From Escherichia phage C1: a DNA stretch of 46,667 nucleotides. The notes beneath the pieces are model-generated. The model did not search any database, was not told the origin of the DNA, and saw only the letters and a program-made list of their open reading frames with translations. Both the position numbers and the translations under genes were made by a program. The stretch lies in the sequence record NC_054651.1; one strand, 5' to 3'. This document shows, piece after piece, positions 1 through 46,667 of this stretch (positions are counted from its first letter, which is position 1; every line of letters begins with the position of its first letter).

Positions 1-181
1 TGTCATTCCACAGATGGGCGGCGTTATGCAGATGCTTGGTGGTAAACGTGATGACTCCGGTCAGCAACAAACACGCCAGCAATCAGGTCAACAACCGCAA
101 CAACAGCAGCCACCAAAACAACAAAGCCCACAAGGATGCAATGAGCCTCCGATGGACTTTGATGATTCAATACCCTTCTAA
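1..181 (+). CDS. ssb: single-stranded DNA-binding protein, C-terminal part (5' part is at 46366..46667; gene spans the window junction)
   Basis: No start codon in window; frame 2 translates to a Q/P-rich linker ending NEPPMDFDDSIPF*, the conserved acidic SSB tail; in frame with the ORF at window end. Confidence 0.85.
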   Translation, partial: VIPQMGGVMQMLGGKRDDSGQQQTRQQSGQQPQQQQPPKQQSPQGCNEPPMDFDDSIPF

Positions 182-194
182 ATGGTGATTTAGT

Positions 195-223
195 TTGACG
201 CGATACCCCTTTCTGAATATAAT
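195..223 (+). promoter_or_regulatory. sigma70-type promoter (TTGACG-17 bp-TATAAT) upstream of HNH endonuclease gene
   Basis: Consensus-like -35 and -10 hexamers with 17 bp spacer about 25 nt upstream of ATG at 250. Confidence 0.55.
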
Positions 224-249
224 TCACAAAAGCAGAAAGGGGTTAATAT

Positions 250-843
250 ATGAAATTATGTAAAAGATGCGGAATTGAAAAGGACGAAGGTTCTTTCTAT
301 AAAGGCGCAGGTATGAAGTGCAAGGATTGCACAAAGAGTGATGTTAGAGAAAATCTAAAGAATGTTGGTGATGCTTATGATAAAACAGAAAAAGGTGTAA
401 TCAGGGTTATATACAAGACGCAGAAAAGACACAATAAACTCAGAGGACATGGTGAAATTCCTTACTCAAAAGCCGAATTGTCATCATGGCTATACACCAA
501 TGGATTCAAGAGGCTTTATGATGAGTGGGTTTCCTCTGGTTATCTTAGTGACTTAAAGCCAAGCGTTGACAGGATTAATGATTTTATTGGTTATAGTTTT
601 GACAACATAAGGCTTGGAACATGGAGGATGAATAGAAATCATCAAAAGCAAGATATATTGTCTGGAGTAAACAAGAGTGGAAGAAGATGCAAGAGAGTCA
701 TAAAACTTGATTCAGATTACAATCTTATTTGTGAATATCCATCATATAATTCAGCGGCGCGCGACTGTGGTTATTCAATTGAGTATCAAATAAAAAATGG
801 CGTTAAATGCAGGAATGGATTTTTTTGGGCTTATAAATCTTAG
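250..843 (+). CDS. HNH homing endonuclease (HNH_3-like)
   Basis: 197 aa ORF; N-terminal Cys cluster (CKRCG...CKDC) and C-terminal block KPSVDRINDFIGYSFDNIRL typical of HNH_3 domain; free-standing between ssb and a terminator. Confidence 0.6.
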   Translation: MKLCKRCGIEKDEGSFYKGAGMKCKDCTKSDVRENLKNVGDAYDKTEKGVIRVIYKTQKRHNKLRGHGEIPYSKAELSSWLYTNGFKRLYDEWVSSGYLSDLKPSVDRINDFIGYSFDNIRLGTWRMNRNHQKQDILSGVNKSGRRCKRVIKLDSDYNLICEYPSYNSAARDCGYSIEYQIKNGVKCRNGFFWAYKS

Positions 844-872
844 TGCATATCTCACTTTCTGATGATAATAAT

Positions 873-897
873 AACCCCGCCGAAGCGGGGTTTATTA
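873..897 (+). terminator. rho-independent terminator
   Basis: GC hairpin CCCCGC-cgaa-GCGGGG followed by TTTATT, directly after stop of 250..843. Confidence 0.7.
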
Positions 898-1155
898 ATA
901 GCAATCAGACATCAGCTCCAGCCGCGTTTTTCCATGTGCTGCTAACCAACGGCCACTTTTAATGGTAATGCCTCCAGCGCACCCCTACGGGGGCACGCGA
1001 GGCTGATTGAGTGGAGGGATGCCCTCGCTTGAGTACATCACTTTTCAGTCTACACAGAAGCACGAACAATACTTGTGTATTGACCAGCACACGAAACTCA
1101 CTCTACTAGCCACTTCAGACCAGATAATTATTGTTTTATTGGCGGGGGATTTCAT

Positions 1156-3186
1156 TTAGTTTTGGAGTTCAACCGTTGATTTATGTACAATACCCCGGGT
1201 CGCATCCCCACCTTGTAAGATGAACTTCATAAGTGTGGCGGATGGAACCTCTAATAATCCAAGTCCCTGTGAAAGACCTCCGCCACCAACTGCATAAGCT
1301 TCACATTTATGTAAGTTAAACCCAGTAGGCGCAGCAACCCATACCACTCCATTAGCATCAAGGGCTGATACTGTCCATGTGCTTTGTTCGTAAAATCCAT
1401 TACCTACGTAGTACCATCCAGGACCAGGCTTAAGGGCATCAGCCAGGCCATTGTTACGACAGTAGTCAATAACTCTTTTGTTTGCGCGGCTTACTTTAAG
1501 ATAGTTAGTACATGCTACATTCCCACCGTTGAAAAACAATCTATTGCCTGACAATGCTGAATACAGATATTTATCTACAGACTCAAGATTGTTAAATGAA
1601 TTGGCAGATGCTGACATATTCATGCCATTTACAGTAATGTCATTACCTGTATTATTGAATGAAAAAATTGCTCTTGTTGCTGCTGGTATTGTAACTTCAG
1701 TTTGAGAATATTTGTTGGCAATTGTGTATCTTGCTGTATGTGCCCCGCTTGAGTTCATGTATGTAATGCTATAAACAAATCCAAAATTTGCAGTTATGTT
1801 TTTGTTGTTTTGGTCAGCAAGGAACAGTAACCCATTATAGAATTCAACCCCTAGTTCAAATGTGAGGTACTCACAATTGCTTCCCAGCTGTACTGCAATT
1901 GGTGTTTCGTTTGCACTATCCCAGATAGCTCCCTCGGTTGAGTTAAGAACTTCTACATAACCACGGAAAAAACCATACTGACATTTGTCAAGATAAATTG
2001 GGAATGGACATCCTCCTATCTCAACTCGCAGATCAAATGAAGTAGTTGGACCTGTAACGCCAACAGGAACTGTGTGTTCTGGTGTTGGTGATACAGGGTC
2101 AAAATAGATCCCTTTATGACAACTCAAAACACGTATAGTACCGACCATCCCCCAACATCCGTACCCATATACACCGAACTCTCCGCCCCACACGCTTACA
2201 TCGACTTTTGCTTTGATCGCATCATTCATATGAAGGCAAATTGACAGGTCACCTTTAACAGCAGACATCCATGCAACATTTGACCACTCAAGAGAAAAAC
2301 CCTGGAATACAACACCATTTACAAACCCATTTGTTGATGCTGTATCAGATGCTTTTTTTACTTTCACAATGCAGATATCGCCAATATTTGTTGATGATGT
2401 TACTGATGGTTTATCTTTAATTATCATTGTCCCATGAAAATGATCAGACTGCGGGCCTGCAATAAAGCAACTATTAATATCCAGCATCAATGTGTCGAGA
2501 GATGAGAATCTGTATTTCTTCAACGTTGGGCATCTTACTGAGCACTTTAAACTACGTGCTACTGTGTCTGCTTTTTGCATTGCGGCCCAGTCAATTGACT
2601 GAGATAAACTTGTTGCAAGCGGATACACCAATTGCGCATCAGTTAGAGTGGTGTATTTTTCTGATAATAGATGAAGAGTTCCATCTCCTATTGCTCCAAA
2701 CTGCTCTGGTGTTACATAATATAATGCCTGAGATAAATTACCAGATTGCTGAACGCCTACTCTAGTTGGGTCTACTAATGGTTCTCCGGGTGAATTTAAT
2801 TCACCCCTTAAAACTGCATCACCGACACTAACCCATGCTCCTAATTTAACACCGCCAGTACTATCTGGAGTTGAACCAGCAGGCACTATTTTAGGTAATT
2901 CACCATCCCATCGGTAATATTCTCCAGTAGCTTCATAACGCAGAGTCTGATTGGGAAGCGTCAGTGCCGCACCATCTTCGAAGCTATCCATTGTGATGTA
3001 GCCATAATTACGGATAGCCTCTTCTGCTGTGTACTGAAATCCAGCAATTGTCCAGCGGCGTACGCCGAAGCGATCAGTATAGTAATGCGCATCAGATGTC
3101 ACTACCTCATCAATCTTCCCGGCGTTAAACTTGAGGTCGCGCGGGTCTTCTGACGGAATTGGTTTATTAGTTGGTGTGGTAGCCAT
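1156..3186 (-). CDS. tailspike / tail fiber with pectate-lyase-like beta-helix domain (putative depolymerase)
   Basis: 676 aa, last gene of tail module; motif YYVTPEQFGAIGDG resembles the N-terminal signature of pectate-lyase superfamily tailspikes. Confidence 0.65.
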   Translation of the reverse strand: MATTPTNKPIPSEDPRDLKFNAGKIDEVVTSDAHYYTDRFGVRRWTIAGFQYTAEEAIRNYGYITMDSFEDGAALTLPNQTLRYEATGEYYRWDGELPKIVPAGSTPDSTGGVKLGAWVSVGDAVLRGELNSPGEPLVDPTRVGVQQSGNLSQALYYVTPEQFGAIGDGTLHLLSEKYTTLTDAQLVYPLATSLSQSIDWAAMQKADTVARSLKCSVRCPTLKKYRFSSLDTLMLDINSCFIAGPQSDHFHGTMIIKDKPSVTSSTNIGDICIVKVKKASDTASTNGFVNGVVFQGFSLEWSNVAWMSAVKGDLSICLHMNDAIKAKVDVSVWGGEFGVYGYGCWGMVGTIRVLSCHKGIYFDPVSPTPEHTVPVGVTGPTTSFDLRVEIGGCPFPIYLDKCQYGFFRGYVEVLNSTEGAIWDSANETPIAVQLGSNCEYLTFELGVEFYNGLLFLADQNNKNITANFGFVYSITYMNSSGAHTARYTIANKYSQTEVTIPAATRAIFSFNNTGNDITVNGMNMSASANSFNNLESVDKYLYSALSGNRLFFNGGNVACTNYLKVSRANKRVIDYCRNNGLADALKPGPGWYYVGNGFYEQSTWTVSALDANGVVWVAAPTGFNLHKCEAYAVGGGGLSQGLGLLEVPSATLMKFILQGGDATRGIVHKSTVELQN

Positions 3187-3225
3187 TATAATAAATGCTC
3201 CTTTGTGAATTTGATGTATATTGTA

Positions 3226-7026
<3,801 letters not shown>

Positions 7027-7027
<1 letters not shown>

Positions 7028-9939
7028 TATTCTGTTGCTCTCCTGTTGGTATTGTAATTTCTAGAAATGGCCTGCCCTATCGGGCCATTTTCCGAAATGT
7101 CACTAACAATAGTCTCAATTGTCACGCTGCCGTCACCATTATCTCTTGCGGTTGATGAGGTTGTTGCCCCGCTGCTGGTATTGATGACGTTATTATAAAT
7201 AACGATACCACTACCACCTCCAGTCAGGTCTTTGTTGCTGATAACGCGACCACTATCCCCCGGGATCATGTACTGATGACCGTTTGATGCCTGGAATATC
7301 TCAGGGAGGTTATTCTCGCCCACCCTGTACATCGAGCCTTCCTGCGCTGGTCCGCCGTTTTTCAGCGCGCCAGCAATGGATAGTGTTTTTGCAAGACCAA
7401 CTGTTGCTGACATCCCGGCCATTGCTGGTGCTGAGTTTGCCCCAGCCGTTGCCAGTGAGGTCATGGCTGCTGCTGGAGCCATTGCTGCTGATATTGCCGC
7501 TGCCTGAGCTATTGTCGCTGCAGAAGCCGCGCTCATTCCTGCAGCACCCATGATAGCTGATTTGGCCCAGTCTATACCCATTTGCACAAACGCATTGATA
7601 ACACTGGACAGGATGTTTGAGCCAATTGATCGCAGAGCATCTGATACAGACATTGAGCCAGTAAGGATGCCAGTAAGCGCATTTCCAGCGGTCTGCCCGA
7701 AAGCATCAAACGCCGCCGCAGCCGCTTGCGTTGCTGCGCTTTGCTGACTCCACTCCTGCCACATTGCTTCAAGTCGCTGTTGGCGGTATTGCGCTTCAAT
7801 TGCTGCGCGAGTCTGCTCAATCTCCGTGATTTTTTGTGGATATGCTGCGGCGTATGCTTCAAGGTCAGCCATATCCTTCTGATAGGATGTTTCTACAGCA
7901 AACATTGGTGAGGTTTGTGATTTTAGTGCGCTGTATCCTTTTACGGCATCTATTCTTTTCTTTTCCGCCGCAACCTGTTCCTTCAGTGCATTCTTCTGGT
8001 CCCAAATCTTCGCCGCGTACTCACCAGCCAGTTTTATTTGTTCCTGAGTTGCCGCCTTGCCAAGAGATTGCTGAGCGTTGAGAATGGCTTGCTCGCGTGA
8101 TAGTTCTTTTGTGGATTCTGCCTGACCAGCAAGTAGAGCCTCCTGCCGCAGTTTATTTAATTTCTGCTGGATGGTTTCCTGTTGATTTAGTTCAGTCTTA
8201 AGCTGGTTATTTGCATTGCGCTCATCCCTTGCCGCTTGTGCATTTTTCTCCTGCTGACGATATGTCTCAAGTCTGACATTGTAATATTCACGAAACGCAG
8301 CGGTATTCTGCTTTAATCCCTGAGCTTCAGCATCACGCCACGCCTGAGCTTTTAGCTTTTCATCGCCAGTTTGTTTCTCAATAAATAATGTCTGGCGAGC
8401 GGTTTGTAGCGCCTTATCCTGACTTGATGTTAAGGAGTCTGTCATCTCCTTGAGAGCTTTCAGGCGCATTGTTGCGTCAGTTGTTGTGGTAGCAATTTCC
8501 AGCAAGCGAGCTGCATATTCTCTTGCCTTTTGCGCGCCAGATGACTGTCCCTCGCCTACCTTTTGCAGAGTAACGATTAACTCATTAAGTTTTTCATTGC
8601 TCGGATTTTTGGCGATTTCAGAGAGTTGCTTGGCAAATTCAAAAGCCTGCTGGTCGGTCAAATCAAAGCGACTTGCCAGAGCGCCTACTGTGGCAATCAT
8701 GTTATTCATCGTGGATTGCCCGGCAAGTCCGGCTGATGCTGCCTGCTTCATCGCTTCACCGAAATCATTGGTGGTGATATTCAGCATGGACAGGTAATCA
8801 TTAAACGATTTAACGCTGACATTAGCTCCTGACAATGAAGCAAAAAGACGATCGCCAAAGGTTACGAACTCACTGGATGCTTTTGATACTTCCTTAGATA
8901 CCTTTGAGAGCGCCGCTGAAAGTTCAAGTTGCGCTTGCTGGCGCATCAGTGTTGCAACGGTTGTGTTTGCCCTTGCTAATGCCGCAAACTTATCTGAGTA
9001 TGCTGCCACGCCATTGCTTGAAACGCTGATAACCTGATCCATTGCAGAAATGGCATCTTTCATGGCATCAATGGCATTTTTGCCGTTACTCAGCGAGGCC
9101 ATCAGTGAACCAGCAATAACTGTCGCAATTGTCAATACTGCGCCAGCTACCGGACTGAATACAGATGCAAGTTGTGAACCTTGCTGACTGAATGCAACAA
9201 GCGCAGACTGACCACTTTGAACCTGAACAATAAAGTCCTGAACCTGATAGCCACCCTGTTGCAGCGCGTTCCTGAAACCGTTTGTGGATTTGCCAGCCGA
9301 CTCTGTACCGTTTTTCATGTCGTACAGGCGACCAGTCAGCTCAGCAATCTTGGCCTTTTGTGCGTCAGTTGCGCCATCTCCAGCTCTGAGTTGTGCTGCA
9401 AGAATGGCTGCGCTTCGTGCGCCGTTTTCCATTTGCTCTTCAAGAATTGCAACCTGATTTCCGAGACTTTCAATTAATCTTTCTGTGCCAGATATGCTTG
9501 CGCCAGCGCCGCCAGTAGATGTACCAAGCTCACGAATAGCAGTCGTAACAGCATTAATTGAGGTTTCCAGTCTGCCAGTAGAAACAGCGGCTTGTTGCTG
9601 TTGCTGCTGCATCATGGCGAGTTGCTGATTTAGAGCGTCGATAACCTGATTCGCTGACTCAGCAGACTGCGATGTCGATTTGACAGCACTTGCCGCGCCA
9701 TCACTGGAGGCCGCCATCTTGCTAAGTGTGGCATCAATGCTTTTAACCACGGAGACAAGGGAAGAGAATGCCTTTCCGGTTGAATCAGCCTGACCATCAA
9801 GTTTATTTAAATTCTTCGTGGAGCCACTTACAGCTGAGTCAAATTTTGATAACTCTGATTCCGCTGAGCTTGCTCCTGCTTTAAGCCCGGATACATCCAT
9901 CCCGACTTCATAGACAATTCCGCCGACTTCTTCAGCCAT
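7027..9939 (-). CDS. tail tape measure protein
   Basis: 970 aa, Ala/Gln/Ser-rich with long predicted coiled-coil stretches and poly-Q run, hydrophobic C-terminal region; located between chaperone-like gene and minor tail genes. Confidence 0.85.
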
Positions 9940-10655
9940 TATGTATTCCTCGCTTTTTTCGCTTTGCGTTCAGTCAGTGCCTTCATGCGCTCGCGGTCTG
10001 CTTTAGCCTGATCGTACTCTGCTGCGCGTTCTTCTTTCGTTAACCCTTTCGGTTCTGGATATTTATTCTTAATCATCATCTGAAACTCTGTCATGGACAG
10101 GTTTTCTGCCTCATCACGCGTCATGTCGAAGTGCGTGCGTGCTGAGATGATGTATTGCGACGCATGAAACTCGTTTGTTGTTTTCTTGCCCTGCTCTTCC
10201 AGACGTTCAGGAACCTTGAGCGGCGACTTGCCAATGATGCCATGCTGCATCAGATTGCGTGCAATAATAATAATATCACTCACTGGCATGATGCCTGGAA
10301 CATACCGCACGCCGCGCGGTGTTAGTTTCCATCCACCAATCAGCACAGAAATATCATCTTCACAGCATGACTGCATGACGATATAGGCCGCGCTCAGCAC
10401 ATGGCGACCATACACGGGCTTACTGATGGTCTTCATGACCTGCATCTGCGCGCCAAATGGCAGGTATTCTACGTGCTGTAATGGAGCAATATAATCAATG
10501 CCATTGAGTCTTGCGTACACCTCGACGATTTCTTTTGGTGTGCCGATTTCATTCATGGCGCGGAATGATGGCTTGAAGAAAAAACTCCTGTCGGAAAGCG
10601 AGATGCGCATCTCTCCGATTTCTGTTAGTGGCGTGCGATTGCTCATGTTTTGCAT
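9939..10655 (-). CDS. putative tail assembly chaperone
   Basis: 238 aa ORF whose stop overlaps TMP start; position only. Confidence 0.4.
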   Translation of the reverse strand: MQNMSNRTPLTEIGEMRISLSDRSFFFKPSFRAMNEIGTPKEIVEVYARLNGIDYIAPLQHVEYLPFGAQMQVMKTISKPVYGRHVLSAAYIVMQSCCEDDISVLIGGWKLTPRGVRYVPGIMPVSDIIIIARNLMQHGIIGKSPLKVPERLEEQGKKTTNEFHASQYIISARTHFDMTRDEAENLSMTEFQMMIKNKYPEPKGLTKEERAAEYDQAKADRERMKALTERKAKKARNT

Positions 10656-10667
10656 CCTGAATTTGAC

Positions 10668-10725
10668 TGATGTTGATTATATCATCTCAGTGGTGTTGAC
10701 ACCTGTGAGGTGGTGATGTAGATTC
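10668..10725. promoter_or_regulatory. divergent promoter module A: minus-strand extended -10 (TGATATAAT) and plus-strand TTGACA-17-TAGATT
   Basis: Plus strand GATTATATCA...GGTGTTGACA-N17-TAGATT; the reverse complement of the first part is TGATATAAT; near-copy of the module at 12774..12821. Confidence 0.5.
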
Positions 10726-10763
10726 AAGTCATCGAAACGAGTGATGAATAAATGAGGTGAGTT

Positions 10764-11057
10764 ATGAAAATTAAAATGTTGATTGCATCAGCGCTATTGG
10801 CTTCTTCCTTTGCTGTCAGTGCGACATCTGAGGTTTGCAAAAACATTGGAGAAATCGCCATGAACACTGCTGATGTTCGCGATAACGGTATCAGCAAGAA
10901 TCTTGCCGAGGTGGTAGTTAAAGGTTCCGCAAAAAACAACGAATCAGCAGAAATAATCGGCCTTGCTATCGTAGAAATGGTTTATGCACGCAAGGATATG
11001 ACCAAAGAGCAGTTGCGTGATGTGGCTATTGCTTTGTGCGAAAAGAATGGAATGTAA
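10764..11057 (+). CDS. secreted small protein (signal peptide), unknown function
   Basis: 97 aa; N-terminus MKIKMLIASALLASSFAVSA is a typical Sec signal peptide; first gene of plus-strand moron cassette. Confidence 0.5.
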   Translation: MKIKMLIASALLASSFAVSATSEVCKNIGEIAMNTADVRDNGISKNLAEVVVKGSAKNNESAEIIGLAIVEMVYARKDMTKEQLRDVAIALCEKNGM

Positions 11058-11089
11058 TATCAGCAAGTTGCTAAAAATTGAGGTGAGTT

Positions 11090-11284
11090 ATGGACGTTGT
11101 TATTTTGCTGTTTTTTGTTGGTTTGGTGATATTTGCGTACCTTCTGCCATCTTTTGTGGCGCTGCAGCGCAAGCACGTAAACACGACTGCAATCTGCGTA
11201 CTGAATATTCTTATTGGATGGAGTTTTATTGGATGGGTAGCAGCGCTTGTTTGGGCATTAGTTAAGAGCGACGATAAAAAATGA
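11090..11284 (+). CDS. superinfection immunity (Imm-like) small membrane protein
   Basis: 64 aa, two hydrophobic helices; block YLLPSFVALQRKHVNTTAICVLNILIGWSFIGWVAALVWAL matches the remembered pattern of the superinfection-immunity family (LPS.IA..R.H.N...N...GW..IGW..AL.WA). Confidence 0.55.
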   Translation: MDVVILLFFVGLVIFAYLLPSFVALQRKHVNTTAICVLNILIGWSFIGWVAALVWALVKSDDKK

Positions 11285-11424
11285 ACGAACAAACAAAAGC
11301 TGACCTGATTTTCTACACTGATCTGTATGTTGATGCAGGTTACGACTACGAAGAAGCGGAGCGAATGGCGAAAGATTTGCTTCGTGTGATTGGTGTGATT
11401 TTTGATGAGGATAAGGTGATATGA
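11281..11424 (+). CDS. hypothetical small protein
   Basis: 47 aa ORF (below track threshold) with ATG overlapping preceding stop; translationally coupled position. Confidence 0.3.
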   Translation: MNEQTKADLIFYTDLYVDAGYDYEEAERMAKDLLRVIGVIFDEDKVI

Positions 11425-11795
11425 AAAATTATGAAGATATGAGTGATTTTGAGATTAACTCAGCAGTGCATAATGCTCTAATGCAGGAGCCGTACAAAAT
11501 TGAATTTCTTGGCAATGACAGAATAAGATGGGTGAGAGGTTCAACTGACGTAACGACAGGAAAAGTAGGGTATGGCAAGCGCTCTCTTAAAGACTATTGC
11601 AATAATCCAGCTGATGCTGAACCTATTATTATTGAAAACAGAATTGGCACCATTCCAGCACCAGATAATGGATTGTGGAAAGCTGCGCATAGAAAGGTTG
11701 GCAATGATGATACGCCATACCATTTTACTCAAGATAAAAACCCGCTCCGCGCCGCTATGATTGTTTTCCTGAAAATGAATGAGGATAAATTATGA
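11421..11795 (+). CDS. hypothetical protein (NinX/DUF2591-like N-terminus)
   Basis: 124 aa; N-terminal MSDFEINSAVHNALMQ resembles DUF2591; start overlaps upstream stop. Confidence 0.45.
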   Translation: MKNYEDMSDFEINSAVHNALMQEPYKIEFLGNDRIRWVRGSTDVTTGKVGYGKRSLKDYCNNPADAEPIIIENRIGTIPAPDNGLWKAAHRKVGNDDTPYHFTQDKNPLRAAMIVFLKMNEDKL

Positions 11796-11992
11796 TACAG
11801 TGGATTAAGTGTGGTGAGCGGATGCCTGAAGAAGGCCAAATGGTTCTCACGTCGTTTCGTGGCGTCGTTAGAACTGCGGCATGTAAAGTTGTCGACAACA
11901 TTGGCAGTAAGATTTTTGTTAGTGAATTAGACCGCTGTCACGGCATTCCAGCTACCCATTGGGTCAATCCACCGCAGCCGCCACAAGAATAA
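11792..11992 (+). CDS. hypothetical protein (DUF551-like)
   Basis: 66 aa; N-terminal WIKCGERMPEEGQMVL resembles the DUF551 signature. Confidence 0.4.
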   Translation: MIQWIKCGERMPEEGQMVLTSFRGVVRTAACKVVDNIGSKIFVSELDRCHGIPATHWVNPPQPPQE

Positions 11993-11994
11993 AA

Positions 11995-12022
11995 CAAAGC
12001 CCCTTTCGGGGCTTTTTTGTTT
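11995..12022. terminator. bidirectional rho-independent terminator
   Basis: AAAGCCCC-tttc-GGGGCTTT hairpin flanked by A-run and T-run; lies between convergent gene ends 11992 (+) and 12024 (-). Confidence 0.7.
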
Positions 12023-12023
12023 A

Positions 12024-12740
12024 TCAGGACACAGTGCAAGCCGTGCTGATGATAATTTCAGGGTCAGTGGACGAGTCAGTCACCGTGACGGTATATACAC
12101 CAGCGGTTGGGCTTGCCAGTGATGCGCCGGACTCACTGCCGACAACCACACCATCTTTGCGCCACACGTAGGTGTAAGGAGAGACGCCACCTTCAACAGC
12201 AACGGTTAACGGGCTGCCAGCCGTTCCAGTTGATTGCAGGTCGGTAGTGAATGCCAGAGGTTCAAGGCTTTCTACGGTAACGCTGTCAGAATCGTAAACC
12301 TTAAACTCAAGGCTGCCAGTAACGATGTCGTTTGTGCCACCTTCGTAGCTGATGCTGGTAATGTTGCAGTACGCGGTCACGATAGTCGCACCGGTCACCT
12401 CGCGCACCCACAAGGAAGGCTGGCGACGCGCTTTCAGTTCAGTGGTGTAAATCTCAACCAGACGATGGAAACCAAACTCATCGCTCGGGTCATTTTTGCG
12501 TATCTCAACCTCTGCGCTGATGGTCATATCAGAGCTGGTAACGAGAGTGGAAACAAAACCGCCAGTGGTGTCAGCTTCAGACGTGGTAGTCTGCGGCGAG
12601 TAGTCCACGCCTTTACTGGTGGTTGAGCCTAAATATTTCCAGTCTTCTGCTGCCGGAACTGCGTCACCGCATCCCTCAGCAAGGAACAGTCGAGTCATGC
12701 GACCGACCAGAACGCCTTTATCATTTGCACAAATAGCCAT
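12024..12740 (-). CDS. major tail protein (lambda V-like, C-terminal Ig-like domain)
   Basis: 238 aa; C-terminal 80 aa has Big_2-like Ig pattern (TVAVEGGVSPYTYVWRKDG...GVYTVTVTD); strong SD (GGAGA) before ATG. Confidence 0.65.
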   Translation of the reverse strand: MAICANDKGVLVGRMTRLFLAEGCGDAVPAAEDWKYLGSTTSKGVDYSPQTTTSEADTTGGFVSTLVTSSDMTISAEVEIRKNDPSDEFGFHRLVEIYTTELKARRQPSLWVREVTGATIVTAYCNITSISYEGGTNDIVTGSLEFKVYDSDSVTVESLEPLAFTTDLQSTGTAGSPLTVAVEGGVSPYTYVWRKDGVVVGSESGASLASPTAGVYTVTVTDSSTDPEIIISTACTVS

Positions 12741-12773
12741 TTCGATCTCCGAATTGTGTTAGCTGCTAACGTG

Positions 12774-12821
12774 GTGATTATATCACAGGTGTTGACAGTG
12801 ATTATTTTGTGGTGTAGATTG
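12774..12821. promoter_or_regulatory. divergent promoter module B: minus-strand extended -10 (TGTGATATAAT) for major tail gene and plus-strand TTGACA-17-TAGATT
   Basis: Plus strand TGATTATATCACAGGTGTTGACA-N17-TAGATT; near-copy of module A. Confidence 0.5.
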
Positions 12822-13262
12822 TATTTCAGATAGTTTTCGTGAGCGACTTTGCGGACTTTTTAGAAACTGACCACAAAGATAAATGCAAACGATGATGTTG
12901 TTCTGATGGCGGCGTAATAGCCTGTAAGTCAGCAAGGTCTTCCGATTCCTTGTAAACAAATTCGGCGCAGTGGCCCGCTGTGATTAATAATGGGCACACA
13001 ACAGGTAAGAGCATTGAGTCGATAATCGTGAAGAGTAGGCGCGCTTGGTTAGCCAGTGATCTTTCCGTTGTGGTAATGCCATCTTGATTATTTGGATAGG
13101 TTTGCATCCATTGTTATGCCAGTTTCAGTTAATCGCGAAACGCCACAACACTTAACATTCAGCATTAATTGAAAACAATTTTCCGTAATTATGTATAGGG
13201 GTATGCAGGGATTACGGAGCTGGATGTTAAGAAAGCACGCTGGCAATGCTTAAACCAGTAAT

Positions 13263-13291
13263 AAAGCCGCTTCATGCGGCTTTATTTATTT
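13263..13291. terminator. rho-independent terminator
   Basis: AAAGCCGC-ttcat-GCGGCTTT hairpin followed by TTTATTTATTT on plus strand; also immediately 3' of minus-strand gene 13286..13660. Confidence 0.6.
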
Positions 13292-13660
13292 CACAACCCG
13301 CAAAAGCAACTCATGTACGGGCCGCTTCTCTTCCGTCAGCATCGGCCTACCGAGCGGAGCCTGCAACTGGATGTAGTTAACGCACGAATCAATCGGATGC
13401 GTCTTGATGTATTCGATAATTTCATTGGCTTTAGCATCAACATCAGCAACGTTGTACTGGCCTTGCTTGCCAACAACATACAGAGAGAAATAGAAGTCAC
13501 CGCCGAGTCCATTCATCACCTGCGTGCCGCCGTTGGATTGCAGGACAATAAATTGCTCACTGCCATCTCCAGTGTCATTCCAGAACTGCAATTGCGAAGT
13601 CCAGCCATCATACAATCCAGCATCCTGAAGATATGTATCAACCAGTTCAAGCATGTTCAC
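13286..13660 (-). CDS. head-tail joining protein (tail terminator/neck position)
   Basis: 124 aa; last of four compact, overlapping small genes between capsid and major tail genes. Confidence 0.4.
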   Translation of the reverse strand: MNMLELVDTYLQDAGLYDGWTSQLQFWNDTGDGSEQFIVLQSNGGTQVMNGLGGDFYFSLYVVGKQGQYNVADVDAKANEIIEYIKTHPIDSCVNYIQLQAPLGRPMLTEEKRPVHELLLRVVK

Positions 13661-14055
13661 AGTTTCATCTCCTTTTTAATCACGCTATCAACAAGGTCTT
13701 TTGTGCGTTGCGCTGCTTTGGTCAGAAATTGCGGTTCACCGCCCGGAGACCAGTACGTGCCATTGCCGTTGCTGCGTGGTTTGCCTGTAAGTTTGCCACT
13801 GGCATTGTGGACGTACAGCGCATATTTTGCAGAGTAGCCAACTTTGCCAGTGATCCGCGTTCCGTTAACTTCCACGGTATCAAACTGGCTGTTAATCAGC
13901 GTCGATGTATCAATTGGCGTCAACGTGGCTGATTCAGTGCGGATGATGTATGTCGCCGACTTCAGGGCGCGCACAGCTTTCGTGGCAATTATCTCATCCA
14001 CAATCTGCGATGTTCTTTCTACGGCCTGCCGGATGCCTCTTAATTTCGCTGGCAT
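13657..14055 (-). CDS. head-tail joining protein (tail completion position)
   Basis: 132 aa; start overlaps upstream stop; synteny. Confidence 0.4.
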   Translation of the reverse strand: MPAKLRGIRQAVERTSQIVDEIIATKAVRALKSATYIIRTESATLTPIDTSTLINSQFDTVEVNGTRITGKVGYSAKYALYVHNASGKLTGKPRSNGNGTYWSPGGEPQFLTKAAQRTKDLVDSVIKKEMKL

Positions 14056-14402
14056 TATGTCACCAGCGCAAAGTCAGGCGGCTCAGCACGATTGAACGTA
14101 TTGCCGTAATTAATCACATTCAGAATCTGGTTTGCACCAGCCGCCAGCGGGTCAGCTTCTGTCGCCGTGCCAATCATGATGTAATCACCTACCTTGGCGT
14201 CAGTGTATTCCGTCCAGAAGGTATTTTTCTGCACAATCTCATTACCTTTCGCATCAGTCGATACATCATCATTAAAGCCATAATCGCACATGATGCTCAC
14301 TGGCGCGCCAAAAGTCGGCTTGCCGTACTTGTCAGTGCCGCTTTTGTGCCAGATTGTGCATGGTTGCGTGTAGGAAAACCGAGCCAGTGAAGTCATTTGC
14401 AT
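14055..14402 (-). CDS. head-tail joining protein (head closure position)
   Basis: 115 aa; synteny. Confidence 0.4.
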   Translation of the reverse strand: MQMTSLARFSYTQPCTIWHKSGTDKYGKPTFGAPVSIMCDYGFNDDVSTDAKGNEIVQKNTFWTEYTDAKVGDYIMIGTATEADPLAAGANQILNVINYGNTFNRAEPPDFALVT

Positions 14403-14821
14403 TTACTCCCACGCACAACCGCAAACCACGGCTTGCCGCCGCCGTCAGGGTCTTCCACCAAATCGCCAGTGCATCCTGCTGTATCCAGTAGTTTCATCTG
14501 ATTGTACAGCGCCACCCACGGCTTACTGCCATACGAGAATGATTGTGATGCACCAGATGGTGCGCTCTGGCTGGTAACGTAGCGCCCGGCGGTATTTGCG
14601 CTAATCAGAATTGAAGCCCACAGCATGATCGCATTTTGTCGGCATTCATCATTTGGGTAGCTCAGCTCAAGGCATTCACTGATTGACGCCACAAGGCACA
14701 GAATGCCAGACGCATCCGTTGTGGTGATAGTCATCCCGCGCGACGCCATCTGACTGACCAGCTCTTCAGGTGTTGGTGCTGTCATTTCTCTTTGACTCCC
14801 GTACTTTCCACCACATCTCAA
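14393..14821 (-). CDS. head-tail connector/adaptor protein (putative)
   Basis: ORF-track ORF; likely true start at MTAPTPEE (about 14785); synteny. Confidence 0.4.
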   Translation of the reverse strand: MRCGGKYGSQREMTAPTPEELVSQMASRGMTITTTDASGILCLVASISECLELSYPNDECRQNAIMLWASILISANTAGRYVTSQSAPSGASQSFSYGSKPWVALYNQMKLLDTAGCTGDLVEDPDGGGKPWFAVVRGSKCK

Positions 14822-15050
14822 ACAGGTTCTTTATTACCAGCGACAGTGCACCGAGGATTGACGCCACTGCCGCCCACTCCGTCAGGCTGTGTGGAATCAT
14901 AGCCTCAAAATAAGACTGCGTGACAGGTGTTTGCTCTGCAACTTTCAGGCCGATGCCAGTACCAATAGAGGCATATCCAGCCTTGTCAATCACCTGTCCC
15001 GTCGTCCCGCTTATAACCTGCTCTGCGGCCTGCCTTAGTGTTTCGTTCAT
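14766..15050 (-). CDS. small protein with C-terminal transmembrane helix
   Basis: 94 aa; hydrophobic stretch WAAVASILGALSLVIKNLF then basic tail. Confidence 0.4.
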   Translation of the reverse strand: MNETLRQAAEQVISGTTGQVIDKAGYASIGTGIGLKVAEQTPVTQSYFEAMIPHSLTEWAAVASILGALSLVIKNLFEMWWKVRESKRNDSTNT

Positions 15051-15082
15051 TGCGAGTCTCGCTGATGATATGTTTCCAGCAC

Positions 15083-15523
15083 TTATAGATTTGAATCAGC
15101 GAAAAAACGATGGCGACCACGCCAAGAACAATGTCCAATTTCGCCGCCCCATTTAAAAGTGATGGAAAGGATGAACAGATGGATGCCGATAATAATAAAT
15201 GCGTACTGCGCATGAAGCGGCGTTTCTACAGGCGTGATAAATTCCCATACGAATGACTCTATCGCTACCAGCCATTCGTAAAGGCTCATCGTCAGCACGC
15301 AGAGCGCCATCTTTGTACTTTTGCGCAGCGCAATAGCTGGAAACAACCAGATCATAGACTGCGCAAGGTAATACAGATATTCGGCGGGAAATGAATCAGC
15401 AAGCACCCATCCAAGATACACAGACATCGCCATTGCCGGAATGAACACCAGAAACGCAACCATGCCCGTGCAGGCAAAACCCAGCACATACATGATCATG
15501 ATGGCAATGTCTGCGCCGAACAT
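15083..15523 (-). CDS. polytopic inner-membrane protein, unknown function
   Basis: 146 aa with about 4 hydrophobic helices. Confidence 0.45.
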   Translation of the reverse strand: MFGADIAIMIMYVLGFACTGMVAFLVFIPAMAMSVYLGWVLADSFPAEYLYYLAQSMIWLFPAIALRKSTKMALCVLTMSLYEWLVAIESFVWEFITPVETPLHAQYAFIIIGIHLFILSITFKWGGEIGHCSWRGRHRFFADSNL

Positions 15524-15525
15524 TA

Positions 15526-15642
15526 TTTCTTACCGCGCGATGGTGAGCGGGTGGAACCGTTTGGCTTCACTGCGCCAGCTTTGCCGCCAGCTTTGGTATT
15601 GCCAGTGGCGCGTGAGCGAGACGGCGAATTGGTTGAACCCAT
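15526..15642 (-). CDS. small basic Ser/Gly-rich protein
   Basis: 39 aa ORF below track threshold; strong SD (AGGAG) before ATG; stop overlaps next ATG. Confidence 0.3.
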
Positions 15643-15689
15643 GTTTAAATCTCCTGTTGTTTGATTAGCATGATTTTAGCATATTCCTG

Positions 15690-15718
15690 TTGACGTAGAT
15701 TAGTGTGGCGTTTATAGT
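15690..15718 (+). promoter_or_regulatory. sigma70-type promoter TTGACG-17-TATAGT for ParB/MTase/clamp cassette
   Basis: Hexamers with 17 bp spacer; contains TGACGTAGATT and a second TGACGTAGAAAC copy just downstream. Confidence 0.55.
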
Positions 15719-15741
15719 TAGTGACGTAGAAACAACAATAA

Positions 15742-15933
15742 ATGTTAGAGGTGATGGAAATGGAAGGTAAAACAGAAGTTGTGGTTGTTGATGTTTTTTA
15801 TCAAGCATCAGACGAAGGCATTCCAGCTCACTGGTGCTGCCAGTTTATTCGCGATGGATGGACTGGTTATGAATATTTTGATAACTCAGAAGATGCATAT
15901 AACTATGCTTACTCACATGGATTTCAAGGATAA
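15742..15933 (+). CDS. hypothetical small acidic protein
   Basis: 63 aa ORF, first gene after promoter; likely start at internal ATG near 15757. Confidence 0.4.
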   Translation: MLEVMEMEGKTEVVVVDVFYQASDEGIPAHWCCQFIRDGWTGYEYFDNSEDAYNYAYSHGFQG

Positions 15934-15936
15934 ACA

Positions 15937-16746
15937 ATGAAAACACTAAGCAAAATCTATTCAGACAAAGAAACGCGCAACGGTATCGCTGTCAATAAAA
16001 CCTATCTCGTGCCAGTTGAGCAAATCTATCTTGAGCCTGGATACAACATCCGCGAAGCCGATGAACAGCATGTGGAATATTTCGCGCAGTGCTGGGAATC
16101 AGGTCAGCCACTGCCAGCATTAACAGTTATTCCTGACGAGAAGGGAATCCGCATTCTTGATGGTCAACATCGCTACCTCGGCGCATTGCGTGCCATTGAG
16201 CGTGGCGCACCAATCGTTCGTATTGAGTGTAAGGATTTCACTGGCGATGAGGCGGACAAAATTGCCTTCATGGTGTCATCCAGTCAGGGGAAGCAACTTG
16301 ACCCGTTTGAGCGCGCAAAGGCTTACACACGACTGAAGGGTTTTGGCTGGACGAATGAAGAAATAGCCAAGAAGGTAGGTCGTTCAGTATCTGACGTGCA
16401 GATGCATCTGTCACTGGGTGATGTGCCTGCGGAAGTAAAAGCGCGAATCAGTGCCGGGCAAATCAGCTATGCAAATGCCGTAGCAGTAACTCGCGAGCAT
16501 GGCGATGATGCGGTAAAAGTTATCGACGAGGCAGTCGAAGAAGCTAAAGCACAAGGCAAAGACAAGGTCACAGCCAAAGTGCTGAAGTCGAAAAAGATTA
16601 AGCCAATAGACCGCCTGATTGAGTTATTGAAGCCAGCAGACCATGTGATTCTTCCTGCTGGTCATGTAGTGGCAGAGGATGAGGAGTTTATCCAGATTCC
16701 TGTTGCTGATATTCACGAGGTTATGGCAATTCTGGAGAAGATGTGA
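15937..16746 (+). CDS. ParB-like nuclease domain protein
   Basis: 269 aa; ParB/Srx N-terminal domain pattern including ILDGQHRYLGALRA; stop overlaps downstream start. Confidence 0.7.
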   Translation: MKTLSKIYSDKETRNGIAVNKTYLVPVEQIYLEPGYNIREADEQHVEYFAQCWESGQPLPALTVIPDEKGIRILDGQHRYLGALRAIERGAPIVRIECKDFTGDEADKIAFMVSSSQGKQLDPFERAKAYTRLKGFGWTNEEIAKKVGRSVSDVQMHLSLGDVPAEVKARISAGQISYANAVAVTREHGDDAVKVIDEAVEEAKAQGKDKVTAKVLKSKKIKPIDRLIELLKPADHVILPAGHVVAEDEEFIQIPVADIHEVMAILEKM

Positions 16747-17626
16747 TGATTATAAATGAAGACGTGAAATTAATTCATGGCGATTGCCTGGAAGTCATGA
16801 AGTCTATTCCTTACAGTAGCGTTGATTTGATTTTGTGCGATTTGCCGTATGGGACGACACGCAACAAGTGGGATAGCGTTATAGAACTGCAGTCGATGTG
16901 GGCCGAGTACAAGCGCATTTCCCGTGGCGCTATCGTGCTCACAGCGCAGGCGCCATTCGACAAGATTCTTGGAGCATCAAATATCGGCATGTTTCGATAT
17001 GAGTGGATCTGGCAAAAAACGAAAGCAACAGGTCACTTGAACGCAAAGATTCAGCCAATGAAAAACCATGAAAACGTCCTTGTTTTTACAAGTCACTACC
17101 AGTGTACAACCCACAGGGACTGGTAAGAAAAGCAGTTCCAACCATAAGAAAGGGTGGAAACAACGGTACGAACTACGGCAAATCAGACAAGGACGCGATT
17201 CAGGAATTTGAGAACTACCCGCGCTCAATCATTGCGATACCAAGCGAAGGCAGAACCATTCACCCAACCCAGAAGCCAGTCGCGCTGATGGAGTACCTTG
17301 TCCGCACCTACACCAACGAAGGCGACGTGGTTATGGATAACTGCATGGGTAGTGGCACGACCGGAGTCGCCTGCGTGAACACTGGTCGTCGTTTCATCGG
17401 AATAGAAAAAGATGATGAGTATTTTGAAATAGCAAAAAAAAAGGATTTTAGGATGAACGCCGAACAATTCATCGAAAAACAACTCCGCGCCAAGCTGCCT
17501 GACATCGACCAGATGGCAGTTGATGCGGCGATTCAGTATTACAAGCGCAATCAGAGCGCAAAGAAGGGTGGCATTTTTGAAGAATGCCTGAAGGTTGCAA
17601 GGCAACACATGATTAAGGTGAAGTGA
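16743..17626 (+). pseudogene. N6-adenine DNA methyltransferase (Dam-like, beta class), split by a frameshift near 17072..17126
   Basis: ORF 16743..17126 carries LILCDLPYG (motif IV-like) and ends ...[19 protein letters not shown]; overlapping ORF in another frame (17102..17626) carries HPTQKP and [12 protein letters not shown] (motif I, AdoMet binding). Confidence 0.7.
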
Positions 17627-18162
17627 TGAAACTAAAAATAAGCAAACTATTACTTGAATCAGCATTAATCTTTCAGGCTCGCAACGATGTGCGTTACTAC
17701 CTGAATGGAATCTGCTTTATGACTAATGGTCGCATTGCGTCAACTGACGGTCATCGCGCATTCATTGGTGGAAGCCATGACAATAAGCTGACAGAAAATG
17801 TGATCATCAAGATTGGCAAATCTCCAACAAAACGCTATGAGTACGCCATTATTGATACCAAGTCGAAAATTGCGACGTATCATGATGAAGCTGGCGCGAT
17901 GGTTGGTGCTGGTATCTGCGAAGAGATTGATGGCCGATTTCCTGATATTGATCGCGTAATACCAAATGAAACGAAAGCAGCAGAGGAAATCGGCTTTAAT
18001 GCTGGTTATCTCGTGGATATCGAGAAAGTGGCGAAGCTGTTTAATCCTAAATTCTGTGGCGTTAAGTTTGAATTGAATGGGAATACAAATGCCGCCGCTT
18101 GCTGCCTTAATGCGCCATCTGGCGAGACTGCGAAGATTGTTGTTATGCCTATGCGACTATAG
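17623..18162 (+). CDS. truncated DnaN-like sliding-clamp protein (beta-clamp homolog fragment)
   Basis: 179 aa; blocks [37 protein letters not shown] and C-terminal VVMPMRL match remembered E. coli DnaN blocks; about half the length of DnaN. Confidence 0.7.
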
Positions 18163-18166
18163 CAAT

Positions 18167-18196
18167 AAAAAGCCCCGGAAGGGGCTTTTCTTTTAT
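18167..18196. terminator. bidirectional rho-independent terminator
   Basis: AGCCCC-ggaa-GGGGCT hairpin with A-run upstream and T-run downstream between convergent genes. Confidence 0.7.
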
Positions 18197-19056
18197 CACG
18201 CCAGATAAGTATCATCCTCAAACCACGAGACATACGCATTGATATTCTGCGCCGCAGTATCCAGTGATGTTATGCGAAGCAAATACGTCGTATTTGGTGT
18301 CATGATAATCTGCTCGCCGAGTTTCGCCTGCGAGTTACCCTGCCCCTGATTAGATGCATTCCCTTCGCTATACGTTGCTGCAACCGTTAGCTGTCCAATG
18401 TTTGTCACGGTAGCGCCAGTAAGTAACTGCGCAGTAGCTGCCTGCGGCGTTATGTCGTTTGGGTTGTTAATCTCTGCCGCCGTACCGCCAGTGGCAACCG
18501 CGCCGCGATAGATTGATGCAACAACACCTTTCCCTGTATAACCAATAATGCGCTGGTTGAATATCACCTGCTTTGTTCCGGTGATAAAGATGCTGTCAAG
18601 GTTTGAGCCGCCAGCAACATCAGTTACTCTACGCGACGCAGTGAACAGCTTGCCTTGCTTATTGGCGCGTTCAATATATGACTGCGTGGTAATATCGCTT
18701 AACGCCACATCCGGCTGAAGGTTTACTATCGATTGCGGAGACACACCAGCTCGCCAGACCGAAACGCGCAGCGAACTTACCGCTGCTGGCAATTCAGTTT
18801 TGATTATCTTCAGGCGCAATGCCACACCGTAATAATTATTATTGTTGACGTCAATCCAGTAATTTCCAGACTCAAAAGGTGACACCTTCACGGACACGGT
18901 GCCGCTAACCAGTGGCGTGTATGCACCAGATGAATCAAGTGGCATCACGTTAACCTGTAGCGCAGTCCAGTCAGCGGACATCAGCTCATCAAGCATCACC
19001 TCGCCATTATCACGCGTGGTGAATATGTCGTATCTTACAGCCATAGAAACCCCCAA
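18196..19056 (-). CDS. putative virion structural protein (unknown role)
   Basis: 286 aa, Thr/Ala/Gly-rich; bracketed by strong terminators just downstream of capsid gene. Confidence 0.4.
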   Translation of the reverse strand: MGVSMAVRYDIFTTRDNGEVMLDELMSADWTALQVNVMPLDSSGAYTPLVSGTVSVKVSPFESGNYWIDVNNNNYYGVALRLKIIKTELPAAVSSLRVSVWRAGVSPQSIVNLQPDVALSDITTQSYIERANKQGKLFTASRRVTDVAGGSNLDSIFITGTKQVIFNQRIIGYTGKGVVASIYRGAVATGGTAAEINNPNDITPQAATAQLLTGATVTNIGQLTVAATYSEGNASNQGQGNSQAKLGEQIIMTPNTTYLLRITSLDTAAQNINAYVSWFEDDTYLA

Positions 19057-19082
19057 TAAAAAACCCGCATGATGCGGGTTTA
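19047..19082 (-). terminator. rho-independent terminator
   Basis: AACCCGCATGATGCGGGTT hairpin with T-run on minus strand. Confidence 0.65.
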
Positions 19083-19084
19083 GT

Positions 19085-19282
19085 TTACTCTGCTTTCTTT
19101 TTCTTTGTCGTCTTTTCTTGTGGGGTTGCGACTTCGAAAGATTTTTCCAGTTCTGGCATGACGCGCAGCTTTGACATCAGATGATCAGCTGGTTCGGTAA
19201 TCACCTCGCCAAGCTGCAATTCACGAATCTTGCCTTTCTCCTTAACAAAGATTCCGCGTGCGATGACTTCGTATTTAGCCAT
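19085..19282 (-). CDS. hypothetical small protein, Lys-rich C-terminus
   Basis: 65 aa ORF between two terminators. Confidence 0.4.
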   Translation of the reverse strand: MAKYEVIARGIFVKEKGKIRELQLGEVITEPADHLMSKLRVMPELEKSFEVATPQEKTTKKKKAE

Positions 19283-19297
19283 TATTCACCTCAATTC

Positions 19298-19326
19298 ATA
19301 AAGGGGCTTTCGCCCCTTTTTTTTAT
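19298..19326. terminator. rho-independent terminator after capsid gene
   Basis: AAAGGGGC-tttc-GCCCCTTT hairpin followed by T8. Confidence 0.7.
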
Positions 19327-20396
19327 TACACCGGAGTTTGCGTGCCGTAGCCGTTGAATACTCTGGATTTGCCAGTGGCATCCTTGCGAATTTGTAGACC
19401 AAAAGCCGACCACACGAGGAAGTTAAAGTTATCGTGCGGGTTAGCACGGGCAGCCGCATAGGTGGAAACAGGCTGAGCAACACGCGGACGGATGTACATG
19501 TCGTTGCGAACATAGCCAACAAAATGGTTGCCGGTCAGCAGGAAGTTGGTGCCAATCTTGCCGATGCGACCGTTACCGAACTGCGTGATGTACTGCTCAA
19601 CCGTGCCGCCTTTGAAGCCTGCTGCATCAGAATACGGACGCATGAAGCTGCGACGCACTGCCGGGGAAACCCACAGAGTCACCTGCTCAAATACGTTCTG
19701 CGCATCCAGAATAGCCTGGAAATCCTGATTGAAGAAGGTCACGATTTCATCTGGCGTTGCAGTTTGCAGGTCGATATTCAGACCGCCGGAAGCATTCAGG
19801 TTAACCTGAATGGTGTTCGGGTGGTTGGTGATACCGTAACCAGTGTAAACGCCGTTCACGTTCAGAGTCTGGTCGCCAGTCAGCAGATACTGTGCCATAT
19901 CGGAACGCAGGTTAAAGGTAACGTTAGCCTGATCGTCCAGTAGAGGGTCGAAACCTTCAGACTGCATACCCAGCAGTTCGCGCCATTCGCGGCTGTAGCC
20001 AGTCTTGAAGATTGGAATCACATCGCCAGTGTAATCGTAGCGAGTTTTATCCAAATCTTCCGGCTCCTGACCAGACAGAGTGCGGACGACCTTGCCAGCA
20101 TCGGAAGCAATGCGGCTGATTGCCACGGTCTTACCAATGTTGATGTTTGCCGCGATACCCATCAGGTCAGCCATCATGTCCTGACCAGCTTCGTTGCGGA
20201 AAACGCGGGTGGTAACGTTATCCACGTCGCGCCAGTAATCTTTCGTTACCAGTGCGGTGGCGTTAACGCCGTATGTTTTCGCCAGCTCAGCTTCTGCGTT
20301 GCAGAATACCTTGCGGTCGATGGTCAGATGTTTCCACTGGTCAGCCACCACTGCGGAGTTGGCTACCAGGTCTTTGGTAAAAATAATCTTTTCCAT
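19326..20396 (-). CDS. major capsid protein (putative)
   Basis: 356 aa; position downstream of scaffold and decoration-like genes and followed by a strong terminator. Confidence 0.55.
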   Translation of the reverse strand: MEKIIFTKDLVANSAVVADQWKHLTIDRKVFCNAEAELAKTYGVNATALVTKDYWRDVDNVTTRVFRNEAGQDMMADLMGIAANINIGKTVAISRIASDAGKVVRTLSGQEPEDLDKTRYDYTGDVIPIFKTGYSREWRELLGMQSEGFDPLLDDQANVTFNLRSDMAQYLLTGDQTLNVNGVYTGYGITNHPNTIQVNLNASGGLNIDLQTATPDEIVTFFNQDFQAILDAQNVFEQVTLWVSPAVRRSFMRPYSDAAGFKGGTVEQYITQFGNGRIGKIGTNFLLTGNHFVGYVRNDMYIRPRVAQPVSTYAAARANPHDNFNFLVWSAFGLQIRKDATGKSRVFNGYGTQTPV

Positions 20397-20398
20397 TA

Positions 20399-22278
<1,880 letters not shown>

Positions 22279-22615
22279 GGTTAACTCTCCACGGTTAGTT
22301 TGTGGTCGAATTATAACACAGTGAGATATAGCACCATGAGGCGGTAGCCAGTGCAAATAATGGCGAATTGGTGAGTGCGTACAGCGTGAGAAAGTAAGTG
22401 ATAGGGATTATATTCATGGGCTACCTCCTTATTAAATGATAGCAGCCCATGCTGAACAAAAGATATACGGTGTTAGTCTGAAATCACATCATCCATAAAT
22501 GCGAGCGCGGCACCTGAAAGACAGAACAGAGCGCCATAGCAAATCATCTGGTACAGCGTATCAGCCTCAAATACCCTTGCGAATGCGTAGGCTGATAGTA
22601 TCCAAAGCAATGGAA

Positions 22616-22942
22616 TCATAATCCTGCCTCCTGCTTCGCCCGGTGAACGTATGACATGAACTTGCCAATCGGCATTTCCTTACGGATTTGCGCCAGAATT
22701 GCCCCGTGAATCATTCTTTCTTCGCCAAAATACAGCTTATCCAGTCGCGTTTTGATAAGTGCTCGCGTGCGCTTCATATGGTTGCGAGCCTTAAGTGCTT
22801 TCTCATGCCAGACGCGATCATTCTTCTTATCAGCATATTGCAGTTGACGCTCAACGGTTTCGATTTCGAAAGCCAGTTGCACGTCGTAATCTTCAAGCTG
22901 AATAATGTCTGCCTTCATGATGTCGTTTAATGGGATAATCAT
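22616..22942 (-). CDS. hypothetical protein
   Basis: 108 aa ORF; start overlaps upstream stop. Confidence 0.4.
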   Translation of the reverse strand: MIIPLNDIMKADIIQLEDYDVQLAFEIETVERQLQYADKKNDRVWHEKALKARNHMKRTRALIKTRLDKLYFGEERMIHGAILAQIRKEMPIGKFMSYVHRAKQEAGL

Positions 22943-23343
22943 TTTTTCACCTTTAAGCCTGCTTGCTGAATTGCCAGTTCATATGCATCCATTGCGTCGT
23001 TATAACCAAATGCGACCCCATCCTCGAAATCGGTAGAAAATGCCTCACGCTCTCTTTTTCCCGGACACTCAATCTCAATAGCTGCGCGCGATGCTTGCCA
23101 TGCCAACCATGCAAGGTTTGTTTGATGGCATTTGTACTGCTGGTTATCCCATTCTGTCATTGGGTATTCCGTGCGCCATAAATCAAAGCCCGTCTCTTCC
23201 TTAACCCATTTTTCAAACTGCTCTCTACTCGTCATCTTTACCTCCTCCACTATCCAGCCCATCTTTCTACGGTTACTGGCAATAAACTCATCAGATGTTA
23301 CAAACAGAGTTCTGCCAGATTTATGCTTAATAGCCCATCTCAT
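22939..23343 (-). CDS. hypothetical protein
   Basis: 134 aa ORF. Confidence 0.4.
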   Translation of the reverse strand: MRWAIKHKSGRTLFVTSDEFIASNRRKMGWIVEEVKMTSREQFEKWVKEETGFDLWRTEYPMTEWDNQQYKCHQTNLAWLAWQASRAAIEIECPGKREREAFSTDFEDGVAFGYNDAMDAYELAIQQAGLKVKK

Positions 23344-23468
23344 TTAGTACATCCTCGGCAAGTTTGCGGAACATGATTTGCACTCTTGCCACCTTGCGCC
23401 ACTCAGCCTCGGTGAGAATCACATCCTCCTGCTGCGGCATACCTGACATTTCGCATGGCGGTAATGGC

Positions 23469-23957
23469 TCATACTCTTGCTTCTTGCGTTTTGCTTTCCC
23501 CATGCTGACCTCTTACGTTGCGAAGCAGTGAATTGAACAGGTTGCTGACATTAACCTCCTGCTCACGCCATGAGTAACGCCATAGCTTCTTGTGGTGGTC
23601 ATAGCTTCGCGTCACGTCACCGTTATGAAACATAATGCGGATGCGGCTTTTCACGATGCGATAGTCAATGCCAGTGGCGGAGCTAATATCTTTCACTTCT
23701 GCGCCAGCGTTATCAAGCAGGTGACACTTAATCGCATCATCAATACCAGCGGAATCATCATGGATGAAATATTTATACTGCCACTTTCCACCGCGAATCA
23801 CCGACTTCTCCCGTCGAATGAAACCCAGCGCAAGCATCTCATGCAAACGATGCGTTGTGGTGCTTGAATGCTTGCCGCCGCAATGCTTCTCAATGTATGC
23901 GCGCGTTGCACCGGGGTGATTGATAATCACGCGCATGATTTGTGATTTATAGTCCAT
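23469..23957 (-). CDS. hypothetical protein, possible winged-helix DNA-binding
   Basis: ORF 23469..23990; likely start at MDYKSQIMRV. Confidence 0.35.
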   Translation of the reverse strand: MDYKSQIMRVIINHPGATRAYIEKHCGGKHSSTTTHRLHEMLALGFIRREKSVIRGGKWQYKYFIHDDSAGIDDAIKCHLLDNAGAEVKDISSATGIDYRIVKSRIRIMFHNGDVTRSYDHHKKLWRYSWREQEVNVSNLFNSLLRNVRGQHGESKTQEARV

Positions 23958-24195
23958 GATCGCGTTCCTCTGCTGCCTGATTGAAGTCATCGGCGGTGTA
24001 GAGGTGTCCGTTGCGAGTATTCCACTTCTTCATTGCCGTGGATGCGCAACAATACGAGTCAGTACGGCAAAAACAATTACCACACTCAACGTGCAACCCT
24101 TCACCGTCATCAATAACACTCACGTCATCACAGCAACAAAACGGACATCGTAATAGCTTCTCATTATTCATCATCGGCATATGTGGTGCGCTCAT
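23947..24195 (-). CDS. small Cys-rich (zinc-ribbon-like) protein
   Basis: 82 aa with CPFCCC...CGNCFC pattern. Confidence 0.4.
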   Translation of the reverse strand: MSAPHMPMMNNEKLLRCPFCCCDDVSVIDDGEGLHVECGNCFCRTDSYCCASTAMKKWNTRNGHLYTADDFNQAAEERDHGL

Positions 24196-24422
24196 TTTGT
24201 CATATCCTTAAGTATCTTATTCATGTTTAACTTGCACAGTCTTATCAAAACTCGGTCGCGCCTGTATCTCCACTCCTTTTTATTGCGCATCGGTTGCTTA
24301 AGTAGTGTGCGAAACGTAATATCTTGCCGCTGATTTCTTGACTTCTTGCTTCTGGCGTTTGACTCTCTGATGTCAGCGAGAATCAAGTCAACTAACGTGC
24401 TGAACTTTCTCATTTTAACCAT
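24192..24422 (-). CDS. hypothetical basic protein
   Basis: 76 aa ORF, overlapping start/stop with neighbours. Confidence 0.35.
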   Translation of the reverse strand: MVKMRKFSTLVDLILADIRESNARSKKSRNQRQDITFRTLLKQPMRNKKEWRYRRDRVLIRLCKLNMNKILKDMTK

Positions 24423-24604
24423 TCCCCTAAGTTGTTAAATTTAGGTGCATCGCCAGACCAGTCGATAACGTCTTTCTGTTGACTGCGTTTGCGTTGCAGG
24501 CGGTTGCGCACTTCTCGTAACTCGCGCTCCAGCCATTCGCGAGTGTGCTCAACTTCATTCAGTCGCTGGATTAACGATTCTTCGTACAGTTCGTCATGCG
24601 CCAT
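24410..24604 (-). CDS. hypothetical protein
   Basis: 64 aa ORF. Confidence 0.35.
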   Translation of the reverse strand: MAHDELYEESLIQRLNEVEHTREWLERELREVRNRLQRKRSQQKDVIDWSGDAPKFNNLGEWLK

Positions 24605-24664
24605 TTATAATTTCTCCCGTAGAATTTGATAACAACGTGCTCAATGCACAGATAACCTTCATCC

Positions 24665-24892
24665 TCAACCGTTACTGGTTGAACTATAAACCAACGCAGA
24701 TATAAGTTCGTCAGCCTTTTCACGACCTGCAACCTCAGCTTCAAGCGCCAGTGAGCACATGGCAGTTTCCACAAACTTAATGGTATCCTCGCGAACGTTA
24801 AGGATTTCCATAACCTCGCGAACTTCCTTCTGGTATCTCGCTGCTATTTCTTTGTATCGCATTTCCACATCACCTTTTTCGTTGTGGTACAA
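24665..24892 (-). CDS. hypothetical protein
   Basis: 75 aa ORF (non-ATG first codon in track); likely ATG start about 24862 after AAGGTG. Confidence 0.35.
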   Translation of the reverse strand: MYHNEKGDVEMRYKEIAARYQKEVREVMEILNVREDTIKFVETAMCSLALEAEVAGREKADELISALVYSSTSNG

Positions 24893-24962
24893 TCTACGTC
24901 AATAAGTATTGACTAAATGATGTAGATTGGTCAACAATAATTTTCGAAAAGGAGTAGTAAAT

Positions 24963-25157
24963 ATGCCAAGACCACGACGAGAGCCGATGGACATTATCAC
25001 CAGCATTGTGGAGAAGCGGCAGCCGCTGACACTCCGTGATGTTCGCTACTTTGCCCGTTGCTATGTGGCGCTGGCTGATATGCCAAAGGATGAGATGTAT
25101 GATTTGATTCGGGCCAATTTTAATGTTGATGAAAATAATCGGGTGACGATGAAATGA
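24963..25157 (+). CDS. hypothetical protein
   Basis: ATG after AAGGAG SD inside track ORF 24927..25157. Confidence 0.4.
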   Translation: MPRPRREPMDIITSIVEKRQPLTLRDVRYFARCYVALADMPKDEMYDLIRANFNVDENNRVTMK

Positions 25158-25585
25158 AAAAATGGAAATATCTGAAAGGTTATGAGGATGATTTTGCTGG
25201 CCATGACACGGCTTATCTTGTAGTTAAGTCAGGAAGTACTGGTGAGATTTTCTATCTAAGCATGGATTATGCTGGTCGCATTGAAGTGATTGAGGGTTGT
25301 GGGGATGTTGTTATTGCATACCGCGAGCCAATTACCGACGAACAAGACCTCAATGATTGCATTGGCGCCCCTGAGGCTGATAACAAATACCTGCACGAGA
25401 TTAAGCCTGGTATTTTTATTGACGTGTACGATGTACTCATGGCGTGGAATGTCACCAACCCAGCATTGCAGCACTTAATCAAGAAGGCGTTGCAAGCTGG
25501 CGATCGCGGACACAAATCGCGCGAACAGGATTTACAGGACATCATTGACAGCGCAATTCGCGCAAAAGAACTGGAGATTAAATAA
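25154..25585 (+). CDS. hypothetical protein
   Basis: 143 aa; start overlaps upstream stop. Confidence 0.45.
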   Translation: MKKWKYLKGYEDDFAGHDTAYLVVKSGSTGEIFYLSMDYAGRIEVIEGCGDVVIAYREPITDEQDLNDCIGAPEADNKYLHEIKPGIFIDVYDVLMAWNVTNPALQHLIKKALQAGDRGHKSREQDLQDIIDSAIRAKELEIK

Positions 25586-25893
25586 TGGCATTTTGCGATA
25601 TCACCATCGCGCAACGAAACGCGAACTTTACCAACATTACCGACACTTCCGCGCAACTGGTATCACTCAATAGTGACGGCAGTGCAGTGCTGAAAATCGG
25701 CACAGAAACAGCGCAATTCATCGTGCAGAATCTGTCACAGGCGAACGCAAAGCAGGTGCTGATTAGCACTGGTAGCGTGCTGTTTCTGGCTGGTAATTAC
25801 AATGCACCTAATCTTGAGTGTTCACTGGTGCGCATTGTTGAAACTGCGACTGAGGAATCTGTTGATGAACCAGCAACATTGCCAGCAGAGTGA
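25585..25893 (+). CDS. hypothetical protein
   Basis: 102 aa; start overlaps upstream stop. Confidence 0.4.
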   Translation: MAFCDITIAQRNANFTNITDTSAQLVSLNSDGSAVLKIGTETAQFIVQNLSQANAKQVLISTGSVLFLAGNYNAPNLECSLVRIVETATEESVDEPATLPAE

Positions 25894-26024
25894 GCCGCCA
25901 AAGCCATCAGCATGGTGTGAGAAAATGGAGCGCAATGCGAAAGATGGCGATGAGGCGTATATTTATTTCCAGCTGAAGCAGATGTGGAAGCAGCGAGAAG
26001 AGTCTGAGCAAACCAGTTAAACGC

Positions 26025-26052
26025 AAGCCCCATTATGGGGCTTTTTTATTGC
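26025..26052. terminator. rho-independent terminator
   Basis: AAGCCCC-atta-TGGGGCTT hairpin followed by T6; overlaps stop of Rz-like gene. Confidence 0.65.
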
Positions 26053-26515
26053 GCAGTGAATTATATTGCGCCTCGCACATCAATCCTGCTTCTCTTGCCC
26101 TGTCAGCGTAATCTGCCAGCTGTCGATTTCTTTCGACAGATTTGCTGAGCACGTCTCCAAGCAAAACTCCGGTTTCTGCGGCTGGGTTGCCAATGGACTC
26201 AGAGGTGGAATATCCGACGAGCTGCTTGCGGATGTTTGCAAGTTGTTGCTGCAACCTGCCAGACTTAGCGGCAGCATTAACAGCATCATTGCGCGCAGCA
26301 TCAATCCTTTGCTGTGCGTTAGCCTGAATCTTTTGCAGTTCTGCATTGCGTCGTTGCTCCTCTTGTTCATCTGCGTCCTTCTGTTCTGCAACTGCCTTCG
26401 CGTATCCAGCGGCGTATTGCTGCTCGCCATAGCTGGATACTTTATTTGTTGTCCACAACGCGCCAGCGGCAACAATTATAATAATTGCCAGCGGTCGCCA
26501 GTATTTAGCGAGCAT
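26033..26515 (-). CDS. Rz-like i-spanin
   Basis: Track ORF 26033..26599; probable start MLAKYW preceded by GGAGG; N-terminal TM helix (LAIIIIVAAGALW) then coiled-coil periplasmic domain. Confidence 0.65.
   Translation of the reverse strand: MLAKYWRPLAIIIIVAAGALWTTNKVSSYGEQQYAAGYAKAVAEQKDADEQEEQRRNAELQKIQANAQQRIDAARNDAVNAAAKSGRLQQQLANIRKQLVGYSTSESIGNPAAETGVLLGDVLSKSVERNRQLADYADRAREAGLMCEAQYNSLRNKKAP
26080..26301 (-). CDS. Rz1-like o-spanin (lipoprotein) embedded in Rz in another frame
   Basis: Track ORF 26080..26475; signal MLRAMMLLMLPLSLAGC with lipobox LAGC, Pro-rich mature part; entirely within Rz-like gene. Confidence 0.6.
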   Translation of the reverse strand: MLRAMMLLMLPLSLAGCSNNLQTSASSSSDIPPLSPLATQPQKPEFCLETCSANLSKEIDSWQITLTGQEKQD

Positions 26516-26655
26516 TACGCAGCCTCCATATAAAACACCGGCGAGTTGCAAACTGCACCAATTGCGAGCGATTTTTAAGTGCGCGCCACGCCGACTCAAT
26601 ATTGTCTTCCCTGCTGGTTATGTGCACCCATTCCAGCACCAATGCTTCTCTTTGC

Positions 26656-26886
26656 TCACTTACCATCGCGCAGTCTCCGGTTTTCCTTCCTCATGCCGTG
26701 CATCTTGCCGAGGATGCCAACCAGCATGATGGAGTAGCTCACACCTTTAACCACGATTGGCGGTAGCGCTGCTTTCAGGTCATCAGGCATCATTACCCAT
26801 ACATGCATCATTGCATCAGGCCATAGCTGCAACAGCGAGCAGAATGAAATCCACGCGCCGAGCAGCCAGTTGCTTAGCTTTTTCAT
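26656..26886 (-). CDS. holin candidate (two-TM small membrane protein)
   Basis: 76 aa, two hydrophobic helices, highly basic C-terminus; directly 3' of endolysin gene. Confidence 0.5.
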   Translation of the reverse strand: MKKLSNWLLGAWISFCSLLQLWPDAMMHVWVMMPDDLKAALPPIVVKGVSYSIMLVGILGKMHGMRKENRRLRDGK

Positions 26887-27347
26887 GCCACAGCTCCACC
26901 AGCCTCTTTGTATACCTGAATCAGCTTATCCAGTTTCTGCTCGTGCTGACCATAACCCGCGCCCGGCAATGAAGCCCAGCGGGAGCGGCATTTGTGGATG
27001 GCATCAGCAATGCGTCCAGCCTCAATATCAGCTGTGGCCTTGCATTCGCGGATTAGTTGCATTGCGATAGCGTCCTGTGACGCGGGGGAGAAGTCCGGTA
27101 AACGCAGTTGCTTTTTGTACGCATCATAAAATTTAGCCAACACCTGATAGCGCCCGGCGGCGGTGGATTTGATGCCCAGCTTAGGCAGGCTAATCAGCTT
27201 GCGCGGGTGATCGGAATAGTCAGTAAACAGTGAGCCGCCAACGATCACATCATAACCATGATTATTGGTTTTCTGCCGCCCGTTATCAGTGCCTTCGCTG
27301 TACGCCAGCATATCCAGAAAAGCCTTCATGTTTTTGCTAATAGCCAT
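26883..27347 (-). CDS. endolysin, lambda R-like lytic transglycosylase
   Basis: Track ORF 26883..27428; from MAISKNMKAFLDMLAYSEGTDNGRQKTNNHGYDVIVGGSLFTDYSDHPRK the sequence matches remembered phage lambda R almost residue for residue. Confidence 0.9.
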   Translation of the reverse strand: MAISKNMKAFLDMLAYSEGTDNGRQKTNNHGYDVIVGGSLFTDYSDHPRKLISLPKLGIKSTAAGRYQVLAKFYDAYKKQLRLPDFSPASQDAIAMQLIRECKATADIEAGRIADAIHKCRSRWASLPGAGYGQHEQKLDKLIQVYKEAGGAVA

Positions 27348-27615
27348 ACCAGTAAACCTCTTTTTCAGCTTTACGTTTTGCTTTGTTGTCGGTCTTCTCG
27401 CCCCACACAATAAAGTGCGCAACGGCACATGAGAAGCAGCGGAGATTGTGCTTCTTCAGAAGCGTTGATTTGCGGAACGCGTCAATGCCAATGTCGGTGG
27501 CGATGCTTGTCAGCGCATCAAACTGATTCTGCATTGTCTCGGTGGTGATGTAAGGCGATATATCCACGGCATCGGTGATTCCTAGCGCCTCCGCGCCGCG
27601 TTGCGATACTTTCAT
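27337..27615 (-). CDS. hypothetical protein upstream of endolysin
   Basis: 92 aa; ATG preceded by AGGAGG; no obvious TM segment. Confidence 0.45.
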   Translation of the reverse strand: MKVSQRGAEALGITDAVDISPYITTETMQNQFDALTSIATDIGIDAFRKSTLLKKHNLRCFSCAVAHFIVWGEKTDNKAKRKAEKEVYWYGY

Positions 27616-27639
27616 TCTGCCTCCTGTTCAAATAATGAT

Positions 27640-27700
27640 TAATTCTATCACAATGACTATTGACGTAGATTGAGTGGTGGTGCATAGTATCTACATCAAA
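27640..27700. promoter_or_regulatory. divergent promoter region: minus-strand extended -10 (TGTGATAGAAT) for lysis operon; plus-strand TTGACG-17-CATAGT; inverted GTAGAT repeats
   Basis: Read from sequence; TTGACGTAGAT and ATCTACATCAA form an 11 bp inverted repeat about 18 bp apart. Confidence 0.5.
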
Positions 27701-27716
27701 TAGAGAGGTGGTGAAC

Positions 27717-27908
27717 ATGAGTACGCTTGAATTGGTTGGTCGCTCGATAATTACGCTGTGGGTTCTTTCTTTAGCTTTCGGCCTGTGCACCTTCTATACG
27801 CCATGTGCATGGCAAAGAAAGAACTACTTCGCCATAATTTACGGCCCATTCTGTGTTACGAGCATAATCGCGGCGCTATTCTTCGTTATTGTTGGGGTGT
27901 GGTCATGA
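27717..27908 (+). CDS. small two-TM membrane protein
   Basis: ATG after GAGGTGG inside track ORF 27708..27908; two hydrophobic helices. Confidence 0.45.
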   Translation: MSTLELVGRSIITLWVLSLAFGLCTFYTPCAWQRKNYFAIIYGPFCVTSIIAALFFVIVGVWS

Positions 27909-28051
27909 TGGTAATGGTCAAATTCAAAGAAAACGGACGCTACGGAGTGTTCAGCCTTGAGCGAATCAAAATCCGTCCGTGCGGTAAAGTTGTTGCACCA
28001 TTTGGTCTGGTGCAGATGCGTGAATGCGAAATCATTGAATATGTTAAGTGA
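27903..28051 (+). CDS. hypothetical small protein
   Basis: Met cluster overlapping previous stop in track ORF 27758..28051. Confidence 0.3.
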
Positions 28052-28059
28052 GGTTGGTG

Positions 28060-28350
28060 ATGGGAGAGTTTAAAGGTACGCATGGCCCGTGGTTTTTTGA
28101 TGAGACATTTAATGTTTATGAAGGTGACAGAGATGGACACATTTGCACTGTCACGTCATGGCTTGATGAGTCAACTGCGGATGCTAATGGCTTTTTGCTT
28201 GCAGCATCTCCTGATCTGTTATCCGCACTCCAGCGATTGCTGGAAATCTACGACGACAACTCCGGAAAAGTCTGGACAACATCAAGCAAGCGTCGCGCTC
28301 TGGATAACGCACGCGCAGCGGTTAATAAGGCATTGGGAGAAGCAAAATGA
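28060..28350 (+). CDS. hypothetical protein
   Basis: Track ORF 28048..28350, ATG at MGEFKG. Confidence 0.4.
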   Translation: MGEFKGTHGPWFFDETFNVYEGDRDGHICTVTSWLDESTADANGFLLAASPDLLSALQRLLEIYDDNSGKVWTTSSKRRALDNARAAVNKALGEAK

Positions 28351-28925
28351 AACTTATCGACCTGTTAGTTCAAGAATTGCCTAAGCGTGGTGGGTGGCCT
28401 GAGGGGGCCGTTGAGTGCTGCCGCCATTATGGGACAAACAGCATAGATTTCTATGACGAAACAGGCAATTGGGATGATGATTGCTATCTAAAGTACGGAA
28501 AAGACTTCGCCAAGGATTGCGTTTACGAGGAGACGCTTGAAAGCCATCGTCTTCAGTCAATATCTCGCAATCAATACGAATCCGCACTCACCGCATCGCA
28601 AAAGCTAGCATGGAACGGTGAAGGACTACCGCCAGTTGGGTATGAATGTGAGTGTCAGTTTCTTGATGCATGGCATACATGCAAGGTGCTATTTGTGGGC
28701 GCAGAAGTTATAGTTGGTGTAATCGACGGCTCTGAGAGAGCGTTTAGCGTTAGTCACACAAAATTCCGACCATTCCAATCTGAAGCAGAAAGGAAGCGAG
28801 ATGCAGCAATAGAGGCAATGCAGAGGGAAGCTGATGAGGGTGATAACTGGATTTATAGTGAATACGAGATTATTTACGACGCCATCGCAGCAGGTAAAAT
28901 TCCCGGAGTGAAATTGGAGGATTGA
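28347..28925 (+). CDS. hypothetical Cys-rich protein
   Basis: 192 aa ORF; start overlaps upstream stop. Confidence 0.45.
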   Translation: MKLIDLLVQELPKRGGWPEGAVECCRHYGTNSIDFYDETGNWDDDCYLKYGKDFAKDCVYEETLESHRLQSISRNQYESALTASQKLAWNGEGLPPVGYECECQFLDAWHTCKVLFVGAEVIVGVIDGSERAFSVSHTKFRPFQSEAERKRDAAIEAMQREADEGDNWIYSEYEIIYDAIAAGKIPGVKLED

Positions 28926-28926
28926 T

Positions 28927-29004
28927 ATGTGGCCTATATGTAAGCATTGCGGGCGTATGTGCCTTAATAGTTGGTGCAGGAAATGCGATAAGCCATCGAA
29001 ATAA
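28927..29004 (+). CDS. tiny zinc-ribbon-like peptide (CxxC...CxxC)
   Basis: 25 aa ORF MWPICKHCGRMCLNSWCRKCDKPSK immediately before terminator. Confidence 0.25.
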   Translation: MWPICKHCGRMCLNSWCRKCDKPSK

Positions 29005-29005
29005 A

Positions 29006-29038
29006 ACCAAGCCCTCACTTAGAGGGCTTTTTGTTTGC
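29006..29038. terminator. bidirectional rho-independent terminator
   Basis: AAGCCCTC-actt-AGAGGGCTT hairpin, T-run; between convergent gene ends. Confidence 0.65.
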
Positions 29039-30046
29039 CGATTGCCACGCTTCACGCTGTTTATCAAGCCTTTCCTGTGATGACTCAAGAATTACTGGCT
29101 TACCATCCATTAGCAATGCTGGAGTTTGTGCGCAATGGCAATTATATCTATTGCCGTTCTCGCTATAAAACGCATCAATCTCTTCTGGCGTGTAAAAGCG
29201 TCCGTGTCTCGCTGCGTGCGTCTGGCGGGTTGTGCGCATTAATGCTGATTGCCACAGCATCACAGTCTCAATGCCTAATTCCTCGCGAGCCTCAATGACT
29301 TCTCGCCTGTTTGCCTGACGCAGCGTTCCGGTGATTTCTGTCTGCGCCAGCTGTTTCGCGTAGCTGTGAGATACATCCACTCGCTTGACGATGTCAGCTT
29401 CAACGTCGCGAGGATTGGCGCCACGAGCAATACCTTCCATAATGACTGACGCCAGTTGCTGTCTGGAATAATCACTCAATCCGCGCCAGTCTGAATATCC
29501 GGATGTGTACGCCAGTTGCAGACGATTAAGATAAGGCTCACTGTAGAGTATCGCGGCAATCGGCCTTTGCCCAGCATAAACCGGAGACAGGCTTGACAGT
29601 TCGGAGTTGGCCTTCTGCGTTCCTGCCTGATACGTATCCCCGATAAACACATTGGCCCACATCCTGCCGTGACCGAAAGCATCACCTTCAAGCAGAATCT
29701 CATCAATCATTGCCTGCAATTCATCCATGAATGTAGCGGCACGCGCACTGCTGAAATCGTAGAAATACAGGCCGCTTGATTCTGCGTTGGCCTGACTGCT
29801 CGGAATAGTGCGAAACAACTCAAGCGCACGAGTCCTGAGTTGCTTGTATTTGCGCGTTATCACCTTGTCCATCTTCGACAGGCGAGTTGCAGCGCCTAAC
29901 GGGTCAGTCAGACTCTGCGATATGCGCGGCTGTGGAAGCCTTGCGTTAAACCGGAATATCTTCATTTTCATCTTCCGGTGGCATGTCTTCGCGATAACTC
30001 TCGTCAAGTTCAATCGGCTCCATGCCAACCATGCCGCGAGCTTCAT
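29015..30046 (-). CDS. head morphogenesis protein (minor head protein, SPP1 gp7 / Mu F-like position)
   Basis: 343 aa directly downstream of portal gene with overlap; synteny; true start probably internal. Confidence 0.5.
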
Positions 30047-31358
30047 CGACGGTCAGCAACGCAGATTGACCAGCATCAAAGAACGACTTGTTCGCAGTGG
30101 CGAGTTTAGCCAGCAATTCAGCTTTATCCAGTTCAGATGGGGAAAGCAGGTCATCCCATTTAACCTTGTAGCCATTTGCCGGGGCTTTATCGACAATACC
30201 GAACTGAATCATGCGCTCAACGAACATTGAGATGACATAATCCACCCACGTTTCGCGGCGCTGCTTGGCGGTCATCGCCTCCTGCATCTTGTCCTCATCG
30301 CTCGCAAGGCGTCCGGTTTGCTGCCCGAAAATGACGGTGAACGGAAGTGCCATTGATGCAGCGAACTGGTTGGCAGCCACTTCCCATGTAGGTTTCGGGT
30401 CAGCTGGTGTCACAGCAAGAACCTTCGCATCCGCACCCATTGTGAACATGGCGGCGTCAATGCCTGAGTTCAGCGCCTCAATGTTCTCATTCATGATGTC
30501 GGTGAGTTCTTCAATATCGACACCCATCGACTGCGCAAGGCTTGCTGGCGTTACGTTATCCTTCGTATAGTTTACCGCCAGCTGACGACTGGCATTCTTC
30601 AGGAAGCCTTCCGCAGAACTACCGGAAACCTTAGCCATGTCGATAAGGCTATTGTAGCCAGCACGTAGCATCGGGATGCCGCTGAACATACTGCCATCGA
30701 AGCTGCCCTCAGCCAGAATGATGATGCGATCAGGATGAATCTGCACGGAACGATCAGGCTTGCCGTCACTGTCGAAATCCTCAACAGCGCTTTCCTGATA
30801 TTCGTACATCTCAGGCATGCCGTAGTCTTCGCTGGTTTCGTCGTTATTCCATTGGCTGACGCGGAGTTGCTCTTCCCACACCGGAATGAAGCGAACGATG
30901 GATTTATCTTTAATGCGGCGGGTTTTAGTGATGTCTACCGGCTCACTCCATTGCTTACCATCACGGATTTGCAGGATAACGGCGGAATAGCGGTTGATGG
31001 CATTGCGCTTATCAGCTTCCTTGATGAACGGATAGGCGCGTTTCATCATGTCGTTGATGGATAGCTCCCACGGCGTTGAGTTCTTATCATCCTCGCCATC
31101 TTCAACCACTTCGGGGTATTTCTGCCAGCATTTATTAATAATGCGGTTAATTCCGGCGGCGGCGGCAGGATGTCGCTCGTAGGCGTAGCGGAACATCTCG
31201 GCGGTTATTTCCTGTGGGTATCCACATTCCGTCCAGAGACGATCGTGCTTCTGGTCAAGATTCTTCCCGCCAGCACAAAGCCGCTGTTGCTGAAGCGCCC
31301 GATTATTGTTCGCCACGCGATCGCGTATATAGGCGTTTAGTGCATCAATTTTTGACAT
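29946..31358 (-). CDS. portal protein (putative)
   Basis: 470 aa, acidic C-terminal tail, located between terminase and head morphogenesis genes. Confidence 0.6.
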
Positions 31359-31373
31359 ATGTCACCAATAAAA

Positions 31374-31400
31374 AATCCCATCACGTTGGATGGGATTATA
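31374..31400 (-). terminator. rho-independent terminator
   Basis: ATCCCATC-cacgt-GATGGGAT hairpin with T-run on minus strand. Confidence 0.5.
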
Positions 31401-31422
31401 GCATGACTGCCTAGCGCAAAAG

Positions 31423-31770
31423 TTAGCCAAAGAACGGCTTGTTTGGTATTGGTGCATCAATCTTAATTATGTATTTCCTGTAATCATCATCACCATTTTC
31501 TTTATGTGACAGATTTCCTTTCGCATTGGTTTCAAACTTCCCAACAGGAAGATATTCACGAGAGAAGACGTTGTGCCATTTGCCATATTTTGTTAATTGA
31601 CCATCCGAGTAGTGCGTTGGCCCGCATGCTGAGCACAACTTCATCCCGCGACGCTCTGGGGCGTAAGACCAGTCGAAGAAATCCTCAAAGATACCAATAA
31701 AACCCTGAGACGACAAAGCGGTGTTCTCTACGCAACCGCAATTATCACATTGAAACAAGCTCATTAACAC
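31423..31770 (-). CDS. hypothetical Cys-rich protein
   Basis: 115 aa with CDNCGC...CSACG pairs. Confidence 0.4.
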   Translation of the reverse strand: MLMSLFQCDNCGCVENTALSSQGFIGIFEDFFDWSYAPERRGMKLCSACGPTHYSDGQLTKYGKWHNVFSREYLPVGKFETNAKGNLSHKENGDDDYRKYIIKIDAPIPNKPFFG

Positions 31771-32354
31771 ACCTCTATTTAAAACACTGATAAAGCAAGC
31801 ATGGCACGACGCCAGTTACCACAGCGAAAAATGAACCAACTATAAAGTGAATCAATCTTGGTTCATTCACTCCGGCAGCCATAGCCCACCAGAACATAAA
31901 GTTCAATGGAATCCAGAACGACCAGAATAGCGCCATCACTCCACCTTTTCGAATTTATCAAAAATAACAGAAAGATTAAAAGCGCCGCTTTCAGTGATCG
32001 CCTGAATTTCTTTCACCTGCGCTCTCATAGCATCCTCATATGCACTAACTGCATCAGGACCAATTGATAATCCACAGAAACTACCGACGCTCGCCACGCT
32101 TCCTTGTCGCTCAACATGTCCACAATAAAAATAAACGCTCATCACTCACCTCAACCAAGCGGAAACCACTTATCAATGACATCATGGAATTTTCGCATAA
32201 CCTTTGCCTGCAAAAATTCAAGATACTCAAATAAATTTCTCGCACCAGAAAATAAAACCCATAACAACCACACAGGCAGGAAGATTGGCAATAAAGCAAT
32301 CCTGCCAACCTTGCTTCTATTGCTCATCCTGCTCATCTTAAGCATCACATCACC

Positions 32355-32762
32355 TCAACAAAGTTCACCATCAGTTACCATTAACAACTTCTGCCATTTA
32401 GCCACCGGCTTGCACAGTTCAGTTTTCAGCCTGCTTAACGAACCTGTAATATCAGGCCACTCGGTAAACGGAACAAATCGCACGAATCGGTAATCAGCAC
32501 CAGCCCAGTGCCAGCCAAGCGTGTAATCAATGTATGTGCCGTCATCCTGCATATTGATGTAATGTGCAGTCACTGACTTGTCATCAATTACCACAACCTC
32601 AACCACTGCGCACGAACTGCCATCCCGCGCACGGTTTACTGCATTCAGGTGACATGCGTGATTGTACATACCAGTGCCATCAATGAATGATATATCAATC
32701 TTTTTGGTGTATTTCTTATCCGCATCGTCGCGGATTATTTTCTTTAACTTATTTCTGAACAT
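32355..32762 (-). CDS. hypothetical protein
   Basis: Track ORF 32355..32813, probable start MFRNKLKK. Confidence 0.4.
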   Translation of the reverse strand: MFRNKLKKIIRDDADKKYTKKIDISFIDGTGMYNHACHLNAVNRARDGSSCAVVEVVVIDDKSVTAHYINMQDDGTYIDYTLGWHWAGADYRFVRFVPFTEWPDITGSLSRLKTELCKPVAKWQKLLMVTDGELC

Positions 32763-32958
32763 GATTAATCCACCATGCGGCAATGGCTGAAATAATCCAC
32801 AATCCGATAACAAGCCTGAAAACCTGCCAGTTTAGAATGTCATCAATACTTGGAGCTTCCCATCTAATCAACCAGATAAACGGGAAAGCAATCGCTAGCG
32901 CAATGGTGTACTTAATACCAATAAACAGAAAATCTCTTACAAAATCTCTCATAATCAC
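32749..32958 (-). CDS. small two-TM membrane protein
   Basis: 69 aa, two hydrophobic helices. Confidence 0.4.
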   Translation of the reverse strand: MIMRDFVRDFLFIGIKYTIALAIAFPFIWLIRWEAPSIDDILNWQVFRLVIGLWIISAIAAWWINHVQK

Positions 32959-33161
32959 CCTCTCAAAAAATCATTCTTGCAGCAGATACCCTTGTACCCG
33001 CGCTTCTCTTGTAGGTTAACGAAGACATCATCCAGAACGCGCAGCAGGAAATCCTCGTCGATGTCATACCGACGACAAATCACCTCATCAGGCACACCAG
33101 CCCGCGCCAGTGAATAAACCTGTTCTTTTTCCTCCTGTGTGAATCCTGCATAGCTGCGCAT
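32955..33161 (-). CDS. hypothetical protein
   Basis: 68 aa; GGAGAT SD before ATG. Confidence 0.4.
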   Translation of the reverse strand: MRSYAGFTQEEKEQVYSLARAGVPDEVICRRYDIDEDFLLRVLDDVFVNLQEKRGYKGICCKNDFLRG

Positions 33162-33236
33162 AGTGATATCTCCGGTAAGCCTGATGTAGATATACTATGC
33201 GCTCGGTGTAGATTGGTCAAGTGTGGTGATGCAGAT

Positions 33237-34691
33237 TTATCGCCTGCGACGGAATAGCATCCCGCTACCGCGCTGGACGATGTGGTCATTGAGCGCATAG
33301 CGAACGGCATCCCAGTAGTGGTTAAATGCATCAACAATATCAGTGAGCACATTCCCTGTCAGCTTATCGACCTTGTAGCTGTACATTGCTGCTTCATTCT
33401 GCATTTCCTTGCATCGTTCGTGAATGACGATGCTGTCACAGCCACGCAGCCACGTAACGCCATCTTCAACGCTTCCCGGCCATTTTGTGCATGCGTGAAT
33501 ATCGAATCCAGAGCGCTTGATGTGGCTGATAGTTTCTGGTCGAGCGCAGTCCGCATACCATCGTGCGCGCTTAGCCATCGGGAATGATTGTTCCATCGCG
33601 GCTGGCGTGTCAGTAATCTCAAGCCCAACCTTGCCGTACTCGCGATTAATATAAATGTTACGCCTGTCGCCGGGTAAATCTTCGATGTAAACCTCAACCA
33701 TTGCGGTAGGGTCAGTGGAGAAACCGAAGTCCATCCCGAAGTATGGGCCATGCCATTCAGGCTTGACCTCAAAGTTATCAATGCGCCATTTGCCACCGAA
33801 GATTTGCTCGTCGCTACGTTTGTTAAATTTCCCTTCCCAAATCCACATGTAGCGATCGAAGTCAACGCGCTTCATTTTATCTTTTGAGCGGATTAATTCT
33901 TCAGTCATCCATGGATTATCGGTCCAGTTACACTCAATGATGAGTATTTCATCATCCTCGTAAATTCCGTTTACCATCTTGTTATGCCACGGGGCAACCC
34001 ATCGCGTCCATGTGGCATCGGTTTCTTTGTTGGGGTTGAATGTCACCCATATTTCAGCGCCTGGATTGCGAACGGTAGGCTCAAGAATATCCCACGATGC
34101 CTGACTGACGTTTTCAGCCTCCTCAATCCATGCCTTCGTGATACCAGCAAAACCCTTAACGCCAGTCACGTTTCGATAAAGGCCACGGAAACGGAACTTT
34201 GATTTAGTCTTCTTGTGGGTAATCTTGCCATCAATGCAACGATACTCTTTTGATTCTCCTTTGCGATCAATCTCATCCACCAGTTCCTGATAGCTGGAGT
34301 CTTCAATTGATTGTTGAATCTCGCGGAAGCACCCGATACGTTCGGATTTGAATCTTGCCGACTCAGTAAGGATTGTCGATACCGTGCGAGTCTTTGCCGA
34401 CCCACGTCCGCCGTATACAACCTTCCACGGCTTGGGGTAAAGCAGGCGCTCCAGCTTTGCTGGAATAAGGTGGTCAGCATGAGTGGTTGAATTGGTCACA
34501 TCATCAACGCCAGTGGCTGTCATTCTTAACCGCTTAATGACGTTCTTCTGCATATCGCAGATGCCAAAAATGGCGGACTCTGCAACATCTGTCATTGCAT
34601 CATCAATCTGCGCCTCCAATTTTTCGATTGCCAGTGCGGAGAGGCGTTTACGAGCCATATCGAGAGCAGCCCCATGAAATGACCCAACCAA
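33237..34691 (-). CDS. terminase large subunit
   Basis: 484 aa; Walker A-like VVYGGRGSAKT near N-terminus, acidic nuclease-type C-terminal half; preceded by small-subunit-like gene. Confidence 0.85.
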   Translation of the reverse strand: MVGSFHGAALDMARKRLSALAIEKLEAQIDDAMTDVAESAIFGICDMQKNVIKRLRMTATGVDDVTNSTTHADHLIPAKLERLLYPKPWKVVYGGRGSAKTRTVSTILTESARFKSERIGCFREIQQSIEDSSYQELVDEIDRKGESKEYRCIDGKITHKKTKSKFRFRGLYRNVTGVKGFAGITKAWIEEAENVSQASWDILEPTVRNPGAEIWVTFNPNKETDATWTRWVAPWHNKMVNGIYEDDEILIIECNWTDNPWMTEELIRSKDKMKRVDFDRYMWIWEGKFNKRSDEQIFGGKWRIDNFEVKPEWHGPYFGMDFGFSTDPTAMVEVYIEDLPGDRRNIYINREYGKVGLEITDTPAAMEQSFPMAKRARWYADCARPETISHIKRSGFDIHACTKWPGSVEDGVTWLRGCDSIVIHERCKEMQNEAAMYSYKVDKLTGNVLTDIVDAFNHYWDAVRYALNDHIVQRGSGMLFRRRR

Positions 34692-34798
34692 TGCACCAGA
34701 ACATCAAGCCAAAGATGCATCCAGTAAAGTCATTATTTGGTTGTGTTACGCTTGTTAAGCTCATAATAATTGATGCTAAAAAGCAAGCCGTAATGCTC

Positions 34799-35218
34799 TT
34801 ATCCATTCTGCTGCTCCAGTAATTTCTCCAGTCGCTCAAGGCGCGCGGCGAGTTCGGTAACTTCGGCAATATCCAACCCCGTCCTGATAACCTCGGCAAA
34901 TGTTTTGCCAATGTCCACAGGTATAACGCCAGCGGCTATGCCACGAATAACGGCGTCAATCTTCTCTACCGGAGTTCCATCATCAGGGAAATCAACTTCA
35001 AAGACAGGCGCTACCGGTTTCGGCAACGGGCTGAATCGAACGATAAGTTCCTTCATCATTGCGGTGTCACGTTCAATCATCGCCATCTCAACAATGGTGT
35101 CATAGAGCTTTTCCTCGCTAAACCCCTTTCTCTCAAGAGCTTCAACGAGCAACTTACGCTTGTCTTTCCCGCGTTTATTTTGCGGTTGATTTTCTTTGCT
35201 GAATAGCTTTTTAGCCAT
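34799..35218 (-). CDS. terminase small subunit (putative)
   Basis: 139 aa, basic N-terminus, immediately upstream of large subunit. Confidence 0.55.
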   Translation of the reverse strand: MAKKLFSKENQPQNKRGKDKRKLLVEALERKGFSEEKLYDTIVEMAMIERDTAMMKELIVRFSPLPKPVAPVFEVDFPDDGTPVEKIDAVIRGIAAGVIPVDIGKTFAEVIRTGLDIAEVTELAARLERLEKLLEQQNG

Positions 35219-35299
35219 AGATAAAACCTATCAATATTCCGCTATTTTTCCGTTATTCGATATTGTAACAGATTCTACACCATGACGTTAATGGCAAAA

Positions 35300-35325
35300 A
35301 AGAACCCGCACAAGGCGGGTTAAAG
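35300..35325 (-). terminator. rho-independent terminator before terminase operon
   Basis: AACCCGCC-ttgt-GCGGGTT hairpin followed by T6 on minus strand. Confidence 0.6.
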
Positions 35326-35867
35326 GTTGGGTGATGATATGAGTGAAGCAAGGTGGTTATTCGCTTATTGTACACCATCACTATCACGCTTGCCAGTGTA
35401 GCACCATGCGTTTTCATTGCGAGTCTGCACATGAACGATTTCAAGCGCATCAGGGAATGTCTTTGCGACCTTCGCGATAAAATCGTCCAATTCGTGTTGC
35501 TTGGCGAGTTGCCAAACCTTCGCTTTAGTTGTTTGCATTCGCAAAAGCCCTCGTAGAACACATGCACTTGATGTCATGCACGCCACTGTCAGGAACAACC
35601 TCAATGCGATTGCCGAGCTGCACCATCATGTAATGACATGTCATCATGCCGTCCCAGTAGCGCTTCCACATGAACTCCATTGCGGCGTTTATATCGTCAA
35701 ACATAATGCACAACTCCTGCAATAGCTGCTACCAGCGCCAGAGCATAAACAGCAAGGAAGATTTTAGCGCCAGCGGTGTAGCTGCGTCGTTTGTGGTTGT
35801 TCATTGGTATGCCTCCACTAAAGCGTGCGCCACATAGAGCGCACTGATAATTAATATGAACGGGCAG

Positions 35868-36179
35868 CTATTCACTTTTAGCCAGGCTTTCGAATTGCTG
35901 GTTGATTGTGTCAAACTGAACCAGACTGACAACATCGTCGAACATGACAAATTCACCATCGTGGTCTTCGCTCATGTCAGCGCCACACTCCTGACCACAT
36001 GAGTCACAACCCCCCATATCAAGCTCGTATCGCTTCATGTTTGCGATATTTGATAAATTCAGCGCCAGTACAGCAAGGTCATAAACCTCGTCAGCGGTAT
36101 ACCCTGCACCATGACCATACATTTCAATTCGCGATATGATTTCTTCTACTCGTTGTTTTGTGATTGTCATTTTTGCCAT
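35868..36179 (-). CDS. small strongly acidic protein
   Basis: 103 aa, about 20 Asp/Glu vs 7 Lys/Arg. Confidence 0.45.
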   Translation of the reverse strand: MAKMTITKQRVEEIISRIEMYGHGAGYTADEVYDLAVLALNLSNIANMKRYELDMGGCDSCGQECGADMSEDHDGEFVMFDDVVSLVQFDTINQQFESLAKSE

Positions 36180-36541
36180 CCTCCTTTGCGAAGCTCTGCG
36201 GCGAACTCGTTAAGTGATATGTAGCAATCTCCAAATGTTAACGAACCGCTCGACTGCATATGCTCCATAGCCATCTCCACACCCTGCGCCCGTACTTCAG
36301 CCAGGAAATCATCGGTGGCTGGGGTTTCCGTGAGGTTGTCCTCCCAACCGTAGTACTCCTGACGACAGAAGTTATTAAATTCCTTTTCCGACTGTTTAAG
36401 CGCCGCATTCTCCGCTGCCAACTCAGCGCATTTAGCTTCGAGTTCCGCGTAGTCCTCGTAATTAACATAAGCACCATCGCCACACTCATCCATAGACATG
36501 CTACCAAAAGCAGAAATGTCATAACGCTTCACTTCACTCAT
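36167..36541 (-). CDS. small acidic protein
   Basis: 124 aa, Asp/Glu-rich. Confidence 0.45.
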   Translation of the reverse strand: MSEVKRYDISAFGSMSMDECGDGAYVNYEDYAELEAKCAELAAENAALKQSEKEFNNFCRQEYYGWEDNLTETPATDDFLAEVRAQGVEMAMEHMQSSGSLTFGDCYISLNEFAAELRKGGWQK

Positions 36542-36738
36542 ACCCTAACCCCCATAATTTCTTCGTAATAACCATCTTCTTCAAACTCAATTTTTGCGAT
36601 TGTGAGCGCATCATCATCGGTGATATCAATCGCTTTGAATTTGCACCTTGCCAGCACTATGCAGCCTGACATGATTAACCACTTGTTCCACCAGCGCACT
36701 AACTTGATTGTCTTGCATGCATACATTTTGTTCTGCAC
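36538..36738 (-). CDS. hypothetical small protein
   Basis: 66 aa ORF, start/stop overlap with neighbour. Confidence 0.35.
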   Translation of the reverse strand: MQNKMYACKTIKLVRWWNKWLIMSGCIVLARCKFKAIDITDDDALTIAKIEFEEDGYYEEIMGVRV

Positions 36739-36775
36739 AAACCAGAACTCATATGTTTTTGCTTTTGCTATATCA

Positions 36776-37426
36776 TCACCCTATTTCACATATCATATAA
36801 ACTTTCCTCATTAGGCCGTCAAGCAGCATTGGGTGTATAGAATCACATAACCCCTTCATTTGCTTTGCTTGCTTTATCTTTTCATTCTTCCATGCCTGAT
36901 GCGCTTCAATCACCGAACTGAAATAGCCTAAAAATACTGTACGACCATTGCCATCACCTATGTGCGCCTGATAAGCGCAAGAACACTTATTAAATGACAC
37001 ACCTATAGGCAAGTCACCTCTCGAGGCATTCCTTGCTGTCACGAAGTTGTTTAGGTGTGGAGGCACGTAAACACATGCTTCAGGTGAGTAAGTCAAATTA
37101 CCAGGAATCAATATATCCTTATCAAGGTGCCACCCTTCAACGTAATGGTTCTTCCACCACAAATTAAAGTTTGAAAACAGCAGCCACTCATTACAACAAG
37201 TAACATGCTCATAGGTTTTGTGTTGTTTTTTGTATTCATCATCAAAACACCTCCTGAGCATTTGATACCATTGGCTATATCCATAATGTTGCACCTTTTT
37301 ACCATCAACTTTCATCGCCACACCGAAGCCACAATCATTAACTCCAACACCAAATATTGGCTTTCTTTTTCCTTTCTTTATATCTCTGTTAAGCTCCATT
37401 TTTATGGAGAGATTTTTCTTTTGCAT
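36776..37426 (-). CDS. homing endonuclease with C-terminal AP2-like DNA-binding domain (putative)
   Basis: 216 aa; C-terminal block GVSFNKCSCAYQAHIGDGNGRTVFLGYFSSVIEAHQAW fits AP2 pattern; free-standing gene. Confidence 0.5.
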   Translation of the reverse strand: MQKKNLSIKMELNRDIKKGKRKPIFGVGVNDCGFGVAMKVDGKKVQHYGYSQWYQMLRRCFDDEYKKQHKTYEHVTCCNEWLLFSNFNLWWKNHYVEGWHLDKDILIPGNLTYSPEACVYVPPHLNNFVTARNASRGDLPIGVSFNKCSCAYQAHIGDGNGRTVFLGYFSSVIEAHQAWKNEKIKQAKQMKGLCDSIHPMLLDGLMRKVYMICEIG

Positions 37427-37628
37427 TTCTTTTCCTCATGGCCTTTAGCCTGCAATATGGACAGCAGTACTTCTTGTCACTTCTGCATCCTGGCAACAGG
37501 TCTTTCCCGCACATCAAGCACTTCATTATTAACCCTCACAATAAAGATAACACATAGCTGTTATCATATCAAGATGTAATGCAAGACATTATCACAATAA
37601 AACATATCAAAAGTGATAGCTTTCCTGT

Positions 37629-37811
37629 TCAGAACACGATAATCAGCTCATCCATTACTCTGCGCTTACCTTCTCCATTAAACACGCGCACAACGCGATT
37701 TACGCGGATGGATTCCATTGCATTACGTGCCTGCTTGCTCATAAAGTTCTGCGCGCCAACGTGACCGAGTTCTTGTTCCAGCTTCTCGCGACGGTAGATA
37801 GTTTTTGCCAT
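37629..37811 (-). CDS. hypothetical small basic protein
   Basis: 60 aa ORF. Confidence 0.3.
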   Translation of the reverse strand: MAKTIYRREKLEQELGHVGAQNFMSKQARNAMESIRVNRVVRVFNGEGKRRVMDELIIVF

Positions 37812-38323
37812 TTATTGCACCTCGTAAGAGTTAGTGATTGCCTTAATGCGGCGACGATACCATTGCATGATGTGTTCGTTATGCCAGTTGCTCATTTTGT
37901 TACCCCTTATAACCTGATTTAGAAACTGCCACTGAGATAATGATGAATGCCACGATAATCAGACTGGCGATAAGTTCGAATGTTGCTCCTGTCATTTACT
38001 TAACCCATACGCTGAGATTAAAGCCTGCATTGCCGCGTTCCAGAATGCTTCCGCAGGAATGCTATTGTTTGCGCGGTTAACTGCAATGCGTGCCATAGCT
38101 TGTGCATCTTCAAATTCTTCACGGTCTTTGATTTTCATTATGCGTACCTGTTATATGAAAGTTTTTTACATGCGTAATATTGTTTTTCTGCATAAGCAAA
38201 GGTCTTTCCAGTCTTCATCATCGCATCAATGAATTTGTGCGCGTCACCCTTTGACTCGCAATACAGAGCTATTGCGTATTTGGTAGGTTTCATCTCTTCA
38301 CCCTCGTTTGTTCCGATGAGTTC

Positions 38324-38352
38324 AATCTACATCAACGACGATTCTACGTCAA
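38324..38352 (-). promoter_or_regulatory. sigma70-type promoter (TTGACG-17-TAGATT) for leftward operon
   Basis: Read on minus strand; two copies of the GTAGAWT motif. Confidence 0.5.
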
Positions 38353-38680
38353 CAGGAATGCGTTAAAAACGTGCTCGTGGGGTAAATTTTTGCTCGTGGG
38401 GTAGGTCGTGGGGAAGGGGGCATGCCCCACTGGAAACCCTTGTGCCATGCGGCTTTTAACATGTTTGGGGAAGTGGGGCAGATTTCATACCCATCCCCTT
38501 ATAAATATATTCAAATAATCCATTTGTTAATATTATGTTAATTACTACCTATAATATGAATAATAATATTACCCATTAACCCAAATAATAATAATTTTAT
38601 TATATTACATATACTTAGAGGAGAGCTTCGTGGGGAAGGTGATGTTCCCCACGGCTGCCCCACGTTACCCACGTTAGTCG
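38350..38680. repeat. origin-like region: CGTGGGG iterons in both orientations flanking a ~120 bp AT-rich core, plus GGGGCATGCCCC palindrome
   Basis: Three direct CTCGTGGGG copies at about 38354, 38383, 38396; palindrome about 38405; AT-rich 38490..38620; further CGTGGGG/CCCCACG copies at about 38628, 38647, 38658. Confidence 0.55.
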
Positions 38681-38749
38681 TATTTGATGTTGCATGATTC
38701 AATAGTTATGATATGATTCAATCATAATTTGTTACTGGTGGAGGATTTT

Positions 38750-38968
38750 GTGAAACTTGACAAATACGGCAAAAAGAATGCAGCTCTTTCTGGATTATCG
38801 GTGGTTTCAGTAGGGGAGACTGTGATGATTGACTCGAAGAGATTTGGGGGCATTGCAAGCCTGAGGAACGCATTAAACTATTTTATGCGCAGGAATGAAG
38901 GCATGAAATTCTCAACAAAGGTTGGATACCCTGACAAAGACATGGTTTACGTAAAAAGGATTTCATGA
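38750..38968 (+). CDS. hypothetical small protein, first gene right of origin-like region
   Basis: GTG after GGAGGA SD inside track ORF 38729..38968. Confidence 0.35.
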   Translation: MKLDKYGKKNAALSGLSVVSVGETVMIDSKRFGGIASLRNALNYFMRRNEGMKFSTKVGYPDKDMVYVKRIS

Positions 38969-40521
38969 TGATCACAGCGCAAGACATCTTCAACGAAGCA
39001 AGGGAATTAAAAGTATCTCCTGCTCGCGTCGCCTTCCATCATGGCATGACGCCAAGCTCAAACATGTGGCTTGACATTAAGGAAGGCAAGGAGCGTGATG
39101 TAACGTACTCAGAAACAGAACTGACCAGTGAGCACCGGACTGATTTACTGTCTCGTTATGCAATCGCTGCAGCTCGTGCTGTTCAGTTCCCAATAAATAC
39201 ATCGTTCATGCATTTACTTGGGTGCGTTGCCAGCGCAATGACGAGAAACTTTAGCGTTGAGTATTACCATTCAGAGCTTCCAGTTTCTCTTTACGTGGTT
39301 ACTTCGCAGCCTCCATCAGCAGGGAAAACCGCTATCAACTCAATGCATATGAATCCGGTGAAGATTGAATACGACAACCTTTCCAAAAAGATGGAAAAGC
39401 AAATCATAAAAATAAATCTTCGCATCGAAGAGTTGATGAAGGCATACAAAGAGGCCAGCAATCAGAATGCAAAGGCACTAATCGGAGATGATATTGCTCG
39501 CGAAAAGGAGAAGCTGGAGGAGCTTTATACGATCACATATCCACTGACGGACGCAACGCCGGAGGCTGTTCAGCATCAGGCAATCCATGAAGGTGGTTTT
39601 TTTAATCTGATAAGTGACGAGGCAAGCGTTCTTAACACATGTCTTGGCCTCTCTTACGGAAAGGAAGGTGGAAAGGCAAACGCCGAAGTCATCCTGAAGG
39701 GCTGGGATGGCGGATTTATTGGTTCTGCTCGTGTTGGTCGTGGCGTTTCATCTGGTTATGTGCTTGGAAACATAAGTGTGATTGCTCAGGATGAAAGTAT
39801 TGATGCCATTCTTGCCGCTGGCGACAGGGGGAACGGGCTTTCTGAACGTTTCCTCATGTTGCGAGAGCAATCAATGCTTGGCTATCGCGAACACTGGGAC
39901 ATGGTTAATGATTGCCCTGTAAGCAAGCCAATGCCAGACAGCTTGAGGTCGGAATATGCAAGATTTATACATAATGTTGTGTCAGCAGAAAAAACAAAAC
40001 TGACGCTTCACAATGACTCAGCAAGAATGATCGGCCTGTTACGAAATCAGTGGGAGAAAAACTTCCTTCCCGGCGGTAAGTGGGACCACGTTCTTCTTCG
40101 TGGCGCGATGGGTAAAGCTGATAAGCAAATAATCCGTCTGGCAGCAATATTTCACGCTGCTGAAAACTGGTGCGATGGAGGAAAGCGTTCAAAGATTATC
40201 GGTGAAAATGAGATTAGTCGCGCCATCAGTGTTTATGACGCACTGACAAAAACATTCACTGATGCTGTTGAATCAAATGGGTATGCTGGTGAGCGTTCTG
40301 AATTTGATGTTGTTGCCGAAAAGCTACGCTCTGCCGCTCAGAAAGGAAAAACAAACGTAACGGTGAAGTGGCTTTATGATTCACTTAAAAACGTGCGACC
40401 ATTCAAAGGGATACCTAAAATTTATGACCGACTCAGATCAAGCGTATTGCCATCACTTGAAGAGGATGGTTACTGCGTTTTTATTGGTAATACTGTCCAC
40501 ATTAATCCGAGGTTGAAATGA
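38965..40521 (+). CDS. large hypothetical protein, putative replication-associated (DUF3987-like?)
   Basis: 518 aa; degenerate P-loop-like SQPPSAGKT; adjacent to origin-like region; function not resolved. Confidence 0.4.
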   Translation: MMITAQDIFNEARELKVSPARVAFHHGMTPSSNMWLDIKEGKERDVTYSETELTSEHRTDLLSRYAIAAARAVQFPINTSFMHLLGCVASAMTRNFSVEYYHSELPVSLYVVTSQPPSAGKTAINSMHMNPVKIEYDNLSKKMEKQIIKINLRIEELMKAYKEASNQNAKALIGDDIAREKEKLEELYTITYPLTDATPEAVQHQAIHEGGFFNLISDEASVLNTCLGLSYGKEGGKANAEVILKGWDGGFIGSARVGRGVSSGYVLGNISVIAQDESIDAILAAGDRGNGLSERFLMLREQSMLGYREHWDMVNDCPVSKPMPDSLRSEYARFIHNVVSAEKTKLTLHNDSARMIGLLRNQWEKNFLPGGKWDHVLLRGAMGKADKQIIRLAAIFHAAENWCDGGKRSKIIGENEISRAISVYDALTKTFTDAVESNGYAGERSEFDVVAEKLRSAAQKGKTNVTVKWLYDSLKNVRPFKGIPKIYDRLRSSVLPSLEEDGYCVFIGNTVHINPRLK

Positions 40522-40709
40522 GAACAATATCAGGCGAACTTTGCCGCTCAGAAGGTTCATGGCATTTCAGACCGTATGGTTATTCGACGTGGTTTTTCTG
40601 GAGTGGTATTAACAAAGTATGGATTCGATCTAATTACCACGTGCTTGATGATTACTGGCACAGATTTTGTATTGGTTATGTTGATATTTCAAAATTGATG
40701 ATTAAATGA
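40518..40709 (+). CDS. hypothetical small Trp-rich protein
   Basis: 63 aa ORF. Confidence 0.3.
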   Translation: MRTISGELCRSEGSWHFRPYGYSTWFFWSGINKVWIRSNYHVLDDYWHRFCIGYVDISKLMIK

Positions 40710-40718
40710 GGTAATTAT

Positions 40719-41024
40719 ATGGCTAACCTGCAACTTGCCGTCAAAGGTGAATACTTCGATGCCATGATTCGCGGAGAGAAAACGGAAGAGTATCGCCTTT
40801 TTAATGACTACTGGAAGAAGCGCCTTATTAACTTTAAAGATAGCGGACAGATTGGAAGGAAGTACGAAAGGTTAATTATCACAAAAGGATATCCAAAGAA
40901 GGACGATAAATCCAGGCGTATTGATATCCCATACGATGGATGGACGGTTAAGACCATCACCCACCCACACTTCGGTCCTGACCCGGTGGAAGTGTTCGCA
41001 ATAAAAGTTAACCTCAAAGCATAA
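40719..41024 (+). CDS. ASCH-like domain protein
   Basis: 101 aa; N-terminal LAVKGEYFDAMIRGEKTEEYR resembles ASCH signature. Confidence 0.45.
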   Translation: MANLQLAVKGEYFDAMIRGEKTEEYRLFNDYWKKRLINFKDSGQIGRKYERLIITKGYPKKDDKSRRIDIPYDGWTVKTITHPHFGPDPVEVFAIKVNLKA

Positions 41025-41026
41025 CA

Positions 41027-41052
41027 AAAACCCTCCATATGGAGGGTTTATT
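41027..41052. terminator. bidirectional rho-independent terminator
   Basis: AAACCCTCC-atat-GGAGGGTTT hairpin, T-run; between convergent gene ends. Confidence 0.7.
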
Positions 41053-42006
41053 TTATCTTCTAACTGACATTTTCTCTATCAACTCGCCAGCGTCATAAAT
41101 TTTTCTCCTGATTCTCTTTGCCATCCTGATAGTGTCAGCATCATCAGGAAGCATCACCGGAAGTCCTGCGTTTTCCGCAGCGCAAAGTTCGTTAAATTTA
41201 TAGTTAACTATGCAACGCAATATCGCCTTCATCTCATCGCTAACAGAACGCACCACTTCCCACATGTTTTCCGGCGACCAGCAGCACCAGACATGAGCTC
41301 CAGTGAAGTAATGGCACTTCCACGCGTCGGCATAATCAGATACCAGGTAAATGAACTTTCCGTTATCTTCTCCGATTGGGCTTATCGCCCCGCGCGTGAG
41401 CTTTCCGTTGATAGCTGAGTCTTTGTTGTATCCAGCACGGAAAAACGTTCTGAATGAATCACCATCCATGCCAATGAACGCCACGTTACACGGCTTCATT
41501 GTGTCAGCGCGTATCATCTCAACCGCAATAAGCTCTCCAGATTTAGCTCTGACGACGTTAACGTCGCAACCAATACCATTTATCAACGTCCACTCATTCA
41601 TCGCGACACGCGTCGTTTTAGCCATGATTGCGGCAACTTCCTGCTCGGTGATGAAGTCGTCATTATGATTTATCTTCGGTAACTCCTTCCTGATTGCTTC
41701 CAGTTTTTCACGCGGGTGCATATTCAGGAATCCACCAAGTGCCTCAAGTGCTTCGGGAAAGCTCATGCCAGAGAGTTTCATCAGCCAGGTGATTCCGCTG
41801 CCGTTTCCACACTGGTTACAGATGGCGCCGCCGTCACCTTTGTAGTCCAGGTTATCATCGAATCGAAATCTGTCGCGACCGCCGCAACTTGGGCATGGCT
41901 GGTGCTTACCATTGAAAACTCTGCTATTCACACTGACGATAGACATGATGGCGGCCTGCCAGTTCCCAAGCATTTTTGGCTCAATGTCTTTCCAGTCGTA
42001 TCTCAT
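41053..42006 (-). CDS. DNA primase (zinc-ribbon + primase core)
   Basis: Track ORF 41053..42117; likely start MRYDWKD; zinc-ribbon CPSCGGRDRFRFDD...CNQCGNGSG typical of phage primases. Confidence 0.65.
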   Translation of the reverse strand: MRYDWKDIEPKMLGNWQAAIMSIVSVNSRVFNGKHQPCPSCGGRDRFRFDDNLDYKGDGGAICNQCGNGSGITWLMKLSGMSFPEALEALGGFLNMHPREKLEAIRKELPKINHNDDFITEQEVAAIMAKTTRVAMNEWTLINGIGCDVNVVRAKSGELIAVEMIRADTMKPCNVAFIGMDGDSFRTFFRAGYNKDSAINGKLTRGAISPIGEDNGKFIYLVSDYADAWKCHYFTGAHVWCCWSPENMWEVVRSVSDEMKAILRCIVNYKFNELCAAENAGLPVMLPDDADTIRMAKRIRRKIYDAGELIEKMSVRR

Positions 42007-42008
42007 AA

Positions 42009-42060
42009 ATTGACCCTTGATTGTTGGTGTAGATTGAGTATAAGCTAACTGACGTAGAAA
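42009..42060 (+). promoter_or_regulatory. promoter region for rightward replication/recombination operon with GTGTAGATTG and TGACGTAGAAAC motifs
   Basis: TTGATT-16-TATAAG candidate; same motif pair as at 15690..15735. Confidence 0.45.
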
Positions 42061-42081
42061 CATCAACAAAAGGATATAGCA

Positions 42082-42345
42082 GTGTTCCTTGATAGCATTT
42101 TTAAGAGGATTTTTCATGGCAAGCCAATCCCTGTTGCCTTCGGATACCCGCCACGAAGCAACACATGGTTAACCATATACAGAAGACAGAGAACTGGAGA
42201 ATGGATTTTTGAGTGGGATGATTTGTTTGCCGATGAGAGGCCAGAAGATTATCTATGGAATCTTAGTTATATGTATTTTTATAACGGAATAGATGATGAA
42301 ACAAAGAAACAAGCAATTGAACACCTTGGCGCGAGGATTTTGTGA
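42082..42345 (+). CDS. hypothetical protein
   Basis: 87 aa ORF, GTG start after AAGGAT. Confidence 0.35.
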   Translation: MFLDSIFKRIFHGKPIPVAFGYPPRSNTWLTIYRRQRTGEWIFEWDDLFADERPEDYLWNLSYMYFYNGIDDETKKQAIEHLGARIL

Positions 42346-44291
42346 TGCATAAAATCGACGCAATGATTGCGGAACTTGACATAGATAAATTGCGGTCAGT
42401 TGTTCATACAGGGGAAATTGAGCCACGACCATATCAGTGGCTGGTTTATGAAAAGACGGCTGAAGTTATCCGCAAGTTTGGCAAAGACCCGAAACCAAGT
42501 TTTGTGACTGCATCGGTAGGTGCGGGAAAGACCATTATGATTGCCATGATTGCGCGACGCTTTCAGGATATGGGGTGGGAAGGTCTTGTTATTGCCAGGC
42601 AGGGGGAAATTATTGAGCAGGATGCGGAAGAGCTGTGGAATCTGAGTGTTAAAAACTCACTTTTCAGCGCGTCTCTTGGCAGAAAATCAACGGCATACCC
42701 GCTTATTGCTGGTACTGAGGGAACAATAATAAATGGCCTTTTCGATAAGAAGGACGAGTCAGGTAATGTTCTTTCTAAAGGTGCGCTTTCCGATTTTTGC
42801 CCTCGCTATATCCTTATTGACGAATGCCACCAGATGAACTGGGAGGACGTGGTAAGCGAAAGTCCTGAAACGCAATATGGCGTAATAATGACTGAGCTTA
42901 ACCGCAGATGTAAAGCTAAATACGGACATGATGTCATTGTTATTGGATACACAGGTAGCCCGTTTCGTGGCACCGACTCGATTAAGGGTGCTTACTGGAA
43001 ACATGAAATAGTAAACATTGACACTAAATATCTTGTTGATATTGGGTTTCTTGTGCCTACGATTTTTGGCCTGCATGACATTGATGATTTGCATTACGAC
43101 CTGTCAGCATTTGAGGCGTCAGGAAGCGATGGAACGCAGGACTTCACTGCCGAGCAACTCAAGCAGATGCAAAAAGAAATCCTTGAGCAAGGGACACTCA
43201 CGCAGAAAATCATGCTCAAGGTTATGGAGCTGACAAAAAACAGAAATGGCGTATTGATCACATGCGCTGGCAAGAAGCACTGTCAGGAGGCGGCAAAATA
43301 TTTACCTGAAGGAAGTTATGCGATCGTAACTGAAGATATGGGTATGAAAGCCAGACGCAAGGCATTAAAGGATGCATACACTGGCAAGATTAAATATGTT
43401 TTCCAGATTGGTTGCTTGACGACAGGCGTCAATATCCCACTCTGGGATACAAGCGTCATATTACGAAAAATAATGTCACTCACTCTTCTTGTGCAGCTGC
43501 TTGGTCGCGGGATGCGCCTGCTGAAGAAAGAGCAAATTGATGCAGGGTATCATAAAGAGGACCATCTGGTTCTTGACTTCTCTGGCACGATGTTTGAGCT
43601 TGGTCAGCTATATGCAGACCCAATTCTGGAAGAAGCCGAAGCGCAACGTTCAAAACGCAGTGGTGAACAGGTTCCGTGTCCTAAGTGCGGAACAATGAAC
43701 AGCCCATATGCGCGTCGCTGCATTGGCAAAGATGCATTGTCGCCAGATGGTAGATGCGAGGAGTTTTTCAGTTATATTCGTTGCGGTTTCGATAAGCACG
43801 GCATCCGTATTTTTGATGATGGTTGCGGTACTAAAAACGACCCAACGGCGCGTTATTGCCGACATTGCGATCACGTTTTGCGCGACCCGAATGCGGCACT
43901 TAATGAGCGTGCGTATACCGATAATGAGTGGGCTGATGTTATGGATTTCAAAGTCCAGTTAACGAAGGATGGAGAAGGTATTTTGTATCGCTACTGGATT
44001 AATCGTTGTGATGGGAAAGAGGGATGGGCTAACGAAGTTTTCTACCCCTATGGCGGCGCAACTCACATGAAAAACATGTTTAAGGCAAAAGCGGTCTTTC
44101 CTCACCTTGATGATAAGTCAATGGCGGGTAAAATCCTGAAGTGCCAGAACGCCAAGCAGTTCATGATGTATGCGGGATTGATTAAAGCGCCAAAACGCAT
44201 CACACATCGTATTAACGATAAAGGTCGTGACATAATCCACAGAAAAGATTTTGCAGGAGAGAATAGTGAAAAAGCGATTCAAGCAGCATGA
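42342..44291 (+). CDS. superfamily-2 DNA helicase (DExH box) with C-terminal zinc-ribbon region
   Basis: 649 aa; Walker A ASVGAGKT, DECH box (LIDECHQ), motif VI-like QLLGRGMR, C-terminal CPKC...C...C cluster. Confidence 0.8.
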   Translation: MMHKIDAMIAELDIDKLRSVVHTGEIEPRPYQWLVYEKTAEVIRKFGKDPKPSFVTASVGAGKTIMIAMIARRFQDMGWEGLVIARQGEIIEQDAEELWNLSVKNSLFSASLGRKSTAYPLIAGTEGTIINGLFDKKDESGNVLSKGALSDFCPRYILIDECHQMNWEDVVSESPETQYGVIMTELNRRCKAKYGHDVIVIGYTGSPFRGTDSIKGAYWKHEIVNIDTKYLVDIGFLVPTIFGLHDIDDLHYDLSAFEASGSDGTQDFTAEQLKQMQKEILEQGTLTQKIMLKVMELTKNRNGVLITCAGKKHCQEAAKYLPEGSYAIVTEDMGMKARRKALKDAYTGKIKYVFQIGCLTTGVNIPLWDTSVILRKIMSLTLLVQLLGRGMRLLKKEQIDAGYHKEDHLVLDFSGTMFELGQLYADPILEEAEAQRSKRSGEQVPCPKCGTMNSPYARRCIGKDALSPDGRCEEFFSYIRCGFDKHGIRIFDDGCGTKNDPTARYCRHCDHVLRDPNAALNERAYTDNEWADVMDFKVQLTKDGEGILYRYWINRCDGKEGWANEVFYPYGGATHMKNMFKAKAVFPHLDDKSMAGKILKCQNAKQFMMYAGLIKAPKRITHRINDKGRDIIHRKDFAGENSEKAIQAA

Positions 44292-44706
44292 ACTAAGTGA
44301 TAATGTTTTTGTGTTTGATGATGGCTACCGTGGCAAGTGCCCGCTTGAGGATTCCGACCTGATAGCGTTCAAGTGGTGGATGGATTACCAGTTTCCTGAT
44401 GTGCTGTGGTTCCATCCGTCTCAGGAGACCAAAAGCAACTCAGTGCAGCATCTGGCATCGCGCGCAAGGAAAGGTGTAAGGTCAGGGGTGTCTGATGTGA
44501 TAATCCTGACGCCTGGTGTGAGGTGGTATAAAGCGACGATAGAGTTGAAGCGGCATGATTCAACGCTTAGCAAATGGCAACCTGGACAGATACCGTTTCT
44601 CAACGATAGCGCCAGCGCTGGTGCATTCTCTGCGGTGGCGTGTGGACTCGACCAGATAAAGATTGCAGTGTTGACGTATTTTGGCTTGCCTTTTGATGTG
44701 GGTTGA
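44266..44706 (+). CDS. VRR-NUC-like PD-(D/E)XK nuclease
   Basis: Track ORF 44251..44706; GTG after AGGAG; blocks GVSDVIILTPG and ATIELKR fit D...E-x-K nuclease core. Confidence 0.5.
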   Translation: MKKRFKQHELSDNVFVFDDGYRGKCPLEDSDLIAFKWWMDYQFPDVLWFHPSQETKSNSVQHLASRARKGVRSGVSDVIILTPGVRWYKATIELKRHDSTLSKWQPGQIPFLNDSASAGAFSAVACGLDQIKIAVLTYFGLPFDVG

Positions 44707-44714
44707 TGTAGATT
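44686..44714 (+). promoter_or_regulatory. sigma70-type promoter TTGCCT-17-TAGATT
   Basis: Contains TGATGTAGATTC motif; upstream of exonuclease gene. Confidence 0.4.
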
Positions 44715-44743
44715 CATTTACGTGATGATGAGTGAGGTTAACA

Positions 44744-45682
44744 ATGAAAGTCTATTTCAATAATGAATTAACTAATAAGCAATACCACACTGACACCGAG
44801 CACATTAACGGATCTGGCCTGTGGAATCTGTATGACAGATGCCCCGCAGCTTGGCGCTACAAAGACGAAGAAGATGAGCAGTCAAAAGCTCTTGTCTTCG
44901 GAACCGGAAGCCATACCGCGTTGCTTGAACCTGAACGTTTCGATGCTGAATATGCTCGTATGCCAACCAAAGAAGATTTTGGTGATGACCTGCTCGTTAC
45001 CGTTAGTGACATGAACTCGTGGGCGAAAGAGCGCGGAATTAAAGGGCTTTCAGGGAAGTCGAAAGCTGAGGTAATCAAAATCATTCAGGCGACTGGCGAA
45101 CCAGTGAAGATTTACGATGTAATCCGTGAAGAAGCTGAAAAAGCTGCGGCGGGAAAGCAAATGCTGGAAGGTGGTGATTATGATGCCATTCAGCAAATGC
45201 GTGCTGTAATCCACGCGAACAGCTATTACAGCAGCCTTCTCGCTGGCGCTTATGCTGAGGTGTCAATTCTTGGTGAGCTTAACGGAGAAAAAGCAAAGGT
45301 TCGCTTCGACTGCCTGACAAAAGGTGGCGACATAATTGACTACAAGACAGCAGTAAGCGCAAAGCCTGATGAATTTTTCCGTCATGCTGCGAGACTTGGC
45401 TACTTCATGAAGATGGCTATGCAGCACGACATGTTTGTTTCGGCATATGGTCATGCGCCGCGTTCTGTAAACCTTTTAGTTCAGGAAAAGAAATCTCCGT
45501 TTATTCCTGCTTTGATTCGTTTGACTGAAGAGCAATTACGAATCGGTCGCATTCAGTTGAATGGTGCAATGGAAATTTACAAGGCGTGCAAAAAAGCCAA
45601 TTCGTGGCCGGGATATTCAATGGGTAATCCTGTCATCGAAATGGAGACGCCTGAATGGTTCAAAAAACAGTTTAATTTATAA
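44744..45682 (+). CDS. recombination exonuclease (PD-(D/E)XK family)
   Basis: Track ORF 44732..45682; ATG at MKVYFNN; motif IIDYKT; partner position upstream of ERF gene. Confidence 0.5.
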   Translation: MKVYFNNELTNKQYHTDTEHINGSGLWNLYDRCPAAWRYKDEEDEQSKALVFGTGSHTALLEPERFDAEYARMPTKEDFGDDLLVTVSDMNSWAKERGIKGLSGKSKAEVIKIIQATGEPVKIYDVIREEAEKAAAGKQMLEGGDYDAIQQMRAVIHANSYYSSLLAGAYAEVSILGELNGEKAKVRFDCLTKGGDIIDYKTAVSAKPDEFFRHAARLGYFMKMAMQHDMFVSAYGHAPRSVNLLVQEKKSPFIPALIRLTEEQLRIGRIQLNGAMEIYKACKKANSWPGYSMGNPVIEMETPEWFKKQFNL

Positions 45683-45693
45683 TCAGTGAGGTG

Positions 45694-46362
45694 ATGAAAG
45701 TGATTTTCTCGGAACAGAAAGCGAATCTGATTAAGGCTCTGGTTGAGGCTCGCAAGGTGATGAGTAGCGGCGCAAAGAAAAACGCCAAAAACCCACACCT
45801 GAAAAGCAATTACGCAAACCTTGAGTCGTTTCTTGATGCAATACGCCCAGCGCTTGAGGCTAACGGTCTTATAATCATCCAGAATGCCATTGATGGTGAC
45901 TCAATGGATGTGTTGAAACTTGAAACGACGATAATGCATGAGTCTGGCGAGTACATGTCATCCGTGATGCCAATGCCTGTTGCTAAAAAAGATGCGCAGG
46001 GGTATGGCTCCGCAATGACGTATGCTCGCAGATATTCCATCGCAGCAATGTTTGGTATTGCCCAGGCTGATGATGACGGTAATGCTGCTCGCAAATCTCC
46101 AAAAGATGCAGTTGCATTGATTCGCAACGCATCCAGCATGGAAGAGTTAGCTTCAATCTATGGCGAGGAATACAAGTCATTTCGTGGTGATGATGCAGCA
46201 ACTCGCGTTATTGTTGGTGCTTATCAGGAGATGAAGGCAAAATTCATGGTATCAGGCGAATCATTCAACCCTGCAAAACTGGCTAAACCGCAACCACAAC
46301 AACCAGAACCGCAGGAAGAAACAAAAGCCGAACATAAACCAACTCCAATTGAAGGATTTTAA
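45694..46362 (+). CDS. ERF-family single-strand annealing protein
   Basis: 222 aa; block GSAMTYARRYSIAAMFGIAQADDDGNAA matches ERF signature; followed by ssb. Confidence 0.6.
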   Translation: MKVIFSEQKANLIKALVEARKVMSSGAKKNAKNPHLKSNYANLESFLDAIRPALEANGLIIIQNAIDGDSMDVLKLETTIMHESGEYMSSVMPMPVAKKDAQGYGSAMTYARRYSIAAMFGIAQADDDGNAARKSPKDAVALIRNASSMEELASIYGEEYKSFRGDDAATRVIVGAYQEMKAKFMVSGESFNPAKLAKPQPQQPEPQEETKAEHKPTPIEGF

Positions 46363-46365
46363 TAA

Positions 46366-46667
46366 ATGGCACGCGGCGTAAACAAAGTGATTATTGTCGG
46401 CACTCTCGGTAACGACCCTGAAGTTAAATATTCAGCATCAGGCTCTGCAATTGCCAACCTTTCCGTTGCAACATCTGAGCAGTGGAAAGACAAGCAAACA
46501 GGAGAAAAGAAAGAGCAGACTGAATGGCATCGCGTTGTTATCTTTGGAAAACTCGCAGAAGTTGCAGGAGAATACCTTCGCAAAGGATCGCAGGTTTATA
46601 TAGAAGGCCAGCTTCGCACTCGTAAGTGGGCTGACAGCAACGGCGTAGACCGATATACCACTGAGAT
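46366..46667 (+). CDS. ssb: single-stranded DNA-binding protein, N-terminal part (continues at 1..181)
   Basis: [20 protein letters not shown]...[39 protein letters not shown]... nearly identical in pattern to E. coli SSB OB-fold; runs off window end. Confidence 0.9.

What the first reader, a model, noticed from the sequence alone, without database searches (positions are those of the whole stretch)
12830..13290. Orphan promoter-terminator unit with no convincing ORF: candidate non-coding RNA
The plus-strand promoter of module B (TTGACA-17-TAGATT) points into a roughly 450 bp stretch ending at a strong hairpin with a T-run (about 13263..13291). All plus-strand frames are closed by frequent stops (longest ATG ORFs about 20 codons, no SD). 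The only ORF on the track here is a minus-strand 93 aa ORF (12826..13107) with no recognisable SD. The region could encode a regulatory or antisense RNA, or be the remnant of a deleted moron cassette.
Basis: partly seen in the sequence, partly recalled or inferred. Interest (0 to 1): 0.6.

Follow-up and report, generated by a model that had tools for sequence, protein, structure and literature searches.

The report
Phage tmRNA-like RNA lacking tRNA domain
The "orphan" promoter-terminator unit makes a structured non-coding RNA whose core is the message half of a tmRNA (the bacterial ribosome-rescue RNA): it keeps a conserved degradation-tag reading frame but has no tRNA-like half, and the same unannotated element occurs in hundreds of enterobacterial phages and prophages.

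Summary
A strong sigma-70 promoter (12792-12820) and an intrinsic terminator (13260-13291) bracket about 465 nt with no credible ORF on either strand. The window is the whole genome of Escherichia phage S192.

The first 170 nt of the transcript (12829-13001) are homologous to the mRNA-like body of tmRNA. They hold pseudoknot PK1, a resume codon GCA at 12885, the tag frame ANDDVVLMAA followed by two stops, helix 5, and pseudoknots PK2 and PK3. Four lines of evidence support this:
- weak hits from three Rfam tmRNA models;
- covariation (89% of cells paired, against 36-48% in slid controls);
- a codon-wise substitution pattern (8 synonymous against 4 conservative changes, p=0.002);
- reciprocal covariance-model hits to 11 genuine phage tmRNAs.

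No tRNA-like domain was found in the unit or anywhere in the genome.

The core matches 767 phage records from several unrelated phage groups. It also occurs in lambdoid prophages of 124 of 5,426 complete E. coli genomes. Almost none of these copies is annotated.

Downstream in S192 lie a long hairpin with a hypervariable loop, a non-canonical tRNA-like module and a conserved 3' domain. Relatives insert tRNA genes just before the terminator; S192 has none.

What the RNA is seems secure. How it works (split tmRNA, decoy or relic) remains inferred.

The parts
12792..12820 (+). Sigma-70-type promoter: TTGACA, 17 nt, TAGATT. The inferred transcription start is about 12827-12828, only 4-5 nt before PK1.
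   Evidence: 10 of 12 matches. Essentially invariant (at most one or two base changes) in 28 related units whichever cassette follows. A Felix O1-type relative places its -10 box at the same distance from AGUUUUCG. The start site is inferred, not measured.
12829..13001 (+). tmRNA-like core, equivalent to the mRNA-like domain plus pseudoknots of a tmRNA.
   Evidence: Rfam tmRNA_permuted 27.3 bits and beta_tmRNA 18.1 bits, E about 1e-3, both below gathering score. Covariation on alignment A2. Model R1 scores 208 bits here and hits 11 ARAGORN-called phage tmRNAs.
12832..12877 (+). PK1, an H-type pseudoknot: S1 12832-12837 with 12863-12868; S2 12848-12854 with 12871-12877 (one C.A mismatch).
   Evidence: Read from the sequence. 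84-88% of cells paired, with UUUG/CAAA changing to UUAU/AUAA in the Gamaleyavirus group. This is the weakest of the helices; the Felix O1 group aligns poorly here.
12885..12920 (+). Tag reading frame: resume codon GCA (12885-12887), then GCA AAC GAT GAT GTT GTT CTG ATG GCG GCG = ANDDVVLMAA, with stops TAA (12915-12917) and TAG (12918-12920). The upstream context is AUAAAU, with U at -5 and A at -4.
   Evidence: Rfam alignments. ARAGORN recognises the same 'resume consensus' in relative L082. Tag variants run 10-12 codons and all end in AA or VA. The minimum number of changes by codon position is 13 at position 3, 6 at position 1 and 3 at position 2; 8 changes are synonymous and 4 non-synonymous, p=0.0024.
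12903..12932 (+). Helix 5, which encloses the end of the tag and the stop codons: 12903-12906 with 12929-12932; 12908-12910 with 12920-22.
   Evidence: Outer helix 99.4% of cells paired; A-U changes to G-C in 9 sequences.
12933..12965 (+). PK2: S1 12933-12937 with 12948-12952; S2 12942-12945 with 12962-12965.
   Evidence: S1 99.1% paired, with 3 of 5 pairs changed on both sides. S2 has 3 of 4 pairs changed on both sides. Matches the pseudoknot of the beta_tmRNA model.
12966..12995 (+). PK3: S1 12966-12970 with 12978-12982 (including an invariant G.U); S2 12973-12976 with 12992-12995. The connecting loop GAUUAAUAA is nearly invariant.
   Evidence: compensatory G-C to C-G and C-G to U-A changes. 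S2 expands from GCCC/GGGC to UCCCUGA/UCAGGGA (DS8, ASO78B) and to GGCGGGAG/CUCCCGCC (Kuttervirus).
12997..13072 (+). Long hairpin in the PK4 position: CACAAC-A-GG-U-AAGAGCA (12997-13013) pairs with UGAUCUU-U-CC-GUUGUG (13057-13072). The loop of about 43 nt is hypervariable among relatives. S192 has one extra mismatch in the stem.
   Evidence: Present after PK3 in every phage group, with different stem sequences and loops ranging from a few nt to about 90 nt. Predicted in the MFE fold. Aligned to the PK4 hairpin of RF00023 in a Felix O1-type relative, weakly.
13067..13149 (+). Non-canonical tRNA-like cassette ('family a'): GUUGUGG (13067-13073) with CCACAAC (13143-13149); T-like arm GUUUC-AGUUAAUCGC-GAAAC (13122-13141). 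It has no CCA and no G3:U70, and ARAGORN does not call it.
   Evidence: The T-like stem covaries (GUUUC/GAAAC to GUCUC/GAGAC in L009). In relatives the same helix encloses at least 4 unrelated cassettes, an HNH gene, or only 'CAG'. Its 5' strand competes with the preceding hairpin for pairing.
13150..13258 (+). Conserved 3' domain: helix A 13151-13163 with 13219-13231; helix B CCGUAAU 13183-13189 with AUUACGG 13211-13217, enclosing UAUGUAUAGGGGUAUGCAGG; then a small hairpin up to 13258.
   Evidence: Helix A shows C-G, U-A and U.G alternatives plus CCAGC/GCUGG changing to CCAUC/GAUGG. Helix B changes from GUAAU/AUUAC to GCAAU/AUUGC in the Gamaleyavirus group. The function of this domain is unknown.
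13258..13263 (+). Slot where relatives carry tRNA genes (Met; Ile; Met+Arg; Ser+Arg). It is empty in S192.
   Evidence: 14 of 28 distinct units have no tRNA and 14 have one or two.
13260..13291 (+). Intrinsic terminator for the + strand. The GC core is GCCGC (13266-13270) with GCGGC (13276-13280), followed by UUUAUUUAUUU. It overlaps the stop of the convergent tail-terminator gene.
   Evidence: On the minus strand the hairpin is followed by AUUACUGG, with no U-run, so late transcription can read through (read from the sequence).

Best explanation
The unit is a small non-coding-RNA operon.

Its promoter-proximal and best-conserved product is a tmRNA-derived RNA. This RNA keeps the whole mRNA-like body of a tmRNA: PK1, the resume context, a 10-codon tag frame (ANDDVVLMAA) with a double stop, helix 5, PK2, PK3 and a terminal long hairpin. 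It has lost the tRNA-like domain at both junctions.

The rest of the S192 transcript is a string of exchangeable structured cassettes: a hairpin with a variable loop, a tRNA-like module and a 3' domain. In relatives bona fide tRNAs follow as well, and a single terminator closes the unit.

Shown: the homology to the tmRNA body, the RNA structure, the + strand orientation, the preservation of the tag frame at the amino-acid level, the absence of a canonical tRNA-like domain, and the wide horizontal distribution.

Inferred: because the tag frame and the -5U/-4A resume context are under purifying selection, the RNA most likely still serves as a tag template for the host's SmpB-dependent trans-translation. 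That requires an alanine-accepting tRNA-like partner supplied in trans (host or phage), making it in effect a new kind of split tmRNA. Stalled ribosomes in infected cells would then be released while adding a phage-specified tag.

My confidence that the RNA is tmRNA-derived and lacks the tRNA-like domain is about 0.9. My confidence in the tag-template mechanism is about 0.35.
For: Identity:
- Three Rfam tmRNA models hit the tag/pseudoknot region in S192, EC1-UPM (E=9e-5) and a Felix O1-type phage.
- ARAGORN's own resume-consensus detector fires on L082.
- Model R1, built only from elements without a tRNA-like domain, hits the mRNA-like domain of all 11 ARAGORN-called phage tmRNAs at full model length, E 7e-7 to 3e-3. 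It does not hit E. coli ssrA.

Structure: 37 proposed pairs are 89.2% paired, against 36-48% when the partners are slid. Thirteen pairs change on both sides. The covariation score is 0.208 against 0.105 in shuffles, reached by 0 of 500 shuffles. Invariant G.U pairs fit only the + strand.

Translation-type constraint:
- Tag lengths of 10, 11 and 12 codons keep the frame.
- Changes concentrate at third codon positions (13, 6 and 3 for positions 3, 1 and 2).
- 8 synonymous against 4 conservative changes, where 24% synonymous is expected; p=0.0024.
- The stop codon is always kept, and the overlapping AUG frame is not.

Autonomy: in some Gamaleyavirus-type phages the gene is only core, hairpin, about 35 nt and a terminator.

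Spread: 767 phage records. 124 of 5,426 E. coli genomes carry it in lambdoid prophages between Q and the holin gene, at 97% identity to S192.
Against: - No tRNA-like domain exists in the unit or the genome. ARAGORN finds 0 genes, Rfam at E<=0.5 finds nothing else, and the only T-loop-like motif in the genome is a single one-mismatch match at chance level, far from the unit.
- None of the tRNA-like cassettes of S192 or its close relatives has G3:U70, so known trans-translation cannot start on this RNA alone.
- No trans partner was identified, and there is no special complementarity to E. coli tmRNA.
- The core is dispensable for S192-like phages: 8 of 28 units carry a different cassette behind the same promoter and 2 carry neither.
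- The Rfam scores are below gathering thresholds.
- The codon test rests on only 12 distinct variants.
- There is no expression, processing or tagging data.
Confidence: 0.55

Rival explanations
1. Decoy or competitor. The RNA mimics the body of tmRNA in order to titrate something that binds that part, such as ribosomal protein S1, RNase R, ribosomes primed by tmRNA, or a defence nuclease or sensor that recognises tmRNA-like RNA. It would modulate or block host ribosome rescue rather than serve as a template.
For: The missing tRNA-like domain makes a template role mechanistically hard. There is a mirror-image precedent: mycobacteriophage DS6A carries a gene for the tRNA-like domain only, and such a molecule inhibits tmRNA when expressed in E. 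coli (PMC4131195, PMC11915505). The element sits in accessory, mosaic RNA islands alongside tRNAs and odd tRNA-like RNAs, the kind of locus expected for counter-defence cargo. The unit has a strong promoter, and in prophages it lies in the PR' late operon.
Against: A decoy does not need an intact reading frame. Yet frame, stop codon, tag length in multiples of three, the AA/VA C-termini and synonymous third-position changes are all preserved. SmpB, the obvious target, binds the tRNA-like domain, which is absent (established knowledge).
Confidence: 0.25
2. Relic or scaffold. The core is a decaying remnant of a once complete phage tmRNA. It survives only as the 5' leader or processing scaffold of a tRNA/small-RNA operon, and in S192 (no tRNA, one module deleted, a stem mismatch) the whole unit is a functionless leftover.
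For: Relatives place tRNAs at the 3' end of the same unit, and S192 has lost them. S192 lacks a roughly 146-bp hairpin module present in Bas77 and PSM3377, and its hairpin stem has a C-to-A change. The core is replaced or deleted in 10 of 28 related units; L013 retains only a PK3 fragment.
Against: The core is kept with compensatory changes in several unrelated phage groups and in prophages. In some Gamaleyavirus-type phages it stands alone with its own terminator and no tRNA. The S192 core equals the family consensus (208 bits, the top score). A relic would accumulate frameshifts in the tag, and none was seen in about 95 copies.
Confidence: 0.12
3. Antisense or cis regulator. The + strand transcript acts by pairing with the minus-strand late mRNA that must cross this gap between the tail-terminator and major-tail genes. 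Alternatively it acts as an Hfq-type sRNA on host targets.
For: The unit is convergent with the structural operon, and the terminator works in one direction only, so late transcripts read through and would be fully complementary. The 3' end is a hairpin plus U-run, as in Hfq-binding sRNAs.
Against: The same core occurs in quite different contexts: co-directional inside tRNA arrays (Felix O1 type), in a 2-kb non-coding island (EC1-UPM) and inside the lambdoid late operon. The antisense relationship is therefore not conserved. Conservation follows RNA helices and a codon frame, not a target site.
Confidence: 0.05
4. Protein-coding after all: the 93-aa minus-strand ORF (12826-13107), or a small + strand ORF, is the real gene.
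For: The ORF exists. Some annotators have called ORFs here in relatives, for example Bas77_0057 of 160 aa.
Against: The ORF changes frame between close relatives. It has no Pfam or PHROG match and an implausible composition. Indels that are not multiples of three are tolerated. It is not annotated in the S192 record.
Confidence: 0.02

Closest known systems
tmRNA (SsrA; Rfam RF00023, and permuted forms RF04321 / RF01850)
   Same: PK1; a single-stranded resume context with U at -5 and A at -4; a GCA resume codon; a 10-codon AND...AA tag with a double stop inside helix 5; two H-type pseudoknots and a further hairpin downstream. Sequence and structure similarity is detectable in both directions.
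   Different: No acceptor stem, no G3:U70, no T-arm, no CCA and no helix 2 joining the ends. The transcript starts 4-5 nt before PK1. Scores are below Rfam gathering thresholds, and ARAGORN does not call it.
Two-piece (circularly permuted) tmRNAs of Alpha- and Betaproteobacteria, cyanobacteria and some phages (e.g. loci L051, L091)
   Same: They show that tmRNA function can be divided between two RNA chains held together by base pairing. The tag start (ANDN/ANDD V...) and the PK after the tag resemble these forms most closely.
   Different: In known two-piece forms both halves of the tRNA-like domain are encoded next to the coding piece, and the coding piece begins with the 5' acceptor strand. 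Here neither half is present.
Mycobacteriophage DS6A 'TLD-only' tmRNA and other CDS-less tmRNAs (PMC4131195, PMC11915505)
   Same: A phage-borne partial tmRNA: a precedent that phages keep one half of the molecule.
   Different: DS6A keeps the opposite half. It retains the tRNA-like domain and lacks the tag; this element retains the tag and pseudoknots and lacks the tRNA-like domain.
Phage tRNA clusters with co-transcribed stable RNAs of unknown function (T4 tRNA region with RNAs C and D; recalled from memory, not checked here)
   Same: Small structured RNAs co-transcribed with tRNAs from one promoter, probably released by tRNA-processing enzymes. In Felix O1-type phages the core sits inside the tRNA array.
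   Different: No sequence relationship was tested. S192 has no tRNA at all.

Membership tests
tmRNA (SsrA) | tRNA-like domain: 7-bp acceptor stem with G3:U70, T-arm, discriminator A and a 3' CCA that can be charged with alanine | tested here: not met
   ARAGORN finds 0 genes in the whole genome. Rfam at gathering score and at E<=0.5 finds no tRNA or tmRNA tRNA-like-domain hit. The only GGTTCGANTCC-like match in the genome is one at chance level, far from the unit. The acceptor-like helices in the unit have U3-A70 or G3-C70 and no CCA.
tmRNA (SsrA) | Tag reading frame that starts at a resume codon without AUG or SD, ends in a stop, and encodes a C-terminal degron (...AA) | tested here: met
   GCA at 12885, ANDDVVLMAA, TAA TAG. 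The frame is conserved in relatives with a codon-type substitution pattern.
tmRNA (SsrA) | Pseudoknot PK1 upstream of the tag and further pseudoknots downstream | tested here: met
   PK1, PK2 and PK3 are supported by covariation on 45 sequences. PK1 support is the weakest.
tmRNA (SsrA) | Helix 2 (P2) closing the pseudoknot ring onto the tRNA-like domain | tested here: not met
   The 5' end of the transcript lies at PK1. No conserved partner for the 5' GAUAG/UUUUCG segment was found after PK3 in the different phage groups.
tmRNA (SsrA) | Curated family score (Rfam gathering threshold) | tested here: not met
   27.3 bits against 47 (RF04321) and 18.1 against 84 (RF01850).
tmRNA (SsrA) | Acts with SmpB on stalled ribosomes and tags proteins | not testable with these tools
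   No SmpB homologue is encoded by the phage (tblastn, no hit below E=1; the query sequence was recalled from memory). The host has SmpB. Function needs experiments.
Two-piece / permuted tmRNA | Acceptor piece (T-arm, 3' acceptor strand, CCA) encoded upstream of a coding piece that begins with the 5' acceptor strand | tested here: not met
   No such pieces flank the core in S192. ARAGORN's 'permuted' call in L082 stitches together parts of unrelated tRNA genes.
Phage tRNA operon | One or more canonical tRNA genes in the transcription unit | tested here: not met
   None in S192. Present in 14 of 28 related units at the position corresponding to 13258-13263.
Protein-coding moron | A conserved ORF between its own promoter and terminator | tested here: not met
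Hfq-dependent sRNA | Intrinsic terminator with U-tail that binds Hfq; a seed region pairing with target mRNAs | not tested
   Only the terminator with its U-run is seen. No target search was done.

The most novel reading that the evidence does not exclude
Enterobacterial phages and prophages carry a widespread, so far unannotated class of 'tag-template' RNAs: tmRNA bodies without a tRNA-like domain. These would be read by ribosomes during rescue, either as one chain of a new type of split tmRNA (with a host or phage tRNA-like partner) or through a template-loading route not yet described. The phage would then decide which tag, and so which fate, stalled host or phage polypeptides receive.
Probability: 0.3. 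Interest if true: 0.9.

Novelty: new variant of a known kind. Interest (0 to 1): 0.75.

Why it matters
[quoted passage not shown] The known exceptions either keep both domains on two chains or keep only the tRNA-like part.

This element is the opposite case: an mRNA-like domain alone, with its tag frame still under coding-type selection. It is mobile between unrelated virulent phage groups and lambdoid prophages, including those of O26 and other pathogenic E. coli. It lies in stretches that current annotation pipelines leave blank.

If it is read by ribosomes, it reveals a new way to assemble or load a rescue template, and a way for phages to re-programme protein tagging. If it is a decoy, it is a new anti-rescue or counter-defence RNA.

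Either way it gives a concrete, testable handle (a defined tag peptide) in well-studied model phages such as Felix O1, the BASEL collection phages and lambdoid prophages. It also argues that genome annotation should look for partial tmRNAs.

Tried and rejected
1. Canonical tmRNA or tRNA. ARAGORN and Rfam at gathering score found nothing in the window. Only E-value-mode scans revealed the tag region.

2. Searches for a hidden tRNA-like domain:
- The 3' domain 'GGGGUAUG.AGGGAUUACGG' looks like the tmRNA 5' end GGGGCUGAUUCUGGAUUCGACGG. Both segments turned out to be strands of local helices that covary (CCGUAAU/AUUACGG and CUUAACAUUCAGC/GCUGGAUGUUAAG). Rejected.
- The post-PK3 hairpin read as an acceptor/T minihelix: it has G3-C70, no CCA, and its loop is hypervariable. 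Rejected.
- PK3 read as a TYMV-like pseudoknotted acceptor: 'A-CCA' follows it only in Gamaleyavirus-type copies. Not general.
- The GUUGUGG...CCACAAC module has U3-A70 and no CCA.
- A genome-wide T-loop and acceptor scan found nothing credible in S192.

3. Pairing between the variable hairpin loop and the variable tRNA-like cassette. The same loop type occurs with different cassettes, so they re-assort independently. Rejected.

4. Pairing with host tmRNA. The best duplex with E. coli ssrA is no better than with shuffled sequence: 26 of 30 shuffles were lower (one search timed out).

5. ARAGORN 'tmRNA' calls in L038 and L082. Both borrow the tRNA-like parts from neighbouring tRNA genes. The L038 tag is spurious; the L082 tag is the real one.

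6. The overlapping AUG frame (MQTMMLF). It is not conserved.

7. The minus-strand ORF. Rejected.

8. Phage-encoded SmpB. None found.

9. Literature. Seven full-text searches, including the tag peptides themselves, found no description of such elements. The tmRNA database papers list only phage tmRNAs that have a tRNA-like domain. The library is incomplete, so prior description cannot be excluded.

10. Rfam identity of the alternative 5' cassette. None found.
Full report
WHAT THE WINDOW IS. The 46,667-bp window is the complete record of Escherichia phage S192 (ON239132.1, genus Deseoctovirus), read as its reverse complement. The finding lies in a 545-bp gap between two minus-strand genes. One is the major tail protein gene (12024-12740). 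The other (13286-13660) is a tail-terminator protein gene by Pfam (PF23842, E=1e-41). The S192 record annotates nothing in the gap.

CHECKING THE OBSERVATION.
- Promoter. TTGACA-17-TAGATT lies at 12792-12820 on the + strand (10 of 12 matches). Such sites are not enriched locally (8 found, 8.8 expected). This one is essentially invariant (at most one or two base changes) in 28 distinct related units, whichever RNA follows it.
- Terminator. It is real, although the scanner missed it. It forms an 11-bp hairpin (13260-13286, GC core GCCGC/GCGGC) followed by UUUAUUUAUUU. Only the loop varies among relatives. On the other strand no U-run follows the hairpin, so late transcription can cross it.
- ORFs. 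The + strand has only short non-ATG ORFs, plus one 44-aa ATG ORF that runs through the terminator. The 93-aa minus-strand ORF exists, but relatives keep an ORF there only by changing frame. It has no Pfam or PHROG match.
- Folding. The transcript folds better than all shuffles (z=-4.08). Its complement does too (z=-4.14), so folding energy alone does not choose the strand.

WHAT IT IS: THE CORE. Rfam at gathering score and ARAGORN find nothing. An E-value scan of 12700-13350 gives two + strand hits: tmRNA_permuted (27.3 bits, E=0.0012) and beta_tmRNA (18.1 bits, E=0.0014). Both align the same stretch to the tmRNA tag and the pseudoknot after it.

Read directly, the sequence is AUAAAU|GCA AAC GAU GAU GUU GUU CUG AUG GCG GCG UAA UAG (12885-12920), that is ANDDVVLMAA followed by two stops. 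The E. coli tag is ANDENYALAA. The U at -5 and A at -4 correspond to U85 and A86, which set the frame in E. coli tmRNA (established knowledge, recalled from memory).

Around the tag the sequence forms the following elements (coordinates are in the parts list):
- an H-type pseudoknot upstream of the tag (PK1);
- a helix enclosing the stop codons (helix 5);
- two H-type pseudoknots downstream (PK2, PK3);
- a long hairpin after PK3.

I collected related loci from phage records and IMG/VR contigs. Forty-five non-redundant cores were aligned (A2). On the 37 proposed pairs:
- 89.2% of cells pair, against 36-48% when partners are slid by 1-3 columns;
- 13 pairs change on both sides;
- 104 cells carry a change on both sides, against 33.5 in shuffles;
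- the covariation score is 0.208 against 0.105, reached by 0 of 500 shuffles.

PK2 and PK3 carry most of the signal, and PK1 is the weakest. Invariant G.U pairs (for example in PK3 S1) would be C.A on the other strand. This places the RNA on the + strand.

IS THE TAG FRAME REAL? Across about 95 copies without a tRNA-like domain the tags are ANDDVVLMAA, ANDNVFLAVA (Felix O1 type), ANDNVVLMAA, ANDDVILMAA, ANDDVVLIAA, ANDDVVLMVA, ANEEMYLAVA and ANDSEVLMAA (PhaxI). All are in frame, all end in AA or VA, and all are followed by a stop.
- The minimum number of changes per codon position is 13 at position 3, 6 at position 1 and 3 at position 2.
- Within the S192-type tag, 8 distinct single-site variants are synonymous and 4 are conservative (D/N, V/I, M/I, A/V). 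Only 24% synonymous would be expected (p=0.0024).
- The overlapping AUG frame is not preserved.

This is the signature of a translated frame, although the sample of variants is small.

RELATION TO GENUINE tmRNAs. The same resume motif occurs in IMG/VR viral contigs where ARAGORN calls complete tmRNAs. Some are compact standard forms (about 240 nt, ANDNVA(I/L)SLAA, ANDNVALPMAA). Others are permuted forms (ANDN/DVYMVRAAA). In species-representative bacterial genomes the motif belongs to ordinary tmRNAs of Bdellovibrionota and Alphaproteobacteria.

A covariance model built only from the elements without a tRNA-like domain (R1) hits the mRNA-like domain of all 11 of those phage tmRNAs at full model length (E 7e-7 to 3e-3). 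It scores 135-208 bits on elements without that domain and does not hit E. coli ssrA.

Homology begins at the GAUAG that follows the 5' half of the tRNA-like domain in complete tmRNAs. It ends about where their T-arm would start. The tRNA-like domain has in effect been removed at both junctions.

THE MISSING tRNA-LIKE DOMAIN. S192 has no tRNA or tmRNA call. Rfam finds nothing else tRNA- or tmRNA-like at E<=0.5. The only T-loop-like motif is one chance-level match. A custom acceptor/T-arm scan found no credible candidate. There is no SmpB homologue.

The promoter puts the 5' end 4-5 nt before PK1. A Felix O1-type variant has its -10 box at the same distance. In several Gamaleyavirus-type contigs the whole gene is core, hairpin, about 35 nt and an intrinsic terminator. 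The minimal, self-contained gene therefore has no tRNA-like part.

THE REST OF THE S192 TRANSCRIPT.
- After PK3 comes a 16-bp interrupted hairpin (12997-13072). Its stem motif (UAAGRGYAU...) recurs after PK3 in every phage group. Its loop is hypervariable (from a few nt to about 90 nt), and some loop types are shared between unrelated phages.
- Next is a helix GUUGUGG...CCACAAC (13067-13149). In relatives it encloses at least four unrelated tRNA-like cassettes, an HNH endonuclease gene (ZBSTP8), or just 'CAG'.
- Next is a conserved 3' domain with two covarying helices (13150-13258).
- Exactly between 13258 and 13263, half of the relatives carry tRNA genes: Met, Ile, Met+Arg or Ser+Arg.

S192 has no tRNA. 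It lacks a roughly 146-bp extra hairpin module present in Bas77 and PSM3377, and it has one extra mismatch in the hairpin stem.

Among 28 distinct S192-like units, 17 carry the tmRNA-like core, 8 carry a different structured cassette of about 105 nt behind the identical promoter, 1 carries both and 2 carry neither. The locus behaves as an island of exchangeable RNA cassettes, and the core is accessory for this phage group.

DISTRIBUTION. A blastn search with 12821-13000 finds 767 phage records, 182 of them covering 80% or more of the query. The hosts named are Salmonella, Escherichia, Klebsiella, Erwinia, Shigella, Citrobacter, Serratia and Enterobacter. The groups are:
- Deseoctovirus, Skatevirus and Akiravirus-type siphoviruses;
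- Gamaleyavirus (the EC1-UPM group);
- Kuttervirus (Ackermannviridae);
- Felixounavirus, where the core sits inside the tRNA array between tRNA-Ile and tRNA-Arg.

Almost all hits carry no annotation. The core is also in lambdoid prophages, after PR'/tR' and before the holin gene. These occur in 124 of 5,426 complete E. coli genomes, at up to 97% identity to S192 and again unannotated. Such identity between a virulent siphovirus and temperate prophages implies recent horizontal transfer.

HOW IT MOST LIKELY WORKS. What is shown: a + strand structured RNA, homologous to the tmRNA body, with a frame kept at the amino-acid level and no tRNA-like domain.

What is inferred: known trans-translation needs an alanyl-tRNA-like domain to accept the nascent chain and to pull the template into the ribosome. 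If the frame is read, a partner must therefore come from elsewhere. Because the minimal gene is mobile across unrelated phages of Enterobacterales, a host-supplied partner or factor is the simplest assumption. I found no complementarity to E. coli tmRNA.

One lead: in Felix O1 and its closest relatives, 10 nt after the core plus hairpin, lies an 82-nt D-arm-less tRNA-like RNA. It has C1-G72, G2-C71, G3:U70, G4-C69, A73 and CCA, which apart from the first pair is the alanine identity set. ARAGORN does not call it. It is itself widespread in other large phages. S192 has nothing like it.

I therefore rank the hypotheses as follows:
- tag template of a split tmRNA or other new rescue route, about 0.35;
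- decoy or competitor of the rescue machinery or of a tmRNA-sensing defence, about 0.25;
- relic or leader, about 0.12;
- the antisense and protein-coding ideas are minor.

COMPARISON WITH WHAT IS KNOWN. The element works like, and descends from, the mRNA-like half of tmRNA. It fails the defining tests for membership: no tRNA-like domain, no helix 2 and a score below the gathering threshold. I therefore file it as a new variant, not as a tmRNA. The nearest precedent is the mirror image, the gene for the tRNA-like domain alone in mycobacteriophage DS6A, which inhibits tmRNA (PMC4131195, PMC11915505).

The tmRNA database papers I could read list phage tmRNAs only of the kind that has a tRNA-like domain. 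Seven full-text searches, including the tag peptides, found no description of this element. The library is incomplete, so I cannot exclude an earlier report.

VERDICT. Its interpretation is upgraded from 'possible ncRNA' to a specific and unexpected identity. What the RNA is seems secure; how it works is open and directly testable through the predicted tag peptide.

Noticed in passing
window 10696-10724 (+), with 10764-11992 and 11996-12015: A second copy of the same promoter type (GATTATATCA..GGTGTTGACA-17-TAGATT) drives a + strand cluster of small genes inserted among the minus-strand tail genes. In the related phage Akira one of these genes is annotated as a superinfection-immunity protein. 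A bidirectional hairpin closes the cluster.
   Followed up: partly
L009, L016, L018, L025, L028, L033 (first ~105 nt after the promoter); also L007 1122-1275: In 8 of 28 S192-like units the tmRNA-like core is replaced, behind the identical promoter, by a different structured cassette (GGAUUUAACAGAGAUUGG...CCAAUCC...CCGGACGCGUAACCGG). It has no Rfam match. ZBSTP8 (L007) has both.
   Followed up: partly
L007 1538-2140: An HNH homing-endonuclease ORF sits inside the GUUGUGG...CCACAAC helix of the RNA unit in Salmonella phage ZBSTP8. This suggests that the helix loop is an insertion hot spot.
   Followed up: no
L046 2116-2197 (Felix O1 group); 296 phage records: An 82-nt D-arm-less tRNA-like RNA carries G2-C71, G3:U70, G4-C69, A73 and an encoded CCA (alanine identity) together with a UCU anticodon-like loop. 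It lies 10 nt downstream of the tmRNA-like RNA and ARAGORN does not call it. The same element occurs in rV5-like, jumbo and other phages, sometimes annotated 'tRNA-OTHER'.
   Followed up: partly
L039 1927-1992, 1995-2118, ~2219-2315; L040 ~1290-1353, 1699-1767, 1770-1895: EC1-UPM (Gamaleyavirus) and PhaxI (Kuttervirus) carry several tRNA-like elements next to the core, in 1-2 kb stretches with no annotation. They have canonical T-arms and mostly an encoded CCA, with 60-135 nt between the acceptor strands. ARAGORN does not call any of them.
   Followed up: partly
L082 minus strand ~2478-2520: The order T-arm, ACCCUUC, G, CCA, AACA, GAAGGGU, UA, D-arm puts the 3' half of a tRNA-like structure directly before its matching 5' half. 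It looks like a circularly permuted tRNA-like gene in a Felix O1-type phage.
   Followed up: no
L049 9535-9610: A Gamaleyavirus-type contig carries a tRNA with anticodon CUA (amber-suppressor-like; ARAGORN labels it tRNA-Pyl) in its tRNA cluster.
   Followed up: no
L072 8940-9440 (minus strand); L128 2125-3198: In lambdoid prophages the core lies between the Q antiterminator (after tR') and the holin gene, flanked on both sides by copies of the variable-loop hairpin. PGAP leaves this roughly 1-kb gap unannotated in 124 E. coli genomes.
   Followed up: partly
window 28966-29035 (+): Weak Rfam Trp_leader-like hit (27.8 bits, gathering score 41, E=0.13).
   Followed up: no
L144 (Pantoea eucrina scaffold NZ_JAOBTT010000003.1) ~3350-3900: A 20-kb scaffold of a Pantoea genome assembly contains an S192-like phage RNA unit with the same promoter and core. 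It is probably phage DNA within the assembly.
   Followed up: no

Follow-up and report, generated by a model that had tools for sequence, protein, structure and literature searches.

The window, i.e., the whole 46,667-nt stretch of DNA analysed here, matches Escherichia phage S192 (ON239132.1) with 100% identity as a rotated reverse complement. It contains a block of plus-strand genes that extends from position 15690 to about 18190 of the window and is flanked by genes on the minus strand, namely connector/membrane genes at 13286-15523 and head genes at 18196-20866. The original prediction had described this block as a self-contained transcription unit, and this description holds: the promoter is kept in 70 of 79 related loci (defined here as loci with a relative of the ParB-like gene), the genes are tightly packed and the block ends at a hairpin terminator present on both strands. 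The additional statement that the cassette had been inserted among the morphogenesis genes was not borne out in the sense of a recent insertion: the block resides at the same location in every relative examined.

A consensus scan of positions 15000-19000 returned a single sigma-70-like match on the plus strand, TTGACG (15690-15695) separated by 17 nt from TATAGT (15713-15718), with agreement at 10 of 12 consensus positions. Two direct copies of an operator-like motif, TGACGTAGA, are located at 15691-15701 and 15722-15735 on either side of the -10 box, such that predicted promoter and motif copies together occupy 15690-15735. In 70 of the 79 related loci the hexamers, TATAGT included, are kept together with both motif copies, the spacer being variable. 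The motif (TGAYGTAGA) emerged from a search for parS-like sites, is asymmetric and recurs at five other promoter-like sites in S192, all upstream of non-structural genes. At the distal end, an intrinsic terminator hairpin at 18168-18189 features a 9-bp stem with five G-C pairs and U-runs on both sides. Its computed folding energies on the two strands are -15.0 and -16.6 kcal/mol (z about -4.2), and it is shared between the operon on the plus strand and the head gene that converges on it from the minus strand (18196-19056). An Rfam scan of positions 14800-18600 yielded no match to any RNA family.

The first gene of the operon (15742-15933, plus strand) encodes a small acidic protein related to phrog_37822 (E=5e-18). 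The open reading frame comprises 63 codons, and translation is likely to start at ATG 15760 behind the sequence GAGGTG, resulting in a protein of 57 residues with a pI of 4.1. The frame given in GenBank (15791-15940) has no family match. It is followed, on the same strand, by genes for a ParB/Noc/KorB-like DNA-binding protein of 269 residues (15937-16746), two fragments of a methyltransferase (16743-17126 and 17072-17452), a conserved basic protein of 57 residues (17453-17626; pI 9.5; phrog_4439, E=6e-21) and a truncated beta-clamp homolog of 178 residues (17626-18162). The gene list of the original prediction was roughly right with respect to the ParB-like protein, an amino-methyltransferase and a DnaN relative, while the gene for the 57-residue basic protein was missed. 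Translational coupling through overlapping stops and starts, which it had also proposed, applies to the ParB-like and methyltransferase genes (16743-16746) and to the 57-aa and clamp genes (TGATG, 17624-17628). The small acidic gene and the ParB-like gene, on the other hand, do not overlap and are separated by 3 nt.

The methyltransferase had been predicted as a single Dam-like enzyme, and neither aspect of this assignment could be retained. The amino-terminal fragment (matches to phrog_12862 and phrog_67, weakly to PF01555) carries motif IV as DLPY at residues 33-36, and the carboxy-terminal fragment (PF01555, E=7e-24) contains the SAM motif I CMGSGTT; motif IV thus precedes motif I, the order of beta-class N6-adenine/N4-cytosine methyltransferases. 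Searches of Pfam and NCBIfam gave no match to Dam or D12 (MethyltransfD12); the highest-ranking named matches are of the CcrM and YhdJ types, and PADLOC returned generic methyltransferase matches only for the region. The coding sequence does not constitute a single intact reading frame. The second open reading frame (17102-17626) is open from 17072, has its first start codon, GTG, at 17102 and includes the 57-aa gene, the phrog_4439 match corresponding to its residues 118-174. Comparison with five homologs traced the split to two homopolymer indels, a -1 change in a run of five T (17083-17087) and a +1 change in a run of nine A (17434-17442), the latter fusing the carboxy-terminal fragment in frame to the 57-aa gene. 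Addition of one T restores a stretch of 19 residues collinear with intact homologs, and removal of one A restores the homologs' ending ...AK(K/N)RILG*. The repaired protein matches MTase_II with E=6e-83, and in four full-length homologs of 217-256 residues the two halves share a single frame, with ...RILG or ...RIMKS at the carboxy terminus. A programmed -1 frameshift at the T run (P-site UUU onto UUU) was considered and not adopted, because a canonical heptamer and a stimulatory structure are both absent and the homologs are encoded in a single frame.

As encoded, the S192 methyltransferase probably has no activity; at best, it works as an enzyme in two pieces. It is possible, if rather doubtful, that both indels are sequencing errors and that the actual phage produces a working orphan methylase, which would still represent independent cargo. 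Both sites are homopolymers, and correction of both yields a 237-aa protein that is collinear with its homologs and connects to the next gene through a canonical ATGA overlap. Against sequencing errors, no further frame breaks are found among those S192 open reading frames of at least 100 aa that are conserved with phage swi2, and L057 and L085, two relatives from metagenomes, likewise carry truncated copies of the same methyltransferase.

The last gene of the operon encodes what the original prediction had called a DnaN fragment; the relationship to DnaN is correct, the connotation of debris is not. The protein matches phrog_3007 over its full length (E=1.9e-62, residues 2-179 against positions 1-186 of the 190-position profile) and E. 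coli beta with E=3e-13 and 29% identity overall, the homology spanning beta residues 136-250 as well as IGFNxxY and VVMPMRL motifs. An AlphaFold2 model computed from an alignment of close relatives reached a pLDDT of 55.7 and was discarded, while a diverse alignment gave a model with a pLDDT of 96.6. This model features only two long helices and suggests a composition of domain II minus its second helix plus one beta-alpha-beta-beta-beta half-domain. Its best Foldseek matches are beta clamps, and in BFVD it resembles phage proteins of about 180-210 residues with TM scores of 0.75-0.89. Homologs fall into 193 representative clusters with E<1e-10; among the 150 clusters listed, nearly all have a length of about 165-245 aa. 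The family is present in 297 phage records. The truncated clamp is an independent and widespread phage protein of about 180 residues. Database labels assign the family either to a DNA polymerase III subunit or, wrongly, to a RusA resolvase. The label of phrog_3007, "RusA-like Holliday junction resolvase", is a misnomer: a RusA match in Pfam was not found at E<0.1, and the matches obtained by sequence as well as by fold all lead to beta clamps. A literature search showed the gene to be routinely annotated as "DNA polymerase III beta subunit" and returned no functional study.

The peptide-binding pocket is the part of the protein that has been most strictly maintained. Eighteen residues have been listed for the pocket of the beta clamp (PMC11139829), and 16 of these are identical between the S192 protein and E. 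coli beta. Among 97 family members at 27-50% identity, mean conservation is 0.73 at pocket positions vs. 0.38 elsewhere (Mann-Whitney p about 1e-6), and 10 of the 15 most conserved positions of the family are pocket residues. Judged by sequence, the hydrophobic pocket with subsites I and II between domains II and III thus appears to be present. The remainder of a DnaN protein is not. Against TIGR00663, which describes a three-domain protein of about 366 residues, the score is 37.6 bits at a cut-off of 137.65, and matches to Pfam beta_2 and beta_3 fall below gathering. The canonical ring is a head-to-tail dimer formed through domains I and III with twelve helices lining the channel, and here domain I is absent and two long helices are predicted. 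As judged from homology and model, domain I, one of the channel helices and half of domain III have been lost from the protein, and without domain I and that helix a normal beta-clamp ring cannot form.

We propose that the truncated clamp does not encircle DNA in the way of beta and instead may be a soluble pocket in which clamp-binding proteins of the host are captured. A scan for clamp-binding motifs in S192 proteins gave 0 strict matches and loose matches at chance level; a phage-encoded partner was accordingly rejected, and the lack of strict motifs points to partners from the host. Neither S192 nor swi2 encodes a DNA polymerase. In such a phage the protein would most likely be used to bring Pol III or clamp-loader components of the host to phage DNA or to redirect them there, the alternative being titration of host repair or regulatory clamp partners. 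A confinement of truncated clamps to polymerase-less phages was also considered and is contradicted by phage EP23, which has a truncated clamp and its own family A polymerase. Recruitment of host Pol III can therefore not be the universal role of these proteins. Were the protein a general decoy for clamp partners, it could be detrimental to a phage with its own need for the host replisome. We tentatively put forward, as a suggestion that may well turn out to be incorrect, that the 178-aa protein is a member of a widespread and as yet uncharacterised class of host-takeover proteins, i.e., a free-standing pocket that seizes host proteins with clamp-binding motifs. If true, Pol III or clamp-loader subunits would be brought to the replisome of a polymerase-less phage or, alternatively, repair, translesion or regulatory partners would be drawn off the host clamp.

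A true processivity clamp of a new ring type, e.g., a tetramer with six domain-equivalents that serves Pol III or a phage replisome, appears unlikely in comparison. The protein is a genuine beta homolog with the polymerase-binding pocket intact, its gene is frequently located in the company of genes for replication and recombination, and by simple arithmetic a tetramer at 1.5 domains per copy would arrive at the six domains of the beta dimer. However, the protein has no domain I, which in the beta dimer provides half of the interface, and the model predicts two long helices where 1.5 domains should contain three, such that the DNA-facing lining would be incomplete. In a clamp ring, junctions within domains alternate with junctions between domains, a pattern that a three-unit repeat should moreover be unable to generate. 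Finally, the gene is dispensable, being absent from about a quarter of close relatives.

The original prediction had gone further and suggested that the ParB-like protein, the methyltransferase and the clamp fragment could form one functional system, for example for clamp-tethered methylation or nicking of DNA during replication. The distribution of the genes largely refutes this model. Over the 79 related loci, the 57-aa gene occurs in 71, the truncated clamp in 55, the S192-type methyltransferase in only 4 and the acidic gene in 2 (at 97% and 87% identity). The 57-aa gene is located directly upstream of the clamp gene wherever the latter is present. The slot between the ParB-like and 57-aa genes varies from 3 nt to 1451 nt; where it is filled in relatives, its cargo ranges from a C5 methylase (phrog_363) and a methylase-EndoVII fusion to an HNH endonuclease and small proteins without assigned function. 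The leader slot, occupied in S192 by the acidic gene, contains a gene for an acidic anti-restriction protein (phrog_14587) in relatives. The link to anti-restriction drawn at the outset was reasonable, and the proposed comparison of related genomes did reveal the cassette as variable, with hypervariable slots around a near-constant backbone of ParB-like and 57-aa genes.

Several observations are in line with a joint system: in S192 the genes lie next to each other and show translational coupling, a methylase lies within one to three genes of a truncated clamp in the otherwise unrelated phages Skarpretter, X29, ST22 and TC7, and Pseudomonas phage TC7 combines a ParB-like protein, a truncated clamp and a C5 methylase within 5 kb. 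On the basis of these neighborhoods, a loose functional link between methylase and truncated clamp is conceivable. Nevertheless, we regard a single system as very improbable. Most related loci hold unrelated cargo or nothing in place of the methyltransferase, and Klebsiella phage VLCpiS13f encodes the ParB-like protein and an intact methyltransferase while the clamp gene is absent. Conversely, EP23, Bcep781, Snoke and RS10pmA contain a truncated clamp and no ParB, and truncated clamps are likewise found in the absence of a methylase; the genes do not travel together, which is the outcome that the original prediction itself had named as speaking against it. Among the two open reading frames on either side of truncated-clamp genes in 43 other lineages (148 neighbors), neither a ParB nor a methylase family recurs, and the one C5 methylase among them is matched by one among 148 distant control frames. 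In addition, the methyltransferase of S192 is frameshifted, and the clamp, according to its model, would lack the parts needed to ride on DNA.

The ParB-like gene is the conserved anchor of the operon, its product recurring with 98-100% identity in many phages of Salmonella and E. coli. An amino-terminal ParB/Srx-type domain is followed by a helix-turn-helix domain, with matches to HTH_ParB (E=2.5e-11), KorB (E=8e-6) and phrog_1033 (E=1e-90). The helix-turn-helix is of ParB type by the scores for PF17762 (44.1 bits, cut-off 22.6) and PF08535 (26.1 bits, cut-off 22.3), and the protein aligns with structures of Spo0J, ParB, Noc and KorB, among them Thermus thermophilus Spo0J (1vz0, E=7e-13). In that alignment GQHRYL takes the place of GERRYR, so that the CTP-binding motif GERRxR is not preserved. 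PF02195 was not matched at E<0.1, TIGR00180 scored below its cut-off and a DGQHR domain gave a weak, sub-threshold match (E=0.007). Of the ParB-like nuclease-domain protein originally predicted, the ParB-like part stands and the nuclease part finds no support, profile searches having returned no match to a nuclease family.

Membership in the ParB family, together with phage-length contigs that encode the truncated clamp of this group in some bacterial assemblies, could be taken to indicate partition of a plasmid-like carrier state, with the operon as a maintenance module. We consider this highly improbable: among the 78 genes of S192 none is annotated as ParA, integrase or a repressor module, a repeated palindromic parS-like site was not found across the genome, the CTP motif is degenerate, and the cassette is present in none of 5,426 complete E. 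coli genomes and 72,556 plasmids. That the clamp gene is a decaying, functionless remnant of a captured host dnaN, as its shortness and its score far below the DnaN cut-off might suggest, is scarcely credible and is refuted by purifying selection across the family, evident from the uniform length of about 165-245 aa among hundreds of diverged clusters and from pocket residues that are nearly invariant in spite of low overall identity to E. coli beta, and is further contradicted by the high-confidence predicted fold and the translational coupling of the gene to its upstream neighbor.

Taken together, we favor, with a probability of roughly 60%, an accessory operon of early type that dates back to the ancestor of the ViII-E1/Sf11/swi2-like siphophages, an operon whose parts are separate and whose clamp is a soluble pocket. 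One sigma-70 promoter with two copies of a phage-wide operator motif would drive a backbone consisting of the ParB/KorB-like DNA-binding protein, the 57-aa protein and usually the truncated clamp, with transcription ending at the two-way terminator. The hypervariable slots collect anti-restriction cargo, i.e., small acidic proteins and orphan adenine or cytosine methylases, as well as selfish homing endonucleases. In S192, the acidic protein of 57-63 residues fills the leader slot and the split beta-class orphan methyltransferase the middle slot. We infer that the parts of the operon act separately and not as one machine. The cassette as a whole is ordinary and present in about 200 deposited phage genomes. 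The part that could matter is the truncated clamp, in which the ring-forming parts have been lost and the peptide pocket is under strong selection. It offers a hypothesis for how polymerase-less phages engage or disturb the host replisome, and its identity would correct a widespread annotation error.

In its organization, the operon resembles known variable early-gene accessory and anti-defence hotspots, in which conserved flanks enclose swappable cargo; here, a conserved promoter and backbone surround slots with anti-restriction proteins, methylases and homing endonucleases. It differs from such hotspots in being located on the opposite strand inside the head-to-connector block and not at a genome end. 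The methyltransferase corresponds to phage beta-class orphan methyltransferases (PF01555; CcrM/M.HinfI/YhdJ type) in the position of motif IV ahead of motif I, in its matches to PF01555 and to Type II/orphan methyltransferase profiles and in its residence in an early operon beside anti-restriction genes. Its motif IV reads DLPY instead of DPPY, a variant common to several homologs. Dam, in contrast, belongs to the alpha class with motif I ahead of motif IV, whereas the S192 enzyme is of the beta class and split by two indels.

ParB/Spo0J, Noc and KorB are CTP-dependent DNA-sliding clamps and repressors. The S192 protein shares with them the amino-terminal ParB/Srx domain and the HTH_ParB/KorB domain and, like KorB, could regulate several promoters, the repeated motif at early promoters being a candidate operator. 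It deviates from these proteins in carrying GQHRYL instead of GERRxR and in the absence of ParA and of palindromic parS repeats, the candidate operator being asymmetric where parS is a palindrome.

The truncated clamp has in common with E. coli DnaN the homology in domain II, the carboxy-terminal pocket motifs and 16 of 18 pocket residues. A short in-frame form of E. coli beta comprising domains II-III, beta*, was described in 1996. Like beta*, the S192 protein lacks domain I; it consists of 1.5 domains as compared to three in beta and two in beta*, is encoded by a phage and belongs to a large family of its own (phrog_3007), far below the cut-off for DnaN. Griselimycin producers are protected by GriR, an extra copy of DnaN, which sets a precedent for an additional clamp homolog that works via its peptide pocket and not as the main replicative clamp. 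Unlike the S192 protein, a phage protein of 1.5 domains, GriR is bacterial and a ring clamp of full length.

The plus-strand block predicted between the minus-strand connector and membrane genes (13286-15523) and the minus-strand head genes (18196-20866) is borne out by its open reading frames, promoter and hairpin. The plus-strand frames resolved by ORF analysis (15742-18162) encode a small acidic protein (15742-15933; phrog_37822, E=5e-18), a ParB-family protein (15937-16746; matches to HTH_ParB, KorB and phrog_1033), an N-terminal methyltransferase fragment (16743-17126), a C-terminal fragment in a different frame (17102-17626), the last 57 residues of which constitute a distinct conserved gene (17453-17626; phrog_4439, pI 9.5), and a truncated clamp of 178 residues (17626-18162; phrog_3007). 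The methyltransferase is accordingly not a single gene. The ParB stop overlaps the methyltransferase start, and the 57-aa gene is linked to the clamp gene in the same manner. The first gene probably starts at ATG 15760, preceded by GAGGTG, yielding 57 residues with a pI of 4.1. Two related loci conserve the phrog_37822 frame (15742/15760-15933) at 97% and 87%, while the GenBank frame (15791-15940) has no family match and is wrong. Either strand can form the hairpin at 18168-18189 (-15.0 and -16.6 kcal/mol, z about -4.2), which carries U-runs on each side, so the bidirectional terminator of the original prediction is plausible. If it works on the minus strand, late head transcripts (19056 to 18196) would be halted ahead of the connector genes (15523 and lower positions), and the 218-nt gap (15524-15741) upstream of 15523 yielded no sigma-70-like promoter on that strand. 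The two minus-strand connector-block genes immediately upstream of the cassette (15083-15523 and 14766-15050) encode small hydrophobic proteins; their counterparts in phages Sf11 and swi2 carry lipoprotein and membrane protein annotations, which is odd for a head-to-tail cluster.

Escherichia phage S192 (ON239132.1), whose complete 46,667-bp record matches the window at 100% identity as a rotated reverse complement, is related to ViII-E1, Sf11, swi2 and IME207-type siphophages of Salmonella, Escherichia, Shigella and Klebsiella. Sequence and annotation are already public. About 200 phage genomes carry the cassette; no copy was found in 5,426 complete E. coli genomes or in 72,556 plasmids. When 79 viral loci encoding a ParB relative were searched with the S192 cassette proteins, the 57-aa gene was matched in 71 and the truncated clamp in 55, the latter almost always directly 3' of the former, as compared to four loci for the S192-type methyltransferase and two for the small acidic protein. 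ParB and the 57-aa gene are 3 nt to 1451 nt apart, and the variable slots accommodate an acidic anti-restriction protein (phrog_14587), a C5 cytosine methylase (phrog_363), a methylase-endonuclease VII fusion, an HNH endonuclease and numerous small proteins of unknown function. Klebsiella phage VLCpiS13f lacks a clamp gene but has ParB, the 57-aa gene and an intact methyltransferase, and in Sf11 and swi2 small unknown genes replace the methyltransferase. The cassette is thus a conserved backbone with swappable cargo, and the variability among related phages that had been named as a check resides in the slots while the backbone stays. The cargo genes may counter host restriction independently. 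An insertion had been envisaged; the cassette occupies the identical genomic position in every relative examined and was therefore not inserted recently. With an uncoupled distribution and a broken methyltransferase, a single DNA-modification system of ParB-like protein, methyltransferase and clamp is not supported.

The predicted promoter TTGACG-17-TATAGT (15690-15718) is the sole plus-strand sigma-70-like site within 15000-19000. Its -35 hexamer sits inside a 12-nt element, TTGACGTAGATT, a second copy of which, TGACGTAGAAACAA, lies just downstream of the -10 box (motif copies at 15691-15701 and 15722-15735). Both copies and TATAGT are retained in 70 of the 79 related loci with a variable spacer between the copies, a pattern that is the phylogenetic footprint of a genuine promoter under regulation. 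About five further promoter-like sites upstream of non-structural genes carry the asymmetric motif TGAYGTAGA(T/A), either as a single copy or as a direct or inverted pair: 24902(-) and 24917(+) within 24891-24928, 27660(+) within 27660-27702, 38352(-) at about 38320-38352 and 44703(+) within 44690-44715. Accordingly, the cassette promoter is assigned to a phage-wide class, probably an early one, and the motif looks like a candidate operator of a phage-wide early regulon.

The methyltransferase is a PF01555 beta-class amino-methyltransferase in which motif IV (DLPY) is N-terminal to motif I (CMGSGTT) and whose best named matches are CcrM- and YhdJ-type enzymes; the designation "Dam-like" is therefore wrong. 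DLPY is common to several homologues and is no sign of decay. In homologues from related loci and Klebsiella phages both halves lie in a single frame, and full-length proteins end with AK(K/N)RILG. Adding one T (T5, 17083-17087) and removing one A (A9, 17434-17442) restores a protein of 237 aa with a homologue-like ending. No further frame breaks emerged when every swi2 ORF of 100 aa or more was compared with S192, so that genuine lesions seem a better account of the two indels than general sequencing noise. Two metagenomic relatives, L057 (5813-6313) and L085 (5807 onward), carry truncated members of the same family (164-166 aa) in the same slot; the fetched L085 sequence ends about 490 nt past ParB, which may have cut its ORF short, while otherwise these short copies may reflect either repeated cargo decay or poor assemblies.

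The ParB-like protein aligns to Spo0J, ParB, Noc and KorB structures over the N-terminal domain and the helix-turn-helix, with GQHRYL in place of the ParB CTP-binding motif GERRxR. Neither ParA nor a repeated palindromic parS-like site was found in the S192 genome. Identity of 98-100% across many Salmonella and E. coli phages, as against about 90% for their truncated clamps, shows that the protein is strongly constrained. We read the protein as an orphan ParB/KorB-like DNA-binding or regulatory protein; the nuclease activity once suggested is unsupported.

The truncated clamp is related to E. coli beta (E=3e-13; 29% identity overall), with residues 8-114 aligning to beta 136-249 (domain II plus connector) and the C-terminal 60 residues containing IGFNxxY and VVMPMRL, hallmarks of the end of domain III. 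An AlphaFold2 model based on a diverse alignment (pLDDT 96.6, pTM 0.91) consists of one clamp domain with a single long helix and one beta-alpha-beta-beta-beta half-domain. With Foldseek, its best PDB matches are beta clamps (TM 0.63 on query), and many phage proteins of 180-210 aa in a viral library match with TM 0.75-0.89. The family comprises 193 representative clusters below E=1e-10 and occurs in 297 phage records from many genera. Among the best 150 of the 193 representatives just two reach full length (373 aa), most of the other 148 having about 165-245 aa and the rest being shorter fragments, and 95 of 109 ORFs detected by a DVRYYLNG motif scan of viral contigs are 150-300 aa long. RefSeq and PHROG label phrog_3007 as "RusA-like Holliday junction resolvase", as in the Sf11, swi2, IME207, Bcep781, Skarpretter and X29 records. 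This identity is rejected because all sequence and fold comparisons indicate a beta-clamp homologue, and the label is a propagated misannotation.

A fixed tie between clamp and ParB or methylase is not apparent. In four unrelated phages the truncated clamp occurs without ParB as a lone gene on the strand opposite to the head/tail block, namely in the fetched loci of EP23 (Dhillonvirus, 4007-4519), Bcep781 (3998-4579), Snoke (Kagunavirus, 3962-4483) and Proteus phage RS10pmA (2998-3495); these genes often have their own two-way terminator, a placement resembling that in S192. A methylase lies one to three genes from the clamp in Skarpretter, Vibrio X29, Enterobacter ST22 and Pseudomonas TC7. 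Just one unrelated phage, TC7, was observed with all three gene types near each other: its ParB-like gene, truncated clamp and C5 cytosine methylase span less than 5 kb (910-5729 of the fetched locus). To avoid hand-picked examples, 43 clamp lineages (55% identity clusters) were drawn from the motif scan of viral contigs, and the 148 ORFs lying no more than two positions from the clamp gene were compared with 148 ORFs at least five positions away. The near-set listing of 25 families includes neither a ParB family nor a recurrent methylase, and one C5 methylase fell into each set. The replication and recombination families DnaB, D5_N, Prim-Pol, RecT, family A polymerase and endonuclease VII occur once each near the clamp, and the far set includes lysis, terminase and regulator families. 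The truncated clamp is thus a DNA-metabolism gene without fixed partner.

S192, swi2 and Sf11 encode primase, DUF3987 helicase, SNF2-type helicase, ERF, exonuclease, SSB and VRR-NUC. None of the three encodes a DNA polymerase, so the group must replicate with the host polymerase. No strict clamp-binding motif was detected in S192 proteins, which makes host proteins the likeliest ligands. The truncated clamp may act as a soluble pocket for clamp-binding motifs, and recruitment of Pol III or the clamp loader to phage forks would be an attractive role in the S192 group; it cannot be general across the family, because EP23 encodes its own family A polymerase alongside the truncated clamp. We found no functional study in the literature, and it is this widespread, mislabelled and apparently unstudied protein that retains interest, as it yields a concrete and cheaply testable hypothesis. 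Compared with E. coli beta, the protein lacks domain I, half of domain III and the second helix of domain II, which precludes a normal head-to-tail ring; a true ring clamp of new stoichiometry is a weaker rival to the soluble pocket. The predicted DnaN fragment is a beta-clamp homologue indeed, and its being a dead gene fragment is excluded by conservation. Selection on the pocket is shown by a mean conservation of 0.73 at pocket positions vs. 0.38 elsewhere (97 members, 27-50% identity; p about 1e-6), and 10 of the 15 most conserved positions in these members are pocket residues. Of the 18 residues published as the peptide-binding pocket of the beta clamp (PMC11139829), 16 are identical in the truncated clamp of S192.

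Follow-up and report, generated by a model that had tools for sequence, protein, structure and literature searches.

A half-size phage relative of the DnaN sliding clamp that appears to retain the clamp-binding-motif pocket and to lack the elements of the beta ring

What a bacteriophage could gain from carrying half of a bacterial sliding clamp is the question raised by a short gene of phage S192. The window, that is, the whole stretch of 46,667 nucleotides analysed here, corresponds to the S192 record ON239132.1 (genus Deseoctovirus) reverse-complemented and rotated, a record position being equal to 32938 minus the window position; its relevant features are collected in Table 1. The first-pass annotation of this DNA had placed at 17623–18162 an open reading frame encoding 179 amino acids, and such a frame was found on the plus strand, with the qualification that ATG 17626 is a likelier start than GTG 17623, so that the product, hereafter called the mini-clamp, would have 178 residues. 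The ATG is preferred because it is the start given in GenBank, agrees with 93% of the homologues, which begin at this methionine, overlaps the stop codon of the upstream gene in the sequence TGATGA and is preceded by the Shine-Dalgarno-like sequence AAGGTGA. Residue numbers throughout the text refer to the 179-aa version, in which GTG 17623 is counted. Comparison of S192 with nine relatives gave dN/dS values of 0.05–0.12 for the mini-clamp, which is a working gene under purifying selection.

Table 1. The mini-clamp gene of S192, its segments and its genomic surroundings, in window coordinates
Feature	Position	Strand	Remarks
Sigma-70-like promoter candidate, TTGACG-17-TATAGT	15690..15718	+	Head of the operon; consensus match only
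ParB-like protein gene	15937..16746	+	Leading large gene of the operon; in S192-like phages a conserved neighbour, 5' of the mini-clamp
DNA methyltransferase split by a frameshift	16743..17452	+	ORFs 16743..17126 and 17102..; insert specific to S192
Small conserved gene, 57 aa, phrog_4439	17453..17626	+	Upstream of the mini-clamp; common to close relatives only
Mini beta-clamp, alternative start	GTG 17623	+	179 aa; open reading frame 17623..18162
Mini beta-clamp CDS	17626..18162	+	178 aa from ATG 17626; stop TAG 18160–18162
First half of domain II	17686..17757	+	Residues 22–45 (DVRYYLNG...TDGHR) = DnaN 150–176
Domain II–III linker	17929..17964	+	Residues 103–114 = DnaN 238–249
Second half of domain III	17986..18159	+	Residues 122–179 = DnaN 316–366; ends MPMRL
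Intrinsic-terminator-like hairpin and T-run	18168..18189	+	Directly 3' of the mini-clamp stop, between convergent transcription units
DUF3987 / phrog_2373 helicase gene	38965..40521	+	S192 replication module
Primase with zinc ribbon	41053..42117	-	Context gene
SF2 helicase (ResIII/Helicase_C and zinc ribbons)	42342..44291	+	Context gene

The relationship to DnaN that had been proposed for this product was borne out by phmmer against all PDB chains, in which enterobacterial beta clamps were matched with E values from 3e-13 to 2e-12, the beta clamp of Enterobacter with E=3e-13 and that of E. coli with E=1.6e-12. In the opposite direction, a family HMM of 130 members scored 110 bits on E. coli DnaN. 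The blocks of DnaN that had been reported in DnaN order are all five present in the 179-aa product, namely DVRYYLNG (residues 22–29), TDGHR (41–45), two blocks of twelve residues each (103–114 and 122–133) and the C-terminal VVMPMRL (173–179). The E. coli motifs with which they had been compared were also accurate, since dnaN of strain K-12 encodes them at positions 150–157, 172–176, 238–249, 316–327 and 360–366. Scores from curated models fell below their thresholds, with 17.9 bits for PF02767 and 15.6 bits for PF02768 (cut-off 27 for both) and 37.6 bits for TIGR00663 (cut-off 137.65), and the Pfam search returned no match to the N-terminal domain of DnaN (PF00712). The likeness of the mini-clamp to DnaN is far above chance.

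Alignment and structure prediction concur in describing the protein as a domain II devoid of its second helix (alpha2), followed by the second half of domain III only. HMMER aligned residues 8–116 with DnaN 136–251 and residues 119–179 with DnaN 313–366, and a semi-global alignment followed an identical route, placing a single large gap across DnaN ~250–311. Coverage is limited to DnaN ~129–250 and 313–366 and the three-domain architecture of ~366 aa is not reproduced, both domain I (DnaN 1–~124) and the first half of domain III (~DnaN 251–312) being absent. The half size and the missing domain I had already been recognized in the first-pass annotation, while its statement that most of domain III is lost has to be amended, as the second half and the C-terminus are kept; the absence of helix alpha2 of domain II had no place in that description. 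An AlphaFold2 model built on a 139-sequence alignment (pLDDT 96.7, pTM 0.91) predicts, in order, a strand (3–7), a helix (8–17) and four strands (30–32, 38–41, 45–49 and 60–64), followed without any helix by strands 74–78, 83–87 and 93–102, the DGRFPD..RVIP linker, helix 127–140 and the last strands up to the C-terminus. According to this model, the second helix of DnaN domain II (~197–208) would be replaced by a short GKSPTKR loop, and a normal II–III linker would join domain II to the second, beta-alpha-beta-beta-beta half of domain III, running straight into the equivalent of DnaN ~313. The DNA-clamp fold, for which a check by structure prediction had been suggested at the outset, was recovered: the top matches of the model in a Foldseek search against the PDB were all beta clamps (E about 3e-8), and because of this the pieces kept in the mini-clamp are predicted to hold the same mutual arrangement as in beta. 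Sequence and structure searches of the PDB returned no solved structure of a short family member.

The segments that are missing include those from which the ring is made. In the beta dimer, I78 and F106 of domain I pack on I272 and L273 of the first half of domain III, and ion pairs connect K74 and R96 of the former with E298 and E300 of the latter (PMC11139829). The canonical interface residues all fall in DnaN 1–124 or 251–312 and have no counterpart in the mini-clamp. As for the inner surface, the model retains two of the six helices that line the inside of a beta protomer, the long helices 8–17 and 127–140, so that a closed ring of 12 inner helices, six per protomer, would not be expected. 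Because all the interface residues and four of the six inner helices are gone, the mini-clamp should be unable to form the canonical beta ring. Two of the functions initially considered for this gene lose ground accordingly from these losses themselves: a phage-specific clamp would be unlikely in the canonical sense, with two of six channel-lining helices left per protomer, and a dominant-negative that poisons host clamp dimers is disfavoured, the interface residues lying all in missing segments.

The segments that are kept are those that form the pocket for the clamp-binding motif (CBM). In E. coli beta this pocket consists of subsite I (R152, L155, T172, G174, H175, R176, L177, P242, R246, V247, V360 and M362) and subsite II (H175, N320, Y323, V344, M362, P363, M364 and R365), as listed in a 2024 review (PMC11139829). 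Seventeen of the 18 distinct residues could be mapped on the mini-clamp and 16 of these 17 are identical to E. coli beta, the single change in S192 being L177 to A46. Pocket residues stem from DnaN 152–177, 242–247 and 320–365, which are exactly the retained segments: residues 22–45 provide R152, L155, T172, G174, H175 and R176; the linker provides P242, invariant in the family, together with R246 and V247; and residues 122–179, comprising a strand, helix 127–140 and three strands, provide N320, Y323, V360, M362, P363, M364 and R365. Among 130 relatives, each less than 60% identical to the S192 mini-clamp, pocket positions reached 3.2 bits on average vs 1.5 for the rest (Mann-Whitney p=2.5e-8), a difference that must be read bearing in mind that in DnaN generally, too, conservation is highest at the pocket and that relatives gathered by similarity are biased toward pocket motifs. 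Eleven of the 16 most conserved positions of the family are pocket residues, and most of the other top-conserved positions, for example D150, Y154 and G157, directly neighbour the pocket. The apparently precise retention of the pocket, combined with the precise loss of the ring predicted above, is striking, and the evidence supports the CBM pocket as the probable selected function of the mini-clamp.

Several lines of evidence bear on the identity of the proteins that such a pocket might accommodate. In the 77 proteins of S192, CBM-like motifs were not enriched (10 pentameric vs 7.9 expected, and 5 hexameric vs 4.4) and the strict QL[SD]LF motif was absent, nor was a terminal CBM found on the family A polymerases or the helicases of EP23 and Bcep781, two other phages that carry the gene. 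A phage-encoded CBM partner was discarded on these grounds, and no phage protein that would make the mini-clamp a bridge was identified among the S192 proteins or among the polymerases and helicases of EP23 and Bcep781. Since neither an excess of CBMs in S192 nor a terminal CBM on the phage polymerases was detected, the clients of the mini-clamp are probably host proteins.

The gene belongs to a large family. An exhaustive search of representatives matched 1910 clusters when the cut-off was E<=1e-3 and 193 when it was E<=1e-10; almost all of the proteins have 170–215 aa, and full-length DnaNs come in only from about E=1e-13. By tblastn the family was found in 281 phage records, Salmonella, Escherichia, Klebsiella, Vibrio, Proteus and Burkholderia being among the hosts. 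The PHROG 3007 (phrog_3007) profile matched the S192 mini-clamp with E=1.9e-62 (residues 2–179 against profile positions 1–186 of 190), and the predicted structures of other phage members matched it at TM 0.8–0.9; the S192 protein is an ordinary member of PHROG 3007. Family proteins carry a net charge of about +2, with a median pI of 8.25 vs 5.25 for beta, and K135 and K138 are conserved. A blastn search of E. coli genomes for prophages with the lambdoid-type gene gave no match. Databases already annotate the family, and they do so inconsistently: PHROG 3007 is labelled 'RusA-like Holliday junction resolvase', the 'DNA polymerase' of the S192 GenBank record is the mini-clamp gene itself, and Bcep781 gp15 appears as 'DNA Pol III b subunit fragment'. 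That phages carry short 'Pol III beta' genes is already on record as annotation, and literature searches found no functional or structural study of the short family; what is new here is the precise extent of the deletions, a pocket that has been selectively preserved, the disappearance of every ring-forming element and the conserved early or replication-module context.

In S192 the mini-clamp closes an operon that is convergent with the capsid genes. The 57-aa gene preceding it, which in S192 reads in frame with the 3' methylase fragment, shows translational coupling to the mini-clamp via TGATGA. A link to DNA modification, which might be envisaged from the ParB and methylase neighbours in S192 and from the Nmad5 neighbour in EP23, was set aside as not general, the lambdoid and plasmid-prophage contexts being different. 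Concerning the replication functions of the phage, the first-pass annotation had listed primase, helicase and SSB but no DNA polymerase, and had concluded that host Pol III must be used. The inventory holds for the S192 genome, which encodes a DUF3987 helicase, primase, SF2 helicase, exonuclease, Erf, SSB and endonuclease VII, and in which no DNA polymerase gene was found. The argument built on it is weaker, however, because family members also occur in EP23 (Dhillonvirus) and Bcep781, phages that encode a family A polymerase of their own alongside the mini-clamp; for the same reason, the family was ruled out as a mark of polymerase-less phages.

Related loci, searched with a 22-sequence subset of the family alignment, fall into distinct settings. 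Relatives 57–63% identical to the S192 protein show the order ParB, mini-clamp, SF2 helicase and p151 homologue, the genes for the latter two being located in S192 in the replication/recombination module at 42.3–44.7 kb; the SF2 helicase homologue lies directly downstream of the mini-clamp in two of the loci (L041 and L045) and adjoins it on the opposite strand in another (L070). A large group with 45–59% identity consists of lambdoid temperate phages, exemplified by Hafnia phage yong1, in which the gene stands in the series cI / cro, cII, mini-clamp, O-like initiator and DnaB-type helicase or lambda P. More distant members (29–31% identical) are found in the early-left operon of prophages within large plasmids of Salmonella and Klebsiella. 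The idea that these plasmid matches could belong to the leading region of conjugative plasmids was abandoned, as they proved to be integrated prophages. In the gene orders compared, the mini-clamp gene is always early and often stands at the head of the replication module.

Overall, the mini-clamp most likely captures host replication proteins instead of acting as a clamp. The explanation that we prefer, with a confidence that stays somewhat short of even, is that of a soluble hub: its pocket would capture the Pol III core and/or the clamp loader, which would in this way be directed to the replication of the phage. According to this proposal, a beta clamp derivative cut down to the domain II/III boundary unit that forms the CBM pocket, and incompetent for ring formation, would be expressed early, in S192 from an operon with a candidate host-type promoter and in other phages from early or replication operons. 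Its pocket would bind CBM-bearing proteins of the host replisome, most likely the Pol III core (alpha, epsilon) and/or delta of the clamp loader, and the bound clients would be steered to the replication of phage DNA by a soluble hub rather than by a clamp encircling DNA. Binding of CBM peptides by the pocket, the host identity of the clients and a net gain for phage replication are steps that we infer. Monomeric beta binds delta ~50x more tightly than the dimer, with a KD of about 7.5 nM vs about 460 nM (PMC11139829). Lambda raises the translation of host dnaN via the sRNA PreS to support its own replication, which shows that clamp function is limiting for lambdoid replication. S192 has no polymerase, and the lack of CBM enrichment in its proteome points to host clients. 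The possible role of an adaptor recruiting Pol III or clamp-binding proteins, one of those initially considered for this gene, gains real support from pocket conservation and from the early or replication-module context.

Two considerations qualify the picture of a recruiter. If the CBM of Pol III alpha sat in this pocket, the mini-clamp would be a competitor of the real clamp and processivity might fall, so that a pure recruiter cannot be taken for granted. Besides, some family members come from phages that encode a family A polymerase themselves and others from an accessory early-left region of prophages, so the role of the mini-clamp need not be bound to Pol III recruitment.

The main rival to the soluble hub, which we consider rather doubtful, is that the mini-clamp acts as a decoy or competitive inhibitor, a soluble pocket that titrates CBM proteins of the host away from host beta. 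Delta or the clamp loader, Hda, Pol II/IV/V, MutS/MutL, ligase and Pol I might be its targets, and host replication, RIDA (regulatory inactivation of DnaA), mismatch repair or translesion synthesis might be shut down or deregulated to the benefit of the phage. The evidence from the pocket suits a decoy just as it suits a hub, and so do a mini-clamp devoid of means to stay on DNA and the very tight binding of delta by monomeric beta; moreover, the family is found in phages that have their own polymerase and no need of Pol III, as well as in accessory early-left regions of prophages, and other phage proteins, Twort Gp168 (PDB 7evp) and MuC of Mu, are known to target the clamp. However, S192 and the lambdoid carriers need host Pol III and its clamp, so that a strong general decoy would hurt the phage too, and the place of the gene between cII and the O-like initiator, near helicases, suggests a positive role in replication.

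A genuine processivity factor, which might build a new ring through a non-canonical oligomer or hold a polymerase on DNA, which it would not encircle, by means of a basic DNA-binding face like that of UL42, seems improbable to us. It would be in line with the mildly basic character of the family and with the clamp activity that E. coli beta* is said to possess, but the two inner helices predicted per protomer, the disappearance of all canonical interface residues, a net charge of only about +2 and the finding that neither the EP23 nor the Bcep781 family A polymerase has a CBM-like terminus argue against it, as does the fact that monomeric beta cannot tether Pol III processively (PMC11139829). 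Far less credible is a dominant-negative action in which the mini-clamp, as a truncated homologue of a homodimeric protein, would heterodimerise with host beta and break the ring, since both halves of the interface are missing, K74, I78, R96 and F106 with domain I and I272, L273, E298 and E300 with DnaN 251–312. Finally, we give hardly any credence to the product being a RusA-like Holliday junction resolvase or a DNA polymerase, as the RefSeq/GenBank labels of PHROG 3007 and of the S192 record would have it, or a decaying fragment: no RusA or polymerase match was obtained with Pfam even at E<=10, the predicted fold is that of a clamp with clamps as its only structural neighbours, and the strong purifying selection and the large family of full-length members are at odds with decay.

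Beyond S192, these data could suggest that widespread phage 'clamp-pocket mimics' copy only the client-binding pocket of beta and capture CBM-bearing host proteins, re-wiring or disarming the replisome without loading on DNA, a generalization that we regard as possible and put forward with reserve. With the same reserve, their targets might be delta or the clamp loader, the Pol III core, Hda and repair polymerases. In the bacterial replisome the pocket of the beta clamp serves as the central site of docking, and it has been validated as an antibiotic target. Should the proposal be true, polymerase-less, lambdoid and other phages would be seen to have a new means of taking over or tuning the replication of their host, and there would be an explanation for a gene that is now mislabelled 'DNA polymerase', 'Pol III beta subunit' or 'RusA-like resolvase' and that hundreds of phages considered for therapy carry, among those of Salmonella, E. 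coli, Klebsiella and Vibrio. A pocket mimic of this kind would parallel the DNA-mimic proteins at the level of a protein hub and, as a natural, highly stable minimal scaffold of an antibiotic-target pocket in monomeric form, could serve for screening clamp-binding peptides and inhibitors.

Comparison with known systems helps to delimit what this protein is. Bacterial DnaN (E. coli beta; PDB 2POL, 1MMI) has 366 aa and three domains, against the 178 aa of the mini-clamp, which shares with it a predicted DNA-clamp fold and, at the sequence level, subsites I and II of a putative CBM pocket. The short phage proteins annotated as 'DNA polymerase III beta subunit', such as Bcep781 gp15, EP23 p08 and gp27 of Hafnia phage yong1, belong to the same family and do not differ in kind. 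In 1996, Skaliter et al. and Paz-Elizur et al. reportedly described beta* of E. coli, a UV-inducible 26 kDa product of an internal start in dnaN, which is said to act as a clamp and to keep the complete domains II and III while lacking domain I. In the alignment the N-terminus of the mini-clamp lies only a few residues away from beta Met135 (phage K8 = beta K136), like that of beta*, but the phage protein has two further internal deletions. The best guide to the function of a pocket-only clamp may be, by analogy, the engineered monomeric beta I272A/L273A, which is likewise ring-incompetent with an intact pocket and which retains weak DNA binding and an affinity for delta about 50-fold that of the dimer (PMC11139829); this mutant keeps all three domains, whereas the phage mini-clamp is natural, much smaller and selected in phages. 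The herpesvirus factors UL42/UL44/PF-8/BMRF1, to which no sequence relationship of the mini-clamp was detectable, are built of two full clamp domains, contact DNA through a strongly basic face and bind the C-terminus of their own polymerase. Twort Gp168, MuC of Mu and the PreS sRNA of lambda represent phage strategies likewise aimed at the beta-clamp node, but while these bind or upregulate the host clamp, the mini-clamp would imitate its client-binding site.

The family to which the mini-clamp, the half-size DnaN homologue of phage S192, belongs is annotated inconsistently across databases. The S192 GenBank record names the mini-clamp itself (window 17626-18162) 'DNA polymerase', many other GenBank records label members of the family as 'DNA polymerase III beta subunit', and RefSeq phage records (e.g. 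NC_054636.1 and NC_016566.1) give 'RusA-like Holliday junction resolvase', a label which derives from that of PHROG 3007; no similarity of the family to RusA was detectable. In a close relative, 86% identical (L022, 8001-8534), the ORF call gives the mini-clamp as pieces of 80 and 98 aa; the gene may be disrupted there, or the assembly may be at fault.

Upstream of the mini-clamp, two overlapping methyltransferase ORFs match consecutive stretches of a single profile, phrog_67 (positions 120-243 and 244-342), and this succession indicates a shift of the methylase reading frame near 17102-17126. The shift may stem from a sequencing error, mark a pseudogene or be programmed. Since a search of 50,697 phage records found a near match to the methylase DNA in none of the others, the methylase is an insert specific to S192. 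In S192 the conserved 57-aa gene shares the reading frame of the 3' methylase fragment, from which no stop codon separates it, and it overlaps the mini-clamp at TGATGA. Its conservation is restricted to the closest relatives, and its product is a possible partner protein of the mini-clamp. Elsewhere in the window, an HNH endonuclease gene (36776-37426, minus strand; phrog_953, E=2e-73), probably encoding a homing endonuclease, is found amid small early genes.

Features of the mini-clamp neighbourhoods in S192 and in related loci
Feature	Location	Coordinates	Remarks
DNA methyltransferase, two overlapping ORFs	S192 window	16743..17126 and 17102..17626	upstream of mini-clamp
57-aa conserved gene, phrog_4439	S192 window	17453-17626	directly upstream of mini-clamp
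Mini-clamp and Nmad5-domain gene pair	L003 (Shigella phage EP23, Dhillonvirus)	5080-6438	same strand, adjacent
Distant family member	L086 (Salmonella plasmid pLG26p2)	8995-9561
Distant family member	L087 (Klebsiella IncFIB plasmid)	8995-9558
Lambdoid mini-clamp loci	L085 (Hafnia phage yong1); also L047-L068	4684-7272 (L085)

In EP23, the gene directly adjoining the mini-clamp encodes an Nmad5-domain protein; Dhillonvirus phages reportedly evade the Tmn defence system via a single K-to-E change in the Nmad5-domain gene (PMC11846954). The pair is contained in the head-gene region in opposite orientation, a location likewise observed for the mini-clamps of S192 and Bcep781.

More distant members, 29-31% identical and labelled hypothetical, belong to prophages that have integrated into large plasmids, where they occupy the early-left operon with the repressor on one side and xis/int on the other. 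In lambdoid phages, cII, the mini-clamp and an O-like initiator follow in this order, and next comes a DnaB-type helicase, lambda P or a DnaC-like loader. Lambda itself has no gene at the mini-clamp position.

Follow-up and report, generated by a model that had tools for sequence, protein, structure and literature searches.

The methylase gene that follows a ParB-like gene in Escherichia phage S192/C1 is, with a probability of about 85%, a genuine and recent pseudogene, namely an accessory beta-class methylase truncated by the shortening of a run of six T to five and fused at its 3' end to the downstream gene through an A run. The pseudogene is almost certainly real and represents an ordinary dead gene rather than a sequencing error or a case of programmed recoding. 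The position and nature of both lesions are established, both are present in independent data sets, and relatives carry intact alleles. In the proposed course of events, replication slippage would have taken one T from the T6 run (GTT TTT TAC to GTT TTT AC, at 17083-17087); ribosomes entering from the start coupled to the ParB-like gene would read correctly up to Phe114 and then append 12 unrelated residues before reaching the stop at 17124-17126, and the product would be a 126-aa fragment without the AdoMet-binding half. An extra base at 17434-17442 would have erased the methylase stop and fused the untranslated C-terminal remnant to a conserved 57-aa gene, whose protein probably continues to be translated from the gene's own ATG at 17453.

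The window, that is, the whole stretch of DNA analyzed (46,667 bases), is 100% identical to Escherichia phage S192 (ON239132.1), a record of the genus Deseoctovirus labeled "partial genome" and originating from piglet intestinal mucosa. With respect to this record the window is reverse-complemented and rotated, the record ending at about window position 32937/32938. Phage C1 (MH717097, NC_054651.1), which has been called a core phage of the pig gut and serves in phage cocktails (PMC11048100), comes from the same laboratory, has an equal length (46,667 bp) and encodes identical methylase-fragment proteins. S192 is probably the same phage as C1, and the two records may not be independent of each other since they share both laboratory and length.

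The locus comprises the following features:

15937..16746, plus strand: ParB-like (HTH_ParB/KorB) gene, taken from the ORF list, with matches to Pfam PF17762 and PF08535 and to phrog_1033
16746..17126, plus strand: N-terminal methylase fragment in frame 0, consisting of residues 1-114 with the DLPY motif IV, 12 out-of-frame residues and TAA
17072..17126, plus strand: stretch in which both frames are open according to the translations, and where a -1 shift would be needed to join the halves
17083..17087, plus strand: T5 run, site of the one-base deletion; ancestral state T6 (GTT TTT TAC = V-F-Y) from intact homologues
17087..17442, plus strand: C-terminal methylase remnant in frame 2, with HPTQKP and GSGTT, ending in EIAKK; PF01555 is recorded on this ORF
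17434..17442, plus strand: A9 run, one base longer than in intact alleles, from the homopolymer census and the 3' ends of relatives
17453..17626, plus strand: conserved 57-aa gene, phrog_4439 (E = 4e-22), a separate gene in relatives
17626..18162, plus strand: 178-aa gene from the ORF list, phrog_3007 by PHROG match, which ends the variable slot

The TGA of the ParB-like gene overlaps the methylase ATG (16746) by one base, and the frame-0 ORF can be drawn from either 16743 or 16746, in both cases to 17126. The C-terminal remnant is cut off from any credible start codon. The 178-aa gene at the end of the slot (17626-18162) has been named variously "DNA polymerase", "DNA polymerase III beta subunit" and "RusA-like Holliday junction resolvase"; its best PHROG is phrog_3007, a weaker match points to a processivity-factor family, and a Pfam search with this gene gave no match.

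A preliminary description of this DNA had reported an N-terminal methylase half with the DLPY motif ending at 17126 and a C-terminal half with HPTQKP and GSGTT in another frame, and both the frameshift and its place are borne out by the ORF list and the translations. The second frame, shifted by -1 against the first, follows a TGA at 17069-17071 and stays open from 17072 onward; the overlap of the two frames, given there as about 50 nt, is exactly 17072..17126 (55 nt), so that the coordinates agree. The statement that no canonical slippery heptamer is present also holds, the frame-0 codons being CTT GTT TTT ACA with no X_XXZ_ZZN in phase. Among 5.8 billion proteins, thousands of single-ORF homologues were retrieved, the best of them 235-250 aa long with 76-86% identity. 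Both pieces align collinearly with single-ORF homologues of 235-245 aa (76-90% identity), and the split is thus not a chance juxtaposition.

Judged from the homologous DNA, the break is a deletion of a single T within a T6 run (GTT TTT TAC), because one T added to the run at 17083-17087 yields a protein that is identical to several homologues across the junction, and because the intact homologues P0009 and P0003 carry T6 in their DNA (GTTTTTTAC). At this site P0009 reads GTTTTTTACAAGTCACTACCAGTGTACAACCCACAGGGACTGGTA, S192 has the same sequence minus one T, and the extra T aside the two are identical across the next 44 nt. F114 and Y115 are invariant in an alignment of 14 relatives, all of which are single-frame across the site, and 138 fetched homologues (225-275 aa) are likewise single full-length chains. 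The PF01555 family has both halves of the enzyme in one reading frame, while here the frame changes at 17083-17087 and runs to the stop at 17124-17126. Among the intact alleles, the closest (P0122, P0123, and P0125) encode 236 aa and are 88-90% identical to the repaired protein, with the N-terminus MIINEDV and the end KKRILG. Alignment to intact homologues, which the preliminary description had proposed in order to place the indel, assigns the lesion to the one T missing at 17083-17087; the second lesion, in the A9 run, had escaped that description. Near-identical intact copies are absent from the E. coli genomes and the phage collection searched, the best other DNA match in the latter being about 70% identical over most of the gene. 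A scan for the T-run pattern found only the P0009-type T6 allele in IMG/VR, and the same scan of JGI metagenomes gave no match.

The joined protein matches the complete Pfam profile PF01555 (N6_N4_Mtase; 101.2 bits, with the cut-off at 26.7, across profile positions 1-221 of 221) as well as phrog_67 "DNA methyltransferase" (E = 1.7e-78). PF01555 is its sole Pfam hit at E <= 1e-3, with no match to PF02086 (Dam), and its motifs occur in the order IV then I, with DLPY at residues 32-35 (invariant in 14 sequences) and MGSGTT at residues 201-206. Because of the lack of a PF02086 match and this motif order, the enzyme is assigned by sequence to the beta-class N6/N4 methylases (PF01555, CcrM/DpnA-type) and not to the Dam family. 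The earlier designation "Dam-like" is wrong at the family level, and the DpnI/MboI (GATC) assay proposed along with it is therefore not justified. Dam methylates N6 of adenine; this family (PF02086, alpha class, GATC) shares with the S192-type enzyme the AdoMet dependence and a (D/N)PPY-type catalytic motif, but its motif order is the opposite, motif I being N-terminal to DPPY. The best matches among solved structures are CcrM (PDB 6PBD; E = 1.7e-21) and DpnA (5HFJ/5HEK; E = 4e-21), beta-class N6-adenine enzymes of PF01555 that likewise have an N-terminal motif IV (DPPY, here DLPY) and a C-terminal HPTQKP...GSGTT (motif I). Only the conserved motif regions align with these two enzymes and the target-recognition part does not, so that the specificity (GANTC or otherwise) is not inferable from them. 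The S192 methylase is in addition devoid of the C-terminal domain of CcrM, and the NCBIfam CcrM and PRK11524 models match the repaired protein far below their cut-offs.

The second lesion lies in the A9 run at 17434-17442, which is the longest homopolymer in the window according to the homopolymer census. With one base fewer the 3' end would read GCA AAA AAA AGG ATT TTA GGA TGA (IAKKRILG*), its TGA overlapping the ATG at 17453. This reading matches the AGG ATT TTA TGA 3' ends of P0009 and S19cd at the DNA level, and exactly the C-termini of P0122, P0123, and P0125 (KKRILG), the A-run states of P0122-P0124 being deduced from protein tails only. The extra base removes the methylase stop, and the remnant runs in frame into the 57-aa gene (MNAEQ...). 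The junction occurs in three states. The first, KKGF*, is found in L112, where the methylase is intact; the second, KKRILG*, in L111, L113, P0122, P0123, and P0125, the methylase being full-length in all of these except L113, which shows the C-terminal part only (contig end). The third, fused state is restricted to S192/C1 and L020, both of which also carry an upstream methylase knock-out. The length of the A run varies between related phages (states 7, 8, and 9), at a position after the catalytic domain.

The 57-aa gene is called separately in swi2, Sa179lw, DS8, VLCpiS13f and many Logan contigs. The 90% cluster of its protein holds 220 members, and among the 14 listed all are 57 aa except the 112-aa chimera of C1. 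The ATG at 17453 has AGGA seven bases upstream and is most likely the start of the gene.

Two observations count against a pseudogene. First, there is no decay beyond the two indels, the repaired protein showing 0 deviations at the 86 columns with a conservation of 95% or more in the 138 homologues. Such an undecayed sequence is what a very recent lesion would leave, given that no more than one base in about 4 kb separates the known copies; continued selection would be compatible with it as well. Second, each lesion sits in a homopolymer, on which slippage could, in principle, regenerate the product.

Very little probability attaches to the view that the pair of lesions is anything other than simple decay, either because a trace of methylase is still made or because selection favored upstream knock-outs that suppress the effect of the A-run change. 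According to the former possibility, which is itself very unlikely, a few ribosomes would slip -1 on U_UU.U, with tRNA-Phe shifting off UUU at 17085-17087 onto UUU at 17084-17086 and producing the exact F-Y junction, and RNA polymerase would slip on A9 and produce the normal short tail, leaving a trace of useful methylase. The tetramer U_UU.U is indeed in phase, a slip on the remaining T run would reproduce the canonical sequence with the wild-type junction F-Y, and the coding sequence is undecayed. Moreover, bacterial transcription slips efficiently on runs of 9 A/T, and HSV thymidine kinase is a known case in which frameshifting compensates for an indel at a low level (PMC5009743), a "savior indel" in a G7 run where, as here, two frames can be joined by a -1 shift. 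The restored junction, however, carries no weight as evidence, because any homopolymer deletion has the same property. In E. coli, Z_ZZ.N tetramers without a stimulator shift at about 0.15% versus a background of 0.11% (PMC4066793), and the RNA fold of 17088-17170 is unremarkable (-18.7 kcal/mol, z = -1.49, 16/200 shuffles as stable). The V-F-Y codons vary freely in 37 intact IMG/VR homologue loci, where the T run has a length of 2, 3, 4, or 6, so the run is not conserved as a signal. The genes of close relatives are intact and another relative carries a plain nonsense codon. As for the suppressor variant, a +1 fusion would occlude the start of the 57-aa gene, and the upstream stops within the methylase of both fused lineages (S192/C1 and L020) may have been selected for that reason.

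Programmed -1 frameshifting of the kind found in dnaX (A_AAA_AAG) and IS3/IS911 resembles the S192 arrangement in that overlapping frames are joinable by -1 and a Z_ZZ.N tetramer (U_UU.U) is in phase. In contrast to programmed and savior frameshifting, the S192 break has no in-phase heptamer (the frame-0 U_GU.U_UU.U is not X_XX.Z_ZZ.N), no stimulator, and no conservation of site or layout, and its expected efficiency is that of the background. A search of the sequence upstream of the shift site for an SD-like stimulator found none; an in-phase A_AAA_AAG does occur within the 3' A run, where its relevance is limited to the sequence past the T5 break. Only near-identical copies of a single phage were seen to carry the split allele, and all copies of this haplotype are T5 + A9, without tract-length switching that would point to phase variation. 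With no heptamer, no notable structure, no site conservation and intact single-frame alleles in close relatives, programmed recoding appears to be without support.

A sequencing or assembly artefact, in which the phage would truly be T6 (and A8) and the deposited record would miscount homopolymers, is highly improbable. In its favor, both lesions lie in homopolymers, A9 being the longest run of the window, and the S192 record is a "partial genome" of the same length as C1 from the same group, so that it may have been assembled against C1. Nevertheless, the Logan assemblies, which were made directly and independently from public SRA runs and were compared here at the assembly level, show T5 and A9 in SRR13872441 (100% identity to the window over 4632 bp) and in SRR22354640 (1 mismatch in 3928 bp, 99.97%). 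Assembly error is unlikely because the T5 and A9 states are shared with these two assemblies, and they appear in the 2018 C1 record too. The +1 state of the A run is also present in L020, a MEGAHIT metagenome contig of a different phage. When every Sa179lw and DS8 ORF of 70 aa or more was compared with the window by tblastn, covering 80% of it, no further coding frameshift was detected, so that homopolymer errors are not a general feature of the record; pervasive error of this type was rejected, the only other frame switch, near 12856, being non-coding. A blastn census of indels against relatives was too noisy at about 88% identity. Eight variant readings were looked up in 15 billion proteins, where only the fused 112-aa piece was present and the repaired variants were absent. 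The preliminary description had listed inactivating mutation, assembly indel and recoding without choosing among them; these data favor the first and argue against the other two.

A two-piece methylase, with N- and C-terminal fragments translated separately and assembling into an active enzyme, is scarcely credible: although the ORFs overlap by 25 nt from a GTG at 17102 and both halves are intact in sequence, this GTG is without a Shine-Dalgarno sequence and gene callers disagree on the start, the pieces are devoid of the invariant Y115 and P119 and burdened with a 12-residue junk tail, and all 138 homologues (225-275 aa) are single chains.

The pseudogene occupies a slot that is variable among related phages, between the ParB-like gene and the conserved 57-aa gene. 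In phages whose ParB protein is identical, this position is taken by unrelated small ORFs, and Sa179lw, DS8, swi2 and contigs L101-L106 have no methylase in it. Klebsiella phage VLCpiS13f (gene S13f_00024) shows the same order of ParB-like, methylase and 57-aa genes with overlapping stops and starts, and its methylase is intact. P0122, P0123, P0125, and L111 belong to the same family and share with S192 the N-terminus MIINEDV and the tail IAKKRILG*, and the intact single-frame methylases of L111 and L112 have their ends at the same junction, ahead of the MNAEQ start that follows. These intact alleles, which belong to related siphophages and, for L111 and L112, come from metagenome contigs, are uninterrupted ORFs, whereas S192 is one T short (T5, not T6) and has a 3' A run longer by one base.

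Contig L020 (ENA ERZ27230487 k141_11579, 3629-4516) carries a different, S19cd-like methylase allele in the same slot and in a single frame, with an in-frame TAA at the codon of the invariant Q103 and a 3' end fused as in S192. Its locus is nearly identical to S192 over the initial 66 nt and the final 250 nt or so, a pattern that suggests allele exchange by recombination inside the methylase gene. In the Felixounavirus members SEP1 (L011, MW311372.1 70483-71185), SP2 and SP4, a homologous PF01555 gene is split where a homopolymer differs by one base, the annotation showing two CDSs, and their sister phage S19cd has the gene intact. These phages carry A7 where the single-frame reading needs A6 (AAA AAA CAA CCA = K-K-Q-P); their break, at NAKKQP, is located about 12 codons upstream of the S192 break and is an insertion, not a deletion. 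A recoding site shared with SEP1, SP2, and SP4 is ruled out as their break lies in a different homopolymer, and the events are therefore independent. PHROGs also holds "half-methylase" families (phrog_12862 and phrog_18293). Given the L020 nonsense codon, the SEP1/SP2/SP4 breaks, these families and the variation of the slot, loss of this accessory gene by homopolymer slips is recurrent and tolerated.

Taken as a pseudogene, the locus probably gives rise to no active enzyme, the lesions are likely to be recent, and the loss would be tolerated because the gene is dispensable. It is predicted that S192/C1 DNA is not self-methylated by this enzyme, which bears on sensitivity to host restriction and on host range. 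The locus constitutes a small and clean case of accessory-gene turnover in phages, with the gene intact, frameshifted, interrupted by a nonsense codon or absent at one position, and the current understanding of recoding and methylation is unchanged.

The main value of the finding concerns annotation. In GenBank the region of S192 is annotated as "DNA methylase" URP83734.1 (126 aa) and "hypothetical protein gp10" URP83733.1 (174 aa), the latter being a chimeric CDS (17102..17626) of the methylase C-terminal remnant and the conserved 57-aa gene. The C1 protein YP_010054298.1 is the exact 126-aa fragment, junk tail included, which Logan assemblies encode in identical form, and the 112-aa "methyltransferase" of C1 (YP_010054299.1) is identical to the fused S192 reading; the start of the C-terminal remnant differs between gene callers (GTG 17102 versus ATG 17288). 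URP83734.1/URP83733.1 of S192 and YP_010054298.1/YP_010054299.1 of C1 should be corrected to pieces of one pseudogene, and the real 57-aa gene, starting at 17453, is hidden in S192 by the 174-aa chimera "gp10".

Two other regions of the window deserve mention. At about 40719-40828, a segment of 35-110 nt is 92-100% identical to many lambdoid and Stx-converting phages, near their EaA genes. The many database matches of at least 99% to Stx-converting phages are due to this short segment (a piece of about 110 nt or less) and were set aside as irrelevant. On the minus strand, positions 12700-13300, upstream of the major tail gene, comprise about 600 nt of non-coding sequence that is rich in indels among S192, Sa179lw and DS8, the corresponding region of DS8 being roughly 300 nt longer. 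Near 12856, a difference of one base looks like a frameshift when ORFs are compared, and the region 12700-13300 contains a strong sigma-70-like promoter, TGTCAACACCTGTGATATAATCACC.

Follow-up and report, generated by a model that had tools for sequence, protein, structure and literature searches.

Two small acidic genes of an Escherichia siphovirus belong to the shuffled EaE/Ea22-like accessory-gene pool and may encode inhibitors of host immunity

The gene pair and its setting

The window analysed here is a stretch of 46,667 nucleotides from Escherichia phage C1 (NC_054651.1), and its positions 35000-38000 are 100% identical to Escherichia phage S192 (ON239132.1) by megablast. S192 is a virulent-type siphovirus, in whose annotation neither an integrase nor a repressor was seen. 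Two small overlapping genes, referred to here as orfB and orfA, lie on the minus strand of this region. The open reading frames to which a sequence-only reading had drawn attention (36167..36541, 124 aa, and 35868..36179, 103 aa, both on the minus strand) are present and match deposited entries. The features of the locus are listed below in the order of transcription.

36538..36738, minus strand: upstream gene of 62-66 aa (phrog_10786), the conserved 5' flank of the cassette
36167..36541, minus strand: orfB, 124 aa, the deposited CDS URP83772.1
36443..36541, minus strand: orfB aa 1-33, variable N-terminal head MSEVKRYD...DGAYVNYEDY ("KRY beta-hairpin")
36377..36442, minus strand: orfB aa 34-55, framework 1, leucine zipper LEAKCAELAAENAALKQSEKEF
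36329..36376, minus strand: orfB aa 56-71, variable middle segment V1 NNFCRQEYYGWEDNLT
36272..36328, minus strand: orfB aa 72-90, framework 2 ETPATDDFLAEVRAQGVEM, where conservation within the family is highest
36170..36271, minus strand: orfB aa 91-124, variable segment V2 AMEHMQSSGSLTFGDCYISLNE followed by the framework 3 tail FAAELRKGGWQK
35868..36170, minus strand: orfA (URP83773.1; phrog_3126), most probably of 100 aa; the annotation begins at 36179 and gives 103 aa
36039..36170, minus strand: orfA aa 1-44, N-module ITKQRVEEIISRIEMYGHGAGYT.DEVYDLAVLAL, predicted to fold as a helical hairpin
35919..36038, minus strand: orfA aa 45-84, C-module KRYELDMGGCDSCGQECGADMSEDHDGEFVMFDDVVSL, a KRY beta-hairpin into which an acidic Cys loop is inserted
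35868..35918, minus strand: orfA aa 85-100 and stop codon, tail ...QQFESLAKSE
35303..35321, minus strand: terminator-like hairpin, AACCCGC-CTTGT-GCGGGTT followed by a T run

The stop codon of the upstream 66-aa gene overlaps the ATG of orfB (ATGA), and the two genes are translationally coupled; the stop codon of orfB overlaps the start of orfA in the same way (ATGA). Because of this overlap, a GGAGG about 9 nt upstream of the MTITKQ ATG, and the use of MTITKQ as the start in 120 of the 120 closest homologues, the true product of orfA is most likely 100 aa long (36170..35868) rather than 103. From about 38293 down to about 35365, every gene is encoded on the minus strand. The small-gene cluster containing the pair lies downstream of a divergent, replication-side intergenic region with promoter-like sites, and is closed by the strong terminator-like hairpin (35321..35303) ahead of a 139-aa gene and the large terminase gene. 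With the shared strand, the sites upstream and the hairpin downstream, the leftward operon suggested by the sequence-only reading is plausible.

Both genes are real, as judged from purifying selection (dN/dS of 0.15-0.23 against homologues) and from the 263 relatives of orfA and 4836 relatives of orfB in a large protein database. Read-through of the orfA stop codon into a downstream membrane ORF was also considered, and was demoted because neither KFSST1 nor Bas80 keeps the frame.

orfB is a mosaic protein of the EaE type

Profile matches identify orfB as a full-length member of the mosaic P22 EaE / HK97 gp37 / Oad2 family. It matches the three PHROGs that characterise this family, phrog_492 (E 7.8e-29), phrog_614 (2.2e-25) and phrog_368 (9.2e-22), none of which is matched by orfA, and it also matches phrog_10746, phrog_26126 and phrog_14548. 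Oad2 (OLD anti-defense 2), which is gp27 of HK446 (YP_007111980.1), matches phrog_614 (8.3e-53), phrog_492 (6.2e-18) and phrog_368 (3.9e-14). Five of the orfB PHROGs (492, 614, 368, 26126 and 14548) are shared by both Oad2 and its HK75 homologue HK75_28, and Oad2 additionally shares 10746.

The scaffold of the family consists of a LEAKCAxLAAENAxLK zipper, a ETPATDAFLAEVRAQ segment and a C-terminal (F)AxQLRKGG, all of which are found in orfB, where they align with Oad2, HK75_28 and 34 homologues. The heptads, as read from the sequence, place L34, L41, L48 and F55 at d positions and C38, N45 and E52 at a positions of the zipper; N45 and A46 are invariant, while L41 and L48 are at least 90% conserved. 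Weak Pfam coiled-coil matches (bZIP_1, CCDC93) fall to the same protein. In framework 2, the residues T73, D77, L80, E82 and A85 are invariant. The four cysteines of orfB are scattered, with no CxxC pair, and a sequence search of the PDB with orfB returned chance matches only.

Upon this scaffold, three swappable variable segments are recognised among 35 aligned homologues, and the breakpoints of mosaicism at the DNA level match the framework/variable layout of the protein. The head with this sequence is found in Skatevirus-like phages, and query bases 1 to about 100 are matched in swi2 only. The DNA of V1 is 90-98% identical in HK75, P1-like, Stx and one Actinobacillus phage, and that of V2 is 95-97% identical in E. 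coli prophages.

orfA consists of two modules that are fused to the same scaffold elsewhere

The orfA product matches phrog_3126 with an E of 2.5e-59. It is built of two modules that other phages fuse straight onto the EaE scaffold. None of the three scaffold segments is present in orfA. It is found fused ahead of ETPATDAFLAEV and the EaE C-terminal domain in Sf101 gp22, P0243, P0244, P0246 and P0247, and its gene immediately follows one of the EaE type in Vi II-E1, VSt472, Segz_1, KFSST1 and Bas80. The N-module also occurs alone or joined to other domains. The Cys-loop module is fused elsewhere to Ead_Ea22 (PF13935), DUF551, ASCH/DUF3850 and a MazG-like dATP/dGTP pyrophosphohydrolase. An additional match from the exhaustive search, P0251 (2733 aa), is a repeat-rich, subtilase-type surface protein and was set aside as a compositional false positive.

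An AlphaFold model of orfA from 40 diverse sequences is of moderate confidence (pLDDT 68); an earlier model from 21 close homologues was unusable (pLDDT 44). The newer model predicts helices at residues 5-18 and 26-44 in the N-module. In the C-module, it predicts strands at 47-51, 65-68 and 74-75 and a helix at 77-83, with a pLDDT of 72-84. Searched against PDB sequences, the orfA family profile gave chance matches only. Within the loop, C55 and C62 are conserved, and position 58 is either C or F (Phe in 15 of 55 distant relatives). The head of orfB (aa 1-33) aligns with residues 44-86 of orfA at an hhalign probability of 66% (E 5.5e-5); the C-module of orfA is a Cys-loop version of the N-terminal hairpin module of orfB.

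Mosaic spread of the cassette

The two genes are new members of an already known kind of protein, and belong to the heavily shuffled EaE/Ea22-like (ea-region) accessory-gene pool of lambda-like phages. Pieces of the pair are found in 709 of 5426 complete E. coli genomes, none of which covers more than 80% of it; swi2 alone covers 89%. The same combination of orfA and orfB was not found in any other genome compared. The content of the cassette slot differs among related phages, and in some relatives it is reduced to a single gene of 92-93 aa. In Skatevirus-like phages the cassette is bounded on its 3' side by the conserved tail of orfA, regardless of what stands upstream, and query bases 626-674, which encode this tail, are 93-100% identical in phages without orfA. 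In the temperate phages P22, HK620, Sf101, HK75 and HK446, the modules are placed in early accessory regions, after abc2/DUF2737 and before xis/int.

Acidity and the DNA-mimic proposal

The sequence-only reading had described the products as rich in Asp and Glu, with about 20 acidic against 7 basic residues in the first. These counts are reproduced exactly for the annotated 103-aa product of orfA (pI 4.23), and the 124-aa product of orfB contains 25 acidic and 10 basic residues (pI 4.23). Acidic residues make up 20% of each protein. Among the 78 annotated proteins of S192, the pair ranks second and third in net negative charge per residue (-0.126 for orfA and -0.121 for orfB) and fourth and fifth in pI, where the genome median is 6.2.

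From this composition it had been suggested that the proteins are DNA mimics or anti-restriction factors of the Ocr/ArdA type, whose acidic surfaces would resemble the DNA backbone and thereby inhibit type I R-M, BREX or comparable DNA-binding systems. We regard this as very improbable. The two are the most acidic sizeable proteins of S192 and sit in a cluster of small accessory genes, but at -0.140 (orfA) and -0.121 (orfB) net charge per residue they are half as densely charged as T7 Ocr, for which the value is -0.239 and the share of acidic residues 29%. Strong acidity is not kept across the orfB family, where the median is -0.062 net charge per residue. In the explanation favoured below, negative charge would be a general trait of this pool of accessory proteins and not a DNA-like surface. 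No Ocr, ArdA or Lar model was matched, since Pfam at E<=0.1 returned nothing for either protein except the two weak coiled-coil matches of orfB. BLASTP against T7 Ocr gave a best E of 3.8, which is no similarity, and an NCBIfam scan of both proteins gave no meaningful match. Structure prediction, which had been proposed as a check, was run on orfA, and neither the PDB nor BFVD contains a structural neighbour of the model.

The only anti-restriction label among the PHROG matches is that of phrog_3592 ("Lar-like restriction alleviation protein"), which orfB matches weakly (E 6e-5) across its N-terminal head and coiled coil, far more weakly than it matches the EaE-type PHROGs. Related phages do carry Lar-like genes in the corresponding small-gene regions, but the CxxC...CxxC zinc ribbon of Lar (PF14354), seen in the genuine Lar of KFSST1, is absent in orfB. 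Because the ribbon is missing, the label was discarded as a functional clue; orfB has no Pfam Lar match either. Published plating data on relatives point indirectly in the same direction. Bas80, whose orfA homologue shares 86% protein identity, is strongly restricted by the type I system EcoCFT_I (EOP 2e-4 to 1.3e-3) and by type II/III systems (EOP 1e-5 to 1e-6), and Bas81 has an EOP of 6e-4 to 2e-3 on EcoKI in the BASEL data.

A possible role in the inhibition of host immunity

Oad2 is the sole member of the EaE/gp37 family with defined biochemistry. In a July 2026 preprint, it was shown to bind and inhibit the P2 OLD nuclease, to rescue OLD toxicity and abolish OLD defence, to pull down with OLD, and to block tRNA cleavage by the tetramer (bioRxiv 10.64898/2026.07.10.737580). 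The HK75 homologue HK75_28, which is 54% identical to Oad2, does not inhibit OLD, and for this reason the authors place OLD specificity in such sequence differences (bioRxiv 10.64898/2026.07.10.737580). The identity between gp27 and HK75_28 was recomputed here and is again 54%.

By analogy with Oad2, our best guess is that the pair may represent specificity-variable protein inhibitors of host immunity. As an explanation of the whole, a variable cassette from the ea pool, carried by a virulent siphovirus and inhibiting a host immune protein, is the one we favour, tentatively and at somewhat less than even confidence. Under such a mechanism, orfB would dimerise through its leucine zipper, and would block a host immune protein through stoichiometric binding by its variable segments. 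This is modelled on Oad2, which binds the P2 OLD ABC-ATPase/TOPRIM nuclease and keeps it from being activated. The orfA protein, made by coupled translation, could join orfB as an extra head or bind a second target. The broader suggestion of the sequence-only reading, that small acidic proteins such as these may be other host-defence inhibitors, finds genuine, though indirect, backing for orfB in the mosaic family that it shares with an OLD inhibitor. The earlier remark that function here is purely inferential still holds.

Among five related Skatevirus phages of the BASEL collection (Bas77-81), plating on Old can be compared with the state of the cassette. Bas80 and Bas81, which carry a full-length EaE-type gene, show no plaque loss on Old (EOP about 1), while Bas77-79, with only the truncated cassette gene of 92-93 aa, plate at an EOP of 0.5 to 0.001; the BASEL authors regard the Skatevirus phages as Old-sensitive overall. 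OLD depletes fMet(CAU) tRNA, and phage tRNAs rescue infection. A tRNA-Met(CAU) gene is present in Bas80, and the BASEL table lists one tRNA in Bas81 and none in Bas77-79. The pattern was downgraded to a weak correlation with the full-length EaE-type gene because it is fully confounded by these tRNA genes. No tRNA gene was found in the genome of S192.

A bolder form of the favoured explanation can be formulated, although we consider it doubtful. The cassette between MSEVK... and ...QQFESLAKSE could be a plug-and-play anti-immunity locus, in which orfA and orfB form a two-subunit inhibitor, the heads set the target among OLD-family or other ABC-ATPase/TOPRIM proteins, and the cassette instead of the tRNAs causes the Old differences among Skatevirus phages. 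If this were true, the scaffold helices would double as recombination joints, and virulent and temperate enterobacterial phages would swap target-recognition modules in the manner of tail fibres.

Alternative explanations

The pair could instead act as modulators of host physiology or phage development, like lambda/Stx Ea22 and the other exo-xis proteins. They would then form coiled-coil oligomers and, soon after infection begins, attach to a host factor of regulation, replication or the cell cycle. Lambda Ea22 has been reported to be pro-lysogenic and oligomeric, and is without a known partner. Its description, in which a coiled coil separates a short variable N-terminus from a variable acidic C-terminal domain, fits the pair, and the temperate-phage genomic setting is shared with Ea22 and other exo-xis proteins. 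The fusion of the orfA Cys-loop module to so many domains (PF13935, DUF551, MazG-like, ASCH/DUF3850) would likewise suit a general adaptor. We nevertheless hold this to be unlikely: the virulent-type S192 has no lysis-lysogeny decision to modulate, PF13935 is matched by neither orfA nor orfB (Pfam, E<=0.1), a PDB search found no sequence match of orfB to the solved C-terminal domain of lambda Ea22, and in the closer EaE/gp37 family the one member with defined biochemistry acts as an immune inhibitor.

It is also conceivable, though improbable in our judgement, that orfA is independent of orfB, as a small protein that binds metal through its Cys loop and acts on a target of its own; the two genes would then be neighbours only because a recombination hotspot is built of cassettes. 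The CxxCG...CG motif of orfA is conserved, and one database source names an orfA homologue a "putative zinc ribbon domain", but two conserved cysteines provide too few ligands for a monomeric zinc site, and a monomeric zinc finger was rejected on this ground. Both orfA modules occur with many unrelated partners, and the orfA-like genes of O157:H7 prophages stand behind a DUF4752 gene and not an EaE-type gene; against this, the translational coupling and the fact that fusions to the EaE scaffold recur speak for a functional connection between orfA and orfB. The least probable account, and one we would give hardly any weight, is that the ORFs are functionless recombination debris, persisting only since the framework sequences act as recombination joints. 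It would accommodate the extreme mosaicism, the combination that is not repeated in other genomes and the shrinkage to a single gene in some relatives, but it is opposed by the low dN/dS, the intact start/stop overlaps, the hundreds to thousands of intact homologues and a family member with demonstrated function.

Significance

Few "dark matter" genes of enterobacterial phages and prophages are as widespread as those of the ea/exo-xis accessory type. A virulent siphovirus that carries a full-length EaE/gp37 member together with a detached head module, which is fused elsewhere, represents a compact two-gene system. This system could be used to ask how variable segments encode target specificity, and it could show whether natural differences in sensitivity to OLD-type abortive infection trace back to the cassette. 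As regards the original DNA-mimic claim, the practical outcome is negative, as acidity alone failed to identify a DNA mimic here.

Comparison with known systems

T7 Ocr and ArdA are like the pair in being small, acidic and probably early, but no similarity of sequence or profile connects them, nor, for the orfA model, any of fold. Lambda Ea22 and P22 EaD have the gene pool, the neighbourhood and the three-part layout in common with the pair, although the pro-lysogenic role of Ea22 would be meaningless in the virulent phage S192. Unlike its counterparts in HK446, HK75 and P22, the S192 pair does not adjoin recombination genes.

By sequence, orfB is closest to the EaE-type proteins. HK75_28 is the closest characterised relative of orfB (63% identity over 101 aa, E 9e-33); P22 EaE is 64% identical over aa 30-86 and HK620 HkaH 53% identical, and the Skatevirus relatives of orfB are annotated "Eae protein". 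From P22 EaE, HK97 gp37, HkaH and HK75 gp28, orfB differs in its head, which is of the Skatevirus type (MSEVKRYD), and in its C-terminal variable segment.

Oad2, like orfB a small acidic accessory protein, is an early one from a hypervariable region. It is 175 aa long, its acidity is no more than mild (pI 4.8, -0.05 net charge per residue), and it adjoins recombination genes in a temperate phage, whereas orfB lies upstream of the terminase gene in a virulent one. All three variable segments differ between the two proteins, and the 36% identity over 122 columns (E 1e-10, with many gaps) is confined to the framework segments. What orfB and Oad2 share are their PHROGs, the LEAKC..LAAENA zipper, the ETPATDAFLAEVRAQ segment and the C-terminal LRKGG-Q.

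Gene Organization and Expression

The window corresponds to Escherichia phage S192 (ON239132.1), which is 100% identical across the whole query when window 35000-38000 is compared by megablast. The S192 record, labelled 'Deseoctovirus' and, like the window, 46667 bp long, describes a phage isolated on E. coli 192 with piglet intestinal mucosa as its source. The window runs along the opposite strand from the record and begins at another point of it (record coordinate = 79605 - window coordinate). Its nearest relatives are the Skatevirus-type small siphoviruses of Salmonella and E. coli, namely BS5, INT55, ZK22, LPST10, swi2, Segz_1 and BASEL Bas77-81. The two ORFs proposed in a sequence-only reading were both recovered, and both are CDSs in the S192 record:

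35868..36179, minus strand: first ORF (orfA as annotated), annotated CDS, 103 aa
36167..36541, minus strand: orfB, annotated CDS, 124 aa

The start of orfA is most likely at 36170, three codons past the annotated one, giving a product of 100 aa. MTITKQ is the N-terminus in 120 of the 120 closest homologues, a GGAGG stands about 9 nt 5' of this ATG, and the same ATG overlaps the orfB stop as ATGA. The orfB start and the stop of the upstream 62-66 aa gene overlap likewise, so that translation of all three genes is coupled. The dN/dS of orfA and orfB against their homologues is 0.15-0.23, indicating purifying selection; both are therefore expressed, selected genes.

The small minus-strand cluster runs from a divergent intergenic region with promoter-like sites (~38293-38738) to a strong terminator-like hairpin (35321..35303), and its earlier description as a leftward operon is therefore a fair one. 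The hairpin directly precedes a 139-aa gene and the large terminase gene. This 139-aa gene (34799..35218, minus strand, phrog_9747) follows the terminator closing the cluster and lies directly upstream of the large terminase gene, the place expected for a small terminase subunit. Within the cluster, an HNH endonuclease gene (216 aa, phrog_953, no Pfam match) and a 45-aa Cys-rich ORF (together 36776..37526, minus strand) are inserted between a 60-aa gene (37629..37811) and a 66-aa gene; the insertion is absent from Bas77-81. The 66-aa gene of S192 is without the ATG of its relatives (MEKVKTYEFWF...), its sequence being ..DDIAKAKTYEFWF, with the first start a GTG or ATG 12-16 codons in. The divergent intergenic region also carries, at 38375..38664, iteron-like repeats TCGTGGGG(A/T)A(G/A)G, with four direct copies (38375, 38394, 38406, 38628) and inverted copies (CCCCACG) near 38642-38664, flanking a very AT-rich stretch at ~38520-38610. 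This arrangement is compatible with the origin-like region suggested from the sequence, or with operator sites.

Acidity and DNA Mimicry

The residue counts that had led to a proposal of Ocr/ArdA-like DNA mimics are exact for the 103-aa product (20 acidic and 7 basic; pI 4.23), and the 124-aa product is acidic as well (25 acidic and 10 basic; pI 4.23). By net negative charge per residue the two rank second and third among the 78 annotated proteins, only a 47-aa peptide being ahead, and the genome median pI is 6.2. DNA mimicry draws on this ranking and on the sole hint of 'restriction alleviation', a weak match of orfB to phrog_3592 (E 6e-5) spanning its head and coiled coil. Against it, neither product has a Pfam or NCBIfam match placing it with Ocr, ArdA or Lar, and the net charge per residue of T7 Ocr is -0.239 vs -0.140 for orfA and -0.121 for orfB. 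Nor is strong acidity conserved across the orfB family, whose median is -0.062, with -0.051 in its characterised member Oad2. A Lar-like reading of orfB was also discarded, the CxxC...CxxC ribbon of real Lar proteins being absent. The pool of ea-type proteins as a whole is mildly acidic, and the Ea22 authors likewise note the acidity of their C-terminal domains.

BASEL phenotyping calls Skatevirus isolates 'markedly sensitive to RM systems'. In its raw data Bas80, which carries an orfA homologue of 86% protein identity and a full-length EaE-type gene, has an EOP of 2e-4 to 1.3e-3 on type I EcoCFT_I, falling to 1e-5 to 1e-6 on EcoRI, EcoRV, EcoCFT_II and EcoPI, and Bas81 is restricted to a similar degree. 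The sequence-only reading had itself named the absence of an effect on defence systems as speaking against its proposal, and these platings, indirect as they are for S192, are a result of that kind. We regard DNA mimicry by either product as very improbable, and we infer that the acidity is a family trait rather than a DNA-like surface; as a candidate DNA mimic, the pair is a negative result.

orfB as a Member of the EaE/Oad2 Family

A Pfam scan of orfB returned nothing except weak coiled-coil matches, while the protein falls firmly within phrog_492, 614 and 368, all of unknown function. Relatives were found by tblastn in 113 phage records, under names including 'Eae protein', P22 EaE, HK620 hkaH/hkaG and 'Ead/Ea22-like' proteins; a large protein database holds 4836 relatives, a few of which carry Pfam PF13935. 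An alignment of 35 homologues reveals an invariant or near-invariant scaffold, parted by segments that are swapped wholesale between proteins:

aa 34-49: scaffold 1, LEAKCAxLAAENAxLK
aa 72-90: scaffold 2, ETPATDAFLAEVRAQGVEM
aa 113-121: scaffold 3, FAxQLRKGG
aa 1-33, 50-71 and 91-112: replaced segments (N-terminal head, middle, C-terminal)

The first scaffold element reads as a putative four-heptad leucine zipper (d positions L34, L41, L48, F55; a positions C38, N45, E52), N45 being invariant in the alignment.

The first mechanism in this family was published only recently. A screen of phage HK446 for proteins that inhibit the P2 OLD abortive-infection nuclease yielded gp27, named Oad2. This protein relieves the toxicity of OLD in recB cells, abolishes defence and co-purifies with OLD; it blocks tRNA cleavage by the OLD tetramer, and does not block cleavage by dimeric mutants (July 2026 preprint, 10.64898/2026.07.10.737580). 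The same authors relate Oad2 to P22 EaE, report relatives sometimes fused to EaD/Ea22 or to HNH homing nucleases (compare the HNH gene inserted in S192), and find that an HK75 homologue, 54% identical to Oad2, does not inhibit OLD (10.64898/2026.07.10.737580). We reproduced the 54% identity by comparing both proteins. orfB is 36% identical to Oad2 (E 1e-10), the alignment passing through scaffold segments only; with the inactive HK75 protein, identity rises to 63% across 101 residues (E 9e-33). Oad2 and the HK75 homologue match the same PHROG families as orfB. These comparisons place orfB securely within the Oad2/EaE/gp37 family, though not as an orthologue of Oad2. The earlier suggestion of 'other host-defence inhibitors' is indirectly supported for orfB by its kinship with an OLD inhibitor; this kinship covers the scaffold only, and the closer HK75 relative is inactive.

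Modules of orfA

orfA belongs to phrog_3126 (function unknown) and has 263 close relatives, 80-94% identical, in Skatevirus-type phages and lambdoid prophages (Sf101, IME10, Stx2c phages, O157:H7 prophages). An exhaustive HMMER search resolved two modules that also occur apart:

aa 1-44: N-terminal module, predicted helical hairpin
aa 45-84: C-terminal module, pattern (K/R)R(Y/F)xLD..CDS(C/F)GQDCGA(D/E)M.ED.DGE(Y/F)V

Hit counts for this query should be read with one compositional or repeat-driven false positive in mind: P0251, a subtilase-type surface protein of 2733 aa with ~21 repeats, scores E 6e-32 through repeated 'LNLNSSGTANLS..DLGSTDNCG' stretches and was rejected. An AlphaFold model from a diverse alignment is of moderate quality (mean pLDDT 68; 72-84 in the C-module) and predicts two helices, a small three-stranded sheet and a short helix, the first two strands being separated by an acidic Cys loop. 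Conservation is limited to C55 and C62, with Phe in place of the middle Cys in 15 of 55 distant relatives; this makes a classical zinc site in a monomer unlikely. Other proteins carry the C-module joined to Ead_Ea22 (PF13935), DUF551, MazG-like dATP/dGTP pyrophosphohydrolase (PF04447) and ASCH/DUF3850 domains, and it appears to behave as a generic, promiscuous small adaptor or interaction module. Examples are P0283, P0334 and P0270, in which the Cys-loop module accompanies MazG-like PF04447, DUF3850/ASCH, and Ead_Ea22 with DUF551; no Pfam model matched the module itself in the proteins scanned.

In prophages of E. coli APEC O1 and O157:H7 (L012 and L013), orfA-like and Ead/Ea22-like genes are found not on the PL side, in the ea region, but past the replication genes (DnaT-like, P), within the nin-type region. 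Those of APEC O1 immediately precede the small terminase gene, a position similar to that in S192.

A Single Variable Cassette

An EaE-type gene is followed directly by orfA in Vi II-E1, VSt472, Segz_1, KFSST1 and Bas80. In Sf101 gp22 and the database relatives P0243, P0244, P0246 and P0247, orfA aa 1-95 continue through ETPATDAFLAEV into an EaE-type C-terminal domain as one polypeptide, so that the modular orfA has been joined repeatedly to the same scaffold. The two products also have a module in common, orfA aa 44-86 aligning with orfB aa 3-37 in a profile-profile comparison (probability 66%, E 5.5e-5), with an eight-residue Cys-containing insertion in the orfA copy. INT55, ZK22 and Bas77-79 have a single gene of 92-108 aa filling the entire slot, which begins like orfB (MSEVK/MSEAK...) in INT55, ZK22, Bas77 and Bas78; all five carry the orfA tail motif, FESLAKSE or, in ZK22, FESLS plus a longer tail. 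With their coupling and adjacency, orfA and orfB thus act together as a single variable cassette whose boundaries are fixed.

At the DNA level, the 674-bp pair breaks up near bases 100-122, 214, 270, 358-372 and 626-640 into stretches that match different phages, at 90-98% identity. The orfB middle segment is common to HK75, P1-like elements, Stx phages and an Actinobacillus phage, its C-terminal variable segment matches ECP1 and E. coli prophages, and orfA matches Skatevirus-type phages and lambdoid prophages. Among 5426 complete E. coli genomes, 709 contain pieces of the pair, none of them >80% of it, and the same overall arrangement was found only in phage swi2 (89% coverage). Across 134-174 bp of orfB (zipper and middle segment, window 36270..36440), DNA identity is 90-98% in an Actinobacillus pleuropneumoniae phage, P1-like elements and Stx1a/Stx2a phages (records PP818812.1 11052-11185, H132; MH445380.1, H129), which suggests that the module was exchanged recently between host genera and between very different types of phage.

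Past the TAG stop of orfA, the frame stays open through a 21-codon spacer (LPVHINYQCALCGARFSGGIP) into a downstream 35-aa membrane ORF (MNNHKRRSYTAGAKIFLAVYALALVAAIAGVVHYV; window 35697..35870, minus strand), and read-through of this one stop would yield a 157-aa membrane-anchored protein. The stop position is TAT in Bas81, and P0021, P0030 and P0066 are real fusions of orfA with the membrane ORF; the frame is kept in INT55, ZK22, Bas77 and Bas78 and broken in KFSST1 and Bas80. Because the next gene's GGAGG and an inverted repeat (GTGCGC..GCGCAC) both fall in the spacer, it may be conserved as RNA.

Proposed Function and Comparison with Known Systems

By analogy with Oad2, orfB would dimerise via its zipper, its variable segments would engage a host immune protein in stoichiometric fashion, like Oad2 with OLD, and orfA would work with orfB as a detached head or bind a second target. 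We hold this whole reading tentatively, at somewhat under an even chance. Plating of the Bas77-81 genomes (L014-L018) on Old fits an Oad2-like role. In the BASEL data the EOP is ~0.1-0.5 for Bas77, ~0.02-0.4 for Bas78 and ~0.001-0.07 for Bas79, whose cassette is a shortened 92-93 aa gene without the ETPATD scaffold or C-terminal part; plaque counts are not reduced for Bas80 (~1-2) and Bas81 (~0.3-1.4), which encode full-length EaE-type proteins. The correlation nevertheless decides nothing. Bas80 carries a tRNA-Met(CAU) gene, the BASEL table lists one tRNA gene in Bas81 and none in Bas77-79, and OLD depletes fMet(CAU) among other tRNAs, with phage tRNAs able to rescue infection; in five related phages the full-length EaE-type gene and the tRNA co-vary and are therefore inseparable in the published data. 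S192 has no tRNA genes.

That the pair modulates the host outside immunity, in the manner of Ea22, would accord with the fusions of the orfA Cys-loop module to Ead_Ea22 and other domains, set beside the kinship of orfB with Oad2; we think it fairly unlikely. That orfA acts independently would suit a C-module found with so many other partners, set beside its coupling and repeated fusion to the EaE-type scaffold, and we judge it unlikely. The pair is of moderate interest as a compact test bed for the way specificity is encoded in this class of phage 'dark matter', which is very common. Compared with Oad2, orfB differs in its variable segments, the presumed specificity determinants. The pair combines known modules in a new way and adds a member to the family, rather than being a new kind of system.

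Follow-up and report, generated by a model that had tools for sequence, protein, structure and literature searches.

The window analysed is the complete genome of Escherichia phage S192 (46,667 bp; record ON239132.1, reverse-complemented), a lytic, Jersey-like siphovirus. Its relatives are Vi II-E1, STGO-35-1, Akira, Bas78/79 and HC6, with Klebsiella and Aeromonas phages more distant. The locus described here is intergenic, with small early genes running leftward on one side and the replication block running rightward on the other. Its features and the adjacent genes are given below, numbered from the first base of the window.

38293..38138, minus strand: first gene of the leftward early block, a small early gene
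38324..38352, minus strand: leftward early promoter-like site TTGACG-17-TAGATT (promoter scan), its −35 forming the left edge of the putative cassette
38376, 38395, 38407 and 38629 (plus), 38647 and 38658 (minus): exact copies of CGTGGGG
38472 (plus, AGTGGGG), 38425 (minus, CCCCACT) and 38667 (minus, ACCCACG): copies with one mismatch
38376..38413, plus strand: left iteron array, three direct TCGTGGGG with the three leftmost exact copies as cores, spaced 19 and 12 bp
38408..38430, no strand: left inverted repeat GTGGGG-N11-CCCCAC, formed by iteron 3 and the reversed copy at 38425-38430, and containing GGGGCATGCCCC
38464..38478, plus strand: a pair of degenerate direct copies, TTTGGGGAAGTGGGG, bordering the AT-rich core on its left
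38496..38622, no strand: AT-rich core, candidate DNA-unwinding element, 127 bp, 18% GC
38527..38555, plus strand: sigma-70-like site TTAATA-17-TATAAT inside the core, the best match of the region (10/12)
38607..38618, plus strand: ACATATACTTAG block at the right core edge, unique in the S192 genome
38629..38673, no strand: right iteron array, CGTGGGG on the plus strand at 38629, reversed copies at 38647, 38658 and 38667
38629-38653: right inverted repeat CGTGGGGAA-N7-TTCCCCACG, made of the first two right-array copies
38684..38712, plus strand: rightward promoter-like site TTGATG-17-TATGAT before the replication genes, a consensus match only
38750..38968, plus strand: 72-aa ORF of no assigned family, inside the cassette and not tied to the repeats
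38965..40521, plus strand: 518-aa DUF3987 (SF6, MCM-like AAA+) helicase, the proposed self-loading initiator-helicase
40518..41024, plus strand: accessory ORFs of 63 aa and 101 aa, occupying the remainder of the cassette up to its right boundary near 41021
41053..42117, minus strand: primase with a T7/P4-type zinc ribbon (Pfam Zn_Ribbon_Prim), outside the cassette and convergent
42342-44291: SNF2/DEAD helicase of the rightward replication block

S192 also encodes ERF and a PDDEXK nuclease.

Repeats on both sides of an AT-rich core

The initial annotation had described CGTGGGG and CCCCACG copies in both orientations at 38350-38680, and the coordinates agree. Over both strands of the 46,667 bp there are six copies of CGTGGGG, and all six are within 38376-38664 (289 bp). 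Allowing one mismatch brings the total at the locus to nine. No further CGTGGGG was found in the S192 genome outside 38376-38664, nor was there a second, distant repeat cluster. Shorter forms of the motif are similarly concentrated, with 8 of 13 genomic copies of GTGGGG (Poisson P ~5e-17) and 9 of 38 copies of TGGGG (P ~1e-12) inside 38360-38680 (321 bp). The inverted arrangement GTGGGG-N(9-15)-CCCCAC has just two genomic occurrences (38408-38430 and 38630-38652) and was not seen in any of 100 shuffles.

Three direct copies had been reported on the left, and three copies of TCGTGGGG are indeed exact, but CTCGTGGGG is exact in only two, the third reading GTCGTGGGG. Their spacing, given initially as 13-29 bp, was measured start to start as 19 and 12 bp. 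The reversed copies of the right array are 11 and 9 bp apart, or about one helical turn (10 and 10 bp in Pectobacterium phage Ymer). With > and < marking the two orientations, the order of copies across the locus is > > > < [two weak >] AT core > < < <, and is mirror-symmetric about the core. In an alignment of ten relatives no change is seen in the GGGG core of the repeat, and hardly any in the T before it.

The two inverted repeats retain a spacer of N10-N11 in the aligned relatives, while the spacer sequence varies. Both are marked in the Vi II-E1 record as 'repeat of sequence GTGGGGCAACCAACCTGCCCCACGA', with no function assigned there. A 12-bp palindrome noted earlier, GGGGCATGCCCC, is present at 38417-38428, its sole genomic occurrence, but it is absent from all nine aligned relatives; at this site ViIIE1 and Bas78, for example, read GGTTGGTTGCCCC. 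Judged from the alignment, the palindrome is a local variant of the spacer, and the conserved element is the GTGGGG-N11-CCCCAC inverted repeat.

The strongly AT-rich stretch of about 120 bp seen in the initial annotation corresponds to the 127-bp core, with a GC content of 18% compared to 46.6% genome-wide. Judged by nearest-neighbour free energy, no other 100 bp of the genome are as unstable as 38513-38612 within it (z = 5.4, the runner-up having z = 3.2), and the repeats flank the core at 38376-38478 on the left and 38629-38673 on the right. The core sequence is 73-82% conserved in the Klebsiella and Aeromonas phages. Conservation of the core across the ten aligned relatives is unusually high, with the blocks TTGTTAAT, TATAATATGAATAATAAT and ACATATACTTAG, and both TATAATATGA and the TTGTTAAT block are kept in nine of the ten. 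The ACATATACTTAG block is also found in the otherwise unrelated cassette of the Skate type, as ATACATATACTTAG in Skate and VSt472 and as a near copy, ACATATACATAG, in a metagenomic locus (L068).

Between 38300 and 38760 there is no DnaA box (TTWTNCACA, relaxed to 8/9), IHF consensus or GATC, and a single Fis-like match. An origin of the oriC type, dependent on DnaA or another host initiator, was rejected on the lack of DnaA boxes and IHF sites in this interval. A permissive Rfam search of 38000-39000 gave no match.

At the left, a 53-bp block (38300-38353) is kept in more than 100 Jersey-like phages, even where the sequence rightward of it differs. The sigma-70-like site inside the core may serve transcriptional activation or act as an extra early promoter. 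Since promoter-like sites lie in and beside the core, the sequence suggests that the region also drives the two divergent early operons, and transcription may therefore assist opening of the core.

Exchange of repeats together with the helicase gene

Skate shares 87-92% identity with S192 or Bas78 on both flanks of the region. Between these flanks homology (blastn) stops exactly at 38352, the leftward −35, and is regained near 41021, where the primase gene has its 3′ end; because of these two breaks, the repeats, core and helicase gene are taken as one mosaic unit. In Skate the slot holds a TTATCC repeat, its own AT-rich core and a 495-aa helicase without BLAST similarity to that of S192. Other occupants of the slot are a ACCGGTAA repeat with a 526-aa protein (ZCEC08), a CGGGAAGC repeat (Sf11), and a TAAATGCCA repeat with a PrimPol-PriCT-DUF3987 fusion (YX3973). 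The primase gene is kept across all cassette types (87-90% between S192/Bas78 and Skate), and the primase presumably works with whichever helicase occupies the cassette.

Conservation in related phages had been named initially as a check on the locus, and it was surveyed with the conserved primase as bait. This retrieved 55 IMG/VR loci, of which 47 carried both TCTACGTCAA, the promoter anchor, and, within 1.5 kb, an ORF of helicase size. An AT-rich core is present in all 47 (minimum GC over 100 bp, 0.13-0.23). Their helicases fall into six clusters, for which the repeat motif, mean copy number and mean enrichment (origin region versus the rest of the locus) are as follows.

Cluster 0: TGGGG, 8.0 copies, 27-fold
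Cluster 1: TTATCC, 6.6 copies, 25-fold
Cluster 2: GGGAAC, 9.8 copies, 164-fold
Cluster 3: GGGCGA, 4.3 copies, 44-fold
Cluster 4: CCGGTA, 10.3 copies, 106-fold
Cluster 5: CCGGTA, 7.0 copies, 55-fold

The matrix of motifs by clusters is almost cleanly diagonal, with off-diagonal means of at most 1.0 copy apart from two secondary motifs, one in cluster 1 (TCAACC) and one in cluster 3 (ATGCCC). TGGGG is limited to 0 to 1 copy, and is unenriched, outside cluster 0; GGGAAC is enriched in cluster 2 only. Clusters 4 and 5, which share CCGGTA, have helicases that are 51.6% identical. Individual loci of other types show similar layouts, such as six GTTCCC to the left of the core and GGGAAC to its right (L063), or thirteen CGGTAA around the core (L031). 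Repeats thus co-vary with the helicase over 47 loci and six clusters.

Cluster 0, to which S192 belongs, comprises 21 cassettes of the TGGGG type, and the order > > > < / > < < < recurs among them with at least two copies per side and the sides opposed. Counted from the promoter anchor, the left-array positions +23, +42 and +54 carry TGGGG in most of the 21 loci, the +42 copy being absent from about half of those of the Klebsiella type. The positions of the degenerate copies (+110/111 and +118/119) are occupied in eight loci, and the right-array positions are kept within the cluster. A helicase homologue with 62% identity, from a metagenome contig, likewise has TGGGG repeats and AT-rich DNA alongside. 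At 49% identity, the helicase of Ymer is accompanied by AT-rich DNA and CGTGGGG repeats arranged as in the right array of S192 (CGTGGGG...CCCCACG GTT CCCCACG GTT CCCCAC). For T1-like phages, with helicases about 35% identical, the 4 kb around the gene contain no cluster of TGGGG, and the link between repeat and helicase could therefore not be extended to Drexlerviridae. A finer comparison, of the helicase C-terminal domain with the bases flanking TGGGG in cluster 0, is uninformative because the domain is nearly invariant within the cluster.

The helicase is the sole constant protein of the 21 cassettes. Downstream ORFs vary, including the counterparts of the accessory ORFs at 40518..41024, and the small gene upstream of the helicase belongs to one of four unrelated families (the 72-aa type and at least three others) or is missing. 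In Vi II-E1 an AP2-type gene, annotated as a pseudogene, replaces the 72-aa gene. Profile searches with the 72-aa protein found no family match, and it has just eight close homologues. The genes at 38750..40521 had been put forward as candidate initiators or loaders. The 518-aa protein, an MCM-like helicase that tracks the repeats, is the proposed initiator, whereas the 72-aa product is a poor candidate, and was rejected as an iteron binder since it is not conserved with the repeats. On these sequence comparisons, the repeats, the core and the 518-aa gene appear as one replicon-specificity cassette that is swapped between related phages.

A candidate origin of replication and its helicase

The 518-aa protein matches Pfam DUF3987 (PF13148) over residues 79-429, with E = 1.3e-34 and 120.5 bits (cut-off 27), and is a DNA helicase in PHROGs. 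A sequence search against PDB chains gave no meaningful match, and fold comparison alone was successful. An AlphaFold2 model built with 46 homologues (pLDDT 90.2, pTM 0.86) has only MCM subunits as its top structural neighbours, and its predicted C-terminus is an H-E-H-H-E-E unit with the element order of a winged helix. The alignment shows a Walker A-like PPSAGKT (residues 116-122, K121 invariant), a Walker B-like LISDEAS (residues 215-221, S217 and E219 invariant) and a conserved SERF motif with R295 invariant; the motif assignments are our own reading of the alignment. According to the profile match and the model, the protein is an MCM-like AAA+ helicase of the DUF3987/SF6 group. DUF3987 proteins have been described as SF6 helicases, distant kin of MCM with a C-terminal wHTH, and are presumed to be replicative helicases of phages (PMC4889955). 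For one PriCT-DUF3987 protein, AgaPH, DNA unwinding has been demonstrated in vitro (PMC11724360).

By analogy, the origins of the staphylococcal SaPIs are the closest worked-out system to the S192 locus. SaPI origins have 6-12 iterons of 5-6 bp, split around a central AT-rich region with the sides opposed, at least two iterons per side in opposite directions being the mark of the type (PMC9371898). Their Rep, an AAA+ hexameric helicase, contacts the iterons with its winged-helix C-terminal domain and works without a loader, and each iteron sequence is specific to its cognate helicase (PMC9371898). S192 resembles the SaPI/PICI elements SaPI1, SaPI5 and SaPIbov1 in that its repeats are split around an AT-rich core, opposed, and helicase-specific. 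It differs in position, the SaPI ori being directly downstream of rep and the S192 locus upstream of the helicase gene between divergent promoters; in host, SaPIs being satellites of Gram-positive bacteria and S192 a virulent enterobacterial siphovirus; and in its DUF3987 helicase, which by fold comparison is closer to cellular MCM than to SaPI Reps. SaPI Reps have been shown to bind and melt their origins; for the S192 helicase both steps are predictions.

Among DUF3987 kin such as SCCmec Cch and AgaPH, the S192 helicase shares the Pfam match, the MCM-like fold, the winged-helix-like element order and an adjacent primase. AgaPH has been characterised only as a helicase (PMC11724360), whereas the S192 protein can be tied to a defined set of iterons. 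No description of an origin or DNA-recognition site for phage DUF3987 helicases was found.

Like lambda and the plasmids pSC101, R6K and P1, S192 has repeats beside an AT-rich unwinding element that are swapped as a module of origin and initiator. In lambda the iterons of ori are inside the gene for the initiator (O), and a separate loader, P, delivers host DnaB. The Rep proteins of iteron plasmids lack a helicase function and mostly depend on DnaA and DnaB. In S192 the repeats are intergenic and the presumed initiator is the helicase itself; family searches of the genes neighbouring the repeats found no O, P or DnaB-loader families, and an origin of the lambda type was rejected on this result and on the intergenic position of the repeats. 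The absence of DnaA boxes and IHF sites sets the locus apart from the iteron plasmids. In P4, two separated repeat clusters (ori and crr) are needed, and an SF3 helicase is fused to the primase. The alpha protein of P4 is comparable as a phage helicase-initiator acting on short origin repeats, and the S192 primase shares its zinc ribbon family, but the S192 repeats form a single 300-bp locus and the SF6-like helicase is a protein distinct from the primase. A P4-type ori/crr pair was rejected, all CGTGGGG copies being confined to the one locus.

The initial annotation had read the iterons and unwinding element as an initiator-dependent replication origin, and the comparative and structural evidence supports this reading. 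We put the probability that 38353-38680 is the S192 replication origin, of SaPI-like build, at about 70%. The reasons are that the repeats co-vary with the helicase, that their mirror-symmetric order brackets the DNA with the lowest stability in the genome, and that the product of the adjacent gene is an MCM-like AAA+ helicase, a type of protein known to load itself at SaPI origins. GC skew, another check named initially, was uninformative for the origin: cumulative skew reaches its minimum near 38 kb, but its sign tracks the coding strand and flips with gene orientation (e.g., in the primase window at 41-42 kb), so skew cannot serve as origin evidence.

In the proposed mechanism, about ten repeats with a TGGGG core (CGTGGGG in S192), ordered > > > < [AT core] > < < <, would be the initiator targets. 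The 518-aa DUF3987 helicase would bind them, most likely through its C-terminal domain, and assemble in mirror orientation on both sides of the core. It would then melt the 127-bp core and load itself as the replicative helicase, after which the conserved phage primase would be recruited and prime synthesis. We infer binding, melting, loading and initiation from the SaPI analogy, building on the features, the co-variation and the fold described above. A search of the literature found no experimental report of initiation, protein binding or melting for S192 or any relative.

A more specific proposal, to which we give slightly less than even odds, is that a pair of DUF3987 rings forms a loader-free counterpart (no ORC/Cdc6) of MCM double-hexamer loading, and that the cassettes set compatibility groups. 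The C-terminal domain would read TGGGG directly, with two mirror-oriented rings positioned across the AT-rich core, and at least six origin-helicase types would occupy one slot in otherwise near-identical lytic phages.

Alternative roles and significance

The strongest rival to an origin is a purely transcriptional role, because the repeats adjoin both promoters, although we consider it unlikely. The repeats would be operator or activator sites for a cassette-encoded protein, possibly the helicase, and the core would consist of strong promoters and UP-like DNA, with replication starting elsewhere or by recombination, which ERF and the PDDEXK nuclease could support. The region 37900-39100 contains nine promoter-like sites where 3.4 are expected. 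The left repeats start 24 bp upstream of the leftward −35 with copies centred near −62, the right repeats finish 11 bp before the rightward −35, and the best sigma-70 match is inside the core, with its −10 and −35 kept in relatives. Control by a cassette-encoded protein also predicts the same co-variation as an origin. However, the leftward promoter is unchanged before at least five quite different repeat sets and is therefore independent of any particular repeat; the sole constant partner of the repeats is a helicase of replicative type and no recognisable regulator; and 8-13 copies, placed mirror-symmetrically around the least stable DNA, go far beyond the needs of a promoter. The two roles are compatible, and iteron origins commonly double as autoregulatory sites.

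It is much less probable that the inverted repeats act as hairpins, either as RNA stem-loops (terminators, insulators or 5′ stabilisers) or as DNA cruciforms bracketing the core. As a single strand the right inverted repeat has a folding energy of −9.8 kcal/mol (z = −5.2), and the Vi II-E1 copies −9.1 and −13 kcal/mol, but for the left inverted repeat of S192 the energy is no better than that of shuffled sequence (z = −0.67). A T-run follows the left inverted repeat in Vi II-E1, Akira and ZX4 but is absent from that of S192. The two arms often show joint changes at their inner positions (GGGGCA/TGCCCC versus GGGGAA/TTCCCC), and in Ymer this site carries a longer palindrome; against this, the inner positions are non-complementary in the left repeats of S192, Bas78 and pIS4-A and in the right repeat of S13e. 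Most copies are unpaired, single direct repeats, and other cassettes rely on many direct repeats without a hairpin (e.g., GTTCCC x6). Terminators in this orientation would block transcription into the core, but the flanking operons point away from it, and the locus has no match in Rfam.

A packaging signal (pac) or physical genome end, with the repeats recognised by terminase, is highly improbable and was rejected because S192, Skate and YX3973 share a candidate small terminase at 98.6% identity (139 aa, encoded upstream of TerL), whereas their repeats are entirely different (CGTGGGG, TTATCC and TAAATGCCA) and track the helicase instead; records or contigs opened in or beside the core (Akira, Ymer, KpV2811, ZCKp20p, L043 and L051) would favour it, but those of S192 and most relatives are opened elsewhere, many relatives are annotated as circular, and AT-rich, repeated DNA is a frequent site of purely technical breaks in assemblies.

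Iterons flanking an unwinding element are a textbook design, and self-loading helicase initiators are well known, so that the finding extends known biology and overturns nothing. No origin was found described for Jersey-like phages or related small siphoviruses (Macdonaldcampvirus, Skatevirus, Roufvirus and others), and no paper linking Vi II-E1, Jerseyvirus or DUF3987 to an origin or iterons was found in the searchable literature; the seszw paper on genome reduction leaves non-coding regions aside. Judged against that literature, three points appear to be new: the assignment of a probable origin to this lytic enterobacterial phage group, the association of a phage DUF3987 helicase with a defined repeat set, and the presence of at least six origin-helicase specificity cassettes in one slot with sharp boundaries.

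Jersey-like phages and these related siphoviruses are widely used in the biocontrol of Salmonella, E. coli and Klebsiella, and in genome-reduction and synthetic-phage work. If the origin reading is true, phage engineers would learn which non-coding DNA to keep and which helicase pairs with which repeats. It would account for the recombination hot spot between the promoter −35 and the 3′ end of the primase gene, and would provide a simple enterobacterial system for the study of origin recognition and self-loading by an MCM-like helicase. Should the double-hexamer proposal also be true, the cassettes would represent replicon compatibility groups among near-identical lytic phages.

Left border and interior of the candidate origin

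The left border of the origin-helicase cassette is marked by a 53-bp block (window 38300-38353), which is 85-96% conserved across more than 100 Jersey-like phages. To its right, the entire sequence is non-homologous in many of these phages. The block forms a sharp recombination boundary, placed exactly at the -35 element of the leftward promoter.

Conserved or exchanged features in and around the cassette
38300-38353: 53-bp conserved block; leftward promoter and 5′ leader of the first early gene
38607-38618 (also L005 2528-2541 and L011 about 2727-2740, sequences of relatives): ACATATACTTAG block; right edge of the AT core
38750-38968, version 1: small gene of the 72-79-aa family
Slot equivalent to 38750-38968 in relatives, version 2: gene for an AP2-domain protein (85-107 aa), which in Vi II-E1 is a pseudogene
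Slot equivalent to 38750-38968 in relatives, other versions: two further families
44732-46362: genes for a PDDEXK-type exonuclease (DUF3799) and an ERF single-strand annealing protein; after the replication genes

Within the origin region, a 40-bp segment (window 38431-38470) of S192 and GP-1-type phages differs from that of Vi II-E1, Akira and Bas78, and represents a small mosaic patch. In the latter three phages a T-run follows the left inverted repeat at the equivalent position, and the two elements together look like a terminator.

The divergent intergenic region of a T1-like Klebsiella phage (L017, 188-850), whose helicase shows 39% identity, lacks TGGGG repeats and carries TGCGCAA palindromes near positions 354 and 485. 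It is possibly a different control or origin site.

The right-edge block of the AT core

The ACATATACTTAG block occurs once in the S192 genome, and is also found in the cassettes of Skate and VSt472, a cassette type with unrelated repeats and helicase. A near copy, ACATATACATAG, is present in a further relative (L068). The block may serve as a signal to some component that these phages share, for example the host RNA polymerase or the conserved primase.

Several public records or metagenome contigs of relatives are opened in the AT core or directly beside it: L003 and L004 (Akira), L014 (Ymer), H34, H36, L043 and L051. The probable cause is an effect of assembly or of convention in AT-rich repeated DNA.

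Exchangeable small genes and the adjoining replication region

Gene content in the slot between origin and helicase (38750-38968), and in its equivalents in relatives, is highly exchangeable. In every version the stop codon of the small gene overlaps the helicase start, and the products of the S192 and Skate versions alike end in KRIS.

Among the leftward early genes, a small one (37629-37811) encodes a 60-aa product matching Pfam DUF7540 (E = 2e-32). In the same block of a relative, the annotation of one gene describes it as activating the host's PrrC anticodon nuclease.

Beyond the cassette, the primase and SNF2/DEAD helicase genes of Vi II-E1 and Skate are separated by a gene for an HNH homing endonuclease (L001 6864-7868 and L009 4092-5096); compared with these, the equivalent site of S192 (42118-42341) has no insertion. 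The DUF3799 exonuclease and ERF genes constitute a recombination module, which could support late, recombination-dependent replication.

Follow-up and report, generated by a model that had tools for sequence, protein, structure and literature searches.

Beside an iteron-rich, origin-like region of a virulent E. coli phage lies a gene for a 518-aa protein, and the question is what this protein does in phage replication. A preliminary description of the locus, made from the sequence alone, suggested that it may be an initiator or a helicase-loader-type replication protein and guessed at a relation to DUF3987. We followed up these ideas by family assignment, structure prediction and comparison of related loci. 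The window is the whole 46,667-bp stretch of DNA that was analysed, and all coordinates refer to it. The sequence matches Escherichia phage S192, of the genus Deseoctovirus (ON239132.1, 46,667 bp), with 100% identity once the record is rotated and reverse-complemented. In the helicase region, the window position equals 79605 minus the ON239132.1 record position.

The gene and its neighbourhood

The 518-aa open reading frame is real, starts with ATG and is read from the + strand. The features around it are as follows.

38738-38968, + strand: small upstream gene, 76 aa counted from GTG
38965-40521, + strand: gene of the DUF3987-family protein, a probable helicase, 518 aa, ATG start (from the ORF list; the same as URP83765.1, "hypothetical protein" in ON239132.1)
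40518-40709, + strand: 63-aa ORF, its ATG overlapping the stop codon of the 518-aa gene (ATGA); absent from the S192 annotation
40719-41024, + strand: 101-aa gene, last in the unit (PHROG 625; the orthologue is an ASCH domain protein in RefSeq)
41028-41049, no strand assigned: bidirectional terminator-like hairpin
41053-42117 from the first ATG (GenBank CDS 41053-42063), - strand: DnaG-type primase with a P4-alpha-type zinc ribbon and a primase body (Pfam, PHROG and annotation)
42342-44291, + strand: SF2 helicase, RadD-like, with ResIII, Helicase_C and zinc ribbons (Pfam, PHROG and NCBIfam)

The operon proposed earlier agrees with this arrangement. The stop codon of the small upstream gene and the start codon of the 518-aa gene overlap as ATGA with an AAGGA ribosome-binding site upstream, the junction with the 63-aa ORF is again an ATGA overlap, and the terminator-like hairpin separates the unit from the convergent primase gene. 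The ASCH label given to the last gene is weaker, as its product matches Pfam ASCH with an E-value of 0.13, which misses the threshold, though RefSeq names the orthologue an ASCH protein. The 63-aa ORF has no match in Pfam or PHROG; its orthologues are annotated as coding sequences in STGO-35-1 (gp68) and Bas79 (Bas79_0078). The small upstream protein is restricted to close relatives of the phage, and its model gives winged-helix-like matches that are ambiguous only.

The product of the primase gene matches Pfam Zn_Ribbon_Prim (E 1.4e-13) and PHROG 510, "DNA primase" (E 5e-83). The SF2 helicase is a conserved companion of the DUF3987 gene and is also found in the loci of relatives. Beyond it lie VRR-NUC, PDDEXK exonuclease, ERF and SSB genes, which together with a RusA-like protein form the recombination set of the phage. 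A DNA polymerase was not found among the replication genes or the large ORFs of the phage, the remaining large ORFs being structural. One 178-aa protein is annotated as "DNA polymerase", but it was rejected as such, as it matches PHROG 3007 (RusA-like) and has no Pfam match.

Family membership

The guess of a DUF3987-like protein proved correct. The 518-aa protein matches Pfam DUF3987 (PF13148) with an E-value of 1.3e-34 and 120.5 bits against a cut-off of 27, and the match spans residues 79-429, corresponding to positions 6-356 of the 364 in the HMM. PHROG 2373, "DNA helicase", matches the protein end to end (E 2e-194), and the C-terminal 75 residues match a separate PHROG of their own, 7327. 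There is no NCBIfam model that matches the protein. All 52 aligned homologues (52/52) match Pfam DUF3987. By its HMM match, motifs, winged helix and association with a primase, the protein is a member of the DUF3987 family. The Pfam score is only 120 bits for the 518-aa protein compared with more than 300 bits for the relatives P0070-P0073, which places it in a divergent phage subfamily. The family is very large: with E <= 1e-3 as the limit, the profile of the 52 homologues detects 13,167 cluster representatives (clustering at 50% identity), and with E <= 1e-30 it still detects 3,810.

The helicase reading is already known as a kind, and sister genomes carry the same annotation. The RefSeq orthologues in STGO-35-1 (gp67), DS8 (gp30), Vi II-E1 (VIP0048) and IME207 are named "DNA helicase", and one of them has the note "DUF3987".

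The protein is outside the MCM family proper, though it is MCM-like in its predicted fold and probably also in its way of working. Pfam MCM (PF00493) gave no match at E-values up to 5 when the protein and all 52 homologues were scanned. At the same limit, the homologues showed no recurring weak MCM or AAA matches in Pfam, only scattered coiled-coil noise and AAA_23 in 2 of them. Sequence and profile searches of the PDB yielded no solved relative and no MCM, but only chance coiled-coil matches with E-values of 0.02 or worse. These spurious matches are due to a helical hairpin inserted at about residues 125-185. Nor is the protein a member of the DnaB, DnaC or DnaA families: the RecA-type motor DnaB_C of Pfam matched neither it nor any of the 52 homologues, and a DnaC/IstB or DnaA AAA+ domain was not found in it.

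Predicted fold and catalytic motifs

The AlphaFold2 model, built from the 52-sequence alignment, is a confident one, with a pLDDT of 90.3 and a pTM of 0.86. When it was compared with the PDB using Foldseek, the top 35 matches were all MCMs, the best with an E-value of 6e-5. In the fold search, with which the Foldseek result agrees, replicative MCMs outscore ComM, and the structural neighbours are of the AAA+ and not the RecA type. The structural alignment with MCMs is limited to the AAA+ core. Because neither Pfam MCM nor a solved structure is matched by sequence, the link to MCM rests on the predicted model and on a published HHsearch result for another DUF3987 protein. The parts of the protein are listed below; conservation refers to the 52 homologues, with identity down to 21%.

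38965-39249, + strand: N-terminal region (residues 1-95) of short helices, with a flexible linker of low confidence (mean pLDDT of 61 at residues 41-50)
39307-39330, + strand: Walker A QPPSAGKT, residues 115-122, after strand 110-114 and at the start of helix 121
39337-39519, + strand: long helical-hairpin (coiled-coil) insertion, residues about 125-185, after the P-loop helix (model helices 121-163 and 167-185)
39598-39621, + strand: Walker B FFNLISDE, residues 212-219, with strand 212-217; S217 and E219 invariant
39715-39759, + strand: beta-hairpin, residues 251-265, with invariant R256 (strands 251-256 and 260-265, ahead of the sensor-1 strand 267-274)
39787-39789, + strand: sensor 1 Q275, invariant
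39838-39855, + strand: LSERFL, residues 292-297, with the arginine finger R295, invariant and just ahead of strand 296-300
39937-40284, + strand: helical lid (residues 325-440), including R379, a candidate for sensor 2, and K384, which is invariant
40291-40518, + strand: C-terminal winged-helix domain, residues 443-518 (predicted model)

The segment SQPPSAGKT (residues 114-122), earlier called a degenerate P-loop, is present, but it is hardly degenerate. It departs from GxxxxGK[ST] at the first G alone, which is Q instead. P116 and K121 are invariant in the 52 homologues, and Q115, G120 and S/T122 are conserved in at least 90%. The Walker A of DnaB, ARPSMGKT, resembles the QPPSAGKT of the 518-aa protein. 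A DnaB-like RecA fold, as suggested by this resemblance, was rejected in view of the AAA+ neighbours in the fold search.

K121, E219, R256, Q275, R295 and K384 are all invariant in the 52 sequences, and the predicted model places these residues in an AAA+ fold like that of MCMs, including a pre-sensor-1 hairpin, an arginine finger of the SRF type and sensor 2. By analogy with MCM, the hairpin at 251-265, ahead of the sensor-1 strand, would be both the pre-sensor-1 hairpin and the pore loop that contacts DNA. R295 has a position and context like those of the arginine finger in the SRFD motif of MCMs. As far as the secondary structure of the model shows, no helix-2 insert hairpin is visible in helix 199-208; there is instead the coiled-coil insertion at 125-185 and a loop at 227-240 that is disordered in the model. 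The insertion falls within the DUF3987 HMM match, and the weak coiled-coil matches in Pfam and the PDB map to it. An MCM-type N-terminal domain with an OB-fold and zinc finger is absent from residues 1-95 of the model.

Association with primases

In S192, the primase gene lies directly past the terminator of the helicase unit. The link is tighter in several relatives. At locus L004 a Zn_ribbon_DnaG protein, and at L011 a Zn_Ribbon_Prim protein, is encoded directly upstream, overlapping the start of the DUF3987 gene; at L003 this upstream position is occupied by a 379-aa gene. Fusions are also found. P0070 is a single protein with Zn-ribbon, Toprim and DUF3987 domains, and P0108 is a fusion of Zn_ribbon_DnaG and DUF3987, the helicase part of which scores 575 bits against the profile of the 518-aa subfamily. 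In P0182 an AEP/BT4734-like module, and in P0192 PriCT_2, is fused to DUF3987, while an NrS-1-type module is present in one or more other relatives. In P0153, the DnaB N-terminal domain (DnaB_N) precedes DUF3987, and the DnaB motor domain was not found in this protein.

According to Kazlauskas et al. [quoted passage not shown] A later list of ATPase domains that stand beside primases in place of MCM, RepA or DnaB includes DUF3987 (Kazlauskas et al. 2018, PMC5862659). Our literature search found one biochemical study of the family, published in 2025 (PMC11724360). AgaPH, a PriCT-DUF3987 protein of Seonamhaeicola sp. S2-3, is an oligomeric, ATP/dATP-dependent 5'->3' helicase whose activity requires Walker A and Walker B. 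AgaPH binds its primase-polymerase and stimulates strand-displacement synthesis (PMC11724360).

The origin-like region

The preliminary description placed the gene to the right of an iteron region, and this holds for every copy of the repeat: all six CGTGGGG sites (6/6) of the 46.7-kb genome are located upstream of the gene, as follows.

38376-38664, no strand assigned: origin-like region, CGTGGGG iterons flanking an AT-rich stretch at 38500-38620 (from motif positions; putative origin)

The GC content is 15% at 38500-38599, and CGTGGGG sites flank this segment. Three direct copies lie on the left, and one direct and two inverted copies on the right. They include CGTGGGG-N10-CCCCAC palindromes: the left side holds one, and another follows beyond the AT-rich stretch at a distance of 222-231 bp. 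Vi II-E1, STGO-35-1, DS8 and Bas79 share this architecture, in which the arms of the palindromes are kept and the spacers vary. DnaA boxes are absent at the origin-like region, the sole TTATNCACA in the genome being at 21341. The iteron region doubles as a divergent promoter region. A literature search on the Vi II-E1 repeats or on replication in Deseoctovirus found nothing useful.

Similar clusters are seen in more distant phages. In Pectobacterium phage Ymer (L009; helicase 49% identical), five of seven GTGGGG sites are clustered at 138-230. In the metagenomic phage of L011 (36% identical), 6/8 GTGGGG sites lie at 6579-6959, directly downstream of the gene, and a marine Tara phage (L003; 34% identical) has four TGGGGCA sites at 4083-4401. 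The GTGGGG-core clusters in these distant loci flank AT-rich DNA beside the DUF3987 genes, and none of the shuffles of the three loci attained the observed repeat counts. The T1-like loci L002 and L010 have no GGGG-core cluster within the 11-13 kb examined.

Proposed role and alternatives

The 518-aa protein is most probably (roughly 0.8) the replicative helicase of the phage, an MCM-clade AAA+ ring that acts together with the primase next to it and passes primers on to host Pol III. This reading draws on the family, the MCM-like AAA+ fold of the model, the conserved catalytic motifs, the C-terminal winged helix and the linkage to primases by synteny and fusion. Ring formation, unwinding and its polarity, contact with the primase and recruitment of the host polymerase are what we infer for this protein. 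In the proposed mechanism, the DUF3987 ATPase subunits would most likely assemble into a ring and hydrolyse ATP where the subunits meet. K121 of Walker A, D218/E219 of Walker B, Q275 as sensor 1, R295 as an arginine finger in trans and R379 as sensor 2 would serve in this reaction. The hairpin at 251-265 would draw single-stranded DNA through the centre of the ring. The helicase and the neighbouring DnaG-type primase would probably act as a primosome. As the phage is without its own DNA polymerase, this primosome would have to supply its primers to the host Pol III replisome.

Family, fold, synteny and domain fusions give good support to a role in replication, and this part of the preliminary description stands; its helicase-loader part does not, since a helicase itself is favoured. 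A loader or AAA+ remodeller would recruit or load host DnaB at the phage origin, like lambda P or DnaC, and would be no helicase. A phage without a polymerase must use host replication proteins, and an AAA+ ATPase beside an origin-like region would suit such a task. Nevertheless, the fold neighbours, the hairpin that carries invariant R256 in the place of a pre-sensor-1 hairpin, the DnaB_N fusion in P0153 and the biochemistry of AgaPH disfavour a loader, which we regard as quite improbable. The primase that is fused or directly upstream in relatives, DnaB_N in one of them and the lack of a phage polymerase together argue that the protein is the replicative helicase itself. It is also improbable that the protein is an MCM8/9-, ComM- or RuvB-like AAA+ translocase for recombination-dependent replication or repair rather than for fork unwinding, because the consistent physical link in the family, through fusions and overlapping genes, is to primases and not to recombinases, and because replicative MCMs outscore ComM in the fold search. 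Given the SF2 helicase and the full recombination set of the phage, the replicative helicase may nonetheless act in recombination-dependent replication, either in place of origin-dependent replication or besides it. A non-replicative AAA+ protein, either a MoxR/RavA-type chaperone or a BrxL-like defence or counter-defence factor, is disfavoured and highly improbable. Confident homology to a non-replicative family, named beforehand as the result that would speak against a replication protein, was not found.

Another reading extends the replicative helicase to initiation and does not contradict it. In this case, the winged helix, or the N-terminus, would bind the GTGGGG iterons, and the ring would assemble, melt the AT-rich stretch and then serve as the fork helicase. 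Such an initiator-helicase is plausible in view of the winged helix and of the conserved iterons nearby. The C-terminal winged helix occurs as a separate module (PHROG 7327), and clusters with the GTGGGG core and AT-rich DNA adjoin the gene in S192, Vi II-E1, STGO-35-1, DS8 and Bas79, and GTGGGG-type clusters beside the far more divergent helicases are unmatched by shuffles. Since the small upstream protein is limited to close relatives, it cannot be the conserved reader of the repeats, which leaves the winged helix of the helicase as a candidate reader, as in P4 alpha and SaPI Rep. However, conservation is equal for the primase and the SF2 helicase, either of which could read the repeats, the T1-like loci lack a cluster in the region examined, and the iterons could be transcriptional operators. 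In addition, MCM-type winged helices often mediate protein contacts rather than sequence-specific DNA binding. We therefore hold an initiator-helicase to be possible but tentative. A more specific version, in which a self-loading protein reads the iterons through its winged helix, melts the 15%-GC spacer, then runs along the lagging strand as a ring of MCM fold, 5'->3' like DnaB, and so couples the DnaG-type primase with the Pol III holoenzyme of the host, is rather unlikely.

Comparison with known systems

The 518-aa protein shares with AgaPH and the predicted phage SF6 helicases the Pfam family, the Walker A variant, Walker B, a small C-terminal winged helix and a primase partner. In contrast to AgaPH, it has no PriCT or AEP module, and its partner primase is a separate, convergently transcribed protein of the DnaG type with a Zn-ribbon. 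Archaeal and eukaryotic MCMs (SF6) differ from it in matching PF00493 and in having an OB-fold/zinc N-domain, whereas the 518-aa protein carries the long coiled-coil hairpin inserted after the P-loop helix. MCMs run 3'->5', while AgaPH, the sole DUF3987 helicase tested, runs 5'->3'.

SCCmec Cch (5dgk), the SaPI Rep/primase-helicase (8tch, 7ola) and BcMCM of a Bacillus cereus prophage (PMC2715239) belong to different sequence families. Their class has lower structural similarity to the 518-aa protein than true MCMs have. SaPI Rep binds its own origin directly, whereas the 518-aa protein is only a candidate for origin binding. Phage P4 alpha combines a primase, an SF3 helicase and a C-terminal origin-binding winged helix in one polypeptide; here, the genes are separate and the motor is of the MCM clade. 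The likeness to P4 alpha consists of the P4-alpha-type zinc ribbon of the S192 primase and the order of helicase then winged helix beside iterons. The idea of self-loading is likened to the initiator-helicases P4 alpha, SaPI Rep and viral E1/LTag. Bacterial DnaB (SF4, RecA fold), which has a DnaG-type primase partner, is the probable functional equivalent, although the 518-aa protein is an AAA+ protein.

Significance

The gain for annotation is small: URP83765.1 should read "DUF3987-family (MCM-like AAA+) replicative DNA helicase", like its RefSeq orthologues. The wider interest lies in the family, which for all its size has no solved structure detectable by sequence. The 5'->3' unwinding by AgaPH contrasts with the 3'->5' direction of MCMs, the nearest relatives of this motor in fold. 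For work on such motors, a virulent E. coli phage is a practical system: its DUF3987 helicase stands alone, its DnaG-type primase is separate, it has no polymerase, and its iteron/AT-rich region is compact, conserved and next to the gene. It could reveal how a DUF3987 motor is loaded and joined to the bacterial replisome. The conserved pairing of iterons and helicase has a value of its own. If the self-loading initiator-helicase were true, an AAA+ motor of the MCM clade would be doing the job of DnaB in the E. coli replisome, in a coliphage that is easily handled.

Genes around the helicase

Directly downstream of the DUF3987 helicase gene lie two small genes:
40518-40709, +, 63-aa ORF, its ATG overlapping the helicase stop codon
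40719-41024, +, 101-aa protein, PHROG 625

The 63-aa ORF is absent from the GenBank annotation of S192 and is annotated in STGO-35-1 (gp68) and Bas79 (Bas79_0078); searches of Pfam and PHROG found no family match. The 101-aa product had been described as ASCH-like; its match to Pfam ASCH is weak (E 0.13) and limited to residues 6-27. The protein belongs to PHROG 625, a family of unknown function. DS8 has a longer gene, of 417 nt, at the equivalent place, with the annotation "RNA-binding protein".

Between the primase and SF2 helicase genes, Vi II-E1 (L005 5700-6704) and DS8 (L007 5423-6427) carry an HNH endonuclease gene of approximately 1 kb. The corresponding S192 interval (42082-42345) holds only an 87-aa ORF of PHROG 5903, and an HNH endonuclease of S192 is located elsewhere in the genome:
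36776-37426, -, HNH endonuclease, PHROG 953

Other annotations

Three further regions carry the following:
15937-17626, +, ParB-HTH/KorB-like protein (269 aa) and adjoining putative DNA methylase
17626-18162, +, 178-aa protein called "DNA polymerase" in ON239132.1, PHROG 3007
46366-46667 and 1-181, SSB gene, divided by the window boundary

The 178-aa protein matches PHROG 3007, a RusA-like Holliday junction resolvase family, at E 1.9e-62, with a second, weaker match to a processivity-factor PHROG and none in a Pfam search. The phage appears not to encode a DNA polymerase. The neighbour of the ParB-HTH/KorB-like gene looks like an N6/N4 DNA methylase gene that is split or truncated. The Pfam match of the 174-aa ORF is confined to the model's C-terminal third. 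The window is rotated and reverse-complemented relative to the GenBank record.

Repeats and domain architecture of DUF3987 helicases

Repeats with a GTGGGG core surround an AT-rich stretch adjoining the helicase gene in several loci:
38376-38664, this phage
L009 138-230, Pectobacterium phage Ymer
L011 6579-6959, metagenomic phage
L003 4083-4401, marine Tara phage
L005-L008, close relatives

The arrangement persists beside genes whose helicases are as low as 34-49% identical, and its position varies from upstream of the gene in some loci to directly downstream in L011. No such cluster was found in the DNA fetched for the T1-like loci L002 and L010. The recurrence of these repeats next to divergent DUF3987 genes suggests that the helicase travels together with a conserved kind of origin and with a reader protein that is likewise conserved.

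In P0153, a metagenomic relative of 666 aa, the motor is of the DUF3987 type and is preceded by a DnaB N-terminal (primase-binding) domain; no DnaB motor domain was detected. P0153 looks like a natural domain swap. This joining of the DnaB N-terminal domain to a DUF3987 motor argues that DUF3987 can substitute for DnaB.
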